In this document: positions 1 to 64,000 of the stretch, in pieces
Layout: each line of letters begins with the position of its first letter
Numbering within the stretch: position 1 is the stretch's first letter
Assembly (NCBI GenBank): GCA_038496445.1
Contig: JALMLS010000637.1
Span: 62,001-126,000 of the forward strand
Direction of reading: 5' to 3'
DNA length: 64,000 bases
From: Trichosphaerium sp. ATCC 40318
Taxonomy: Eukaryota > Protista > Tubulinea
Translations under genes and position numbers: made by a program
Notes under the pieces: generated by a model
What the model saw: only the letters and a program-made list of their open reading frames with translations
What the model was told of the DNA's origin: nothing
The model's database searches: none

Positions 1-363
1 CAGTTTAATTACATCAATGACAAACTGGAAGGTGAATACAAGCAATGGCATGACAATGGCCAACTGAGGAAGCGTTTTAATTACGTAAATGGCAAACGAG
101 AAGGAGAATGCAAACAATGGCATTTCACTGGTGAATTATATAGCCAGTTTAATTACATCAATGACAAACTGGAAGGTGAATACAAACAATGGCATCACAA
201 TGGCCAATTGTGCGTGCAGTTTAATTACATTAATGGCAAACAAGAAGGAGAATGCAATGTATGGTATGCCAATGGCCAATTGGAGAGCCAGTGTAATTAC
301 ATCAACGGTAAACAAGAAGGAGAAGGCAAACGCTGGCGTGATAATGGCCAATTAATTGTGTAA
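1..363 (+). CDS. 3' part of a MORN2/YwqK-like repeat protein (5' end outside window)
   Basis: Frame 1 from base 1 is open to TAA at 361-363 and reads QFNYINDKLEGEYKQWHDNGQLRKRFNYVNGKREGECKQWHFTGELYSQ..., five 24-aa (72-nt) units matching the MORN-variant consensus. The listed 89..355 ORF is an off-frame shadow. Confidence 0.9.
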   Translation, partial: QFNYINDKLEGEYKQWHDNGQLRKRFNYVNGKREGECKQWHFTGELYSQFNYINDKLEGEYKQWHHNGQLCVQFNYINGKQEGECNVWYANGQLESQCNYINGKQEGEGKRWRDNGQLIV

Positions 364-2400
364 CACGATGTTCATTAGTTAAGGAGTTTGATGGTGGATT
401 ACCACGTGTCATTGTTTTTTAAAGTACCACCTTTTCCAAAAATGTACAAAACTTGTTATAGCTTGGTGCTTGTACCGTGAGTTACAAATAGGTAACGAAA
501 CGAATGCCGGTTGAACAAAAATAATTCTCAAAATTTTCTTCTTTATATTTTTATGTTTTGTTGAAAGTGTACCGCCTGTTTGAATTCTAGATTTACATTT
601 TATAATAGCTGCGATTTCTTTGCAAACCCTGTCACAAAAGTCAAGGTGAAATTGTTTAACTGTTAGCCGACACGCTATTTGCATCCACACAGTTGCAAAG
701 TTCTATGAGTAGCCAGCCGTTGTGCACTAGTCTACTATTACTACATTAGTACTACGCGTATGCAATAAAGGGCCTCCTTAAAGGAGAGGTAATAACAAAG
801 TAAGAATAATCTGAGAATCAATTGTAGTTCAATGGTATTTTGGTTTTTGTTGCCTACAGGCTACAAGTCTTTTCAAAAGATAAACATAGAAACGCATTTG
901 TGCGATGACAAGAACCATTAAATTTGGGGTGTAGTGTTTGCTATCTATTAGCTAACATAACACAGGGTTGTAGCGGTGGTATTAGTAAGTTGTAGTCAAC
1001 CAAGGTTATTTGTGGCGGCTGTAGATTAAAATGGTAATGACTAGTAAAGTTGTTAGTAAACTGTTGGCGTTTAAAACCAAGCAAATATATTTTACCACCA
1101 CCGTCTTTTATTTGAAGTATGGTGTGTCCTTCGCCATTTTGCTATGAGCACACTAGGTGTATTCGCGCAACAGAAGAATTAAACATTAGGATTTTATTTT
1201 TCGTCTTCCTGCTAAAACGATATCCTTAAGTTGCTATAAACAAAATGCAGTTGGATAGCATTTGTTGAGTGGATTTACTCAATAAGCATTAAGTGATACC
1301 CTTACTACTGTTAATGTTATTACAGGCAATAGTATTGGATACATCTGAGGCACACAGTGGAGATTCACATTACGCAAAATACATTACAACAACAAACACT
1401 GTTTTGTCGTAGATTGTCTATGTAGATCTTATTGCCTACGTTTAGGCTAAACTAAGATGTGTACTATTGCTATAATGCTAAAAACTTCGCATTATTGTAT
1501 AGCAGATACGTTCTTCTCCTTTAAAAATGCTGTAAGATTGACAACTCCTTACAATTTGCAAGAACGTACCATTAATTCCAACGCGTTTCTGATTGCGATT
1601 AGGACTTGCTATAAGCACTCTAGAGTTTACAACGAGAAGTACTTCACGAAATACTACACGAAGGCACACTGAATTGTTATGATAACAATTGCGATAGAAT
1701 GTTAATGTTGGTTTTTATTTCGCTTGAACGGATCTAGGTTGTACATGGATAGCCAAACACAATCCAGTTTTTTTCCTTCTTCGACGAAAAAGCGGATACA
1801 CAATTCTGCTCTAACGTATAATAAACTAATTGAACAAGGTATATATTGGAAAGAAACGGCGAACATGTGACGCTATGCTTTTTACCCTTCTCTTAATATT
1901 AAAAATAGAATACAGCACAAAAACCGTATGGTTCGCTGTCATATTCACCCTGGCACTCACTGAAATGCACGTGACCAAGTCGTGGGCTCGAGATCTTTAG
2001 AGTTTGTTCGATATGGTACCAAATCGCAATATAACTATGTAACCTTTATTGTCTACCTGATACATACCTAAAAGGTGCCCAGTTATCCAGGGTTGTGATC
2101 TATGACACAACACAAAATAACCTCGCCTCACATTTTTACACGCTGGGTAAGTAGATTGATAGCCTCTATTTGTACAGCAGGCTCTTGTACTTTAAACTCT
2201 CTGGCTTCGGTGAATATTCCAAGCTCATTTCGTGAGCGTGTGAGCTCGAGCCAGTTAAGTCATTAAGCAATTCTCCTAAAAAAATCAAGATAATTTATAC
2301 AACTTACAACCATCATAAACACACTTCTAAGCAAGGCCCATGTGGAAACTAATATCAATTGGTGAGTGCCATCTACAACGCAATCAATTTTTTTTTCGTG

Positions 2401-4757
2401 ATGTCGCTCACGTGTTTAGTGCTATTAATGACAATGGCTGTCTATTGTACCGGACAAGATTTCGATAGTATGTACAGTTTTGAAGCCGTTACAACAGGTA
2501 CTATTGTATTCTCTTTTAATTCTCAACTGATTAATACGCAAATTGAATTGAACAACTAAACACCGTTTATATCACTAACTTGACTGTCTCTAGTGGACTT
2601 TTCACAACCCCAAAAGCGAGGTGGTATTGAACAACATGTTTTAACATTGAACAAAGCGGACGGAACCACTCTCGCATTCAATTGTGTCAAGCATTCTCCA
2701 TTCAGAGTTGGCGCTCAAGTATGTTCAATTTACCTTTTCTCGTTTTTTATTGTCAGTATGTGCAGTTGATTTATTATCTCGCTTAGATCGTTGTTGAACG
2801 CGGAAATAACAAAACATATCTCCCAGCACCAACAAACTTCTACAAAGCCATTGGAGAGAACCACTCCGATTTGGTGTTTGTCGTACATGATGACGGTACT
2901 ATTTCTGGTTTCCTTAAACTCAATGGTGAACAAGTTGCCATTGAACCTGTGTCCCAGTACGTACTTTTAATCTAATTCTTGGTCTACTATTTAACAATCT
3001 CGCTGTAGTAACAAACGATTCTTGGGCGATCATCACAAGTCAAAACTTGTACAAGCAACACACATGTTACTCAGGTTCGTTCGTTGTACTTGTTTAAGTG
3101 ACCAACAACTTATTTTCATTGCGATAGAGAAAACCGTACTGATCCTTGGGAATGTGGTGCCTGTAAAGCTCACCAAGACGCTAAACACAACAAAAGAAGA
3201 GTTCGTGCTGGTAGAACCAGAAACAAAAGGTGACTACCTAATAACAACTTCACAAATGTAACCTTTGTTTTAGATCTATAGAGCAGTTTGCTTCGGGATC
3301 AACATATCCAATACATCCAGCTCCAGTACCTTGTCCCCAAGGCAATATCAAAGAAGTCAGATTTGTACGTCTCCAACATTTCCTTTCATTTGCGTACTAA
3401 TCCTTATCCAGGTCGCTGTGGCTAATGCTGGTTTCACTTCAGAGGCAGGTAGTTACAACAACGCGGCAGGCTACATCGGAAATTGTACGTAACCTTGGCT
3501 AGGATCTCATGCGCTTAGCATATACTAATAACGTGATAGCGTTCAATGTGCTCAACAACTTCTTTCCACAAGATTTTGTACGACTCCAATAATTCTATTC
3601 TATTGCTAATGTATCTCAAGCATATCCAATTGTCCATTGATCAACTCATCGTCAGAACAACCCCAAATAGTAAGTTTTAGGACTTGTTATACTTTCCCGA
3701 TACTAACGACGTTTGTGAAGGTGCTGACTCTTGGGATGTTTATTCGAATAATTGTCCTCAAGAAATAGTAAATGATGAGTACCAAGCTCAACTGTTGCCT
3801 GCATTTGGGCTATGGAAAGCTGCCAATCATCCATCAGCAGGCGCCATCTTATTTCACGATTGTCTACGGCAAAGATCTACTGGTAGTGTAACACTTGGTA
3901 GTGCTTACACTGGAAATCTGTGCAACTCAAGAGTAAGTTGTTTTTATCAAACCTTGTTTTATCTTTTTCCAAATTCTAAATGACATTTAGTACGGTTCTG
4001 CAGAGACACAATTCCAGCACAATCAATTCACAAGACATCGCCTCATCGGCCATGAAATTGGACATCTGTTTGGATGTAATCACGATTCAGTTGGTATTAT
4101 GCTTGCTTTTGACCCAAACGAAGAGTACGCAAATTATCTGTTGTTAGAATGTCACGTGATATCTGATTTCGTTCAATAGTGATTCCAGATATGAGCGATT
4201 CTCACGTGCCAGTCAAGCTCAAGGTTGCAGCACTCTCAGTGGTAAATCATGTGTTCAAAACATGGAGAATGTGTTCCGATTGAGAACATCCAACAACGTG
4301 GATTTCGCACTTGATGGTGATAATGGTTGTGCCAACCACCAGAATGTCTACTTGTATGACTTTAATGAGAACTCTCCAAACGTGAACCAGCAATGGGTAC
4401 AGATCGATAAAGGAAACGGATACTATGCCTTCCAAAAAAGAAATACCGATTGTTGTCTTGATGGTGATTGGGGTGGTTCCAATGGACAAAACGTAAAGCT
4501 ATGGGAATGTCAAAACACGAACCAAAACCAACACTGGAAGAAGATACATCTTGGAGGTAACAAGTACCGCCTAGAGAAGCGAAATGCTGCTGGATATTCG
4601 ATAGATGCAAGCAATCTTAGAGAGAACTATGCGTACGTTTGTTCTCAACGACTCATGGTTGTAATTCTTAACCTATATTTCTAGAAATGTCTATCTATGG
4701 AGTTCTGATAACAACAATGTCAATCAGCAATGGATGTTCATACTCGATAATGATTAA
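2401..4757 (+). CDS. Secreted M12B/reprolysin-like metzincin protease with a C-terminal ricin B-type lectin domain (multi-exon)
   Basis: Signal-like N-terminus MSLTCLVLLMTMAVYCTG. Zinc motif HEIGHLFGCNHD followed by Met-turn GIM at about 4050-4101. QxW-type ricin repeats (NQQW, NQHW, NQQW) from 4262 to the stop at 4755-4757. Several GT-AG introns. Confidence 0.85.
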
Positions 4758-5224
4758 GTAGCAAACTTTATTGTGTAAATAAACCCTCTTGTTCTCAACC
4801 TATATTGTCCGTGTCATTCAAGTTTGCAACAGGTTTGGCAGAAGTATCAAAGTGTAAGATCTTGCAAGAACTAACGCTTAAATACATTCTGTGAAGCCAA
4901 GTCCGTACTTTTAAGCACTTTTAACAATCCCCAAACAACTCTCCACACAGCCAATATGAATCACGATGACCAAAATCACCTGTTGGAGATGCCAGTTGAA
5001 CTGATTGTTCATATTATGAAGTGCGGCTCTTATACACTCAAAGCAGCTCAAACGTGTCATTTCATTCATAATATTGTGCACAACCACGTCGGGTACCCCT
5101 GCATCAATATTTCACTCGAAGAAGAGTTTTCACTACTTTCTGGAAGCCCTTTGCTTGAGAATACGCCAATCTCATTACTTTTAATCCCAGAAATTGTAAA
5201 TGATGATCATTTGAAGCTACTTAA

Positions 5225-5837
5225 GGGTGGAGTCCTATAATGTCTCAATATCGATTAACCCCTCACAGATTTGGCTATAATTTACTGTGAGTACTCAGCA
5301 CGCCCAGTTATACCCTTTAGGTAGCGCTAAAAAATTTTTCCAATAAATGGAATTGCGTTTTTTACCTAAATTAAGCGACTTTTCACGCAGCTAACCCCTC
5401 TTCAATTCTGCTATAAACTTCCACAAAACACGTATTTACAGTCTTAAATGATATAGTGTGGTTTAAAAAGTTATTGCACAACACACAACATAGAATTTTG
5501 AAAAAAACATCTAAAAATAACAAATAATGTTTACGGTAAACACACAAAAAATAACACTCAAAAATTAGTTTTTTTCTCCAAAAACTGCACAGCTCATAAA
5601 ATTCATAGATGGGTGCCATGTGCCGTGATGAAATGAACATGAATAATTTTTCATACAAGTAATGAAAAAAATGGTTACTGCTTAATTTGGAAGCTATGTG
5701 AAAAAAGCACGTGTCTGTTAAATCGCGTAGGCGTTAAGGTCATACGGTTTAATGTGGTAACAAAAAATCAGGTTAAAAAAACAGTTTTTGTCAATATAGG
5801 ACTCTCAATATAGGACTCTCAATATAGGACTCCACCC
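5225..5837. mobile_element. 613-bp non-autonomous DNA transposon (MITE) with TTAA target-site duplication, Kolobok-like termini
   Basis: TTAA at 5221-5224 and 5838-5841. Perfect 15-bp terminal inverted repeats GGGTGGAGTCCTATA / TATAGGACTCCACCC. Excision restores the host reading frame. No transposase ORF. The superfamily call rests only on the TSD and RR...YY termini. Confidence 0.9.
5791..5832 (+). repeat. Three tandem copies of TCAATATAGGACTC at the right end of the MITE
   Basis: Exact 14-bp unit at 5791, 5805 and 5819, overlapping the right TIR. Confidence 0.95.
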
Positions 5838-7209
5838 TTAAAGGCGTAAAGACAATAAAGCTTTCAAAATGCAAGGACATAACAGACAAGGGCATAAAAC
5901 AACTAAAAGGTGTATATTCAATAAATTTACAGAAGACAGCAGTGAGTAATGAAGGCGTCAAGGCATTGGCTGGTGTACACACTATTAGTTTATCAGAAAC
6001 TAGAGTGGGTGATGATGGTATCTCAGCTTTGTCTGGTGTTCATAAGATATCTTTAAGTTACAACGTGATTATAACGGATGCAGGATTGAAAGCGCTTGCT
6101 GGAGTACACACCATCAACTTGAGGCATTGTACAAACATAACAGATGAAGGGTTCAAGGCGAAGGTATTAAAGCTGTGAAAGGTGTACATACCATCAACTT
6201 GAGGCGTTGTCAACATATAACTGATGAAGGGTTCAAGGCTTTATCTGGTGTTCACGTGCTTGATGTGGCAAATACAATGATTACCGATGAAGCATTAATC
6301 TCGTTAGCAGGTGTACATACTGTTACGTTATGGAATTGTGATCACATAACAGATAAAGGTATCAAAGCTTTAGCTGGAGTTCACACAATCAATCTATCAA
6401 ATACTCTTGTTACAGATGATGGTATAAAAGCTTTGGCAGGTGTTCATTTTATTGATTTAACAAGCACGAGTGTAACAGATGATGGCTTAAAGGCATTAGT
6501 AGGTGTACACACTATAATGTTATGGGATTGTAAATTTATAACAGATGAAGGTGTGAAAGCATTAGCTGGAATACATAGTATTGATTTAGCGGAGACAAGC
6601 ATAACAGACGATGCACTCAAAGGGTTAGTAAGTGCAAAGAATATTGATATCTCGTTCTGTGCATCTATAACAGATGTTGGTATTGCATCTCTTGTTAGTG
6701 TAAAGAAGCTTAGCATTGAAGGATGTGCAAATATAAATGGAGAAGGTACACTTGCGTTGGGTGCTTTGACAGAATTGCAACATAGTATAACATCTATATC
6801 AGTCATCAATACTTTGAAAAGTAAAGGTATCAAATTAAACACGGTAGAACTAGACTAAACATTCTGATACAATGGAAAGTCTAATTTTTAATTTGCTGTA
6901 ACATTGGCAAGTTCACATGGGATTGTAAATTTATAACAACAAAGGTGATGTACTATCATAAAATGAAGTAGTCCGGCAACTTTTTGTTTGGTTTGAGTTA
7001 AACGATCATTAAAGACAGCACATGTTCATAGTGTGATATGTCAAGTCGAAATTTGTCACTTCTGCACTATCAGAGCTCATGTAGTTCATATGACTCTTCA
7101 ACAGACCGTGCTTACGAGCTTGCGTTTCGCTGGATTTGCCATCACACGATTTAGTAGCGACTAAAATGACGTCTAACACTTCCCTACGCTTACCAATACC
7201 ATTTTTCCA

Positions 7210-7500
7210 TGCACACGATAACCAAACTGTTGGATGAATGTATTTGCCAATGAATTTGGTGTGAAAAGAGTACTACACAATCTCTATTATTTTTAGACAA
7301 ACATACATGACCTGCATGTTGTAATACCGGTTTAATTAACAAACCTGTTTAAGTTTACTTACAGTATTGGAACACACGTGTTACTTTTTATCTCATATTT
7401 AAGATTTTAAATGCTAGTTTGATGTATTATTACCTTTGGTTTCAATATATTGTTTGTGTAACTTGCACGTACAATCACAACAATAACACATTGTAACTTT
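7210..7500 (+). repeat. Dispersed repeat, copy A (homologous to 20680-20872 in inverted orientation)
   Basis: Shares TGTGAAAAGAGTAC, TTTAGxCAAACATACATGA and GGTTTCAATAxATTGTTTGTGTAACTTGCA blocks, in the same order, with the reverse complement of about 20700-20820. Boundaries approximate. Confidence 0.8.
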
Positions 7501-7963
7501 TTTGTTTAGTGACGTTTCAGTTTGTAAACACGTGTTCTTCCTGTTGCACTGTTTTCACTTCTAAAACTGCAACATGTTTACCGTAAAAGCCAAATATACA
7601 GTTTTGTCTTACCATCGATAACTTCTTGTCAAAAACGTGAACACGACTTGGTTTTCGGGTGAGCCCTCCTGGATCGTTTAAAATATACAAACCAATTATG
7701 TACGTGTGAAAAATCCTTTGACGATAATCTGAGGTACAAGGAAGGATACGCCAGTGATTCAAGGATGCTGTACTACAAACGAGATGAATAAAAATAATGC
7801 TCTTACATTTTTATTAACGCAGAACAATGGTAACGTTTGCTCGAATACAACATTTCTATTTAGGTGCATGATTCACTATTACGTTCAAAATTTGGGCCAT
7901 TATTTGCGTTCTCACAGTCATACCACTGTACTTGCCACTTACCATTTTATAACACCGTGAATA

Positions 7964-8905
7964 CTATTTCATTGTTTCCTTAATGTGCGTTTCTTTTTCC
8001 AACTCTGTTGTAATCCTTCTACCATTAACATAGTTTTCAAGGTATTGTAACTGCCCATTCTTATACCAAGCCTTGCTCTTGCCTTCTTTTTCATCATTCA
8101 AGTAATGATCAAGCGTCCACAAATTACCATTACTGTGCCATCTCCTATCTTCTCCTTCAAGACAACCGCCTATGTAGTAACACTGCCTTTCCAGGTATCC
8201 ATTCTCATGCCAACTTGTGTACACTCCTTCTTGAAAGTCACTAGCATATGTTTCCTTGATATGCACTTGTCCATCCCAATACCAGTGCATGTGTTCTCCT
8301 TCACGTTCTCCATTTTTAAAATTACCCCGAGACAATAGTTGACCATGGCAGTACCATGTTTTGTACTCTCCGTCTAGTTTATCGTTGAAGTATTTGCCTT
8401 CTACACGTAACTTACCATTGTCATACCACTCTTTATTCGCTCCTTCTTGTTTATCGTTTACATAGTTGCACTGAATCCATAACCGTCCGTTCTCATGCCA
8501 CTTCTTGTACTCTCCTTCCCTTTTATTGTCGATATAATTTGCTTGCTCAAACATTTGACCGCTATAGTGCCAGCTGGTACGCTCTCCATAAAGCTTGCCT
8601 GTCAGCCAATACTCTCGACATAGTAATTGTGATTTATTTGGATCATTTGCTTGGTACTTTTTTTTCAGCCATTTACCGTTTTTGTTAAAGTCAGCATCAA
8701 ATCTCGTTGTTGTTGCTGTGTATCTTGATAATAAAGGCCATTTTAGATAGATATCAAAATCTAGGTCTATAATATCAAGGTGCAGCTCAAAAGGAAGGTT
8801 TAGTAGACTGTGACGCGCTTGTTCTCTGGTATTAAACTAAATTGTTAGTTTTGTGACATAGATTTTTTTGCTGTTTGGCGCTCTTACTTGGCGTTTCGCT
8901 TTCAT
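7964..8905 (-). CDS. F-box-like plus MORN2/YwqK-repeat protein (one intron)
   Basis: ATG at 8905 (MKAKRQ), GT-AG intron 8887-8837, then exon 2 in frame with the 7964..8554 ORF. Contains the LLNLPFELHLDIIDL F-box-like motif and about 8 repeats of the type EGEYKxWxxNGxL. Confidence 0.85.
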
Positions 8906-9112
8906 TTGGTTCAATTCGGCTTTAATATCTTCAATCGCAATCTTGTGTTATGTGTACGTGTTTAAAACTGTTTGCTAAGACAGTTGTTGAAGAAAACACG
9001 CGATTTGGTCAAACTTTTTCTGTCCTTATTTTCGGCTGGGCTTGCTGTTAGTCTGAAGAGGTTAATATTAGAAAACTATTCAGCAAGGCAAAATCATTGC
9101 AAGAAACACTTA

Positions 9113-12100
9113 ATGATTGATTTTGAAGGCAGAAATAGCACTCACTTAAGTATTTAAGGCACTCGTTGAACCATAAATAGTGTTTACAACTCTGTTCGCA
9201 CCTCTTCCTTCTATATCCCTTGGGTAATAAAGACCGTTACTAACCTTATTTGTACGTCGATTCGGAGCATCGCCTTGTGAGTCTTATCTACATGATTGAT
9301 TTACACTTCTAGTCTTTCAAAAAAGGGAATACGCAACTAATGCTAAAAGGTGTGTAGTGGAATACGTAAAATTTTACCACCAGGGATTTCTAAGCCATTT
9401 CTCAAGAGCAGTTACCCTTACGATATCTAACATGCTTTAGGATTTCAATCAGAGACCATAAAAAGATTGACAAATGATCAAGTTATTTTATGGACACGTG
9501 CACATTCTGCCGTCCTTAGTGTCAACCAAGACGTGGAAGAACTACGTAAAAAACTTGATAAAATGTTAGTGTGTCATGTTGTCAAGTCAGAGCTCCACTA
9601 CGAAACATACGTCGAGCTGCTAACTACTTTTCAACAAAACATGAAGGCGTTGACACCAACAGAAAGAAAACTAAGTGTATCAAAATTATACAAGACTCCC
9701 ATCATGGGTCTTTACTATGGTTGTGGTACGTCATACTGAAATGAGCACAGTTCAGTACTATATGTTTTTGCTTAATAAAGTAGGCAAGTCAACGTTTATA
9801 TATCGTATGCACAGCACAATGCTCTCCGCAAAGTTTCAAGACTACGTTGAGACCCATTGCACTGATGAAATGTTAAACTACGTGAAGAAAATCGTTCAAG
9901 CAGACTATGTTTATTTTGACGCAACTGAAACTAAACCTGGGTTCTTGAATACATTTGATAAAGAACAGGTCAATAACTGTCTTGTGGAAGATTTTGTAGA
10001 GAGGATCAATACGTCACGTGGGATACGTAGGTTCTATTTTCTTTCTTTAACTTCTAATGCCTTAAAGAAATTGAAACAAAAGAAACAGGATGTGAAAAAA
10101 CAATGTCGTTGGAGGGCGTGATAAAAGGTTATGATGAACAACTGTCAAAACAGGGTCTTTATCATCCATTGGTTATTTTTGTTACTCGTATAAGCCCAAA
10201 TAATAGATTTTACGAAGAAAATGTACTTCCAAATAGTTTAACATTCATCTCACTAGAAGTAGGACAAAGTATATCAGGAGTGGCTGCTGTGGTTTTGGAA
10301 AACCTTGTACAATTGTGTGAGAATAATAACAAAGAGGGAGGTTCATTTCTTGATGGCTGGCCATAATCCGATATTCGCGGATATTGGTCATAGTGATGGG
10401 ACAAAGTCAGGCTGTTTAGAACAGCTACCAGTGACGAATATTGCTCCGTTACTACTAAAGGTACATCCACTTCTGCAGTTAGGTTCCTAATATAGTTGTA
10501 AGTCATTTACAAAGGAGCTTATGATAGATATTATCAACACAGCTGAAGATAGATACAAGCAATATCTTCAGTTTGAAAGTGAAGATCTCAAAGAGATGTT
10601 TGCAAAGAGTTTGGTGGACCACTATGCAGGACACCCTAAGTATATACAAGTTATATTCGAGTAAGTTGTCAGTGTTTTATGTTGTTAACAATATGTTAAG
10701 CAAACTGTTGAAAAAAGCAAGGCAGCATTATGACAAACAGTGCGTTGTTATTTACAACAATAAGTGATATTTGTCTAACTCTTCAATGAAGTAACAAGGA
10801 TCTAATGGTTAAAAGACCATGCTTAGAAAGGTAAGAATAGTTTTATGTTGGTCTTAACTTAACGATTAGAATGTTGGAACTGGAACAAACCTTTGCTGTG
10901 CAAAATGCAATGAGGATCAGTGAAATATGCAAAATACTAGACCACAGAATGTTTGAGTCTGAAGGATTTGATAACGTATATCTAACCTTTGTCAAAATAG
11001 CAGTAGTAGCATATCATAATCTTCCAATTGCTAAGGGAGACAATTTTGTATCAGCATTGAAACAGCGATTTACTATTAATGCTGATTTGGGTGAGCAATC
11101 ACAAGTCACTCTTCAGAAATTGCTTTCTGTAGTACCTATGATGATAGAAGAGAAGAAAGTGGATAACATTACCTACTATTACCCAAAGCTACCAACGCCT
11201 ATTCTAGTTTATATTCGCAACAATTGTATTGACGACGAGTTGAAAGAAGCAATGAACTTTGACAAACATTCTTACAAAGGTACGTAATTCCTAATATTCG
11301 CTTTGTAGTAATTTGGATTTAAGGGCAATTGCTTGAATACGTGGTGAAAGACAAACTACTGAGTAACTCACAACAGCCCCTATATACAGTGGTACCTTCA
11401 CTACGTAGTGTAGCCAACTTTGGTGTAAGTCAAAGCGTAATCATAACCTACTGTTCTAATTGTATAAAATAGGGAGTCATCTTGCCTGAGGGGTGCCGTC
11501 CTTTTCCTAAAGTAACAAACAATGGAATAGAAGTACCACATTCTATAACAGCCCCAGAATCAATTGAAGTGAATACAATAAAACCTATATGTTTCCAACA
11601 AATTTGGAACTCACACAAAGTAGATTGTTTTTTGAACCCTCGCACTAAGTCTGGTATTAGCGCAAAGTTTTATTGATGATAACTAATACTAAGATGTTAC
11701 ATAGAGTCAATGGATTTCTACCTGAAAGGAAGAGTAATGCACCAGGATGAATTCAAACAATGCAATATTGGCTTCAAAATGAATGTACGAGTGTATTGTT
11801 ATTATACTCCTAAGCAGTATCAAGGCAGAGGAAAGTGGACTTAGTTTTTCACAACTTGGAGCTGCTATTGAAAAGTTTCATGTGGGATTGGACCCATTGC
11901 TAATTAGTGTATGTGCAATAGTGTCAATATCTTTGAGCGATCATTTAAAAAAATGCTTCGGTAATAAGACAATAATTCTCCAATGTAAGTTTGTTTATCT
12001 TCAATTGTCCTTGGTACTTAGTTTCTTGTTATAGCTGGTGTTTATTACAAACTGAAAAAAGGGGCTCTGTATAACTCAGTGAGAAACATCGTAGTTGTAA

Positions 12101-15100
12101 ACGGTGAAAAGGTACTTGTGTTCTTGTTTTTTTCTTGCGATTGTGATTCAACTCTTTAAATAGATCCAACTAGAGGATGTAACAGAAACTACACATGAAA
12201 ATGTTGAATGTTTTACAATTGGCGACAAACTAGTGTATGCGCATAATCCAATGAACGTACAAACGCTCCTGAAATTGGCTACACAAAAAACCCCTAAAGA
12301 GTATCCTTGCTTGGAAAAGATTACAATTCAAGATACAACAAGCACGGATGGCACAAAAACTGTGTACAGCCACGAAAGGGAACATTTGGAAGTAAAAAAA
12401 GACTTGCAACTATGCATTTTTTGTTCTGAAGATGTAGCACGTTTGTGTGGCTCCAAACAGAATCTGAAGGTGAGCATATTTGGAGATAGTAAAAATACAC
12501 AAGGATGTGGCCTGGCTGAAGGACAAGCAATAATGAATAGTACGTGATAGCTTTTGGTTATGCTTTTTCTAATTGTTGTCAGGCTGTCTGTACCAATTGA
12601 TGAATGTACCACATAGATACAAGATTATTTACTTGGAATACAATGGCTGTAGAAAGAAATTAACCATAACTAGAAAAGAATTCAGTAATATATATGCTGA
12701 TGGTACAGCATCAACAACTGTTATTGAACTTACAAATTTACTAGCATGTGAATTATTTGGACTCGGAATAGTTCAAATAGACTTCAAAAGTGATTCCAAG
12801 TTGTTTCTGATAAAGTATAGCCAATATATACACAAAGCAACTTACACTGTTGTCAAAACCTTTAACTTGTATACAAAGAATATTCATGTAATCTACCGTG
12901 ACGTAAAAAAAAGCATACCTATTGATTCATCTAATGCACCACGCAGTGCAGGTAACTTCAATAGTTTAGTTCCTTTCTGACCTTACATGTAGTTTCTAAG
13001 ATATTTGGTTTGGATAGCAATGCAAGGTTGAAGAAAGACAGCATTCACGGTATAGATGTTAGGATGTTCGAACAATTTGTGGATGGCGAAACATACTGGC
13101 TTGATGCTGGAATCAAGCGCATTACTGTAGTATTCAGAGCCGTAACTAAAAGTGTAGATGTTATGCGTACAGACAGAGTGATTAACAAAGGCAAGTGATA
13201 GTACTTGTGCGTTCGATTTCAGTGCTTACAATATACAGTCTCAGAAGCATTTGCATTGACAACACAAATATTTACTCTTAGAGACGAAAGTGGTACATCA
13301 ATTGTGTACTACGATCAGGTGGTGGATGGAAACAGTTACTTTATTGATGGAATCAAACTTATTACTGTAAGATACAGAGACATAACCAAAACTGTAGAAA
13401 TTCTGCAAAGAAGTAAATGGCTTGATAAAGGTAAGTAGTAGCTTTGTAGTCTGTTTAATTTACCCATACAATACAGTCTCGAAAGAGTTTAGGTTGACAT
13501 CAAGCAATTTCACTCTACTGGACAATAACGGTGATGCCATCGTCTATTATGACGAAGTGGAAGATGGCAAAACGTACTTGCTTAACGATGGTATCAAACG
13601 CATTACTGTAAAATACAGAGGCATGACTAAGGCTGTAGAAATTGTACGAACAGGTAAAATACTTGACAAAGGTATGTAATAGCAGTTGCAGTTGTACTCT
13701 GTTTACCGGTGCTTACTTTAAAATGCAGTTTCTGAAGAGTTTGGGTTGACAATAAATACTTTCACTCTTAGAGACGGGAAAGGCTGCCCCCTTTCATACA
13801 ATGATTACGATAGTATTATTGAGTACCAAACATACTGGCTTGATGATGGCATCAAGCGCATTACAATTAAATACCAAGGAGTAGACAAAAGTATTGACTT
13901 TCAATCCAATATAACAGCTGCTAAAAAAGGTATGAAAAAGGATAGTTTTACTTGTATCAGGACTTACTTTGCATACAGTTTCTGAACATTTTGGGTTGAG
14001 TAAGAATACATTTACTCTTCTAGACAATAACGGTGTATCTATCGTACACTATTACGATGAAGTAGAAGATGGCAAAACGTACTTTCTTGACGATGGAATC
14101 AAATTCCTTAAGATTACCTACAGAGACGAAACAACAACTTTAACAATTGGACGAACAGATAAATTGCTTGACAAAGGTATGTGATAGCAGTTGTACTCTG
14201 TTTATTTACCAGTGCTTACTTTATAATACAGTCTCTGAAGAGTTTGGGTTGACACTGAACACTTTCACTCTTAAAGACAACAGTGACTCACCGCTTTTAT
14301 ACTATGATGACATTATAGATGACCAAACATATTGGCTTGATGATGGCATCAAGCACATTACAATTAAATACAGAGATATAACCAAAGCTGTAGATGTTAG
14401 GCGAACAGATAAATTGCTTGACAAAGGTATGTATAGTGTTGCAGTTGCACATTTCGAGTTACTTACTTTACAATACAGTTTCTGAAGAGTTTGAGTTGAC
14501 AATAAATACTTTCACTCTTCTAGACAGTAACGGCGCATCAATTGTACACTACGATATGTTAGAGGATGGCAATATTTACTCTGTTGATGATGGAATCAAA
14601 CGCATTACAATTAACTACAGAGGCGTTGCTAAGGTTTTAAATGTTGTGCGAACAGATAGCTTGCCTGAAAAAGGCATGGATAGCTTTCCTCTTTTTATTT
14701 CGAGTTACTTACGTTACAATACAGTTTCTAAAGAGTTTGGGTTGACAAACACCTGCAGCCTTTGGGACAACGGTCGTAAGCCCATTGTACACTACGATGA
14801 GTTAGAGGATGGCAATAGTTACTTTGTTGATGATGGAATCAAGCAGATTACGATTAAGTGCAGAGACATAACCAAAACTTTAGATGTTGTGGATGACGTA
14901 ATGTTGCTCGAAAAATGTATTTCTTAATCTTTTATTTCCACTTCCTTATTGTAAGCTACAGGTTCTACAGAGTTCGGATTGACCAAAAATACTTTCAATC
15001 TTCAAGACAGAACTGGTGAAACAAAGAAGCTCCCTTTCTTGTTGGCACCTGGACAAACTTACTGGCTTGATAGTGGGACAAAAACAATTGAAGTAACTTA

Positions 15101-15532
15101 CTTTACTCGCAATAATCACGACATTGTACATAAGTTTGATGTAAGGTCGTCTCCCAGTTTGATGCAGCAAGGTAACCTTACATGTATTAGTTTTCTGCTA
15201 ATCAACGATTACTAGTTGCAAGTAAATTTAATATAAAGCATTTTTTTATAATCAAAGATAGAAATGGCAAAGTAATTGAGACCTATAAGCATGTATTTCA
15301 CGGTAGAAAATACCATATTGGCCAAGCTAACCGCAAACGAGATGTGTCGCAACTTGATAGTAACCAAAGTGAGCACTCCAACAAGAAACAGCGTACAGAA
15401 AAAGCACATAGTGCTGATATCAGAAAGGCAGAAGAATCTCCACACAGGTCCTCCTTTATGGCTCCCTTTGTCCAAGAGGACAATAATGAACATGATGCTG
15501 AAATGACAGAAGCATCATCTCAGCAACAATGA
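9113..15532 (+). CDS. Crinkler/RHS-like (CR) protein: P-loop NTPase, PD-(D/E)xK REase-like domain and C-terminal array of about 11 ubiquitin-like repeats (start uncertain; coding clear from about 9441)
   Basis: Spliced Walker A region PIMGLYYGC|GKSTF, then PLVIFVTR at the Walker B position, FLMAGHNP and AGHPKY (GxP). REase-like stretch KG|QLLEYVV...NPRTKS|ESMDFYL...IGFKMN|AEES...AIEKF. Followed by tandem repeats and a low-complexity tail ending at TGA 15530-15532. Confidence 0.65.
12993..15330 (+). repeat. Tandem array of exon+intron cassettes encoding beta-grasp (ubiquitin/PB1/CIDE-N-like) units
   Basis: Nine internal exons (12993-13190, 13239-13430, 13477-13671, 13729-13929, 13979-14176, 14232-14426, 14479-14673, 14725-14916, 14962-15171) of 192-210 nt, all multiples of 3 and all flanked by phase-1 introns. 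Consensus IKRITVKYRxxTKxVxV...DK|VSEEFGLTxNTFTLxDxxG...DGxTYxLDDG. Confidence 0.9.
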
Positions 15533-15818
15533 CTGTGATTCTGATGCAAGAGGGAATCTTTCAGGAAGTAAACCGAAACGACTAGTATATCGCTAAATAA
15601 AGATTCTGTATTTGGTAGTTTTTCTTTCACTAACCCAAAAACGTCCACTTGTGAGTTCAGCTTTGATGGCATTATAACTACACTTTAAGGTTGAAACCTT
15701 CATTTCTCATGCGACCTAAGTTTTGGTCTTTGGTAACTGTAAGGACTATCTACTCATAGTAGCTTCAAAGTAAATTACACTTTGTGAATTAGAGATCAAC
15801 TCTTGTTACGGTTAACTT

Positions 15819-17524
15819 TTATTGTTTCCATGTTGTTGAAGTTTCACTTGATTCTCTAGTTTTATCAAGGAGATCTTGAATAAAGACACCTTGAGCAAAA
15901 TCGGCACCATCTGGAATATCAGTATTTTTTACTTTTCCATCAACCATCGCTTGAAAGAAAAAAATCAAACAAACGTAATACCTTAGGTGAAAAAAAAAAG
16001 CAATGTAACGTACCTTCCTTGATCTTTTGAGCAAGTAAATAAGTACCACGTTCCCACACAGAAGCCATAGGTTTTCCTAAACAGAATTAAAAATATTGTC
16101 GTTACATATGTGTACTGTGTACACCAAAAAACAAGATTCAATGGCAAGTGAGAAAAAAAAGTTCAATTGACAATTGGGTTTGTTATGTACCATTGTCGGA
16201 TTCCATTTTCTCTAGGTGTTCCTTTACAAGCTTTCCGTCTTTGTCATAGCATTTAACAAAAGCTATAGGCTTTTCACTATAAAATACGGTTCCTTTAGAA
16301 CCAACAATAGTAATATCGATTGTTCTTGATCCAATATTTTCAGTAGTCAATAAAACATGTCCTGTAAAAAAAAAGTGTCACGTGATTTGTTGGAATTCAA
16401 ATTGGAAATTTGAAGTAGATAACCATTAGTGCAACGTACCTGGAATACCGTTTGGACCAAGAGAAAGTTGAATCGAAGAATATAAATCGGCTGTGACTGG
16501 TTTTGTTTCGGAAGAGTCTTTTGCAATAGGTAGCGGATCAGCAACTGAAGAGACTACACCACTCAGGCTTTTGACTGTATTCAATCCTGAAATGAATAAT
16601 ATACTATCTAACATATGGCTTCCAATAGCGCCTAATACGCCACCACCTTGCTCTTTATCAAACCTAAAAAAAAAATCAATCAAGCTAATTAAACAATAAT
16701 TTGTTGTTAATCGAATATGTCTTTTCAGAAGTGTACCACCAGTTCCATGTCTTTCCTGATAGAGGAAAGTGCACGTCAGCTCTAACAAGGCGTATTTCTC
16801 CTATATCGCCATTTTTAATCCATTCTCTTCCTTTTTGAAAAGAGCCAAGGAACCTTTCGTAATATGTTAGTTTTTTTTTGTTTTGTTTGACTAAAATTAG
16901 GTTTCTTTCTGTAAGGTTGTACCTGAGCTCGTGATCGATGAGTGATAATTGATTTGGATATTTTTTAGCTTCTTCTAACATGTTTTGGGCTTCTTTTACG
17001 TTAAGACTTGTCGGTTTATCGCACAATACGTTTTTTCCCTTTTGAAGTGCTTGAATAGCAAATTCTTCATGTGTTCCGGGAGGAGTGACAATAGAAAGCT
17101 TAAAAAACAAAGAAGTTAGGGAGAAAATCGACCAATAAGCGGAAAAACTTTCATTTCGTTATACAGGTTTATCTACAATTCATTCAAATGGCTTATTGCG
17201 CGGTTTTGAGGGTTAAAAGAACTTTATTCCGAAAAAATGGCTTCGTACCAAATCATAGTCGTTGTTATCAAGTAATTCGCTAAATTTTGAAGTACAGAAG
17301 GGTATACCGTGGGTTTGAGATAATTGTTTAGCCTTTTCCGGTGTTCTAGCCCACATACACGTAACTTCCCATCCAGCCTCTCTGAACCATGGCATTTGCG
17401 TCTAAGAAACGGTTATTAAAGAATTGACACTTTATTTGTAACAACGTACGCGAATACCCCATCCAGTACCCACAATGGCGACACGTGGTTTTTTCGCGCT
17501 TGAAGAGCCTTTTGCTGTTGACAT
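15819..17524 (-). CDS. GFO/IDH/MocA-family oxidoreductase (GFOD-like), multi-exon
   Basis: RVAIVGTGWG Rossmann motif, IVTPPGTH, VLCDKP, DHELR, GGGVLGAIGSHMLD, and C-terminal ADFAQGVFIQDLLD. Confidence 0.9.
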
Positions 17525-18553
17525 GCTGTTCTATTACAAAAATAAATGAAATCTCAATATGAATTCGTTGTGTTCACTGAACAATTTGCAAGCTCTACCA
17601 GTTGCATACGCCTACTCAATCAGGCCAAACTGTTCGCAGGTAATTGTTGTGATAATGTTGAGCCACCTTTCTTTTCGGTCAAAAGGAAATAGCAACATTC
17701 TTTTCAATGGTGTAAGTGATTGATCCTCTTGCAACCTTACAGTGCAATGATGAAAAGGAATCTCTGAAGTGCGCGTTCGTTGCCATTGAACAAGTGTTGT
17801 TTTGTAGTGTAAGTTTACATATAAGGCCCGGTTTCCAGATCGGTCCGGTTCGGGCCGTAATACCGTTTCTTTTTGAAATGACCGGATGTTTGATAACTTT
17901 GAAGCATTAGACCCCATTGTAAACAAACTTGTTGGTGCTGATGAAAAACTTGCTCAATTCCTTCTTTACCCATTACGGTCTTAGATTAATCACGTGATCA
18001 GGTATAGTTCGAACAAAAATACATCTCTGTTCGAAACGTCGTAAACTTCCTTGATTTCAGGCTGCCAGGCCTTAAACTTACAGTAGCTTGCAAACACTCA
18101 ACGTAGTGATGTTTTTTCAATCTCTCACGATTAATACCTTCATACGATTCTATATACTTATTGCGGTACAACTTAGATATAGCTATGCACCAAACTCCGA
18201 GGAGTCCTGGCTGTAAATCTTAACAATTATATAGGCCAAAACAAATCCCATTCGCTTTCATATTACCTACATGTAACGTAACACCAGGTACAAGTTGAAA
18301 ACTTTGTAAGCCCAACCTCGAAAAATTTCAAACTCACAAGGCGACCTTAAGGTCACAAAAAAAAACCATGTGAACCTCTGAAACAAAGGCTCCGGCTAGT
18401 ATGTTTTTAATTCTGCAACTTATTACAATAATGTACTCTATTGGAGGAAATTATTACGTCATGACAAAGAGGATACATCATTTTGAACAAAAGGCTATGG
18501 GTTTTATTCTTTGTTTTTTCTCGCAACACGTATTTATAAGTCTAAAAACATTT

Positions 18554-20411
18554 CTAAGCGGTTTCAAAGGTGTCAATGTGCTTTTTCCTTTTCAAAACAC
18601 ACATAACAGATACCAAAACTATTCCTAACGTACAACTTTAGGACAAAAGATTAGGAAGAAAAACAGAATACTGAGTACCAAGAAGAACAAAGATAGCAAG
18701 AACTGCTATAACAATAACAAATGTCTTTTCATAAAAAGGCTTCTTGCATCCCGTATTACCATATTCCTCGATAGCCGCATGTTTTGGGGCTTCACAAAGT
18801 TTGCATGATGTACTACCAATATTTTCAGTGTAGTATTGACCACTACACGCACGACATCCTTCACTTGTCCTGTAACATCAAAGTTAGTTGTTGCTACTGA
18901 TTTTGTTTAACTACCAGATTTGGCCTGGGTGGCAGTTACACACATCCTCGCCTTGTGGATTCTTTACTAAACCTGGATAACAACTCCAGCACATGAAAAG
19001 GTCGTTTTCGTGGCTGTATTTGTATTCAGGACAGGACACTTAGCAAAAAATATCAGAGAAATCAATGAGTACAAGGTCTTACAAGCGCAACCGAATGTGT
19101 TGCCTGAAATTTCAGGTTGTGTTACCGTATCAATAAGTAGAATATCTCTTCTCTTGATCTAAGAACAAAGAGTTAAAGAAGGCTTTGGGTTTGTAGATAG
19201 ATAACGTACACAATCGAAATGGTTGTTTGTGATTGATACACTTCCTTGCTTATCAGAAGAAGAATCCAAATTCGCAAATGTGTTGTTTCCATAGAATTTA
19301 TTGGAATCAATGGTCAGTGACGGGCTTGATAATGTTATACAACCTCCGGTATACTGTCGAGAGCACGCGTTTACTTTGTTGTTTATGAATTTTAAAGAAG
19401 CTCCATAAAAATCATAACTTCCAGTGTCTTCAAATACGTTACCATCCAAAATGACATGGTATGATTCTATATTGGATTTAATAGAAGTTAAGAAAAATGT
19501 GTTTTCTGTGCCTGAAATGTATTGGTCAGATCCTGAAAATGTTGACGCTATTATATTAAGGGTTGATGAAGGCTTTGCATAGGTTGTAAATAAACTGAGT
19601 CGTTGTTGGATTGTACAATTAAAGAGTTTGAGATTGATAAGATTGTTTTTTCCTGATAATATAAATATGTCACCTACACGTGATGAGTATACGTACAAGA
19701 AAAACAGAATAGTATTAGATGTAGCAAACATAACTAGCTAGTCGATCCATAAACGACAGTGATATGTCAAACAACAGAATTGACCCGGATTATAGACAAC
19801 AAAAAAAAAAAAAAAAAAAAGTAATCACGCACTATAGAAGAGAGTTACTAAGGTGGAATGAGAAACAGTCAAATTAAGACTCGATTCCTTGTTTAAAGAT
19901 TTTCCCAATAAATTAATATCTTCGAATCCTTCAACCATCAGAGACGTATCGTTGTACAAAAACTAAACAAACAACATTTAGCAATTTGATTTCACAGATT
20001 TATTTGTACATACCTTGATGGTATCGTATACCTTTCCTCCTGATCCAGTCCAATCCATGTACCGAATTACCACTGTACCTTTAAAAGCCAACAAGACAAA
20101 CTTGTTCGTGTTCGAGGGAACGTACTCTCCGCCTATTTTCGTTGTTACAAACTCAGTTTAAACTATCGTATACCTGCAACGCATATAGTACAGACCGTAG
20201 AAGAGCATAGAGATGTCCTATTTAATGCTTGGTGTATAAATCCGAAAGGAGACGACATAGACCCAGTCTTAATCTCTTGTTAGGTTGTAAAATACAATGT
20301 TTAATGGCAGCGTACGTTGTTAGTATTGTAGTTTGGGGCGACATAGATATCACACGAAGCTACGACACGACCGAAAATAAGTATAGATAGTATAACTATG
20401 AGCAGGTGCAT
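18554..20411 (-). CDS. Type I membrane/surface protein with pectin-lyase-like beta-helix region and Cys-rich stalk
   Basis: Signal peptide MHLLIVILSILIFGRVVAS, then IYVAP motif, Asn-rich parallel-beta-helix-like repeats (LDGNVF, FINNKV, IDSNKF, ITNNHF), CxxC stalk, and hydrophobic segment FVIVIAVLAIFVLL...VMCVLKRKK. Confidence 0.65.
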
Positions 20412-20679
20412 TGATAGTGATATGTGTTGGGTAATGTTCAGTGTAACAGTGAACATAAAAATTGAAAAAATAAAAAAAAAACATCAGTCACGTGGAATGT
20501 GGCTGAATTGTGTTGTTAGATTTTTAAGGGTAGATAATACAATAAAGGTACACTCGTTTAAACAATCATGTATTTGGGTAGTTCAAATAATCATTTTAAC
20601 GCTTTATAGTCCAGGTACACTTGTATTAGTACAACGTTTTAAGAGTATGCATAACCTGCTGGACACGCGGATAAAAAAT

Positions 20680-20872
20680 TGCCAATTTTCGGTGATAATT
20701 GCAACTTGCAAGTTACACAAACAATTTATTGAAACCCAAAAGGGTAAAAACAATATGCTGCTCATGTATGTTTGGCTAAACAGATAACATTGATTGTGTA
20801 CTCTTTTCACATCCAATGCGTGGGAAAATACTCTCCGTATGTGAACTATCACGTGCTTTTCAGGGTCCTTAA
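20680..20872 (-). repeat. Dispersed repeat, copy B (internally deleted relative to copy A)
   Basis: Reverse complement aligns to 7255-7321 and 7431-7467, lacking about 100 bp between them. Ends at GGGTCC-TTAA (20863-20872). Confidence 0.8.
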
Positions 20873-21146
20873 GTTTGACTTCAATCCGACACAAATTGAG
20901 TCATTTGTCCTTTTTTAAAATGTATTTCGTAGGTGCAAATACGGCTTGTGCACTCTTTAACGCGTCAACAGTGTATCAGTGGGTTTTTGTACAATCCGGG
21001 AAATGTTAAAAATTATAATGCACAGTTTGGATAGCAAGTGTTATAAAACGTTTCTTTACGCGTAAAAAAGAGTATTGGGAGGTTAGAAAAAATGGTTTAA
21101 ATCGAACAATTCCTTCGCTGTGTTTTCATTTTACATGCTTTGCCAG

Positions 21147-23012
21147 TCACATGTCCTTCCTATTTTTTACTTTTGTAGTTTTCTTTCGTCTTGGCGGTGG
21201 ACATAATGACATAAGTAATAGTCCAATACACTCTACGAACGAGTATCGTCGTGGTTGCTTCAAAGATATAATTTCACGAGCTTGCTTTTCGTTTAACGCC
21301 TTAAGATCCCTTACAACCAAGTTAAGTCGCTCTAGTTCTGATATAGGTGATGCAGGTAGAACCAACTTGAACGATCGTGTGGTAAAAGGCAGTATACCAC
21401 TAAACAAAATCACTGCTTCTTTTGCCTATGACGATAAGAAAGCAACACGTGATGAGATTTAATACAAAAAAACCCAAAAGGTACTTTGAGAAAATACCTT
21501 ACTGTTCACAGTCATTGTGGTTCCCTTCTCTGGTGTTTTAACTGCAATATTGATAAGGCCTTGAAGATCTTTATGCGTTTTAATGATGTGATCTGATGCT
21601 TTAACCAAATCTTGTCTTGAAAACAGCTTTTCGTAGACAACATAGTCTCTATATCACGTGATTAGTTAATTTAGGTATTCTTGTTAAAATATGAGCCGCA
21701 CGGTAGTAATTCTATACGTAGTGATGTCCCAGCAGCGTTTGGAGTAAGTATAATCCTTTTCCCTTCTAGGAGGACGTTGTAAGGTTCGCTTTTAGCCATT
21801 TTCGAATTGGGAAAAAGAGGGAATAAAATTGGTTGAAGTACTTTGACAATAAAACCTTCTTCTACAGTTGCTGTACTGGAGTTAACGATAATCACAATAT
21901 TAAGGAGTAAGACAAATGGTTCCGTAAAAGATAGGAATAGTTGGGAAGGGTAGAATTCCGAAGCTTCCTAAAGAGAAAGTTACAAATAAAGAACATGGAA
22001 TATGGCTTCATACACCTGTGTTGCTATTTTTCAAGTGCACAAATTACTGTGACAATGAACAACTTGTACTGAACTTCTGTTATTTTTATTCACATACAAT
22101 ACCAGATGAGAAAAGAAACATGTTTCCAATAAGTGCAGCCCCATCCCCACCAAGAAAACCACACAAACCGTATGAAAGAAAGGCATTTAAACCAATAATT
22201 TTACCTCTGTGTGATGAGGACAATGATGATTCAGAATCACTGATAACAACAATAAAAGGGTATTCATTACCATCTACTTTAACACGTGCGATCTGCTTTG
22301 CTTTATCATTTACTGAACCAAGAGCAATGAAGTCAATAAAACCAAACCTGTTGACACCTTGCAGAATAAAGTGATTTGGGTCATCCTTAACAAAATCATA
22401 GTCAATACAACGCAATTGTGTTCCATTAGGTATGATAGGCATATAGCTTCTTGTCCATTCTCCCCTTGGTGTTTCTACAAATGAACAACCTGTAGACATA
22501 GCTGATATCACACCTGATCCATTGCCAACACTTCTACGAAGAAAGTCTCCAAGACGCTTTCCTTCGTCTTCAGCAAACCCACATTTAGAGTCAACCAAAA
22601 TAGCATCATATTTCTTATCTAATATTTCCTCGCCAACATCAGTAATATTAAGATACTCGCAATTAATACCAAGCTGATCATCATTTCACCTCTACCCGAT
22701 AGCGATTGTTAACGTACAAGTACTTTCCAACCTGTTTTCAAGTTAAAACGATGGAACATGAGCCTGAAACAAGCTACGTACACCCAAGCGCTTACAAAGC
22801 GTGTAATATGGTCGTTTAAGACCTAGATCTCGTACGCTAGACTCTGAAAACGTAACTGGGTAACGAGACGCCAGTAATTTTCTCCACAGGGTACGAGAGT
22901 GCGCTGCAAGGCGATTAAAGAACCACGACACTCTTTGTAATGCAGCCAATTGAGAAGAGTCAGCATTATCAATAATATGTTGCCATATCTCTGGTGGTAT
23001 GTTGTTTGTCAT
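21147..23012 (-). CDS. F-box protein with a class-I glutamine-amidotransferase/ThuA-like central domain, multi-exon
   Basis: IPPEIWQHII...LQRVSWFFNRLA...LWRKL F-box. Central region YDAILV...LGDFLRR...GSGVI...NHFILQGV...GKIIGLN...GDGAALIGN. The central fold call is tentative. Confidence 0.7.
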
Positions 23013-23734
23013 TAACTAACAGCAATAAAACAGCTTTGTACCAAGTTGACTTTCAGTGAAAGAGTTGATAGTTGTAAAAGGAGTTCATGCTTTTTTTTTT
23101 AGAGTTACTTTACTTTTATTTGTCTGCGTTGCTTAAGACGGCCCATTCTGAGACGGACATACATAGGTGCCTGGCAAGGGCTTACATTGGAGTTGCACCG
23201 AACGAGTTCAACGTGAGGGAGACTTTAAGGACGCCGCCTAGACGGACCCAAAGACTCAAAACACAACCTTGAAATAAATTCAGATCCTACCAAGTTCGTA
23301 TATGAGTTTTAGTGAGATAAGATTGAAGAAGTGCTGTGACACTCTTGTTTGTATTTTGTAATGAAACCACGTCTGAGAAGTACGAGAAAACGCACTTGAT
23401 CAAACTTGTTTAGCCTAGTTAATAATAAAGGGTGCTGGGGGCAGCTTGAGTTTGTTTGTAGTGATAATTGCCAGAGCTGATGAGGGCGATGTAAAAAGCG
23501 CCCTTGTAACTGACACGTGTGCCGTGTTGTAAGCGCACTTGAGAGTGCGCAATATAGCACAGTGAGCCAGGTCCCACATCAGGGGCATAGGTGGGTTGAC
23601 GGACCTTCTTTTACTTTATTTGATATTTGAGTGATTATGTTACAGTGTATTTGCCCGAGAAAAGAAAGGGATTTCTCTGAGAGGTCTCGCAACTAACACC
23701 AACAAAACCGAGTCATTATAACAACGTCGTTTCT

Positions 23735-23830
23735 CGAAGCGTATCTTGATTTGGCCATTCGAATGCCATTGTTTGGCCTCTCCACTCTTCTAATCGTCCT
23801 CAAAATTACATTGTGCCTTGACTTATTCTC
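23735..23830 (-). pseudogene. Decayed MORN2/YwqK repeat fragment
   Basis: Minus-strand translation VKAQCNFEDD*KSGEAKQWHSNGQIKIRFE with an in-frame stop. Confidence 0.65.
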
Positions 23831-24216
23831 CTTCACACCAACTCACTTTATTCCAAGTTCATACTCAATCAATACAATTCAAAAAACATACTTACATCCA
23901 AATATTGCTGAGGCTGAAATAGTTATCACCTTTAAATTCCCTCAATGAGGCCTCTAGGTCATGAATAATTGTTTTATTTAGATACATAAATTCAAAATCT
24001 CATCAAAATCATAACCACTGTTACATTACTTTGACGGCTTTTTCTGTCAACTGAACACTTCATAAACTACTTTTAAAAATGCAACAAATACCTTGAGCTG
24101 TGAAACCTTTTAAATAGATGATGAAATTCGCAAATTTTTTGTTCATAAGTTTTGTATTTACAAGTGAAATATTTTCACTAACACAGAATAGTACAATAAT
24201 ATAGCTTCACATGGCA

Positions 24217-26713
24217 CTAGTGAGTCAGTGACCCTTCGTCACCATTAATATTAGAATGTGAAGAATGTGTAGTAAGTTCTCCTTGTGAAAGAGATGATGA
24301 AAGCTCTAAACAAGGCATAGATCTTGATGCTGGAATACCAGAAGACATACTCTCGTTATCCAAGTCACCTGGAATAGCTGAAGCCCATTTAACAGCTGTC
24401 CTTTCTTGTTCCTCTTTTTGCCTTTGTTCATCATCGGATTCAATCAAAGCGTCTGATTCTGGAAGTTCCGGGTCTTCTTCTACTGAAGGGTTGCTTCTAA
24501 CTCCCAAAGATCCAAGTCCTGACGCTGACCTTGCAGCACCGCTTGATCCTCTACCTGTAGCCCGCGTAGTAAAATCAGTTTCGCGCCATCTTCTGTATCG
24601 GCACGTCATTAAATACCAATTATGTTGAACAAGCAGAAAGAAATCTGGCATAGCTAACACGAAAGAATAAGTTCTTGAGAAAACACGTGACGAACGTACC
24701 CATAGCTGTTATAAACGCTACAATACCAGTAGAAGCGTAAGCAATTACAAGAGCATACGAAGTGGTAATAGGAAACACTGAAGGAAACAAACCTAAGCAG
24801 GATTATTAGAAACATAACAAACGTCAAAATAATAGCTGTACCACATGCAGAAGGATCAACTTGTATACAGTCTATCCAGTTATTAACTTTTACGAGTAAC
24901 TCTGACTCTGATGTAGTATATGGACCAGCTAGACCAAATAGAATAGCAATAGGTACCCACATAACACCTACTAAGTAAACCCACATACCCATCTGTGCTT
25001 TGATGAACCTGTAAAGAAAATAAGGTTTATGACAAACGAATCTGTTACATACCACAGAGCTTTGTTTTTTTGCTTCCTTGTTGAAAGAGAGCTTACTCTC
25101 CTTAGTGCTTTGAATAAAGCATATGTTATGTATAGTACACATACAATATTAACCAGAATAACAAAGATTACTGCTATTAATGTTGGGTACATCTTGTTTG
25201 CATCTTCAGGTAGAAAAGATACAAAACAAAATGCTACACAAGAAGGTTGAGCCCTGATGTTGTTCGTTGCAATATTAAATATTACAAGTAGCATAGCGCA
25301 TGAACCAGGGAAGAAGTAAAAGAGATACCTATACAATACAAGTAAGTCATTTGAAGAAAAACAAATCAAAGGTATATAATAATAAAAAAATTCTTTCACT
25401 AACCTAGTCGTTTTGCCCCATCTCGCGTTCAAATTCCACAAAGAGAGCGCAGTAATAACACTCAAAGATGCCCAATAAAATAATGCTAGTAAGCCAAATC
25501 CAAGTACAGCAACACCTAGTCACATAAAAGTAAGCATTGAAGCATTGAAGAATAACAGAAATAAAAGCAACTTAAATGTTTTTACATAAAGCAAACGGCC
25601 TAGAGCACGTACCTTGGAAAAAGCAGACGCTAAGGTATTTATGCATATAAGTATACTCATTCTCGCAAAGCAAGTCTTCACGTGAAATTAGAAAGGAGAG
25701 TAAATGAGGGATAGGAATCATTGTTGCAAACCTTCAAAAAAAAGTTAACTTCAGGAATTATTCAAACATTCAATAGAAGTACAAAGGACGTACCCAATAG
25801 CTATGACATGAAGGTTAAGTGGGAATTGTCTTCTCTTTGGATTTGCAAGAAATGTCAGTACAGAGAATGTCCCCAAAAGAATGGATAGAATACTAAGAAA
25901 CAACTCAGCCTATCGGAATAAAAACAAAATTTAGTACAACTCTTCACCAATTATAGTCTCTTCTTACCCAATAATGCTCTTTACACTCTCCTCTGCTCGG
26001 TAGAGGGCACTGTAATGCGCATGGAGGTTCATCAGCATCAGCACCGAAGTTAAACGCAAACGGGTATTGGCAATCTTCAGGAACAATGTCGCCAACAGGT
26101 TGTGTATTACAGTCCGATTCTGGATACGCTGGAGAAGTTACGCCTAACGAAGCATTATTACTTATTTGATAAAACAGAAATCGGGATTCAATTTGGTGAA
26201 GAGAGAGCTTCTACGGCTATTTTGAGGCGTACCGAGAATCGTTTCTGTCTCGTTACAGTTTAGCGTTTTTTCTGGTGCATGTGCGAATAGATCGCCACAC
26301 AGCGATACGACGCGTTGGCATTGGGCGTAGCAAGCTGTTTTAATACCACCCGTACAAGGACGGAAAACGCGCTTACATACAAGCTCTTTGAGTTCTAAGC
26401 CACATCTTGTACAATTTAGTGCGTTTAAAGTTTCCAAATACGAAAAATGTTTGCGACTGATGGCGACAATCATTGCCAGTGATGCGCTGACGTACTGTTT
26501 ATTTAAGAATAACGCTTTAGAAATATCGGCTGCAAATACCGAATAGTTTTGAAGCAAAATAGCCGCTTCAGCATAAGGCACGAAGTAGCTCAACGTTGTT
26601 TGGTTTGCATCCGTGTACTGGCAAGTGATGGTGAAATTGCTTTGATTAACACAACCAGCGATTTGCGCGTTACCAATAGCCACGAAAGTGGCAAATATAA
26701 CGTACAGCCACAT
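24217..26713 (-). CDS. Frizzled/Smoothened-like 7TM receptor with Frizzled cysteine-rich domain (Dictyostelium fsl-like)
   Basis: Signal peptide, CRD (CGLELKELVCKRVFRPC...ACYAQCQRVVSLC), TM1 followed by VLTFLANPKRRQFP, further hydrophobic helices, and a Ser/acidic C-terminal tail. Confidence 0.85.
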
Positions 26714-27290
26714 CTGCTTTGTAGAATACTAATTAGGACTTGAAACTTCTTTTCTCCAGTTATGTCACCAAAAGTAAACGGTTTAGGAAAGTAGCATTAA
26801 CTGGAAGTATTTTTGCTTTTTCAAGCGCTTGTACAGACACTAATTACCGTTTTTGTTTGCACTGGTCCTATTGTTGTTAAGTCTACCAATCTACATCAAA
26901 AACAGTCCATGTAGCCTTCACTGACCAATTACAGCGAATTAAATCATTTTTAGCGCTATTCATTTTGTTGGGCAAGAAATAGCTCGCAGCTTTTTTAATA
27001 TGCTCAAAATATAGTCCAAACGCGTATAACACACGTTTCTTCATATCTACCACTTGCTTTACTCGTACAAGCATTTCCAAAATCAATGTTAATTCTAGCA
27101 TTGTGTGAAGCGTTACACGCTACGAGTAGCTTCTAGTACGTATTCATCGCCATTAAATAAAACAACAAGTTGTGCTTCGATGAACTCCAAGAAAGGAAGT
27201 CATCAAATATGCACCAAAACAAAACACGTGCAAAAGGGTATTGTTCAAAATATTTGTTAATTTTTTTTAACTTCAATGTACTATCTTTTC

Positions 27291-28898
27291 TTATTCTCCT
27301 TCAGCAGTTAAATACTCAGCACCGTCAAAGTACTTTTTATAGTATTGATCAAATCCAGTAATATTAAATCTATCATGTTTATGGTTTGTGCTGAAAATGT
27401 CACCTATACGAGAGTCATAAAGCGCCCGAGAGTAATAATAAAACAATACAAAAAAAAAGAAATCAAATAGAGTCTTACCTTCCACCACATAATCTGTCCA
27501 ATGTCCAAGAACTACTCCATCGCCCTTTGTTAGGTATTAATTATTTGGTTCGCGGGAAGTAAAACAGTGTACCTGAAAGTCTGTGGAAACTTGAGGAAAT
27601 TCTCTACTTTCGTCAGCAGTCTGCCCTAAAACGCCTATTTTTTTGTATTGAGCGCATCGACCTTCAAGTTAGTTTCGCGTACCATGTGGGATTGGTAAGT
27701 TAGCAACTTTTAGGTATTTAGCTTTAAAGTTAACCTTATAGTGACGTTAATAGAATATATGAAAAGGTGACTGTACGTGACATGTGCTGTGAGAGCTTCT
27801 ACTAAATTTTACTCTAAATCTGTATTGCATTGATTCTATAATTGTGCTTCCAGATGATAGTCTCTGTACATTTCCATGTTGTAACCATGTCTTACCAGTA
27901 GATGTGAACTCTTTCCCATTAATCAAAGAAGTTGTTGTGCCATCACGTCTATTACAACCGAAAAATATTTTATCGTTTCCTACTATATTTCAGAAGAGAG
28001 AACAACACATTTGGTCTTATTAAGACTGACCTATCCTGAAACCAAGTTGTCCCATGTATGTCTTATTCTTCATTCTTCTTAAATCAGCGTCAACAAAGAA
28101 AGCATTGAGTTGGAAGTTATTATCAGTAACAAGATTGAAAATCGATCCAGACTCTCCATGGAAGTCATCTTTTAAAAAAATCAGCATCAAAAACTGCTTC
28201 ACATCTAAATTCAAAAAGTGTGATAACTGGTAAAAATAATGTAACGAGTAACTTTACATCAATGAGTTGTTATATCTCTTACTTCTCGAGAAGAAAAAAA
28301 TAGGAAAACCAAAACAATTTTGAACGTACATTTCTGACCTAAAAACCCGACAAAGTGAGGATCACCTTGCACTTGCGATAGTACTATAATACATCAGAAA
28401 ACTGCATAGTATAACTTCCTTAGGTTGTACCTTGCAAACTATAAGAGAAAGACGCTGTACCATCTAACTCTACAGAAGAAAACGCCCAAATGTAACTCTC
28501 AGAACCAGATCCCTACTGAATATTAACACAAAAAAGATTACGCCAAAGTAGCGCTTCGTACAATTGATAGTGTTCTTATGTCCGTAGGATTGTTTGGAAA
28601 AAATAGTATAAATCCTGTAGGTAATCCAGTATCACTACTAACACCGAAACAAGTCGTTGATGTGATAAGCATTGGGTTTAGATTAATTCCTCCAAAAGAG
28701 GAGCAATCACTCACTAAATTAGAAGCTATATCAAGATTGACCATAGTGGTTGAATCAAGTGCTGCATCAAAAGTTATATTGAAAGGATGAAAAGCAGATC
28801 CAGCAGGGTCATTACAAAGCGTCAATTGGATTGTTCCCTAAAACGGCCATTAAAGAAAAGAAAGCGAGAAAAACCCTCACGACATTGTCACTTTCCAT
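27291..28898 (-). CDS. Secreted protein with VWD/root-cap-like (GDPH) domain
   Basis: Hydrophobic N-terminus. GDPHFVGFLGQK|xDFHGESGSIFNLVTDNNFQLNAFF...TYMGQLG and C-terminal GVLGQT...GDGVVLGHWTDYVV motifs. Confidence 0.75.
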
Positions 28899-29430
28899 CG
28901 CCTCGTTTAACGTACAAAACAATCTAAAGTATAAACGCCTGGTGTTGAATCTCTCATATCAGGTGGAAATAAAGGTCCGAAGGTGCTTACATCCCATGAT
29001 ATTGCGTAACTAACGAAATTGTGGGTTGTGTTTTGTAACTTATGACGATTCGCTTGAAACTTACCTCAATTGGCTCTGAGCACGTGTTAATACCGTAAAA
29101 ATTAAAATAAGCGAAACAATACAACGCATTATCATTTTTAATGTGGTGTTGACCGTCGCTAGTGATAAGGCGGTAGTCCCGCTAGAAATTAGTACAAACC
29201 GGTATTGCTGACGAAACTTTGACCCCAACTTAATGATAATTTTTCTTCAAATCTCGCGGAGCTAAGACATTGTAAGCACTAAGGTTTACAAGTACTTTCG
29301 GTCCATCTTACTCCAACGAGTGATAGATACAAGTCAACCTCGGTCATTCAATCACGAGAAAATCGCTAGTGACTTCTGAACCCGTTTGTAGTTGTGTTCA
29401 CCCACGCTACAACCGAATCAACGTTTTATA

Positions 29431-30390
29431 ATGTCCAACAAACGACAATCATTGACAGAAAACTCTTACAACGTTCAAACGCTACCAACGGAGATCTTGA
29501 CGCATATTTTATGTTATTTAAACCAAACCCAGCGCGTTGCAGCGTCTACAGTTTCTCATTGCTTTAACGACACCATTCGCTGTTGTGTTGGCTTCGAACA
29601 TATAACGCTACGTACCTCAGAACATTATCGCCGTTTAAGAGCAAGTCCATTGCTTAAAAACACCAACATACGAATTGCTTCTTCACGTGACAGTTTATCA
29701 AAGAGTGACTTGGCTTGCCTTCATGGAGTTCGCAATTTAGAGTTTAAAAATTTCCCTGTGAAAGACGAAACTATACTTTCAATACTCCAAGGAGGAAACA
29801 ACATTCACAACATCTCAATGCCTAAAGCACATATTACAGACGTTTCCTTAGCAGCACTAAGTAATGTGCATACGATTGATCTTTTTGGTTGCAAAAGCAT
29901 TACAGGTGAAGGAATCAAGAAGCTAAAAGATGTGCATAGCATTAAAATAAGCAATGCAAAGGATGAATGGCTTGAACACCTTAAAGATGTTCACACAGTT
30001 AGTATTTTTCGTACTTCTAGTCCTTTCTCTAGTACTACAATTACAATAACAGATGTTGGAATCAAGTCATTGATAAATGTTAAAGATTTACGATTACATG
30101 ATATACAAACTATAACTGAAGAATCTTTTAAGTATTTATCTAACCTTGAAAGCCTTCTTATTTGGCACTGTTCCACTATTAATGATCAATGTCTTTCTCA
30201 CTTGGTCAGGCTTAAAAACATAAATATTTGGCTGTGTTCTGGTATTACAAATGCTTGTTTGCCTAAAATGACATCTCTCAACAAAATTGTAATAATCGAG
30301 AAGAGTAAAATTACAAAAGAGGCTGCTTGTTCGTTGGGAATAGACATAGAGTATGTACCACGGGAATCACTGTTAAATACAGCTTTTTAA
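29431..30390 (+). CDS. Intronless F-box plus LRR protein
   Basis: VQTLPTEILTHILCYL...VSHCFN F-box followed by LxNVHTIDL/ITDxGIKxL repeats. Paralogous to 4956-6858, sharing the VGxxxI...SPLLxNT linker. Confidence 0.9.
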   Translation: MSNKRQSLTENSYNVQTLPTEILTHILCYLNQTQRVAASTVSHCFNDTIRCCVGFEHITLRTSEHYRRLRASPLLKNTNIRIASSRDSLSKSDLACLHGVRNLEFKNFPVKDETILSILQGGNNIHNISMPKAHITDVSLAALSNVHTIDLFGCKSITGEGIKKLKDVHSIKISNAKDEWLEHLKDVHTVSIFRTSSPFSSTTITITDVGIKSLINVKDLRLHDIQTITEESFKYLSNLESLLIWHCSTINDQCLSHLVRLKNINIWLCSGITNACLPKMTSLNKIVIIEKSKITKEAACSLGIDIEYVPRESLLNTAF

Positions 30391-31180
30391 ATTTCATATT
30401 TGGAAGAATGACACTCTTTCTTGTCAAGCAAAGTACCAAAAAACTTTGATAATATAGTAGTTTCCACAACAGCTGCTTGTGTCAGGGCTTTTCATGAGTC
30501 AAAACTTGAGAGCTGCAAGGAAACATATCATATTTGCTTATTTATTTTGATAATAAATAAATTATTTATGAAGGCTACCTTTGGTTGAATTAAGTTAAAA
30601 CAAGCGTTATATATTGAGATTACTACTCTTACGAGCTATTCTTCATTGCGCTTTTAACACCTTAAAAGGACAAATTGTAGGTTGGTAGTTTTAGTTTAAA
30701 AATTAGTATACTAAAGCAGTGCTAGTCTGAAAAAGAAGTCTACTTTTAACGCACACAGTGAATAAAAAAATCTCGAACTGGAACCACTGTTCGGAAAATG
30801 TGTCATTTGTAGTATTTTTCGACATTTTTATTGAAAATGTACTGATTCTAAAACAATAGGATTTGAACCTGAGATTCCTTGTGGATGCCAAAAGGTAATC
30901 CGGAGTCAAATTCCTAAACAGCATTTTTTATTTTGCTTCCTATTCGGAATCTTTGTTGGAATCACCTACAGCTAGCGCCACCATTGGTGCTCTTGACGTT
31001 TAAATGCGAACAAGGTTCAAATAATGCAGCAAAGGCAGGTTTTCACTCTTTTCGTAAACTAAACGCCTCAAAGCGCGGTTTTCGTGTGTTTATCCAAATT
31101 CAACTACCTGTAAACTAAAATACTACGGATTAGGTATTTTAAGTTTTACGAATAAGCAATATTAAAAAAACGGATCTAGC

Positions 31181-33120
31181 ATGCCCACACTTGTTTTTTT
31201 GTGCGTACTGGTACTATGTAGTTACATATTGGCTCAACCAAGTACAAAACCTGATCTAAAACGCATCTAATCACTTCACTAGGTGAAGGCGAAGGTGTGG
31301 TTATTGTAGGGTCGTACACTACGCCACCTAATGGTGCTTCTACAGACACAACGAGAACAACAACAGTTGACAGCTCTACCTCACCTAACGCTATCCTTGC
31401 TAATGGTGCCGCTACCGTTGACTACAATTTGGTCAGACTGAGAATGCAGTACTCCTTTATCGTTGGATCTCTTAATGACCGCTACTACCATTTCACTTTT
31501 GACAACTTTATTACAAACAGTACGTTGTTTTTTTTAGATCGCAAAACATTTGTAGTTTGCTTGCTTGCATTATTAGAACATAAACTTCGCATACTCCTCT
31601 TCAATCCTCACCTGTTGTTGATAGCATCTGTTCTGGGATTATCTAACTTTCCAACTGATGTAAATGCTGGTATAAGGCTTATCTTCCCATCAGCAAACAC
31701 GCTTGTGTACGTACTAAACAAAAAAAGCTCTCAAGTTTTTTTCAAGAAAACGTAGTGGATCTTTCCAAGGCTGACTTGTATTTTCGAAGGCTATTTATAC
31801 CCAAAACACAACTAGGTTTTGGGAGAGTGTACGCTGTCGAGGTAAACTACTTTCCACCTCCACCAACAACACTACCACCAACTACGGAAGCGCCCACTGT
31901 GCCTATTACCCCAACTACAGAAGCCCCTACAGTACCTATTACTACACTATCTCCAGATGCTCCGACATCACCCACAACAGCTCCACCCTTGGCTCCAACA
32001 GTAGCTTCCCTATTCCCAAATGTGCGTATTTATTTCGCTAGTCCCTTTTGATGCTCATCTGATTAACTAACTTTTAGATTTTGCCAAGCTTCTCATGCGT
32101 TGAAGTCAATGACAATGGCACTGTCACAGCATATCTAGGATGGACAACAGATGTACTATAATCTCTTTATTTTTATGCTCACTGATTGTCTATCAGGAAG
32201 CGTCTATCACCGTACCAATTGGAGAAGATAACATAGTAACACCATCGCCAACTACACAACAACCAACAATTTTTCGAGGTTCAGTACTTTTCTACCCCAG
32301 TCCTGATCTCTATGAGATGGTTTATCAAGGAGGTCCAGCATCTTGGACACTAGGCGTAAGTATATTTAACAATCACAATCCATCTAAACTCTTTCTAGGG
32401 TGGTATTGTCACATTCGACTCAAACACAGCAGTACAATGCCAAAACTTATGTACGTCGAAAGGCCACATGAATACCTGCCAATCAAAGTTATAATCCGTC
32501 TAATTAACCATCCAATAGCTATCAGAGTGGCCATTCCTATTGATGTGCCTTTCCCAGCACCAGACGAGGTTGTTCAACAAACAGCAAATGCATTTTTGAA
32601 TGAAATTGATACATCTCAAGCAGCAGTTAGTGTTACTCAGATACCGGCAACTGGAAGTACTAAACGTCAGACAACTACAATCGTTGTTGTCACTTTAACA
32701 ACATCTGCATCAGGTACACTTTTTTAGCCTTGTCACAGAATCATTGCACAAAACGTATAATTTGGCTTCCACTGTTTTTTGGACTTCTTTATAACAAACT
32801 AATATGATAAAATAGGTTCAACACCTGTGTCACCTATATCTGATGTTGTACGAGAGTACTTAAATGATGACAACGCTCGTGATCGAACTACAACAATCAT
32901 TTCAAACAATGGTGTATCATTATCAGTACGCACTCTTTCTCAACCCGTGAACCCTCACAGTAAGACAATACTAAGAAGAAAATAGGACACCATTAACGTG
33001 CTACCGCCTGACACGATACATCCAGTCACAACGCGGAAGAGTACAGTAAAGAGCGATGGTAATCAGTTCAGTGTGTACTTCGCAATTCAATTTTTATTGG
33101 CTGCCTTGTTTGTGTTTTAG
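31181..33120 (+). CDS. Secreted, probably GPI-anchored or membrane-anchored Pro/Thr-rich surface protein, multi-exon
   Basis: Signal peptide MPTLVFLCVLVLCSYILAQ, duplicated PTTEAPTVPIT mucin-like linker, a Cys-bracketed globular domain at about 32080-32450, and hydrophobic C-terminus FSVYFAIQFLLAALFVF*. Confidence 0.75.
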
Positions 33121-33497
33121 TGTCAATAAAGACATCCTTGTACACTACTATTAACATCGCCTCCAATCCTATATTCTAAGTTGAGTCACGTTATATAGCC
33201 CCTTTAAAAATGGTATCAACAGAGCAATAGTATACTTATGCTATTGCTAGCATATTTAGGGCAATCATTTGCAATCCATCGGAATACGTCACCATTTAAC
33301 GGCTACTTGTTGCTTTAAAAACGATTTGCGACATCACGGAGAAACATGGGAAGGCCTTGATAACGAATCGGCGTAAAGTAAGAATCAGATAACGGAGAAA
33401 TGAGTGGTTACAAGCTACAAGTTTACTATTTACACTTTGTACAATGTGTAGTGAGTTACGGGGGCGTTTGTTGAAAAAAGACTATTAATCACTCAAA

Positions 33498-33698
33498 TCA
33501 AAAGCGACTTCGCAAACAACTCCAAATATCTTGCTGTAGGATCATTTCGGGGCGTCTGTGTGGCTTGCGGCGGGATTCTTCAGCAGGTTTCTCCATTTGC
33601 TCAATAGGCACATCCACATCGAAATAGGGGTTGTAGACAGTGTTGGGCATGTCTATGATACGATCAAAGGCTGGCACGCGTTGTTGAGTTTTGTTCAT
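33498..33698 (-). CDS. Small 66-aa hypothetical protein
   Basis: ATG-initiated ORF with protein-like composition. Upstream TATA-like GCTATATAAG (about 33870, minus strand) and a possible 5'-UTR GT-AG intron. No recognisable domain. Confidence 0.4.
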   Translation of the reverse strand: MNKTQQRVPAFDRIIDMPNTVYNPYFDVDVPIEQMEKPAEESRRKPHRRPEMILQQDIWSCLRSRF

Positions 33699-34094
33699 GA
33701 TGATTATGCAGCTAGTAAACCAGGTCGCTTGTATTGTCTATATGTTGCACTCTCTGTGTGTCAGTTGAAAGTATGGGAAAACTAGAAGAAAATTGACTGC
33801 ACTGCTCTTAGAACTACTCACGTACGAAGTAAAAACACGCTCGCCAACTTACTCAACAATGAAGTGCCTTATATAGCTTGTCGTCCTTTTACAGCCGAAA
33901 TTTCATTGTTTTCGTATTTTCAACCTTACGCCGTTCCTAAAGCGTTAAAACCATATTAACTCGATAAAAATACTACACGGCATAGTTATATACCATTTAA
34001 CTCGCTCAGTACTAATATCGCGACAAACCGCCGCGAAAATACTAAAACCACAAAAAAAATAACCACTACATGGTTTATTATACACTATACAAAT

Positions 34095-37000
34095 TTAAAG
34101 CTCATGCCGTGGCGACTTCGACTTCTTTTTTGACTTTTCTACATAGCGTTAACACCAATTGCAAGAAAAGCGAGAAAAAAAAAATACGTACTTTTCTTTT
34201 TTGACGATTGTACTGATGGTGGTGTACCGCGTGCAGATTTAACTGCACGTTCTTGGCTAGCAGGTTGTACCTTTACTTTAAAGCCTTTTACAGTATTAGC
34301 GCTTTGCGTGTTTTCACGCTTTTTGCGCCTACGTCCTTCGCTAGGCGAAGCATCAGAACTAGCTGAATTGACAGTCTGCTGAGGCTACAGCGATGTTAGC
34401 AACAGAACAATTTGGTTTTCAGGTTAAAAAGCGTTTAAACTGCAAAATACGTACAGATGCTGTTAGAGGATGTGAGTATGATCCACGCCCTGAGCCTGTA
34501 CGTGGTGTAGAGTCTTCACTATCAGAAGATTCGCTCTTTTCATCATTTTTATTAACTTCATCCCATGGACTCTTAAAATTATAACTAGCCTTGTATAAGT
34601 ACAGAAACCAATATGTGCTTGATGAAAAAGCAAACGCTCGAAGAAAAAACAAGCTCACAACTGAGAAAACCGCGCAAAGATTTTTTGTTTGAGCTCTCAA
34701 AAATCAAGTGAAAAAGAGACGTACTATCCATATTTCTCAGCACAGCTTGCTGGTTTTATAGGATACTTTGAAAATACTCTAGTAAGAATACTTTGAGATG
34801 GAAGTTCATCAAACCAAGGATGTTTGATAAGTGCTTTTAAATTTGGTCGCTTTAGTGATGCTTTATTCAAGCAACTTGCAACAAAATCAAAGAATTCGTT
34901 AGACCACTTATCTGGTTCACTAGTACTGATATTAGAAATGCAATTACGCGGCTAAAATAGATCGTACGCAAGTCTAGGTGGTGCACTACGTATGATAGTA
35001 AAGAGTGCTCGGACAGGCGGTTTTTCAGAGTGAGGAGGACGCTTCTCAGCTACCTCTATGCAAGTAATACCAAGTGACCATACATCTGCTGATTTGTCAT
35101 GACCACGTTCTTCTATTACTTCCGGTGCCATCCTAAATAATTAATACATGCTTATTCCTTCGAAAGTTAGTCAACATACCAATAAGGGGAGCCAATACTT
35201 GTGTTTCTAACCATTTCTGGTTGACATATTGTCGAAATTCCAAAATCAGCTAAAACACATGTGTTAATACCATAAACTACCTCAAACATTATTCGTACTC
35301 AATTTACATTCGCCATGCGTATTGACAAGTAGATTCGCCTTTAGTAAAACGTCAGTTTACATGCAAAAAAAAATAAATTCAAAAAAAGCAACAAATTCTT
35401 TCAAAAAAATAATAGACACGTACAGCCTTGATATCTCTGTGAATACGATTGAGTTTATGTAAATACTTTGTCCCTGGACGAGCTTATATGTGATTAATTT
35501 AATACAGTCTTCATTGAGACCTCCAGGCATCTTATCTAGAATATCTACAAGAGATCCAGCGTCCAAAAATTCCATGACAATCTATAATTCACAATTGTTA
35601 TTGTGGATTCATATAAACGCGTGCATTGCGCGCAATACACGTACCCAGTACTTTTTAGCCTTGTGAAATGCACCAAAATATTTAACAATACATGGATGTT
35701 CGACAGCTTGAAGAATCTTAATCTCATTTGTCAAAGCGTCTATTTTAGCAGTTTTCTGGTCTAGAAGCTTAATAGCCACAAAAGCCTTCGTTTTCCTATC
35801 TTGACCGCGCACAACAGAACCAAACGCGCTACAATAGAGGTTAAAAAAACTACTACAACAAAAATATTTTGAGGCTTTTGGAAAAAATGGTGCAATCCAC
35901 CAGCGCAGCCGAGATGGAACAAAATGACGTACCCACGGCCTATCACTTCCATCGTTTTAAATATTTCTACAGGATCTTTCTTAAAGTACAAGTCTTCTTC
36001 CTCTTCCGCCCTAAACAGTGAGTAAATATTTGCTACATAAAACACTAGCTAAAAACCTCATACTTTTTGTCGCCATTCGCCACGGGCTCTACTGTTTTAC
36101 TATGTTGCACTTCTTCCTTTAATATATGTACTTCTGTCAACAAACTCTGATTTTTAGATTCAAGAAGCTTTAGTCTATCTCTAAGCTCCTCAACATTACT
36201 GTCTTGTTTGACTAGTTTAGGACTAGTAGCAGCGGACTGGAATTTAGCGATGAATGACTGTACTGGAAACTTTGCGAGCGTAACAACACAGCTAACCTAT
36301 TACAACAGTTAACATCACCAAAAAAACTGTAAGGGACAAATAAAAATCAAACGTACTGTTGAATCATCACTTAGTAATGCCTTACATTCTATTCGTCTAA
36401 CACCTTCTTTTATAAGCTTTAAAAAATCGCTACATCCTTTAATCAACGCTTGTATATCACTATTAATAATCTCATCATATGGGTGCCTGTTAAAAAGAAG
36501 TATTAGCTAAAACGAACAAATACAAAACCCAGAAAAAAAAGAAAAGAATCTTACCCAAAAAAATCCTCTGCTGCTCTGTTATAACATAACACTTTCCCAG
36601 TTTTAACCTTTGCTATAATAACAGGTTCTGCAAGCTCTTCAAACATTGCAAAGTCGCCCTCACCAGGTTCTGTAATTAGGAATTAGGAAAATTATAATTG
36701 CAATTAGGTAATTGATAAACTAATTTAAGTGTTATATGAGTTTTTACGAGTTTTATAAGCGTAAGCAAAGGTTGTAGAGTAGATTTTCGCACCTTCATCT
36801 TCTGAGCTGACTTGAGTAGCGTAAAACCCTGATGTTATTCTACTGTTGCTGCTTCCAGGCTTTGCAGTAGGCGTCTAAGAACAATAACGTAAGCAATAAA
36901 AAAAACAATTTGCGAAACGAATGAGTAGCTTATAAAGGGTGCTGAGAAAACGCAAGTTCTAGTGCTTTACGTTCGAAAAATGTTTTGCCAAAAAAAACGC

Positions 37001-37416
37001 AAAAGCGCACAGCGTATCTCGACGAAGTACAACAGTGCGCGCGAATAAGTGTACCTTTAAAGCCGTACTCCATGCTTCCATTTGTTCTTTACTTGGGCAT
37101 CGTAAATGCATTCTACAATTGTTAGAGAGGTCATTGTGAGGGTATTTTCAGTACCGTTTGCCAGTAACGCTAATGATAGTGATTGTGTTTTGTTTTCCTG
37201 TTGCAGACTGCCCATCGTGTATCATTACGTTCGAAAGCTTTATTGTCGCCGCCTTGCTTATATCCTGGAAGGCGCAAGATTTAGACTCGTTAGTAAAACT
37301 ATTCGTACCTTTGGCCCCGAAGCAACGTAGAGAGTACCGTCAGCAATCCAACACCATTTTTTTTTCCAGCCGAACGACTGCTTTTTTTGTAAATAGCCCT
37401 TTACACCAACTGACAT
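34095..37416 (-). CDS. STE20-family (MST/GCK-like) Ser/Thr kinase with N-terminal PH domain, PAS domain and coiled coil
   Basis: PH: KGYLQKKQSFGWKKKW...EQMEAW. PAS: LAEPVIIAKVKTGKVLCYNRAAEDFFG|HPYDEIINSDIQALI. Kinase: IGRG|AFG, VAIK, MEFLDAGSL, HRDIK, ADFG, GSPYW|MAPE, DVWSLGIT. Confidence 0.9.
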
Positions 37417-37918
37417 GTTGTGTTGAATAGGGCAACGAAATGGCAACTATTTGCTATCAAAAAAACCCTTGACCAATATCAAACTTTTTACAGCCCAAAG
37501 TACCTTCAAACTGACGACAACTATACTTTGCTCATGTAGCCACAATAATTGCAGCGACGGCTGAAAAAGCAAAATTAGGTTCATAATTGCATACTGTGCT
37601 CATGATGTCATTTATAGTGTGCTCGAATAAGATAACGGAAACGCGCGTGCAATGGAAGTTAAAACAGTTTATTTAAAACATCACTAGCAAATCCATTTTT
37701 ATATCGCTTGTTAAATGCGATTGAGCGTCAAAATCACTACGCTGGCAAGGATTTCTTAATTACAAGCAACAAAAAAGGCGAGAAGAGCAACATGAACTAA
37801 TCAATCCAAATACGTTAAAGTAATACGAAAGACGAGCGTTTCTAAACTCTCGCGCGACAACGTTCGTCAGTGATAGCTGTATTTTACCAGCACAACGCTA
37901 GAGAAGATGGTTTTATAT

Positions 37919-39180
37919 TTAAACAGACCAGGTTGTAGCTTTATCTGGATTTTCTTCTTCCTCATTATGCGCTAAATTGAGAAATTGTTGAATCTTTTCT
38001 GTCAAGCGTTCGAATACGTGACTGTGCTCTTTGTAAAATTCGTGAAATTCCTCTCTACTAAGTGTACTACCAGAGGTTGTCTGTGAAAGAACTGTGCGTG
38101 CCTACAATAATAGGAAGTAAGCACGTGATGTAATGTTGTTGTTACAAAAAAACTAATTCACCATTTCTTTGCTTAGCTCATTGAAAGCTTGCTCAATCCC
38201 TCGTGTACGAAGTTCCTCTGGAAAATCTTCGCTACCTCCTTCACGTTCTATTTGCAATAGTACATTCTTCATAGAGATTAAAGCTTTTCTTAGGAACACT
38301 GTTAGTGATAAGAGGCAACTAAATGACATACTCGAAAAAGTCTTCTAACTCTCTAAGTGTGATAAGGTTGTTGTTGTTTTTGTCGATAGCCTTATTTGAA
38401 TATTAGTAACAGCCTTAGATAGTATGAAGCAACCTTGAAGCATAGTTCAGCACGCATATCTATTGTTCCTTGGGCTAGCACCGCAAAAGATGACACAAAC
38501 TCTTGCAAGTCTAGAAAAAAAGGCAACAATCAGCTTTACTTTTGGTAAAAATATTTGTTTGCGTACTTATGAATCCAGTCTTGTCCCTATCAAATAATAA
38601 AAACAATTCTTCAATACATTTTTCATCACTAAAGAGAGGAATCGCCTAATTTTATGAGCTACAAATTGATTTTCATTTGAACGTTGTTCGTTTTATTTTT
38701 TTTCGGAAAATATTACCTCCAAATCGTCCTCCATTTCATCAAAAACTTCACTGACAGCGTTTAGGATCACTTGAAACATAAATAAAACACTTTTCGGTTA
38801 CCTGATGATGATATCGAACTTATCCTTTGTAATACTCCCTTCAACATTATAAACACAAAGAAAAACCAAAATTATCACGTGCCCAGCTTTTGTTCATGCT
38901 TTTGGAATATTTCTACAAAACAATGTTAAAAGGAACTATCGTGTACCTTTCTTATCAAATAGAGCGTACCAATGAGTCTATCAACCTTTTCAGTTGGTAA
39001 TATTTGTTTTGCGTATGAAATCGTCCTCCTGATGTCTGATGACATTAAACCCTTTCTAGCTCGTCTTTTCTTTGCTTTGAGCTTCTTTTCTTCAATTTCT
39101 TTCTTACTCTCCCGTGCAAGCAGTTGTGCACTCTCTGTTTTTTCTTGTATACCTGCTTGATTAGACCCACAGCAACCCAT
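37919..39180 (-). CDS. N-acylated EF-hand calcium sensor (NCS/calcineurin B-like), multi-exon
   Basis: MGCCGS myristoylation/palmitoylation-type N-terminus. EF-hand loops FDRDKTGFI..LQEF and IDKNNNNLITLREL separated by GTIDMRAELCFK. Confidence 0.85.
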
Positions 39181-40599
39181 GTCGTTTCGATAACAGTATT
39201 TTTAACTTATCAAGAGGGTTCAATAAAAGTCATGTGCGACGCACCAAACGTTGCTGGCTGCTTTGGGCCTCACCAATGCCAAACAAATACGTGCACCAAA
39301 AGTTGTTCTTGTATTGGTTCGGTGGCTTTGACTCTGCGTCGTCTTGGCGTGAAATCTATACTAAGCGTTTAATAGCTACGTCAGAGACAAGTTGATTGAG
39401 GTTGGTACCGGTCGCAAAAACGTGGCTTGGTTGGATTTTGCTTCAAGCTGCGTGTGCGGTGTTGTAGTTACTACCAATACGTAATATAACGTATTTTCAT
39501 TGTTTTGAGAAGTCTATCAACAACGTATTCTGGGTTTGTTCGCTTGTAGTCGTTCTACAAGCTCTATAATAAACGTATTGCCACATACGCGCATACTAAT
39601 AGGTAGTGTGCCTGAAACATGGTTTTACAAACTTGAATCTTTTTATGCCTACACTCCATTTTGCGCTGGTATCGTCTGGACGTTATTGTGTCAATACCAC
39701 AAGAGCCAGTAAAGTGATTTTGGGAAGCTGGCTCGATATAATTGTTGGTACGGGATTGAATCTTTGTATGTTTCTCCCTCCATGGATAATGAACGTGTTA
39801 CGCATGGAAACATGATTGCCAGTGGTGGAAAACCACTTCTACGTGTTTTCCGAAACGTTTTTTTGGAACAAAAAAGGAATTGTCTTTACATCGTTCTAAA
39901 CTTCTTGTATGTGTTTTCTAGGCGTACTAAATACTAAAAACATGACTTTTGAGATTATATAGCTATTTTGAGGGTTTTTACAGTATTTTACAAATTACTC
40001 AGCACAAGTTTTCCAATTTGAAAAGTAGTCGCTTGTCAGTTACTCCTATAGGCAAGGCTATGCTGTGGGAGGTTTTAGTGTAAACTGTATATTACTATGC
40101 TCAATGCAAACCAATTTGAAACAAAATGAGTACCAATCGGATCACCAGAGGCAGGGCTACAGGTATGCTTAGGTCCCACAATTTTTTTTTGTGTTGGTTT
40201 TAGGTGTACAAAGAAAATGAGTATATCGTGTTATCGTATTTGTAAAAAAGTACCATGAGCACTTATCATGTAAAAATTCTGAACTGATCTCAATACCTAA
40301 ATTCTGTCTTGGATGCTCCAAAGCTATGTAATGACCCTGAAATAAATAACTGACAAAGAAAGTAACCTGGTAGCCATATCTTTTGTAAAAACTCATTGCT
40401 TGGATACCTCAATGTAACCTGTGAATTGTACTGTGTATCAACGTCATGTGATTGGAAAAAGGAGCGATGGCACGTGCAATTTCGTTGCTATGGAAAGTAA
40501 GAAAATTATGAGAATTGTTTTGGTGTACATGATTTGAATAACGGCACTTGAGCGAGGAATTGTTACAAGGAAGATACGTCACGGAACAAGCGTTTTTAT

Positions 40600-40930
40600 G
40601 ATGGAGCTAGAAGCAATTTATGTATAAACAAGGTATGGCATGGAGAACAAGTATTGGTGCACCGCTACTCGCCAACCGGGGCAGCAAAGCCGTTATATAG
40701 ATGGTAAACTAGAAGGAGTAGACAAATGTTGGTATTACGATGGACAAATGGAAGACCAAAGCCATTTTGCAAATGGTGAACTGGTATACTGAAGGCCAAG
40801 TAATAGAGAAAATCGAGTATGAGCGGTAAGCAGCAAATGGCATGAAAAGCGGTCAAATCAAAATTCAAACTAAATTTATAGACAACAAGATGAATGGACG
40901 GTACAGAGTGGCACCCAAACAGATGGTTAA
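40600..40930 (+). pseudogene. Decayed MORN2/YwqK-repeat gene
   Basis: QQSRYIDGKLEGVDKCWYYDGQMEDQSHFANGE, then further frameshifted units (WYTEGQVIEK; SGQIKIQTKFIDNKMNG). Confidence 0.8.
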
Positions 40931-41019
40931 GACACGCAAAATCTGTAACACAAATAAAAATCTCAGTTACAGAACTGCTATTTTTTAGTACCCCTTTAGT
41001 ATGTACGAAATTGGTTTAG

Positions 41020-41135
41020 TATGAACGCCTGCAAGTGCTTTGAGTCCGTTATCTGTCACCAATGTGGAAGTAATATCAATTTTGTGTACACCTTTCAATG
41101 CCTTGATACCGTAATCTGTAATTGAAGTATAACGA
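41020..41135 (-). pseudogene. Isolated LRR fragment of the F-box-LRR family
   Basis: SITDYGIKALKGVHKIDITSTLVTDNGLKALAGVHT, very similar to units at about 6400-6510. Only about 1.5 repeats, with unrelated flanks. Confidence 0.8.
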
Positions 41136-41713
41136 TAAAGGCAAATAGAATGACAATACCTACTCCATTTTACCTCCGAAGATACAAAAAACACTTGTCT
41201 TTTTTGACTTCGATTTTGTTTTCACTTCTCTGCTGTGAACTTACCGGTAAAGCTATTACGTAACCTCATCCCTAAACAACATATTTTGAAAGTAATCCAA
41301 CAACACTAAAACAAACAAAGTATAGCCAAGTCATACGAAAAAATGTGTTCTTCCTAAATCGGACTAATCTAGACATTTATCCGACTTACGCTAAGTATCT
41401 TTAACGTAATTAAAAGTACGGAAGTTAACATTCATGTGCGAGAACTTCCACCGAAAAAGTATATCTGATTGCACTGCTTGAAAACTTGATGAGCTCATTG
41501 TAACAATGAACGTAGCTTCCGATTTGGTATACAGTGAATAGACAATGAGAAATTGGTAAAAGTTGAAGAAACTCCGTTTAAATTACTTCAATACAATTGT
41601 ACTGAGTTAAAGAAAAGGCATAACTTACTGTTCGAGGATTACAATAAAGTTCAAAGAAATGTTGACTTAATCTTGACAACATACAAGTTTAGTTCGTAAT
41701 CTCACTTGTCGTC

Positions 41714-44700
41714 ATGGCATCTGGTAAACCATTACTAGAAAGGAAGATAAAAGAGTATGAGGAGAAGATAGAAGATGCGCTAGGGAAGCGTCTGAACATA
41801 GTTATTGATTTTAGCTTCGAAGCTTCCGGTGTAAGTCTTCTAAGTCTGTTTTTACCGTACAGAGATGTTAACTTCGGTATTTAGGGCGGAGACAACTTGT
41901 TGTATGATCAAGTATGGAAGAATCATTTATCTAAGATTCTAGTGAACGGGTACGCGTCAAATAGACAATAACCGCGGTTATATCAAGTTTTAAACCGATT
42001 TGTATTTTTTGGTTGTACCTAAACCGTTAAAATCGTCTAATATTTGCCCAAGACTCATTCCTAAATGGACGAGGACCGGTGGAGAGCCTTGGAAGAAGTT
42101 TTGTATAGAGAGCTTCGATACAATCGTTTTTGGCTATGACACAACAAACAGCATTAAAGAGTACGCAGTGATTAGATTTAAAGCGCTTCTAACTCTTTAG
42201 GAATAGTACGCTGCATTAGGAATAAGTATTCCCGCATGCGAGCATTTTGTTTCCTTTTTGAGAATTGTTTTCAACCTTTTCCGGTTTTGTTTTCTGTTGA
42301 TCTTACTTTTATGTTTTAGGAGCTGTAAGTTTACTATTGAGATTAAAAACAGATGTTTGGTTGTTTACGTAAATGCTAAAGATGTAAAGGTCTTAACTCG
42401 TGAACATTGTGATAAAATGGGTACCAGCCTCCTTTTTTTTTGTTTCTCTTTTTTCTGCGAAAACGATTGAGATAATCAGGTTACTTACTTGAATATTTAG
42501 AAGCTTTATTTGGCTTACCATTAAGATTATGTACGTGATACAAAATTTATATTAGGCGGTTTGCTATTGGGGGGTATTAAGTGATAAACTTTAAAAATTA
42601 GTTCTTTGCACTTTTTTTTTCTGACTTTTTTTCTTGGTTAGTTGCCTTGGATCTACCAGACCAATTAAAAACATGGGAAGATAAGTATGAAGAACTCGTT
42701 GGTGTCAGAGTACGAAATGAATTCATCAAATGTTGTGTTGTTTCGAGAGAGCCATCTGAACTTACTTATTTTCTTTTTCATTGCAGATTCCTTTGGTTGT
42801 TGACTTGAACAGTTTCGGAAACCACAAAAACTTTACATCCTTAAAAATTAAAGACCAGCGTGATTATCTTGACAGTATACTATCAAAACACTTACCTGGC
42901 ATAATCAGTAAGAACTACAGGTAACGTTTTGGATTATATTTAATGACACCAATCTTCTTGAATTCACGTGTTTTCTTGTTTAGTATTGGACAGATGGCTG
43001 CAAAAAAGGGTAACGATTCCTTTAAAGAACTAGTACAAAAGAAAGTCACACAAATTATCTTCAAGTATGATCCTGAGAATACCTTAAAGAAGTACGTGCT
43101 TCATGTCATACTTACATATTCATAAAAAAAAAGACGATGTTCGTTTATTGCTCACATAAAAATAGGTGGTGGAGTTTAGACTATCAAAATGGCCCTATGG
43201 TAGTAACAGTAAATTTGAAAGATGCTAAAAATGCTGTCCGTGACTTTACTGATACACTTGGTGAGCATTTTCTTAAATTATTCGGTTTTTTGTAACACTA
43301 ATTCGTAATTTCTTTCAAGACAACGTATTCTGCACAAAGGAATTAGAGTATACCTCAAACTGTGAAAATGGCCTAAAAGATCTTGAATCATTGATGGAAG
43401 AAGGCATTGGAAAGAGAGTACCTATTGACGTACGACGACCGACAAAAGTCCTCTCTGGTTTTTTCTTACCTTCTTTGATAGGTTGATTGGTCTTTTATTA
43501 CTTCTGAGAAGTACCTAAAAGTAGCTTCTCATATGAGAGAGAGGTATTTTAACGGTATCAACAATAATAAACGTGGTATTCTTGCAAACATACTCACAAC
43601 TGGATCAGAATCGTAAGTTTTTTTTTTCATTTTCATTGTCTAAGTTGGTATTAACTGTTCTTTTTACAAAAGGCTATGTGGAGCATCTAAAAAGGATGGA
43701 GCACTTAAATCAGCTGCGCCAAAGATCAACCAAATAGTGTATAAAGTACATCCAGAGAATAATGTCAAAGATTCTGACCATTTCACGTTGCAAATCAACA
43801 ATAATGGTGTAGTCCTTATATCTGCGAACTATGAGTACGTGCAGCTTTGTTAATTAATTTAATTATCCCTCTTATCACTGTTATTTATCCCTTTGACTAA
43901 TCATTACATTACAGCCGATGCAGAGGAAGCTATGCTGCAAATAAGTGGAAACAAATCTTGATTGAAAAATCGCCATCAAACTTCTCTGTAACACCAGGTT
44001 TGCCTGCGGCAATAAAGGCTCTCGTAGGAGGTAAAGTACGTATTAAGGAGCACATATTTTAGCAAGTTGATTAACATTTTATTAGGCTTCTGGACCTATT
44101 TCAGTAGCACCTTTCGCTCCTTCACCAATTAATGGTGATCCTTCGTATGCTCCTCCTGGTGAGTCAGCGCGTCCACCTAGAGCAACGCCAACTCCAACAC
44201 CTACACCAAAAGCAGCTCCTGTTGCTAGAAGGACAAATGTAGTTTCTCCTAGAGGTCCTAAGAAAGTACCACTTAGAAGTCCAAAGAGAGCAGGTTCTAA
44301 AAAGGCTTTTCGAAAATTTGGTGGCAAGAAAGGAAAATTTGGCGGCAAGAAAGGAAAATTCGGTGGCAAGAAAGGCAAGTTCGGTCCTAAGAAGAGGTTT
44401 GGCAAGTTTGGCGGAAAACGAGGAAAGTTTGGTCCAAAGAAGACTGGAGGTTTATCTCCAAGAGGTCCTAAAAAAATGCCATTTAGAGGCGTTAAAAAGA
44501 CAGGATTTGGTCCAAAGAAACGTTTTGGTGGCAACACAAAAGCACCAAGTGCTTCGAAGCCAACTCCTCAAAAGTCCATGGGATCAGGACCTGCTAGTCC
44601 ATCTATTCCTTCATCTGCATCTGTATATAAAACAGCGTTGAGTAATATTGAGAAAATGAACAAGTGTATATTCGAAGCTGTTGGAAAATCCATTTGTGTC

Positions 44701-47700
44701 AACTTGGATTGGAGTATGCTATCTGCTTCAGAGATAAACAATCACGTGCGAAAAATTGATTTCATTTACTCTCTTTTGTTAATTGTTTATCTATAGCGCG
44801 ATCCTAATGACAGGATAATGACAAGGTTCTCTGGAATACATACGACCTCAATGTTTGCAAAAGGGTGCGTTTGATATTTGATTTATTGATGATCTTTCTT
44901 TACTTACTGAACTTTGTAGATTTTTTGCTGCAGCAAAAACTGATTCTGTTTTACGTGATACTTTAATAGAGAGAGTTGATACTATTACCTTTGGAATAGA
45001 TTTAACAGATGGTGTCGATGATAAGAAATATGGTTATTCTTCTAAATTCTACAAAGTTGAACTTAACGGCAAAGGTAAAGTTCTTTCATCGAACAGCTTT
45101 TTTTTTATTGTACGCTTACTGAGTACGCTTACTGAGTATGTAGCTTTAAAAATTGTTCAAAACTTGAATAATTATATGGATGAATTAAGAGGGTTTGAAT
45201 TGAAGTTTGATGATGTCTTTAAAATTAAAGCACAACAAGTACGCACAAGAAAATAACGAGAAAGAACAAAGAGTTGTTTCAGTGTTTTCTAATCCCTACC
45301 TCTAGGCGAGAGCGAAGTCTTTAGAGAATCGTAAAAAGACTATGCCAGAGTACAACAAGAATATGGAAAAGGTGAAACAAGGAGGTGTTCCTATTGAATA
45401 TATCTATGAGCCATGGATACGTGATGAAAAGTTTTTGGAAAAGGATAAAAAGGAGCTGGGAAGATTTTTCGAAAGCTACCTTGAAAAACAACATGTGAGG
45501 ATTTCTAAAGCCCTAGCTAAACTAGCTGAAGATCCAATAAAGAAGAAAGCACTCCAGAAGGTACAATGAGAATGAAAATGGAAGATAGAAACGCTAACAC
45601 CTTTTAAAGATTAAAAAACTTCGATTGAACTTTAATACGCACAACAAGAACAAATGTGAATACGGCATGAGAAGCGCAAACTTTTTCATTCTTACACTTC
45701 TTCCTGTACGCAAAAACCGTGCCTTTGGGTATATTCTAAAGTAGTAACAATTCATTAAAGGACGGCGTGTTGAGTTGGGATGCAAACATAAGATGCTGCT
45801 CTGACGACTTTTCGTTATCACTGCTAGAAAAACTTGATCCTTTCTTAAGCACACGTGTTGAAGAAGGTCAACGCGAAGTTCAAGAAAAACTAGATGTATT
45901 GAATGCTAAGATTGAGAAAGCTTTGGGTAGAGTACGTCCTTTTAAAAGCACAAGACAAAACAAAACGAAACTCTAGTTTTATTGTTGTTAACTTTTTTTA
46001 AAGCCGATGCCTATTGAGTTTGACTTCAGTTTCACTGAGTCTAAAGAGTTCATGGGCAAAAGTTTCAAAATGCAGAGTACTATTATGAGTTGGCTTCCAA
46101 GTTTGATCAGACCTGTGTTCGATGGTGAAGACCACAGGGGCAATCCACTTGGTTTGTCCCAACTTTGGGGTGTTGATGACATTCTAAAGCAAGCATGGGC
46201 AGAACGTGTTGATAAAGTCGTTGTTGGTTTCGATCCTGAAAATAATGTAAACGACACACAACTCGGAAAGCGTACAAAGACATACTACTCAGTGAAATTA
46301 GAGAATCGTGTAATAACCTTCTGGTGTAACATGAAAAATTATGATGATAACTTTATGTTTTGGGATAGAAAACTCGAGGCCATATTCCTCTTGAAGGTAC
46401 TTGAAATCACGTGATAATTATGTTTGTTATTGGCGTTTATATTTTAGCGAAATTTGAGAACTTACTGTACGCGTAGGCTCTTGCAGCTGAGAGAGACAAT
46501 GCCAAGAAACTACTTGAAGAGGTTAAAATATATGCTCCAAAATTTGGCATGTCTGTTCAGCAGCTACCAGTTGCGATTGACTACAGCTTTGCAAGATACC
46601 AAGAATATCATGCAATGTACCCTGACGATCAGTACACCCTTCTCAATGATAACTTCGTCACTGGAAAGCAAGTATTGAAGTGTTTAGATATTGTATTCAA
46701 TGAGAAAAAAGAATACATGACTTTCTTTAAATCTCATGTTAAAGGCATTATCATTAAACGTGACCCAGAAAATAACGTGTATGATAAGATGTTCCAACAG
46801 TATCCAGGAGCAGTGTTGGGTATTAACTCAAACAAACAAATGGAGATACTAGCAAATCTAGAATACAACAGGTGCGGTGATAATAACACGAAATTAATGT
46901 CAAGTTGTTTGTTTGCTTATGTTTGCACAATAGGCTTACTGATTTTGGTCCAAAAATCAAAGTTGCCTTCGACATTGAAAAGGAGAGACTGTACGCCTTT
47001 TATTTAATATTTCAGAGTAGCAAAATAGCTCACGTGCGTTTAGTGCATTCGTAAAAGGAGGTTCTGCATCACAAGCCAACATTCAAAGAATTGTTGGCAA
47101 GAAAGTCCTTGCCGATGTTGATTGGGATGCTTTGGTCTTGGATGTTGACTTTAAGCAATTGGAGAAAGCAGAGCGTTCCAAGCTAATGAAACTAGCTAAT
47201 ACTTCTCTACTTAAAAAAGCAGAAGAAGTCATCGCTAGCCTTGTTAGTCATCCAGACTCAAAGAAGGCCGTTCATCAATATGTTGATAAATTCTTAATTT
47301 CTGTTGGTATCAATGCTAAGAATGAAACAAAGTATGATGCTGATACAAAGACGATGACATTCTGCGCTAAAGTTGATGATCTGAACAATGGCACTATTGA
47401 CATGAACTATTGGCGTGTACTTGCTAACGATTTCATGGGTACGAGAAAACAACTTTCTCGATGATTGTTGTTGTTGGATTGTTTATTTTGTTCATTCTTT
47501 CTCCTCTTCTCTTCTAGTTTTTACATGTTCTTATATTGTTTAGGTATTCTCGTAAGTGGTGGTATGAAGAAAGCTAATGCTTCAATCGAAAAAACAAAGG
47601 CCCAAGGTAATGATTCCGTGGGTTCTTTTTTTCTGACTTTTTTTATGTAGCTATTAAGAACATCGGAAAGAATATCAACGTTAAAGTCAGTTGGGACTTT

Positions 47701-50639
47701 ACAAAGACTAAAGAATTCAAAGCGCTATCATCTGTCACAAAAGACAAGTACATATTCGACATGGACCGCTTAGTTACGTAAGTCTAAAATCTACTACAGC
47801 ATGGAAATCAATCAGTTAACATTTTTTCCTTTTCTATAGTGGAATGGTTCTAAAGGGTTTGGCAGAAACAAGCAAACATCCTCTTGGTAAAAAAGCGATA
47901 CAATCAAAGCTATCAGATGTATGTATTACTCTTACTGTACCTGGTACCTCTGGAGGACCTTCAGACGGTAGCCTTACTGTTTCTGGATCATCTTTGAAAC
48001 TCAATGTTAACCCAAGCAACCTCGATGTACGACATTTGTAAAGTTATGTGACATAGTGACCATTCGTTTAGGCTGCTTTGGCGAGTGACTTTAAAGCCCG
48101 TATTGAATTTGAATATGACCTTATTGTTGCCCTTGCTAAGCATGATGCTCAAAAACGTCATGACGAAGTTGAGAAACAGCTTAAAGCTAAACTCGGCAAA
48201 GCTATTAAAATCGGTACATTAACAAAAACAATCACAAAACTAACTTTTTCTTTTCCACTAGACTGCGACTTTAATGGATTTGTTACAAACTCAGATTTCC
48301 GTGGTATGAAGCCTGCAGACCAGGTTTCAGTTATCACCACTGTGTGGGCTTCCATTCTGGAACGCGGTGTCGCAAGTGAGAAGGTAAGTATTTTGTATTT
48401 CTTTCGTTCTGACAAGTATTATTTAAAGGGATTGTTTGGTATTCTTGAAGTGCCTGTTGGTAAATCTATGGTATCAAAAATGACAGATAGCATCGTGGTA
48501 AAGGTTAATACTAAGAACACAACAAAACAAAAAGAAATAGCTACTCTATCAGGTTAGTAATCAGTTCACCTTTCTTCAACAAACACGTGTTATTTCACAA
48601 GCCGTAGACGTTTTTTGCGTTTATTATTGTTAACACGTATCTATATTATTTATTTAATTCGACACTAAGAAGTGGTTCATGGTAGTGTTTTTTCTCTGCC
48701 ACGTGATGTTTAGAAGGAGAAGTAATTTTTTGTTTTAGGAAAAACACTTGTCTTTACATTGAACTTGAAGGAAGTCATTGACTCTGTTAAACGCGAAGAT
48801 ATTATAGATGTTATTTCCTTCGCTTATGATGTAGTTGTACCTATTGCAAGAAGCATTGGAGATAAATCAATGAAAGCTACTCAACAAGAACTAGCAACGG
48901 TTTTCAGTTCTACAATAAACCTTGTAGTAGACTGGCCTTCTTTTACGAAGAAATCCCAGTTCGTAAGTTTAGCTGCCAATGACCAAAGTAAGGTTATAAG
49001 AACACTTCAAGGCAAGGTAGCCAAAGACCTATTAATGGGACCACAAGCGTACGTTTTATCCAAGAAAGGAAAAATCCAAGTTATGTTTTTGTTGATTCTC
49101 TTCCTTTAGTTTCAGCATTTTGGGAAGTATGCCTAAGACAAGAGCTAAGATTCTTGGTGCTATAAAGAATATCAAGTTTGTTGTATCTGTTGACAATAAA
49201 GTCAGCATGCCATACAAAATTAAGAGCAGCGGATCTGATATGGTTGTTGACATTAACATGTCAGAACTTCTTGCTGATAAGAACCAATATGCTCCTTGTG
49301 GCCAAGTTGTTGAAACTCTTTACAAACTACGACCAACCAGAATAGGTACCTTGATGTGAACTATATCTGTTCTTACTATTGACACTCTATTTAGCTGATA
49401 TTACAGCGCACTGTTCTGCTATTGCTGCTAAAGCAGGAAAGACAATTGGAACGGTATGAAGCTGAAACTTTGAGCCTTCATTTATTATTAATTTGTTTTT
49501 TATTTTATTGTGCTTGCCTCTTATTTTATACCCTTAGAATGTCGAAATTGACTGGTCTTCGCTTACTAGTTCGGGTTTGTTCCAAAGAGCCAAGGGTTTT
49601 GTTCCACCTGGTTCACCTCTAGTTCAAGACGACGAGGGTAATGAATTTGATCAAGAGTCATACTTGGATCTTGTAAGATCTGTTGCTTCTATGCCTGAGA
49701 AGATGTTCATTATTGAACCTGAAGAAGAGTCTGTATACTTTAATCGTAGAAACTGGCGTGTTATTAGGTACTTACTACACAACAACATAACGCAAAAAAC
49801 TGTTGTTTTTCTGGCGTAACAAACTTCTATATTTTTCATTAATGTGTTTTTTCGAAATGTTACTTTATTATTGTTTTACTCGTTATTTAATACTTACACT
49901 TACTACTTAGCCTTGTTGACTTGATGAAGAAAGATAAGAAACTTGCTTCTGAAGTAAAGAAATTGAAGAAGATTGTCTTAACACTTGATCCTTCCAACAA
50001 AGTTGAAACCGAATACGGAAAATGCAAACATCTTTTCCCAACAGAATATGAGATCTCATGCTCTGGAGGCGTAATGACCATTAAAACGTCATTGGAAACT
50101 AGAAGATGGTGCCGTTCTACAGGAAGATCTATGCAATTCATCTTGAACCAAAAGCAAGCTCTGTCAGCCGAAAAGAAAGAAATTGAGAAACTAAGTAAGA
50201 AAAGAAAAACTTGCTTTAATTTTTCCTTTTTCCTCAAAAAAGCACACGTGCTCTTTACTACCAATTATTTAAATAATCACTTACCCCTTCTTTAGTTCAA
50301 ACGTTATACGAAGGAAGAGTTTTTGACCAGACAAGAGAAATGGAGAGATACGAACATGAGCTTGAGATCTACGAAAGAAGAAAGCAAGCTGATATTGACA
50401 AGTATCATGAAGACATGAGAAAGTGGCAAGCAGAAAAGATTGCAAAATGCTCAAGATGTAAAGGTTGTGGCAGAGATGGTTCCAAGAAGTGTCATCCTTG
50501 TGGTGGTACAGGTCTTAAACATGAATACGGTCCATCATTCAAACCTAATATGCCATCAAACACATTTGGTATTAAACCTCGTAAACCAACACAACACCCT
50601 ATTTCAGAATCAGGAATTAGAAATGAAATAATGTACTAA
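41714..50639 (+). CDS. Very large multi-exon protein with about 12 copies of an unrecognised 120-140-aa domain, a Gly/Lys/Phe-rich linker and a C-terminal CxxCxGxG zinc finger
   Basis: ATG at 41714 (MASGKPLLERKIKEYEEKIEDALGKRLNIVIDFSF). Recurrent GKxIxxxVDWSF...F and IxxxxDPENxV motifs throughout, consistent GT-AG introns, and CSRCKGCG...CHPCGGTG near the stop at 50637-50639. Confidence 0.75.
44317..44440 (+). repeat. Coding 21-nt tandem repeat (FGGKKGK)n
   Basis: TTTGGTGGCAAGAAAGGAAAA-type units with synonymous variation, translating FGGKKGKFGGKKGKFGGKKGKFGPKKRFGKFGGKRGKFGPKK. Confidence 0.9.
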
Positions 50640-50769
50640 ATTGTTGGTCTATTTTGTTGGTGAAACAGAAATAAACACCAAACATTTTATCTTATCTTTG
50701 TGTGATAGTATCTAAAGCGATATTTTCCTCTGTGTGTTTGTATTCGAGTTTTACTACAAACTGCCACCA

Positions 50770-50960
50770 GCACAAATTCGCAAATATAAAACGAGAAGGT
50801 GAATTCAAATTTTGGTACGAGAATGGACAACTAAAGGAGCAAGCCATGTGGGTTCATGACAAACAAAATGGCGAATCAAGTGTGGTTTATAAATGGCCGA
50901 CCTAAAACACAAAGCATGTGGGTTGATTGCAAACAAACTGGAAAATTCCAACTGGTGTAT
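50770..50960 (+). pseudogene. Decayed MORN2/YwqK-repeat fragment
   Basis: KREGEFKFWYENGQLKEQAMWVHDKQNGES, then a frameshift into WFINGRPKTQSMWVDCKQTGKF. Confidence 0.8.
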
Positions 50961-51620
50961 GTAATTAATTTACATATACACATTATTTCTTCTTGTTTGT
51001 TCAGGTACTTTTCAAACATGTTCCCTTGATCCTTATCATACAGTATAAAGATAAAATTAAACAAATGCATACCTTGTAAATCTTGGCTAGTTTGTTGAAT
51101 TGCACATTTTTTGACATAGACTTATGGGAAACTTTAAGAGACTTTTCAACGTACTTTGTAGCCACGGAGGATTTTGTAATAAGCAGTGATGTTAAACAGC
51201 ATATTTTGGCACCACAATGATGCAGAAAAGGAACGTGTACGATAGCACCTACATACTAGTGTATTTTTGTGCGTTGGCAGATCTGAAAATCCGATTTGCT
51301 ATGCCTCAAAAAGCCAAGCCTACCTTTAGCCAATTTCATACTATGGCTAGGTACTAAACATACTTATTAAACGACTACCTGGTCACAGTGAAGTACCAGC
51401 ATGAAAGTCGTTTTCTGACGCAATACTGTAAGTAGAAGGAACTAAAACGCGAACTAAAAGTATTGTTATTAATCTTGTTAGTCGGTATTCTAGGTCACCC
51501 ACCAAGATACCTTGTTACAAAATTTAGTTCACGTGATTATATGTGAAACGTTTTTCACTGATTGTTGACACGATCCTTATTTTTGTTGTTGTTTCACATT
51601 TTTTTTGCAGTTTTTTTGCG

Positions 51621-54600
51621 ATGAGTTATGACGTGAGTTGACCTCTTTTTTTTGTGTTTGTTGTATCTTAATTACGTCAACAAGTGGTCTCAATTGGTTG
51701 TTAGAGCCCGTATGGTATCAGTAGACTAGTATTTAGTGCCACTTTACATTTGATTCTGTACAAAACAGTTAAAGATAGAGCTAAAAATGCGACACAGTAA
51801 CAGTAGGGGAAAGCTAAGGCGCAAACAAGCAAAGCTTTTAGATCCAGTGTCATTAGTACGCTTTTTTTATTAGACGATTGCTGACAACCTAATGAACGAA
51901 GGTGGTGAAGTCTAAACTCCTTGCACCTAATGTAAAACGAAGTCTGGACACATACCGATGGAATACGGAATTTGTTGAAGGAAAGCAACTTGGCGTTGGT
52001 GGAGAAGGCCGTACATTCATGGTAACAAAGCTGGACGGATCTACAGATCAAGTATTTGTTCTTAAAGAAATTAAAGTGCAATACGAATCAAAAGCCGTTC
52101 TATACGCGTCAAACGAGGTATACGGAGCCACAATTAAAGTCTAAAAACGAAAAAAAAACTACAACACCTAAACTGTGCACAAACGACTTAAATGCGCATA
52201 AAAAACGATATACTCAAGTTTTAGCGTATATTAACTTACTTCTAAAATAGGCTCGTTATTCTCTTAGTTTTGATCATAAAAACCTTGTTAAATCATATGA
52301 CGCATGGATACAACGTGATGAGGATGAGAAGCATAGTTTTTATTACATTTTGATGGAGTATTGTAGCAAGGGAGACATATCAAAGCTAAAAGGGATTGAA
52401 AAAGAACAAGTTATGAAAATATTTATAGATACATTACGTGGTCTTAATTACCTTCATGTTGATCAACAAATGTGGCATAGGGATATAAAGGTATGTTTAT
52501 AGAGTCTATTGAGTTTATATATGAGTCATAATACGATATTTTAAGGCAACTACAACGTGCTTAGTACAAAACCAATTTTTTCGCTTTCTTATTCTCTTTC
52601 TTTATTTGTTATTTTTTGACCCACTGATTGGTTGTAGCCCAAGAATATTTTCTGTACAGAAGATGGCGTATATAAAATAGGTGATTTTGGTTGTTTGGCT
52701 GTTGTTAAGAATCTAATGAAGCGGTTCAAGTCAATTGTTGGCACTTTTTCTTTCCAAGGTACCAACTTCTTTGTGAGTGAACCGTTTCTTTACTTACCTC
52801 TTCGACTAGCTCCTGAAGTTGCCGCAAGAAAACCTCAATGCGAAAAAGTTGATGTCTTTTCTCTTGGTATGACTATTGCACAACTAATGTGTACAGAAGA
52901 TTTCGAGGTAAAGTGTCACGACTCAGGAATTGATTTTGTTTCAAAAACACAAATACCTGCCGTCTTTGACATTCGCCTAGAAAAAATTCTATGATTTCCC
53001 TGTGCGTCTTTTCATGGGAGAAACTACTGTTTCTGAAGTTATTGATCTCATTCCAGATAAAGTACGTACTTATCGGCGAGAAAGCTCCGTAGACTTCTTT
53101 GACATTATTTTTTTTAGTACGGCGCAGGATTGAAGCATTTGATTGGTCTAATGATAAACCTGAGTCCTCATAAGCGACCTTCTTGTGAAGATATACTTAA
53201 TAAGTTTGGTGCCAATGATATTGCTTGGAACATATGGACAGCAAGTAAGATCAAAGCTGCATTTATTATGCTCTTTGTTTTTCGTTTGTGTTTTTTTTGT
53301 TCTTTTTAATTTGTTTGTTTTCTAGCTGATGTCATCCTTCGTAACATTAAAAATGTTGTTATTTGGATAGACTTAAGTCCTGTACCACCTAGAAGGCTTA
53401 TAAAAGATATACAACAATCATGTCCAAGTTATGTGGCTATATTTGTTGCGCAATCTGTTGAAAAAGTAGAAAAATTTTACAAGCAGTACGTCCTATCATT
53501 TCTTGAAGATAATCTTATTGATACGCTAGTTTATCCGCTGTAAAGCGAGAATGGTCTTTTCAATATACATTTACGTACTTTCCTGCCATTGTTGGCACTT
53601 TAAGAATACCTATGGAAGAGATAAAGGCCAAACAAGACGAAATTCTCAAGGTTAGCAGAAAGAATTTAAAAAGGCTTTTTACCTTTACACTTTGCTTTGT
53701 CTTATTCTTGACTGTTTTAGTCTATGCTTATACTACAAGAATGTAATCAAAGAAGATTTGGGTCCGTTATGATTATTGCTCCAGCCTTACTTGGAGAAGG
53801 AAATCAGAATTTCGAAAACGAAATTATCACCATAAAAAGATCTGCTCTCATTTGCAGGGAAAATAAAGATATTAGAAACTTATGGCATTTCTGCCATATG
53901 TCTCGAATACTTACACTTTGCAGAGATGTAGAAAAAACGGATGAATGTACAGTATTAATGAGCTGGTAAGTGTTTACTCCGATCGTCTTCAGAACTTTGA
54001 ACTCACCTTACTCGTTTAGGTGTGCTGCTCTTGATCTTTACTATATCGATAGAGGGTTGTACTGTAAACGTCTCAAGTCAATTGAAGGTATACAAGACTA
54101 CTTATCTAATGCTATATATACTTTTAATCGTATCATATCTGGCGCACAGAACTCTCTGGAGATGCACGTTGCTTTTGTACGTACCTTAGTGTTTTTGCGC
54201 TTGAGGCTTTCATTGCGCTCCACACAGTTTTATTTACTTAATCTTTGACTAGATGGATACATTGAGGAAACGTGAAGATACTAGCCATGATACAAGCTAT
54301 GTCCCAGTGCTACTTTTAATGCAAGATATTCAAACAATGCGTCAACTTCCTTCTTCTGTTTTTGATAGTCCTTTTGTTCGTGCAACTACTTGTGTTGTTG
54401 AAGCTAAGTGTTTTGGATCTATGGCACCTTGTTCATGGGCTATAAATTATTCTGAGGTATCAACAAAACAGAAAACTTTGAACAAGAAATGGAATGGGAT
54501 GGTGACTGTAATTGATGTCAAAGTCTTCAATTTTCAAAAAAAAGAAGGAGAGAAAAAGCCTTCACCTGTTTCTATGTCTATAAAAACGAATGCAAATAAT

Positions 54601-55834
54601 GAAAAACGAGCAAAGAAGATTAAACATATTGACCCATCATGGATTAACTTGCATTGGAATTTGTACGTCAAGATGTTTTATGGTTTTTGATTTTCGAAGA
54701 AAAGAATTTATTGTAATGAAACCAATCCTTCGTTCTCGAAGTATCCTAACTTTTTTTCGTGCAGTTTTTGTAAAGGCATAGACAGCTTGACAATAGAATT
54801 GACACAACCTAATGTAAAAGGAAGTGCTACTGTATTTATTACCGATTTACTACGGGAAGCACCTAGTGGTAACCCATGCAGCCTTGCAAAGACGATACCA
54901 ATAGTAGTAAAGAAAGACAAAGCAAATTGTTGGCTCACTCTTTATGTTCAGCTCAAAGGCACGGTCATCTCACAGCCCTGCAACAACATGTATCTAATGC
55001 CTCCCTAGAGAACGAAGAGGACAAGCAAGACTTCTTGAGGTCTTCAGTGTCATCACCTGTAGTACAAGTCCAAAAGTATGATACAGTGACCTACATGAAA
55101 AGTTTTTAACTCTTGCAACTCATTTTTTGAGCGCTAAAGGTACTTTGGTAGAAAAAGAATTCGTGAGACTTATGAATTTTTTAGATGTTGCATTGCATGG
55201 TCTATTCCGCTATGAGGCTGATCTTCACCGTATTATGAATATGTTTAGCGAAGTCGAACAAGGTTATGAATGTTCTTTTGAAGGTGAAGATCCCTACAAT
55301 GTCGCACGTGTCTTATTAGTACGTACAACCGTTTTAATGAAACTCGGATACTTAACTTTATCAATTCGATTTACTTACGTCTTATATATTAATATGCTTT
55401 ACTATTATAGAGATACATATCTATGAAGATAACATCTGAGTTGTTGATACCTGATGAACATTATACTGCATTAAAGGAGTCTGTAGCAAAGACTCAAGAA
55501 ATTCAAATATTCTTATTGAAATCTCTCCCATCGGCATCAAAGGTGTGTATCCCTTTTGTTAAAATATTATCTATTAACACTGCAACATATCGTTCAAAAC
55601 GTTGCGTTTGTAATCGTACTAATAACTGCTAAGCGATGGCTTACTGTTTTGGCTCCTTTTTTAAACAAAGTAAATGAATCTTGGTTGAGCTCTGGAGAAG
55701 GTGACGATTCTTTTTCTAATCTAATGGCACCATGGGTGATAAGAAAACAATCCATAGATGCTTCTCAAGCTCCTTCTTTGATACTAAGGATGATAATGAA
55801 GCATCATGATAAGTTCGAAACAAAAAAAACATGA
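51621..55834 (+). CDS. NEK-like protein kinase fused to a C2 domain and a RhoGAP-like domain, multi-exon (first exons uncertain)
   Basis: LGVGGEG, VLKEI, MEYCSKGD, HRDIK|PKN, IGDFG, APE, DVFSLG. C2-like beta-rich segment at about 54490-54960. RhoGAP motifs HGLFRY, DPYNVARVL, ELLIP, LLKSLP at about 55130-55830. Confidence 0.8.
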
Positions 55835-56034
55835 AAACAAAAAGCAAACATTTGAATGATTAAGCCTTGTTGACGGAGTTGTACCAATGTACACTACCCT
55901 TAAACAAAGTATTAACCTTCTTGTATTATTAATAAATAAAAGTTCAAAACCACGTGATCGTCATTAGCCCTCATCAAGTACAAACTGACTTTTATTTACA
56001 ATTAGGGTTTTTCTTGTATTTTTCGTATATTTTT

Positions 56035-56743
56035 CTAATCCTCTTCTATATCGATATAGCACATCATATTACAACAAAAACACTGTATGTCCTTACCCAA
56101 ACCTGGATAGGACCACTTGAATCTGAAGCAATCACAACAGCAACTGCAACAAGGTAGACAACAACAAAACAACCAAGGTATTATTCTGAAACACTTGCAA
56201 CATTCAACATTTCTATCATACTCATCAGCAAAGTATTCTACATCATGAGCTAAAAATACAATCAGTATTGCAACTTTAGGATACAATCATAAGCAAACAA
56301 ATTTCGATAGTGTCGAGAATACAAACTGAGAAGTAGTTGAAGATTAATTAACAAAAAGCAAATGAGTCTATTTTTACTACTTTGTTGTCAAGAACGCGGA
56401 ATAGCCTTAAAACGAGTTATATAGTTGTTTTATTACGAATTAGAAGGCTTAACGCGATTTGAAGTGGAGTACAATTGTTTTTGTTAATTAAAGCCCTTAG
56501 GAACTCACAATCGTCATTTACAAGTATTGGAGAGCGCTTTAGAGGCTAAAAAATACAAAACGTTGGAAAAACGCTAAACGTCGGCGTACTATTGTCTACC
56601 GTAGGTGAAGCAAAACATGGATAACAACAATGCAACAAGAAAGACATTTGTGGTCTTTGTTGTTGAAAATAATCTGTTTGGCAGCTTTTTCTATTGACCT
56701 AAGTATCAGCCTGATACTCGAGTAGTTTTGATTCACTGAACAT
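56035..56743 (-). CDS. Small cysteine-rich membrane-associated protein (5' exon structure uncertain)
   Basis: Last exon encodes a hydrophobic stretch and VECCKC...LFCCCLPCCSCCCDC...CFCC. Upstream exon-like piece LLHCCYPCFA and an ATG at 56743. Confidence 0.5.
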
Positions 56744-57226
56744 TATTCAAGTTGGTCACTCTGTGCAGTTCGTTTTTAAGAGAATAATAGACACAAAAGA
56801 GACGAAGTTGCTTGTCTTGGTATGGAGGTAAGATATCGTCACGTGCAAATGGTTCTTCAGTGACAGAATTTCAACTTACACCTTTTTTGTGTTTTTTGGC
56901 TGAGCTACTAGTTTGTCCAGCCTATATATTTGAGAAATAATACAACGTGTTGTCAGCCAGTACTACTTCAAGCATACCAAATTGAAATCCGTAAACTAGC
57001 CCTGTGCTAATTGTCAATTATGCCAAAGACCTTTCTAGTTTTGATGTGAAGAATCCTCAAGGCTCAAAAATTAGCGCTCAGGTATTATCCTGTAAAGTTC
57101 TGTCTCATGCCAGTATCAAGTGTTAATATGATTGAAGCCTAGTAGATTATATAGCGAATCTTGTTGTCAGTAACAGTTTGGTAAGTAAAACTCGAAAACA
57201 ACCATGGAGGAAAATATCACTGAAAT

Positions 57227-58500
57227 TTATTTAGATTCTTTGAGTAATGCTATCTGACCCAATGTTGTGCCTTTATATTTAACAAACCCATTTCTCCAAC
57301 CAAGAACAAATCCATCATACTCAGCAAAGATTTCTTCTATAACCTTTCCTTCCATATCCCTTATTTTAACCAACAAATCGCCTTTCAAAAAAGTATCACC
57401 AGGCTTCTTCAATGGGTCGAATAATCCACATGATTTGCTAATAGAAGGTCCCCACCAACCCATGTACAACTTTGATGTATCGTGAACACACGCAGGAGTC
57501 TTATTATCTCTTAAAAATAGTTTTCTTTGAGAACCAGGCAAAATCTTTCCCCAAACTAAGATATTATGTAAAAAGTCTAAACCAAATTTAGTTGTCTCAG
57601 GATCAACAGCTCCAGACGCCCCAATTTCGACTGTAACGGCAGGAACTCTTAACCTAGATAATATAGCATCTGCTAGAGTACCCTATAATACAATAATTCA
57701 ATTTTAAAGAGAACCCGAGACCAAAAAAACGGACCTTATCATCGTCACAAGTAACAAAAGAAATGCCAGACTTCTTTGACATGTCAAGCATCTTATCCCA
57801 TAACACTTTATCTAATGATTTAAATCGCTCAAGTAGTATAATAAAAGGTATATTAACTATGCAATGAGTATGTAAATCAATAGCTAGATCAGGTTTTAGA
57901 TCCTCTATAACCTTCCAAACATTTTCATAAACGCTTTCTGCTAAAGTCTTATTTTTTTCTTCTTTATTGTTTGCTGCAAGTGTTGAAGGCCATATCCTAT
58001 TCGGATCTTGTGTGTAGTCCCAAGGCGCTGTTCTAGTCCTTGAAATAGCGCCCAAGTATAATATTAGCGCTAACGCTTTCACAGAGCCGTAAAGAACGCA
58101 CCTAGTGGATTCAGAGTTGGAATACAAGCGATTTTGCCGTTTAGCGATGTTAAATCAATACTTTCAAGCAACCTGTGTATGATTACTGTACCAGCGTACC
58201 TAAAAAGATGGTTAAAACGGTTGTAGCTCAAGCTTTACTCCACTTCGTTAAAAAACAGTTCACGCACTCGTTTCCGTGTATATTTGCCGTTACCAACGCC
58301 AGTGGACCATCTACATTTGCTCCACAAGCAATAACAATTGGGATTTTGATAGTTTGGCCTAAAACTGGTGAATAACTTCAAAAATCGGTAATTACAGGTT
58401 TATATACCTGGTAATTGCTCTACATGATCAATATACGTTGTAGTGATTGAATTGGGTTTAATTCGGTTCATACCTGGTGTTTTTAAGCTGTATGTTCAGT
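57227..58500 (-). CDS. Succinylglutamate desuccinylase/aspartoacylase (AstE/AspA, M14-like) family protein (start not resolved)
   Basis: IPIVIACG...GPLALVTANIHGNE, DPNRIWP, IDLHT and VPAVTVEIG motifs, plus a C-terminal barrel-sandwich segment (KPGDTFLKGDLLVKIRDMEG...AEYDGFVLG). Confidence 0.85.
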
Positions 58501-58966
58501 TTAAATGGTGAGTTAACTCGTAATTTGCTAAAAGAGCGAAAACGTTTAGAAATATGGCGTATTTCGCGTCTACAATTTCAATGAAAGTTTTGCAAGTCTA
58601 ACTCTTTGTAGCATTTAACCTAATCCAATGCAGCAAAGCTTCCTTATTTAAAATGGCAGAAATCAAAGCACCACGGTATTTGATGTCTCTACCAGTGACA
58701 AGCCAAGAATATAAAGAGCTACTAGAAAACATGAATTTTGGGAAAGCAACTATCAAGACGACCCTTGGACAGCTGGCACTTGTTGGTGCTCTACTCCGTT
58801 CCTATATGCGACAGCTACTCCACAATTTGTATCGAATGCATTTAGACTCATATTAACAATTGCATTGACCACAAAAATTATTTGAGAAAAATTTATTTTT
58901 CTTGATTTTTCTTATTTGTTTCTTATTTTTATGTACATGTACTCAACTGTCTGTTTTCTTCACAAT

Positions 58967-61056
58967 TTAATGGTCAAGTTCAACTAATAGTACAGATCTT
59001 GGTGCTAGCTCTACATAGAAACAATCAGAAACTCAAAACGCACTCAAAAATAGAAGAAAAAAAAGACCATCAGGAAAAACTTACTGCACTTCTCCAGGGT
59101 ATCGTAGTACTCTGATCTTTCATATACTTTTCTAGGGAAAGTAGACCTCATTGTAAAGTCTCTACGCTTCAAGTGTGATGCAACTTCGTCTACAGCATCA
59201 AGCAGGATTTGTAATTTGTTGAAAGCAGTTTTGATAACTTTACCAGCAGGAAGTCGGAACTATTAAAAAAAAATTAAGTAATCAACAAAAAACGGATCGA
59301 ACGCTGTTTAGCATACCTGTATAATACAATCTTTAACGGCAGGGTCAAAAGTTGGTCTAGGAGGCTTTGGAGTAGCTTCTTTTTTATCTTTCTCTATCTT
59401 TGGACGCTTGGCATTTACTGGTTCTTCAAGCGCTGTTGAAGCCTATTTTTTTTTCAGATGCATCAGTTAAGTTTACTGTTGCGCTTACCTTTCTCTTTCG
59501 TTGCTTCTCTGTATCTTTTTTTGGTGGTTCCTCTTTATCACCAACGTCATCAACTTGATCAGATTCACCACCTTCTTTCAAAGACATTTCAATGGCCATA
59601 CGTAACTGTTCATCCTCAGGTAATTCAAAATTCAATTTCTTTGGTTCAGGTTCTTTTTTCTTTGGAGGTGGCGAACTTGCATGACTTTTATCAAGTCGCC
59701 TCTGTTCTTCAGGATCCAAAGAATGCATTTTTAAAAACTTGTTTACTAATAGAATAAATGTAAGTTGTAACTAATACAAAAAATCAATTTTCAAACCCAC
59801 ATTGCTTTTTCAAATCAGACAAGGCAACTATACCATCCCAAGCACGTATACGCTGACCTGTACGTGGATGAAGTATAGAAAGATGAGGAACACCTACAAC
59901 AGGATAATATTTTGTATATGGGAGTGCTCGCCCATCGCTTGTTTGGACCTAGAACAAAGCACATTAATAAAAAAAGTCATTCCAAAAAAGTGCCATCAAG
60001 ATGATACAAAATGACACGTTAGCGTTCAGAGAATCATACCTGCCAAAATACAAACTTTTCTTTGATTAGCCGCCTCAGTGGTTCATCGGACCATATATCC
60101 CTTTAAATATAAAATTAAAATACAATCACAATAGTGATTAAGTTTGATTGCACTAGAGTTGAAATAAAGCTAAAAAAGTACAATGATTTTCCACTGTTAA
60201 TTTTTTTTTTAGTTTTTCTCTGTCTCTCATACCTGTTTTGACAGTGGGACTCAAAATTCCCCTCTTCTAGTATATTTACAAGTAACCATTTATCAGAATC
60301 ATCACCTGATTTCTTAGCCTAATTTTTAAACTCAAAAAAAAAAAATCAAAAAATTAATCAAAAAAAAATAAAACAAAATCAACGTCGTTAGGGCTTAGGT
60401 GCTAAAATCAACAATTAAAATTGCACTGTATAACACCACATATAAGTATTCTAATTTATAAAGTATAATCCAGATGATTATTAGACAACCCAAGCGATAA
60501 AACATCAAAACAGTTGAAAAAAAATAAAACTTTTGTAAAAAAATCAAAGAGTTGGTTCAGTACGTTTTCAAAGTTCCCTTTGAACATTAGTTCTAGAGGT
60601 GGTCTGAAAAGCTGTGCTAGCTTATCTATCTTTCCTTGCGATTGTTTATCTGAAGGGAAGAAATGAATAAAATATTGTAGATTGGCGTATAACGCGGGAA
60701 AATTCGTATATTACGGCTGACACACCTGCTTTATCGTATCCCTCTGGTTTTTGCTGTTTGAAGTTTCTAAATGACTGGAATACAGCCTCTGGCGCGGCTG
60801 CAATGCGACGTCTTGGTCTTTGGGCAGCCTCTCTGTCTTTTAGCGTCATTCTTGTTGGCATTATCGGTTTCCTAACTTCATCTTGTTTAACTACCGTCGG
60901 AGGAGGTATGTCTGATCTTAAAGACGTGAAAAACAAGTTTACAGCTTCATTTAAATTCCAATCTGTAGCTTCAAGCATTTGAATACTTTTAGCTTCATCA
61001 GCATTTGTTAAACCAATGAACTGTGCCAGAGTTGTTGTCTGCTGGCGTTGAGCCAT
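58967..61056 (-). CDS. UBXN7/Ubx5-like p97 cofactor (UBA-like, UAS, UIM, UBX)
   Basis: QFIGLT...MLEATDWNLNEAVNLFF, LAQLFRPPLELMF, KWLLVNI, RDIWS, UIM EDEQLRMAIEMSLKE, and a UBX domain with xRLPAG and TFPRKVY. Confidence 0.9.
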
Positions 61057-61314
61057 AGTGTCTAATTTGTGAAGAGAAAAGAAAAAACCAAAAGATGACA
61101 TCCAGTCAAAACTCGTAAAATCACCGTTGAAAAGGCCCCCCAAGCCTCGTAGGTCTGTACAAACTACTAAAAACTGTTTCTAAAGCTCAGGGCAGCATAC
61201 AGTATAACGTTTTACCCGAAGGTGCTTGTTGCGCATATAAATGCTCTTTAAAGCCTAAAAAAACAAGGCACGTGTACCATTGGAGACATGCACACCTGAC
61301 GCTCATACTTTAAA

Positions 61315-63332
61315 ATGCACTCAATACAAGATGTGGAAGATACTTCATATCCCAGAAGAATTAATACGCTACAACTCGTACTTTTTGGCTACTTTATAAT
61401 ATGTGCAGGCCCATTTGGAGAAGAAGTGGCGGTATGTCATTTAGTTCTTTCTCGATATCAAGGTTTGTTAATCAAACGCTTAGATCAAAGGCGGAGGACC
61501 TCTCCTGGGACTACTAGGTTTTGTGTTTATAGCCTTAGCCTGGTCTATACCTCAAGGACTTATGACTCTCGAACTATCAGCTATGATGCCTCACAATGGA
61601 GGACTTACTATATGGTATGCACCGAGAAACTTAATGTTATTCTTTTTTTTTTTTCATCACTTGCAATAGGACCGAGAGGGCTTTTGGTAAATTCGGAGGA
61701 TGGATGGCATCTTATAACTCTATATTCAGCGTATTCTTTGACGCACCTCTCTACCCTATACTAATGGTCTCTTATTTAACTACTCTTGTGAAACTAACGT
61801 TCTGGCAACAATACGCTGCCAAAGTCGGCATTACTGCAATTGCATGTGCTCTAAACCTTGGCGGCATCACAATGTTATCAAGTGTATTTGCAATACTAAT
61901 GATATCAGTACGTACAATAGAAATAACGTCAGGCTGAGAAGATTTTGTTTGGCACAACAGTGTTTTAAAAGCACGTGTAAAACAAATTCTTTGCTTACTT
62001 GTATCCACAGATTTTAATCCCTTTCTCTATCGTTTTCGGATTTAAAGCGTCTCAAATGAGTCCTTCTCAATGGGTACACACTCATCTCCAACAGGAGCCG
62101 TTATGAACAGTGATAACACTTTTTCTTACAGATTGTTGTACCTCCAAAGTCCAAACTCAATATTGGATTATCTCTCAGTACTATCATGTGGGGAAATACT
62201 GGTACTCCGAAACAGCTCACTATAACTTCTTATTTGTCTAGGTTGGGATTCTTTAGGATCAGTTGCTGGTGAAGTAAAAAATCCTCAAAAAACATACCCG
62301 CGAGCAGTAGTTATTCTTGCTTTTCTTATTTTAGCAACGTATGTTCTTCCTACACTCCCAGGATTAACTACATCAACTGATCAAGATGTTTGGGTTGATG
62401 GATACTTCTCTACAGTCGCTGCAAGTTAGTACATGAAGGAGACTTGGAGTGATCGTAAACAATTACTTTTAGGTGTATTTCCCTGGCTGGGAATTTGGGT
62501 TAGTGTCGCTGCTGTCCTTGCTTCATTTGGAAACATGGTATGTGTTCTGACAAGTGGAACACGTGTTGTATGGGCAATGGGCAAAGGTAAGAATCAATAA
62601 AAATACGCCCATAAACTGACGTGATTCTATCGTAGTAACACAATTTTTACCTGGGATTTTTGGCTGGACATGGAAGGTTCGCTAAATAGAATACTGTGAC
62701 ACTCAAGTTCTCAAAACTCTTTAATTTAGCCTCTGGGACATAAGAACCCGACAGCAGCTATTCTATTCCATTTTGTTACTACAAGGTGATTCTTATGAAA
62801 GAAAATAATCACGTGTTGCCCACAAACAACGCACTAAACTTTGTTTAGTGCCCTGGTGTTTCTCCCGTTTGATTTCCTTGTTCAAGTCGACACCTTTCTA
62901 AATTCTGTAACACTCTTAATTGAGTCATTTGCTTTCTTGTGGTTACGTATAAAAGAACCAGAAGCATCACGTCCTTATAAAGTACCTTGTGGGATATTTG
63001 GCGCACTGATGGTATCATTGTCAAAGGTTCTTGTTGTCACTATCATGTTGGTGCGTGAGTTGTTTTTTACTATTGTTGAGCACTATTCTATCTTCAAAAA
63101 AAGCTGTTTAAGAACGAGAACACGATCTTTTCCGTTTCGTCTTTTTTTCTTATCCAATTTTTTTTAGGTATTCACCTCTCGAAAAGTATGGGCAACAGGC
63201 ATTATATTTAACCTCTTTTTTGTATTATTCTATATTACTGCAACATTGATTCGCGATATGTGTCCTAAACTGGCTTGTTGCTTGGAAAAGAAAGAGAAAG
63301 CGGAAACGATAATAGACTCGAACATTTATTAA
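61315..63332 (+). CDS. APC-superfamily amino acid/polyamine permease (PUT/RMV1-like)
   Basis: CAGPFGEE, WSIPQGLMTLELSAMMPHNGG, GWDSLGSVAGEVKNPQKTYPRA and LRIKEPEASRPYKVP motifs, with multiple TM helices. Confidence 0.9.
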
Positions 63333-63356
63333 TGCAGTAGAGCCCAACAACAACTT

Positions 63357-64000
63357 TTAGATTACTGCTTGTGTATGTTGTGCGCTACACTTCACTGCGT
63401 GCAATAGAAGCTTCTTTAACTTGTTTCGATAAAATACGACGTAATCTGTCTGAGAAAAAGGGAACAAATAAAGTCCAAATGTAACAAAAAACAATGATCT
63501 AATTATTTTTATACAGTCTTCCCTAGAACAGGGAGTATATCCTTATGGCCCTTTACAATGGCAATACGTAGAGGTGTAAGTTTAAGTTTATCCAAAGTTG
63601 TCAATGAAGCATCATTTTTCACAAGAATTTGTGCGACCTAAAACCAAAAATTAATACGGAAGCTAAAAGAAGAGAAAAGCTCAAAAAAATGTAGTTGGAA
63701 ACTACAACTTTTTAGTTGGATCACTGTACATACCTCTGTATGACCAAAGAATGCTGCCCAGTGCAACGGTGTACGACCATTCAAATCACAGAGATTTGGA
63801 TCAGCGCCGTTTTTCAACAAGCATACAAGCATATCTACAAAACCGTAGTATGCTGCACGATGAAGTGGTCCTCGTTTAGATGCATTCGTCTGATCAGCTG
63901 GAACACCACATTTTGTAATGAGGTACTAAAAGGTCAAAAAATTAGCCAAAATTTTCTTCTAATGACAAAAAGTGTTTAAACGTACCTCTACAACTGCAAC
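63357..64000 (-). CDS. Ankyrin-repeat protein, 3' part (5' end outside window)
   Basis: RGPLHRAAYYG, GADPNLCDLNGRTPLHWAAFFGH and LTPLRIAIVKGH ankyrin repeats. Confidence 0.9.

Follow-up and report, generated by a model that had tools for sequence, protein, structure and literature searches.

A tandem exon-plus-intron array in an amoeba gene encodes a predicted series of ubiquitin-like domains

Tandem duplication of an exon together with its intron is known from the kringle IV-2 repeats of apolipoprotein(a), from nebulin and from filamin. In genes of this kind, exon borders need not match domain borders, and copy number changes through unequal crossing-over. The gene described here resembles them in that its repeated DNA unit holds an intron and its internal exons are of equal phase and divisible by three in length. 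It differs from them in its amoeba host, in having introns of 41 to 57 nt and in a predicted beta-grasp domain that is cut in its helix. Polyubiquitin genes likewise consist of spacer-free, head-to-tail ubiquitin-fold units, but their repeats are almost the same in sequence and are separated by cleavage at Gly-Gly, whereas the units of the amoeba array are 30 to 60% identical, lack Gly-Gly, form the C-terminal end of a large protein and carry an intron each. Same-phase flanking introns are also a property of class 1-1 exon-shuffling modules of the Patthy type. Unlike those modules, the amoeba exons have borders that lie off the borders of the folding module, and the unit was seen in its own genome only in paralogs of the same gene, not inserted in unrelated genes. 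In alternatively or mutually exclusively spliced tandem exon arrays of the Dscam kind, different transcripts draw on different array members, and docking and selector RNA pairings or similar devices can force the choice; the introns of the amoeba array, at 41 to 57 nt, are little more than splice signals.

The locus offers a well-resolved example of exon-plus-intron tandem duplication leading to an array in which exons and domains do not share the same register. Descriptions of arrays of this kind in protists are few. If the exons were spliced combinatorially, the gene would bear on whether cassette-type protein diversification exists outside animals. On present evidence, the array is an ordinary by-product of repeat evolution.

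Layout of the array and its introns

All coordinates are positions on the forward strand of the window, the 64,000-nt stretch of DNA that was analyzed. The array is the 3' part of a single long gene that spans about 9.1 to 15.5 kb in the window. For the N-terminal part, Pfam searches with upstream ORF blocks of the gene returned no family, and an upstream block with a possible P-loop drew low recognition in an ESM Atlas look-up.

The core of the array consists of exon 1 (12993..13190, 198 nt), exon 2 (13239..13430, 192 nt), exon 3 (13477..13671, 195 nt), exon 4 (13729..13929, 201 nt), exon 5 (13979..14176, 198 nt), exon 6 (14232..14426, 195 nt), exon 7 (14479..14673, 195 nt), exon 8 (14725..14916, 192 nt) and exon 9 (14962..15171, 210 nt). 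All nine are divisible by three and phase 1-1, and the exon junction reads ..K/V-S.. (slash, junction) in the majority of units. Exon 6 is nearest to the consensus of all units, exon 9 is the most divergent and exon 4 is a mosaic. An earlier note on this DNA had described nine such exons with phase-1 introns at one shared position, and all nine were reproduced exactly. The extent that it gave for the array, 12952 to 15216, suits this nine-exon core but needs revision at both ends, as the last intron ends at 15215 and a tenth exon and a further candidate intron lie upstream.

The full array probably comprises ten symmetric exons and eleven introns, giving eleven domains, and phase 1 is found on both flanks of all internal exons (10/10). 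As read from its ORF and splice sites, exon 0a (12583..12702) would encode a linker and the N-half (b1-b2 and the start of the helix) of the first ubiquitin-like (Ubl) domain, domain 0. The acceptor at its 5' boundary ends at 12582 and is likewise phase 1, and the exon matches the unit profile weakly, over profile positions 40-58. It is followed by a candidate eleventh homologous intron (12703..12744, 42 nt, phase 1), recognized from its splice signals (GTACAG...CTTAC...TAG), and by exon 0b (12745..12951), a tenth symmetric 1-1 exon of 207 nt. Exon 0b, which is divergent, would complete domain 0 with its C-half and open domain 1 with its N-half; it matches profile positions 13-58 (E 2e-5) and can be aligned with the other exons. 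At the 3' end, a frame check supported a final homologous intron (15172..15215, 44 nt, phase 1). The last exon (15216..15532, with the stop codon at 15530-15532) matches profile positions 9-35. It would complete Ubl domain 10 with a C-half and end in ~70 charged tail residues that include a basic KKQR cluster; basic clusters of the KKQR/KKRK type are a feature of tails in this family.

The array introns are 41 to 57 nt long, have the form G[TC]...AG and are mostly made up of splice signals, which are strong and conserved at the donor, the branch site and the acceptor. A 41-nt, phase-1 GT-AG intron (12952..12992) precedes exon 1, and the core continues with intron 1 (13191..13238, 48 nt), intron 2 (13431..13476, 46 nt), intron 3 (13672..13728, 57 nt), intron 4 (13930..13978, 49 nt), intron 5 (14177..14231, 55 nt), intron 6 (14427..14478, 52 nt), intron 7 (14674..14724, 51 nt) and intron 8 (14917..14961, 45 nt). 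Introns 1 and 7 have GC donors, GCAAGT in the GC-AG intron 1 and the weak GCATGG in intron 7. In-frame stops occur within four codons in 9 of the 11 introns; 12703-12744 and 14674-14724 are both divisible by three and contain none. ORF 14394-14927 reads through intron 7, the retention of which would insert 17 residues in the helix region of domain 8. The acceptor of 12703-12744 lies exactly 11 nt ahead of TTT GGA CTC (F-G-L), as in all units and paralogs, and its donor, G/GTAC, agrees with the paralog donors; this segment is either spliced out or read as 14 additional residues.

The earlier note had also proposed that the introns are homologous to each other and that the duplicated unit is an exon plus an intron, and both proposals were borne out. 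Introns 3 and 5 are 82-88% identical, and the central introns are mutually 74-88% identical, compared with 41 +/- 14% in shuffled introns. As identity among the exons is 57-75%, the central introns are as alike as the exons or more so, and this, along with a 247-nt period across the array (TRF), indicates that the duplicated unit includes the intron.

Predicted fold and domain borders

Two natural contiguous stretches were modeled unspliced with AlphaFold (AF2), intron-coded residues included. The model of 12585-12950 had a pLDDT of 60.8. Its residues 10-96 matched the whole of ubiquitin (1-75), BAG6, ELMO and DCX at Z 8.0-8.5, with an rmsd of 2.0-2.7 A over 67-76 residues, and its top Foldseek matches were all Ubl, SUMO or PB1. 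The model of 14589-14915 had a pLDDT of 68.2, and its residues 1-84, encoded by the 3' part of exon 7 and the 5' part of exon 8, matched the ELMO RBD, DCX and ISG15 at Z 7.4-8.2, with an rmsd of 1.9-2.6 A. Structural alignment was by VIA-align, with 65-76 residues aligned over both models; a Z of ~8 is near the level that this tool terms a 'common arrangement'. In both models, the beta-grasp spans the intron site and the next hairpin stays outside. Residues 35-44 of the first model had a pLDDT of < 50, a further point for the candidate intron 12703-12744, and so did the intron 7-coded residues 26-42 of the second, where the beta-grasp forms regardless.

These models suggest, with modest confidence, that the repeated domain is a ubiquitin-like beta-grasp. 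Its predicted topology, b-b-a-b-b-(3-10)-b, is superposable on ubiquitin across the whole domain. Each domain would draw strands b1-b2 from the 3' part of an exon, and the end of the helix together with b3-b5 from the 5' part of the exon that follows. This agrees with the claim of the earlier note that every exon completes one domain with a C-half and begins the following one with an N-half. Both the models and the exon alignments place the exon borders within the helix, off the domain borders. Strand b5 is joined to b1 of the next domain by two residues only (a 'DG' turn), and units close with ..L-D-D-G, leading straight into I-K-R-I-T of the following unit.

In predicted topology, the domain is like ubiquitin, ISG15, SUMO, the ELMO RBD, DCX and PB1, on which it superposes at Z 7.4-8.5 and an rmsd of about 2-2.7 A. 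Unlike known Ubl proteins, it has a structure-based identity to them of only 4-21%, lacks a C-terminal Gly-Gly and is fused to its neighbors through 'DG' turns. The Gly-Gly required for processing and conjugation is absent from the unit ends. Pfam queries with each exon, exon 0 and one natural read-through domain gave only unrelated noise at E <= 1, with no sequence-profile match to the curated Ubl families (ubiquitin, Rad60-SLD, DCX, PB1, RA, UBX and others). Single exons or natural stop-free stretches served as the query material in all searches. Likewise, a profile search of PDB sequences returned no relevant relative, and a nine-exon profile found no true homologues of the unit among 1.84 billion representatives. 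Together, the models and searches point to a lineage-restricted ubiquitin-fold repeat without detectable sequence relatives.

Paralogs and divergence among units

Seven further loci in the same genome (C98, C103, four copies in C45, and C132) hold 3-5 detected units each. Across at least seven paralogs, all units have the intron at the same base and in the same phase, and at every locus the phase-1 acceptor precedes the F-G-L codons by exactly 11 nt. The C45 copies also share the 5' region motif Y-Y-P-K-L-P with the window gene. In a tree, units of the C45/C132 paralogs cluster by position with 98-100% support, and units in these five paralogs retain strict positional orthology. Window units 4 and 6, 7 and 8, and 3 and 5 instead cluster within the gene, which points to in-situ expansion. 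In-gene expansion of units 2-8 has given the window gene eleven domains, about double the unit number of the C45 paralogs.

The units of the window gene are old. Their DNA divergence of 25-43% and dS of 0.45-2.9 indicate that recombination between them is not frequent. Values of dN/dS between units range from 0.11 to 0.77, with an overall mean of 0.43; they fall to 0.21-0.34 in the beta-strands, the core of which is under purifying selection, and are near 1 in the segment flanking the helix. Positive selection was rejected: dN/dS exceeds 1 only in the eight codons before the donor, a value that depends on low dS and on the aberrant unit 4. Some recombination or conversion between units did occur, as the mosaic exon 4 attests. 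Its 5' two thirds are 80-95% like exon 6, while from ~13884 it is unlike any other unit, and the breakpoint is thus exonic rather than intronic. A two-unit super-repeat, considered in view of similarities among units 3, 5 and 7 and between units 4 and 6, was also rejected; the identity tracks are better explained by shared constraint blocks and one mosaic exon.

A second, haplotype-like copy of the gene, haplotig C430, is ~99% identical to the window and near-identical over units 1-4. Across 9000-13883 the two differ at 58 sites, yet 12000-13750 holds only 2 of them, including a synonymous exon change, and C430 is less polymorphic over units 1-4 than in the 5' part of the gene. The sequence of intron 1, with its GC donor, is identical in C430. 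The haplotig departs from the array inside exon 4, at 13883, and the haplotype comparison of unit number covers units 1-4.

Origin of the array and its exon symmetry

Phase-symmetric exons are described in PMC3632108 as the usual signature of exon duplication and shuffling. We consider it probable that the array is an ordinary product of tandem duplication, namely a fixed poly-Ubl array, and its splice signals suggest that it is most likely spliced constitutively. The ancestral domain of the gene family would already have held a phase-1 intron inside its alpha-1 helix, and the array would have grown by in-register tandem duplication of a ~247-bp unit of one exon and one intron, through unequal crossing-over or replication slippage. 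After duplication in this register, each internal exon necessarily finishes one domain (C-half), starts another (N-half), is divisible by three and has phase 1 at either end. Equal phase and divisibility by three are not independent coincidences, as both follow automatically from in-frame duplication of a one-intron unit. Exon symmetry is therefore a by-product of the origin of the array, not a device, and needs no selection. The outcome would be eleven head-to-tail ubiquitin-like domains linked by two-residue 'DG' turns, most likely serving as a stalk or protein-binding module, with a copy number (ten symmetric exons here, compared with 3-5 detected units in the paralogs) that would shift only over evolutionary time.

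The earlier note had read the same symmetry as a built-in diversification mechanism, with exon skipping or unequal crossing-over in the introns creating new chimeric domains. Spelled out as a rival account, it would have regulated skipping or frequent crossing-over yield proteins of variable Ubl number as well as chimeras. The arithmetic of the note holds, in that all exons are divisible by three and phase 1-1 and any exon skip or in-register crossover preserves the frame, but this symmetry is automatic upon tandem duplication. Chimeras could fold, given that the unit halves are homologous (30-60% amino-acid identity), and unit number does vary among paralogs (3-5 versus 10); nevertheless, the units are diverged to the extent given above, and five paralogs have kept positional orthology. 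Exon 4 does join a unit-6-like 5' part to an unrelated 3' part, but its breakpoint within the exon is not where crossing-over in an intron would leave it. Evidence from dN/dS and recombination across the units was divided, the mosaic exon and the value near 1 beside the helix favoring diversification and the overall 0.43 and purifying core opposing it. Comparison of haplotypes went against it, with C430 near-identical over units 1-4 (just 2 differences in 12000-13750) and less polymorphic there than upstream. Alternative products could arise from the two GC donors and the two frame-preserving introns, yet strong, conserved splice signals argue otherwise, as does an intron length of 41-57 nt, which suggests intron definition, a mode in which exons are rarely skipped (PMC6142364). 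Outside animals, the same source has intron retention predominating and exon skipping rare. With old units, positional orthology, a stable haplotig and strong splice signals, the proposed mechanism found no support in these analyses, and we regard it as very improbable. Very improbable, too, is combinatorial use of the gene by exon skipping, open-intron retention or both, with variable Ubl number and chimeras, in a gene family with a possible role in conflict or defence.

Tandem duplication of an exon-plus-intron unit also has to be weighed against two other accounts of the introns. Were each exon a structural unit, it would form a small five-stranded beta module, distantly Big_3 Ig-like, with the helix as a linker and the introns between modules. 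The unit shares with Big_3 (PF07523) the hairpin motif G-x-K-x-I-T-V-x-Y-x-x-x-T-x-x-x-x-V and a repeat length of ~65-70 residues, b5 and the next b1 are only two residues apart, and the nine-exon profile drew only Big_3-rich bacterial proteins among the 1.84 billion representatives (E to 3e-19). However, these are stacked local matches of 8-16 bits, almost all on one hairpin (profile 37-60, G-x-K-x-I-T-V-x-Y), and reach significance only through the many repeats in each target. Exon 7 alone matched Big_3 (exon 2-55, model 12-66 of 68) at E 0.12, and the best exon scored 13.1 bits, below the Pfam cutoff of 21.2. Unlike the all-beta sandwich of Big_3, the predicted fold is a beta-grasp with a helix, which both AF2 models build across the intron site with the next hairpin outside. 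We rejected Big_3 homology on account of these piled-up hairpin matches and the sub-threshold Pfam score, and the exon-as-module account appears quite improbable. Alternative splicing might also work by intron retention in place of exon skipping. The open introns 12703-12744 and 14674-14724 would then be kept optionally and insert loops of 14 or 17 residues into the helix regions of domains 0 and 8; this account is unlikely. About 1.2 of 11 introns would be divisible by three and stop-free by chance (estimated as 1/3 x 0.3-0.36), so that two are no excess; still, both are in frame, the donor of intron 7 is a weak GC, and retention is the prevalent mode outside animals (PMC6142364). In the AF2 models that include intron-coded residues, the beta-grasp forms all the same and the insert is disordered, and 12703-12744 would encode a plausible amphipathic helix.

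Exon and intron geometry of the array

The nine exons of the ubiquitin-like (Ubl) array that an earlier note had listed between 12952 and 15216 were all recovered, with the lengths given there, in DNA whose GC content (~36%) and short introns mark it as eukaryotic. All are on the forward strand and in phase 1-1: exon 1 (12993-13190, 198 nt), exon 2 (13239-13430, 192 nt), exon 3 (13477-13671, 195 nt), exon 4 (13729-13929, 201 nt), exon 5 (13979-14176, 198 nt), exon 6 (14232-14426, 195 nt), exon 7 (14479-14673, 195 nt), exon 8 (14725-14916, 192 nt) and exon 9 (14962-15171, 210 nt). Because each exon starts with the last two bases of a codon and ends with the first, the introns are in phase 1 throughout, as claimed, and the junction reads K/V-S (slash, intron) in most units. 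The array introns are 41-57 nt long, and those separating the nine exons 45-57 nt; of the introns in this nine-exon stretch, seven are GT-AG and two GC-AG. The GC donors, in intron 1 (GCAAGT, 13191) and intron 7 (GCATGG, 14674), make up 2 of 11 introns. Haplotig C430 carries an identical donor at 13191, so this one is no sequencing error.

The introns are also homologous to one another. TRF detected a 247-nt period across 13962-14889, and the central introns are 74-88% identical (introns 3 and 5, 82-88%), far above the 41 ± 14% of shuffled introns, indicating that the duplicated unit is indeed exon plus intron. Exon DNA identity between units is 57-75%.

The exon upstream of 12952 can likewise be aligned with the array units, and a candidate intron lies at 12703-12744 (forward strand, 42 nt, GTACAG...CTTAC...TAG). 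Exactly 11 nt separate its acceptor from the F-G-L codons that follow, and the donor cuts a codon after the first base, both as in the other units and the paralogs. Since it is stop-free and a multiple of three, ORF reading is compatible with either splicing or retention; if spliced, it would leave a candidate tenth symmetric exon at 12745-12951 (forward strand, 207 nt). The last exon (15216-15532, forward strand) starts with the half-domain that follows the homologous intron (C-half), and its 3' end encodes a charged tail. The gene end thus probably comprises eleven domains and eleven introns at one homologous position, with 12703-12744 as the candidate among them. An in-frame stop occurs within four codons of the donor in 9 of the 11 introns; only the candidate and intron 7 (14674-14724, 51 nt) are open, and by our own estimate about one open intron of a length divisible by three is expected by chance per eleven. 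Just 5' of the array, the intron at 12540-12582 (43 nt, GTACGT...CAG) is also in phase 1, at a position not homologous to the helix site, and the block 12164-12539 may hold one further, very divergent Ubl-like unit.

Fold and family of the repeat

Pfam returned no matching family for any exon, nor for the ORF blocks in the upstream, N-terminal part of the gene. When 1.84 billion representatives were searched with a profile built from the nine exons, no homologues in other species were found, which leaves site-wise selection tests without power; the matches were confined to bacterial proteins rich in Big_3 repeats. We rejected homology to Big_3, as these are stacked local matches of 8-16 bits to one hairpin motif (profile positions 37-60), and treat the apparent likeness as convergence. 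Two short proteins of the representative library (P0006 and P0025) consist of almost identical repeats of 55 residues (..V-E-F-S-L-S-N-L-L-K-L-L-D-S-N-R-Q-P-V-Y-Y-Y-N-E-H-G..). They match the unit at profile positions 3-26, the start of the C-half, and may be chance matches or a distant relative.

Structure models were built on two natural, stop-free genomic stretches with exons unjoined, so that they show the helix region in its unspliced form. Stretch (a) (12585-12950; pLDDT 60.8) is laid out as N-half, helix, C-half and next N-half. Its residues 10-96 superpose on ubiquitin 1-75, BAG6 Ubl, ELMO RBD and DCX (Z 8.0-8.5, rmsd 2.0-2.7 Å), and its Foldseek matches are almost all Ubl, SUMO, NEDD8 and PB1. 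Stretch (b) (14589-14915; pLDDT 68.2, four of five models concordant) runs from the 3' portion of exon 7 through open intron 7 and exon 8. Over its residues 1-84 it can be superposed on ELMO RBD, DCX, ISG15 and ubiquitin (Z 7.4-8.2, rmsd 1.9-2.6 Å); residues 26-42, encoded by intron 7, are disordered. In both models the beta-grasp combines the last part of one exon with the first part of its successor, and the following hairpin stays outside. The canonical intron falls within the segment T-D-K-L-L-D-K/V-S-E-E-F-G-L, the counterpart of ubiquitin alpha-1. Because both place the beta-grasp across the intron site, they support, with modest confidence, the reading of each exon as a C-half plus the next N-half with the helix split.

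The same unit occurs at at least seven further loci in this genome, on contigs C98, C103, C45 (four copies) and C132, with 3-5 units detected per locus. The sequence upstream of the units is also common to these loci and the window gene, which makes them paralogs of the gene in its entirety. Each unit of these paralogs has its acceptor 11 nt ahead of F-G-[LV], with phase 1 retained and donors that read E or D, then G/GTA; an intron at the same base and phase throughout must predate the family. When 30 units were placed in a tree, those of the C45 and C132 paralogs clustered strictly by position (SH-aLRT 98-100), and window units formed within-gene clusters (4+6, 7+8 and 3/5). It follows that the window array grew in situ and that the arrays of the paralogs were inherited as fixed blocks.

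Divergence between units and haplotypes

Among units 2-8, dS is 0.45-2.9, showing that the duplications are old and that no homogenisation of the units is under way. For pairs of units, dN/dS ranges over 0.11-0.77; the pooled value is 0.43, with 0.21-0.34 in strand regions, and it reaches 1.27 only in the eight codons before the donor, a value that rests on low dS and the aberrant unit 4. Beside splice sites pS is 0.30-0.36, compared with 0.5-0.69 elsewhere, as expected from splicing-signal constraint on exon ends. Exon 4 shares 80-95% identity with exon 6 across intron 3, the C-half and the beginning of the N-half, and from ~13884 on it resembles no unit. This mosaic means that some exchange between units has occurred; the earlier note had looked to crossing-over within introns, but this breakpoint falls in exon and not in intron sequence.

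The haplotypes could be compared up to exon 4 by means of C430, which corresponds to window 1-13883 as a 99% haplotig; over units 1-4 the array is near-identical. There are 58 differing sites in 9000-13883 and only 2 in 12000-13750, a synonymous exon change and an intron indel, so the array varies less than does the 5' half of the gene. Divergence is ~1.3% in that half (9000-12000) and almost nil over the 1.8 kb leading up to the breakpoint; recent conversion, loss of heterozygosity or strong constraint could each account for this. At 13883, within exon 4, C430 departs from the window and becomes a 99.8% copy of contig C88. The junction (G000:C430:15047-15056, G000:C88:14892, overlap ~10 nt) may be a chimera made in assembly, or one haplotype may really be rearranged. 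The junction lies within a few bases of the point where exon 4 loses its similarity to other units, and C430 lacks one T at 13852, causing a frameshift. Farther upstream, C430 has ~820 extra bases in place of 8671-8686 and lacks ~610 bases at 5224-5837, so that the two copies differ by indel polymorphisms or by mobile pieces. The upstream neighbour (7964-8554, reverse strand) is a 196-residue ORF of MORN_2 repeats (PF07661, E 1e-22).

Splicing and the origin of exon symmetry

The earlier note had proposed the symmetric exons as a built-in diversification mechanism. Skipping an exon, or an in-register crossover, would keep the frame and form a chimeric domain, and to that extent the proposal stands. 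The age of the units, the pooled dN/dS, the positional orthology of the paralogs and the strong splice sites argue against a mechanism at work, and we regard this capacity as latent in the array. Strong 5' sites are present in all introns, the CTTAC branch and ACAATACAG acceptor regions are conserved, and a length of 41-57 nt is in the range at which intron definition operates. Outside animals, exon skipping is rare and intron retention dominant (PMC6142364).

A domain with one internal phase-1 intron would suffice as a starting point. Tandem in-frame duplication of this intron-bearing domain would yield the array, and each internal exon would then unavoidably combine a C-half with an N-half, divisible by three and in phase 1-1. 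As symmetry follows automatically from such duplication, selection for shuffling is not needed; the symmetric pattern is a familiar signature of exon duplication (PMC3632108). The best reading is therefore an ordinary poly-Ubl tail, probably constitutively spliced, whose unit number drifts over evolutionary time, and we propose that, as part of a large protein, it may act as a spacer or as a module for multivalent binding. In all family members, a charged tail with a basic cluster follows the last Ubl half (window 15340-15532 and the last exons of family loci L022, L023 and L026); the clusters (KKQR, KKRK, KKAR and KRRK) resemble a putative nuclear localisation signal.
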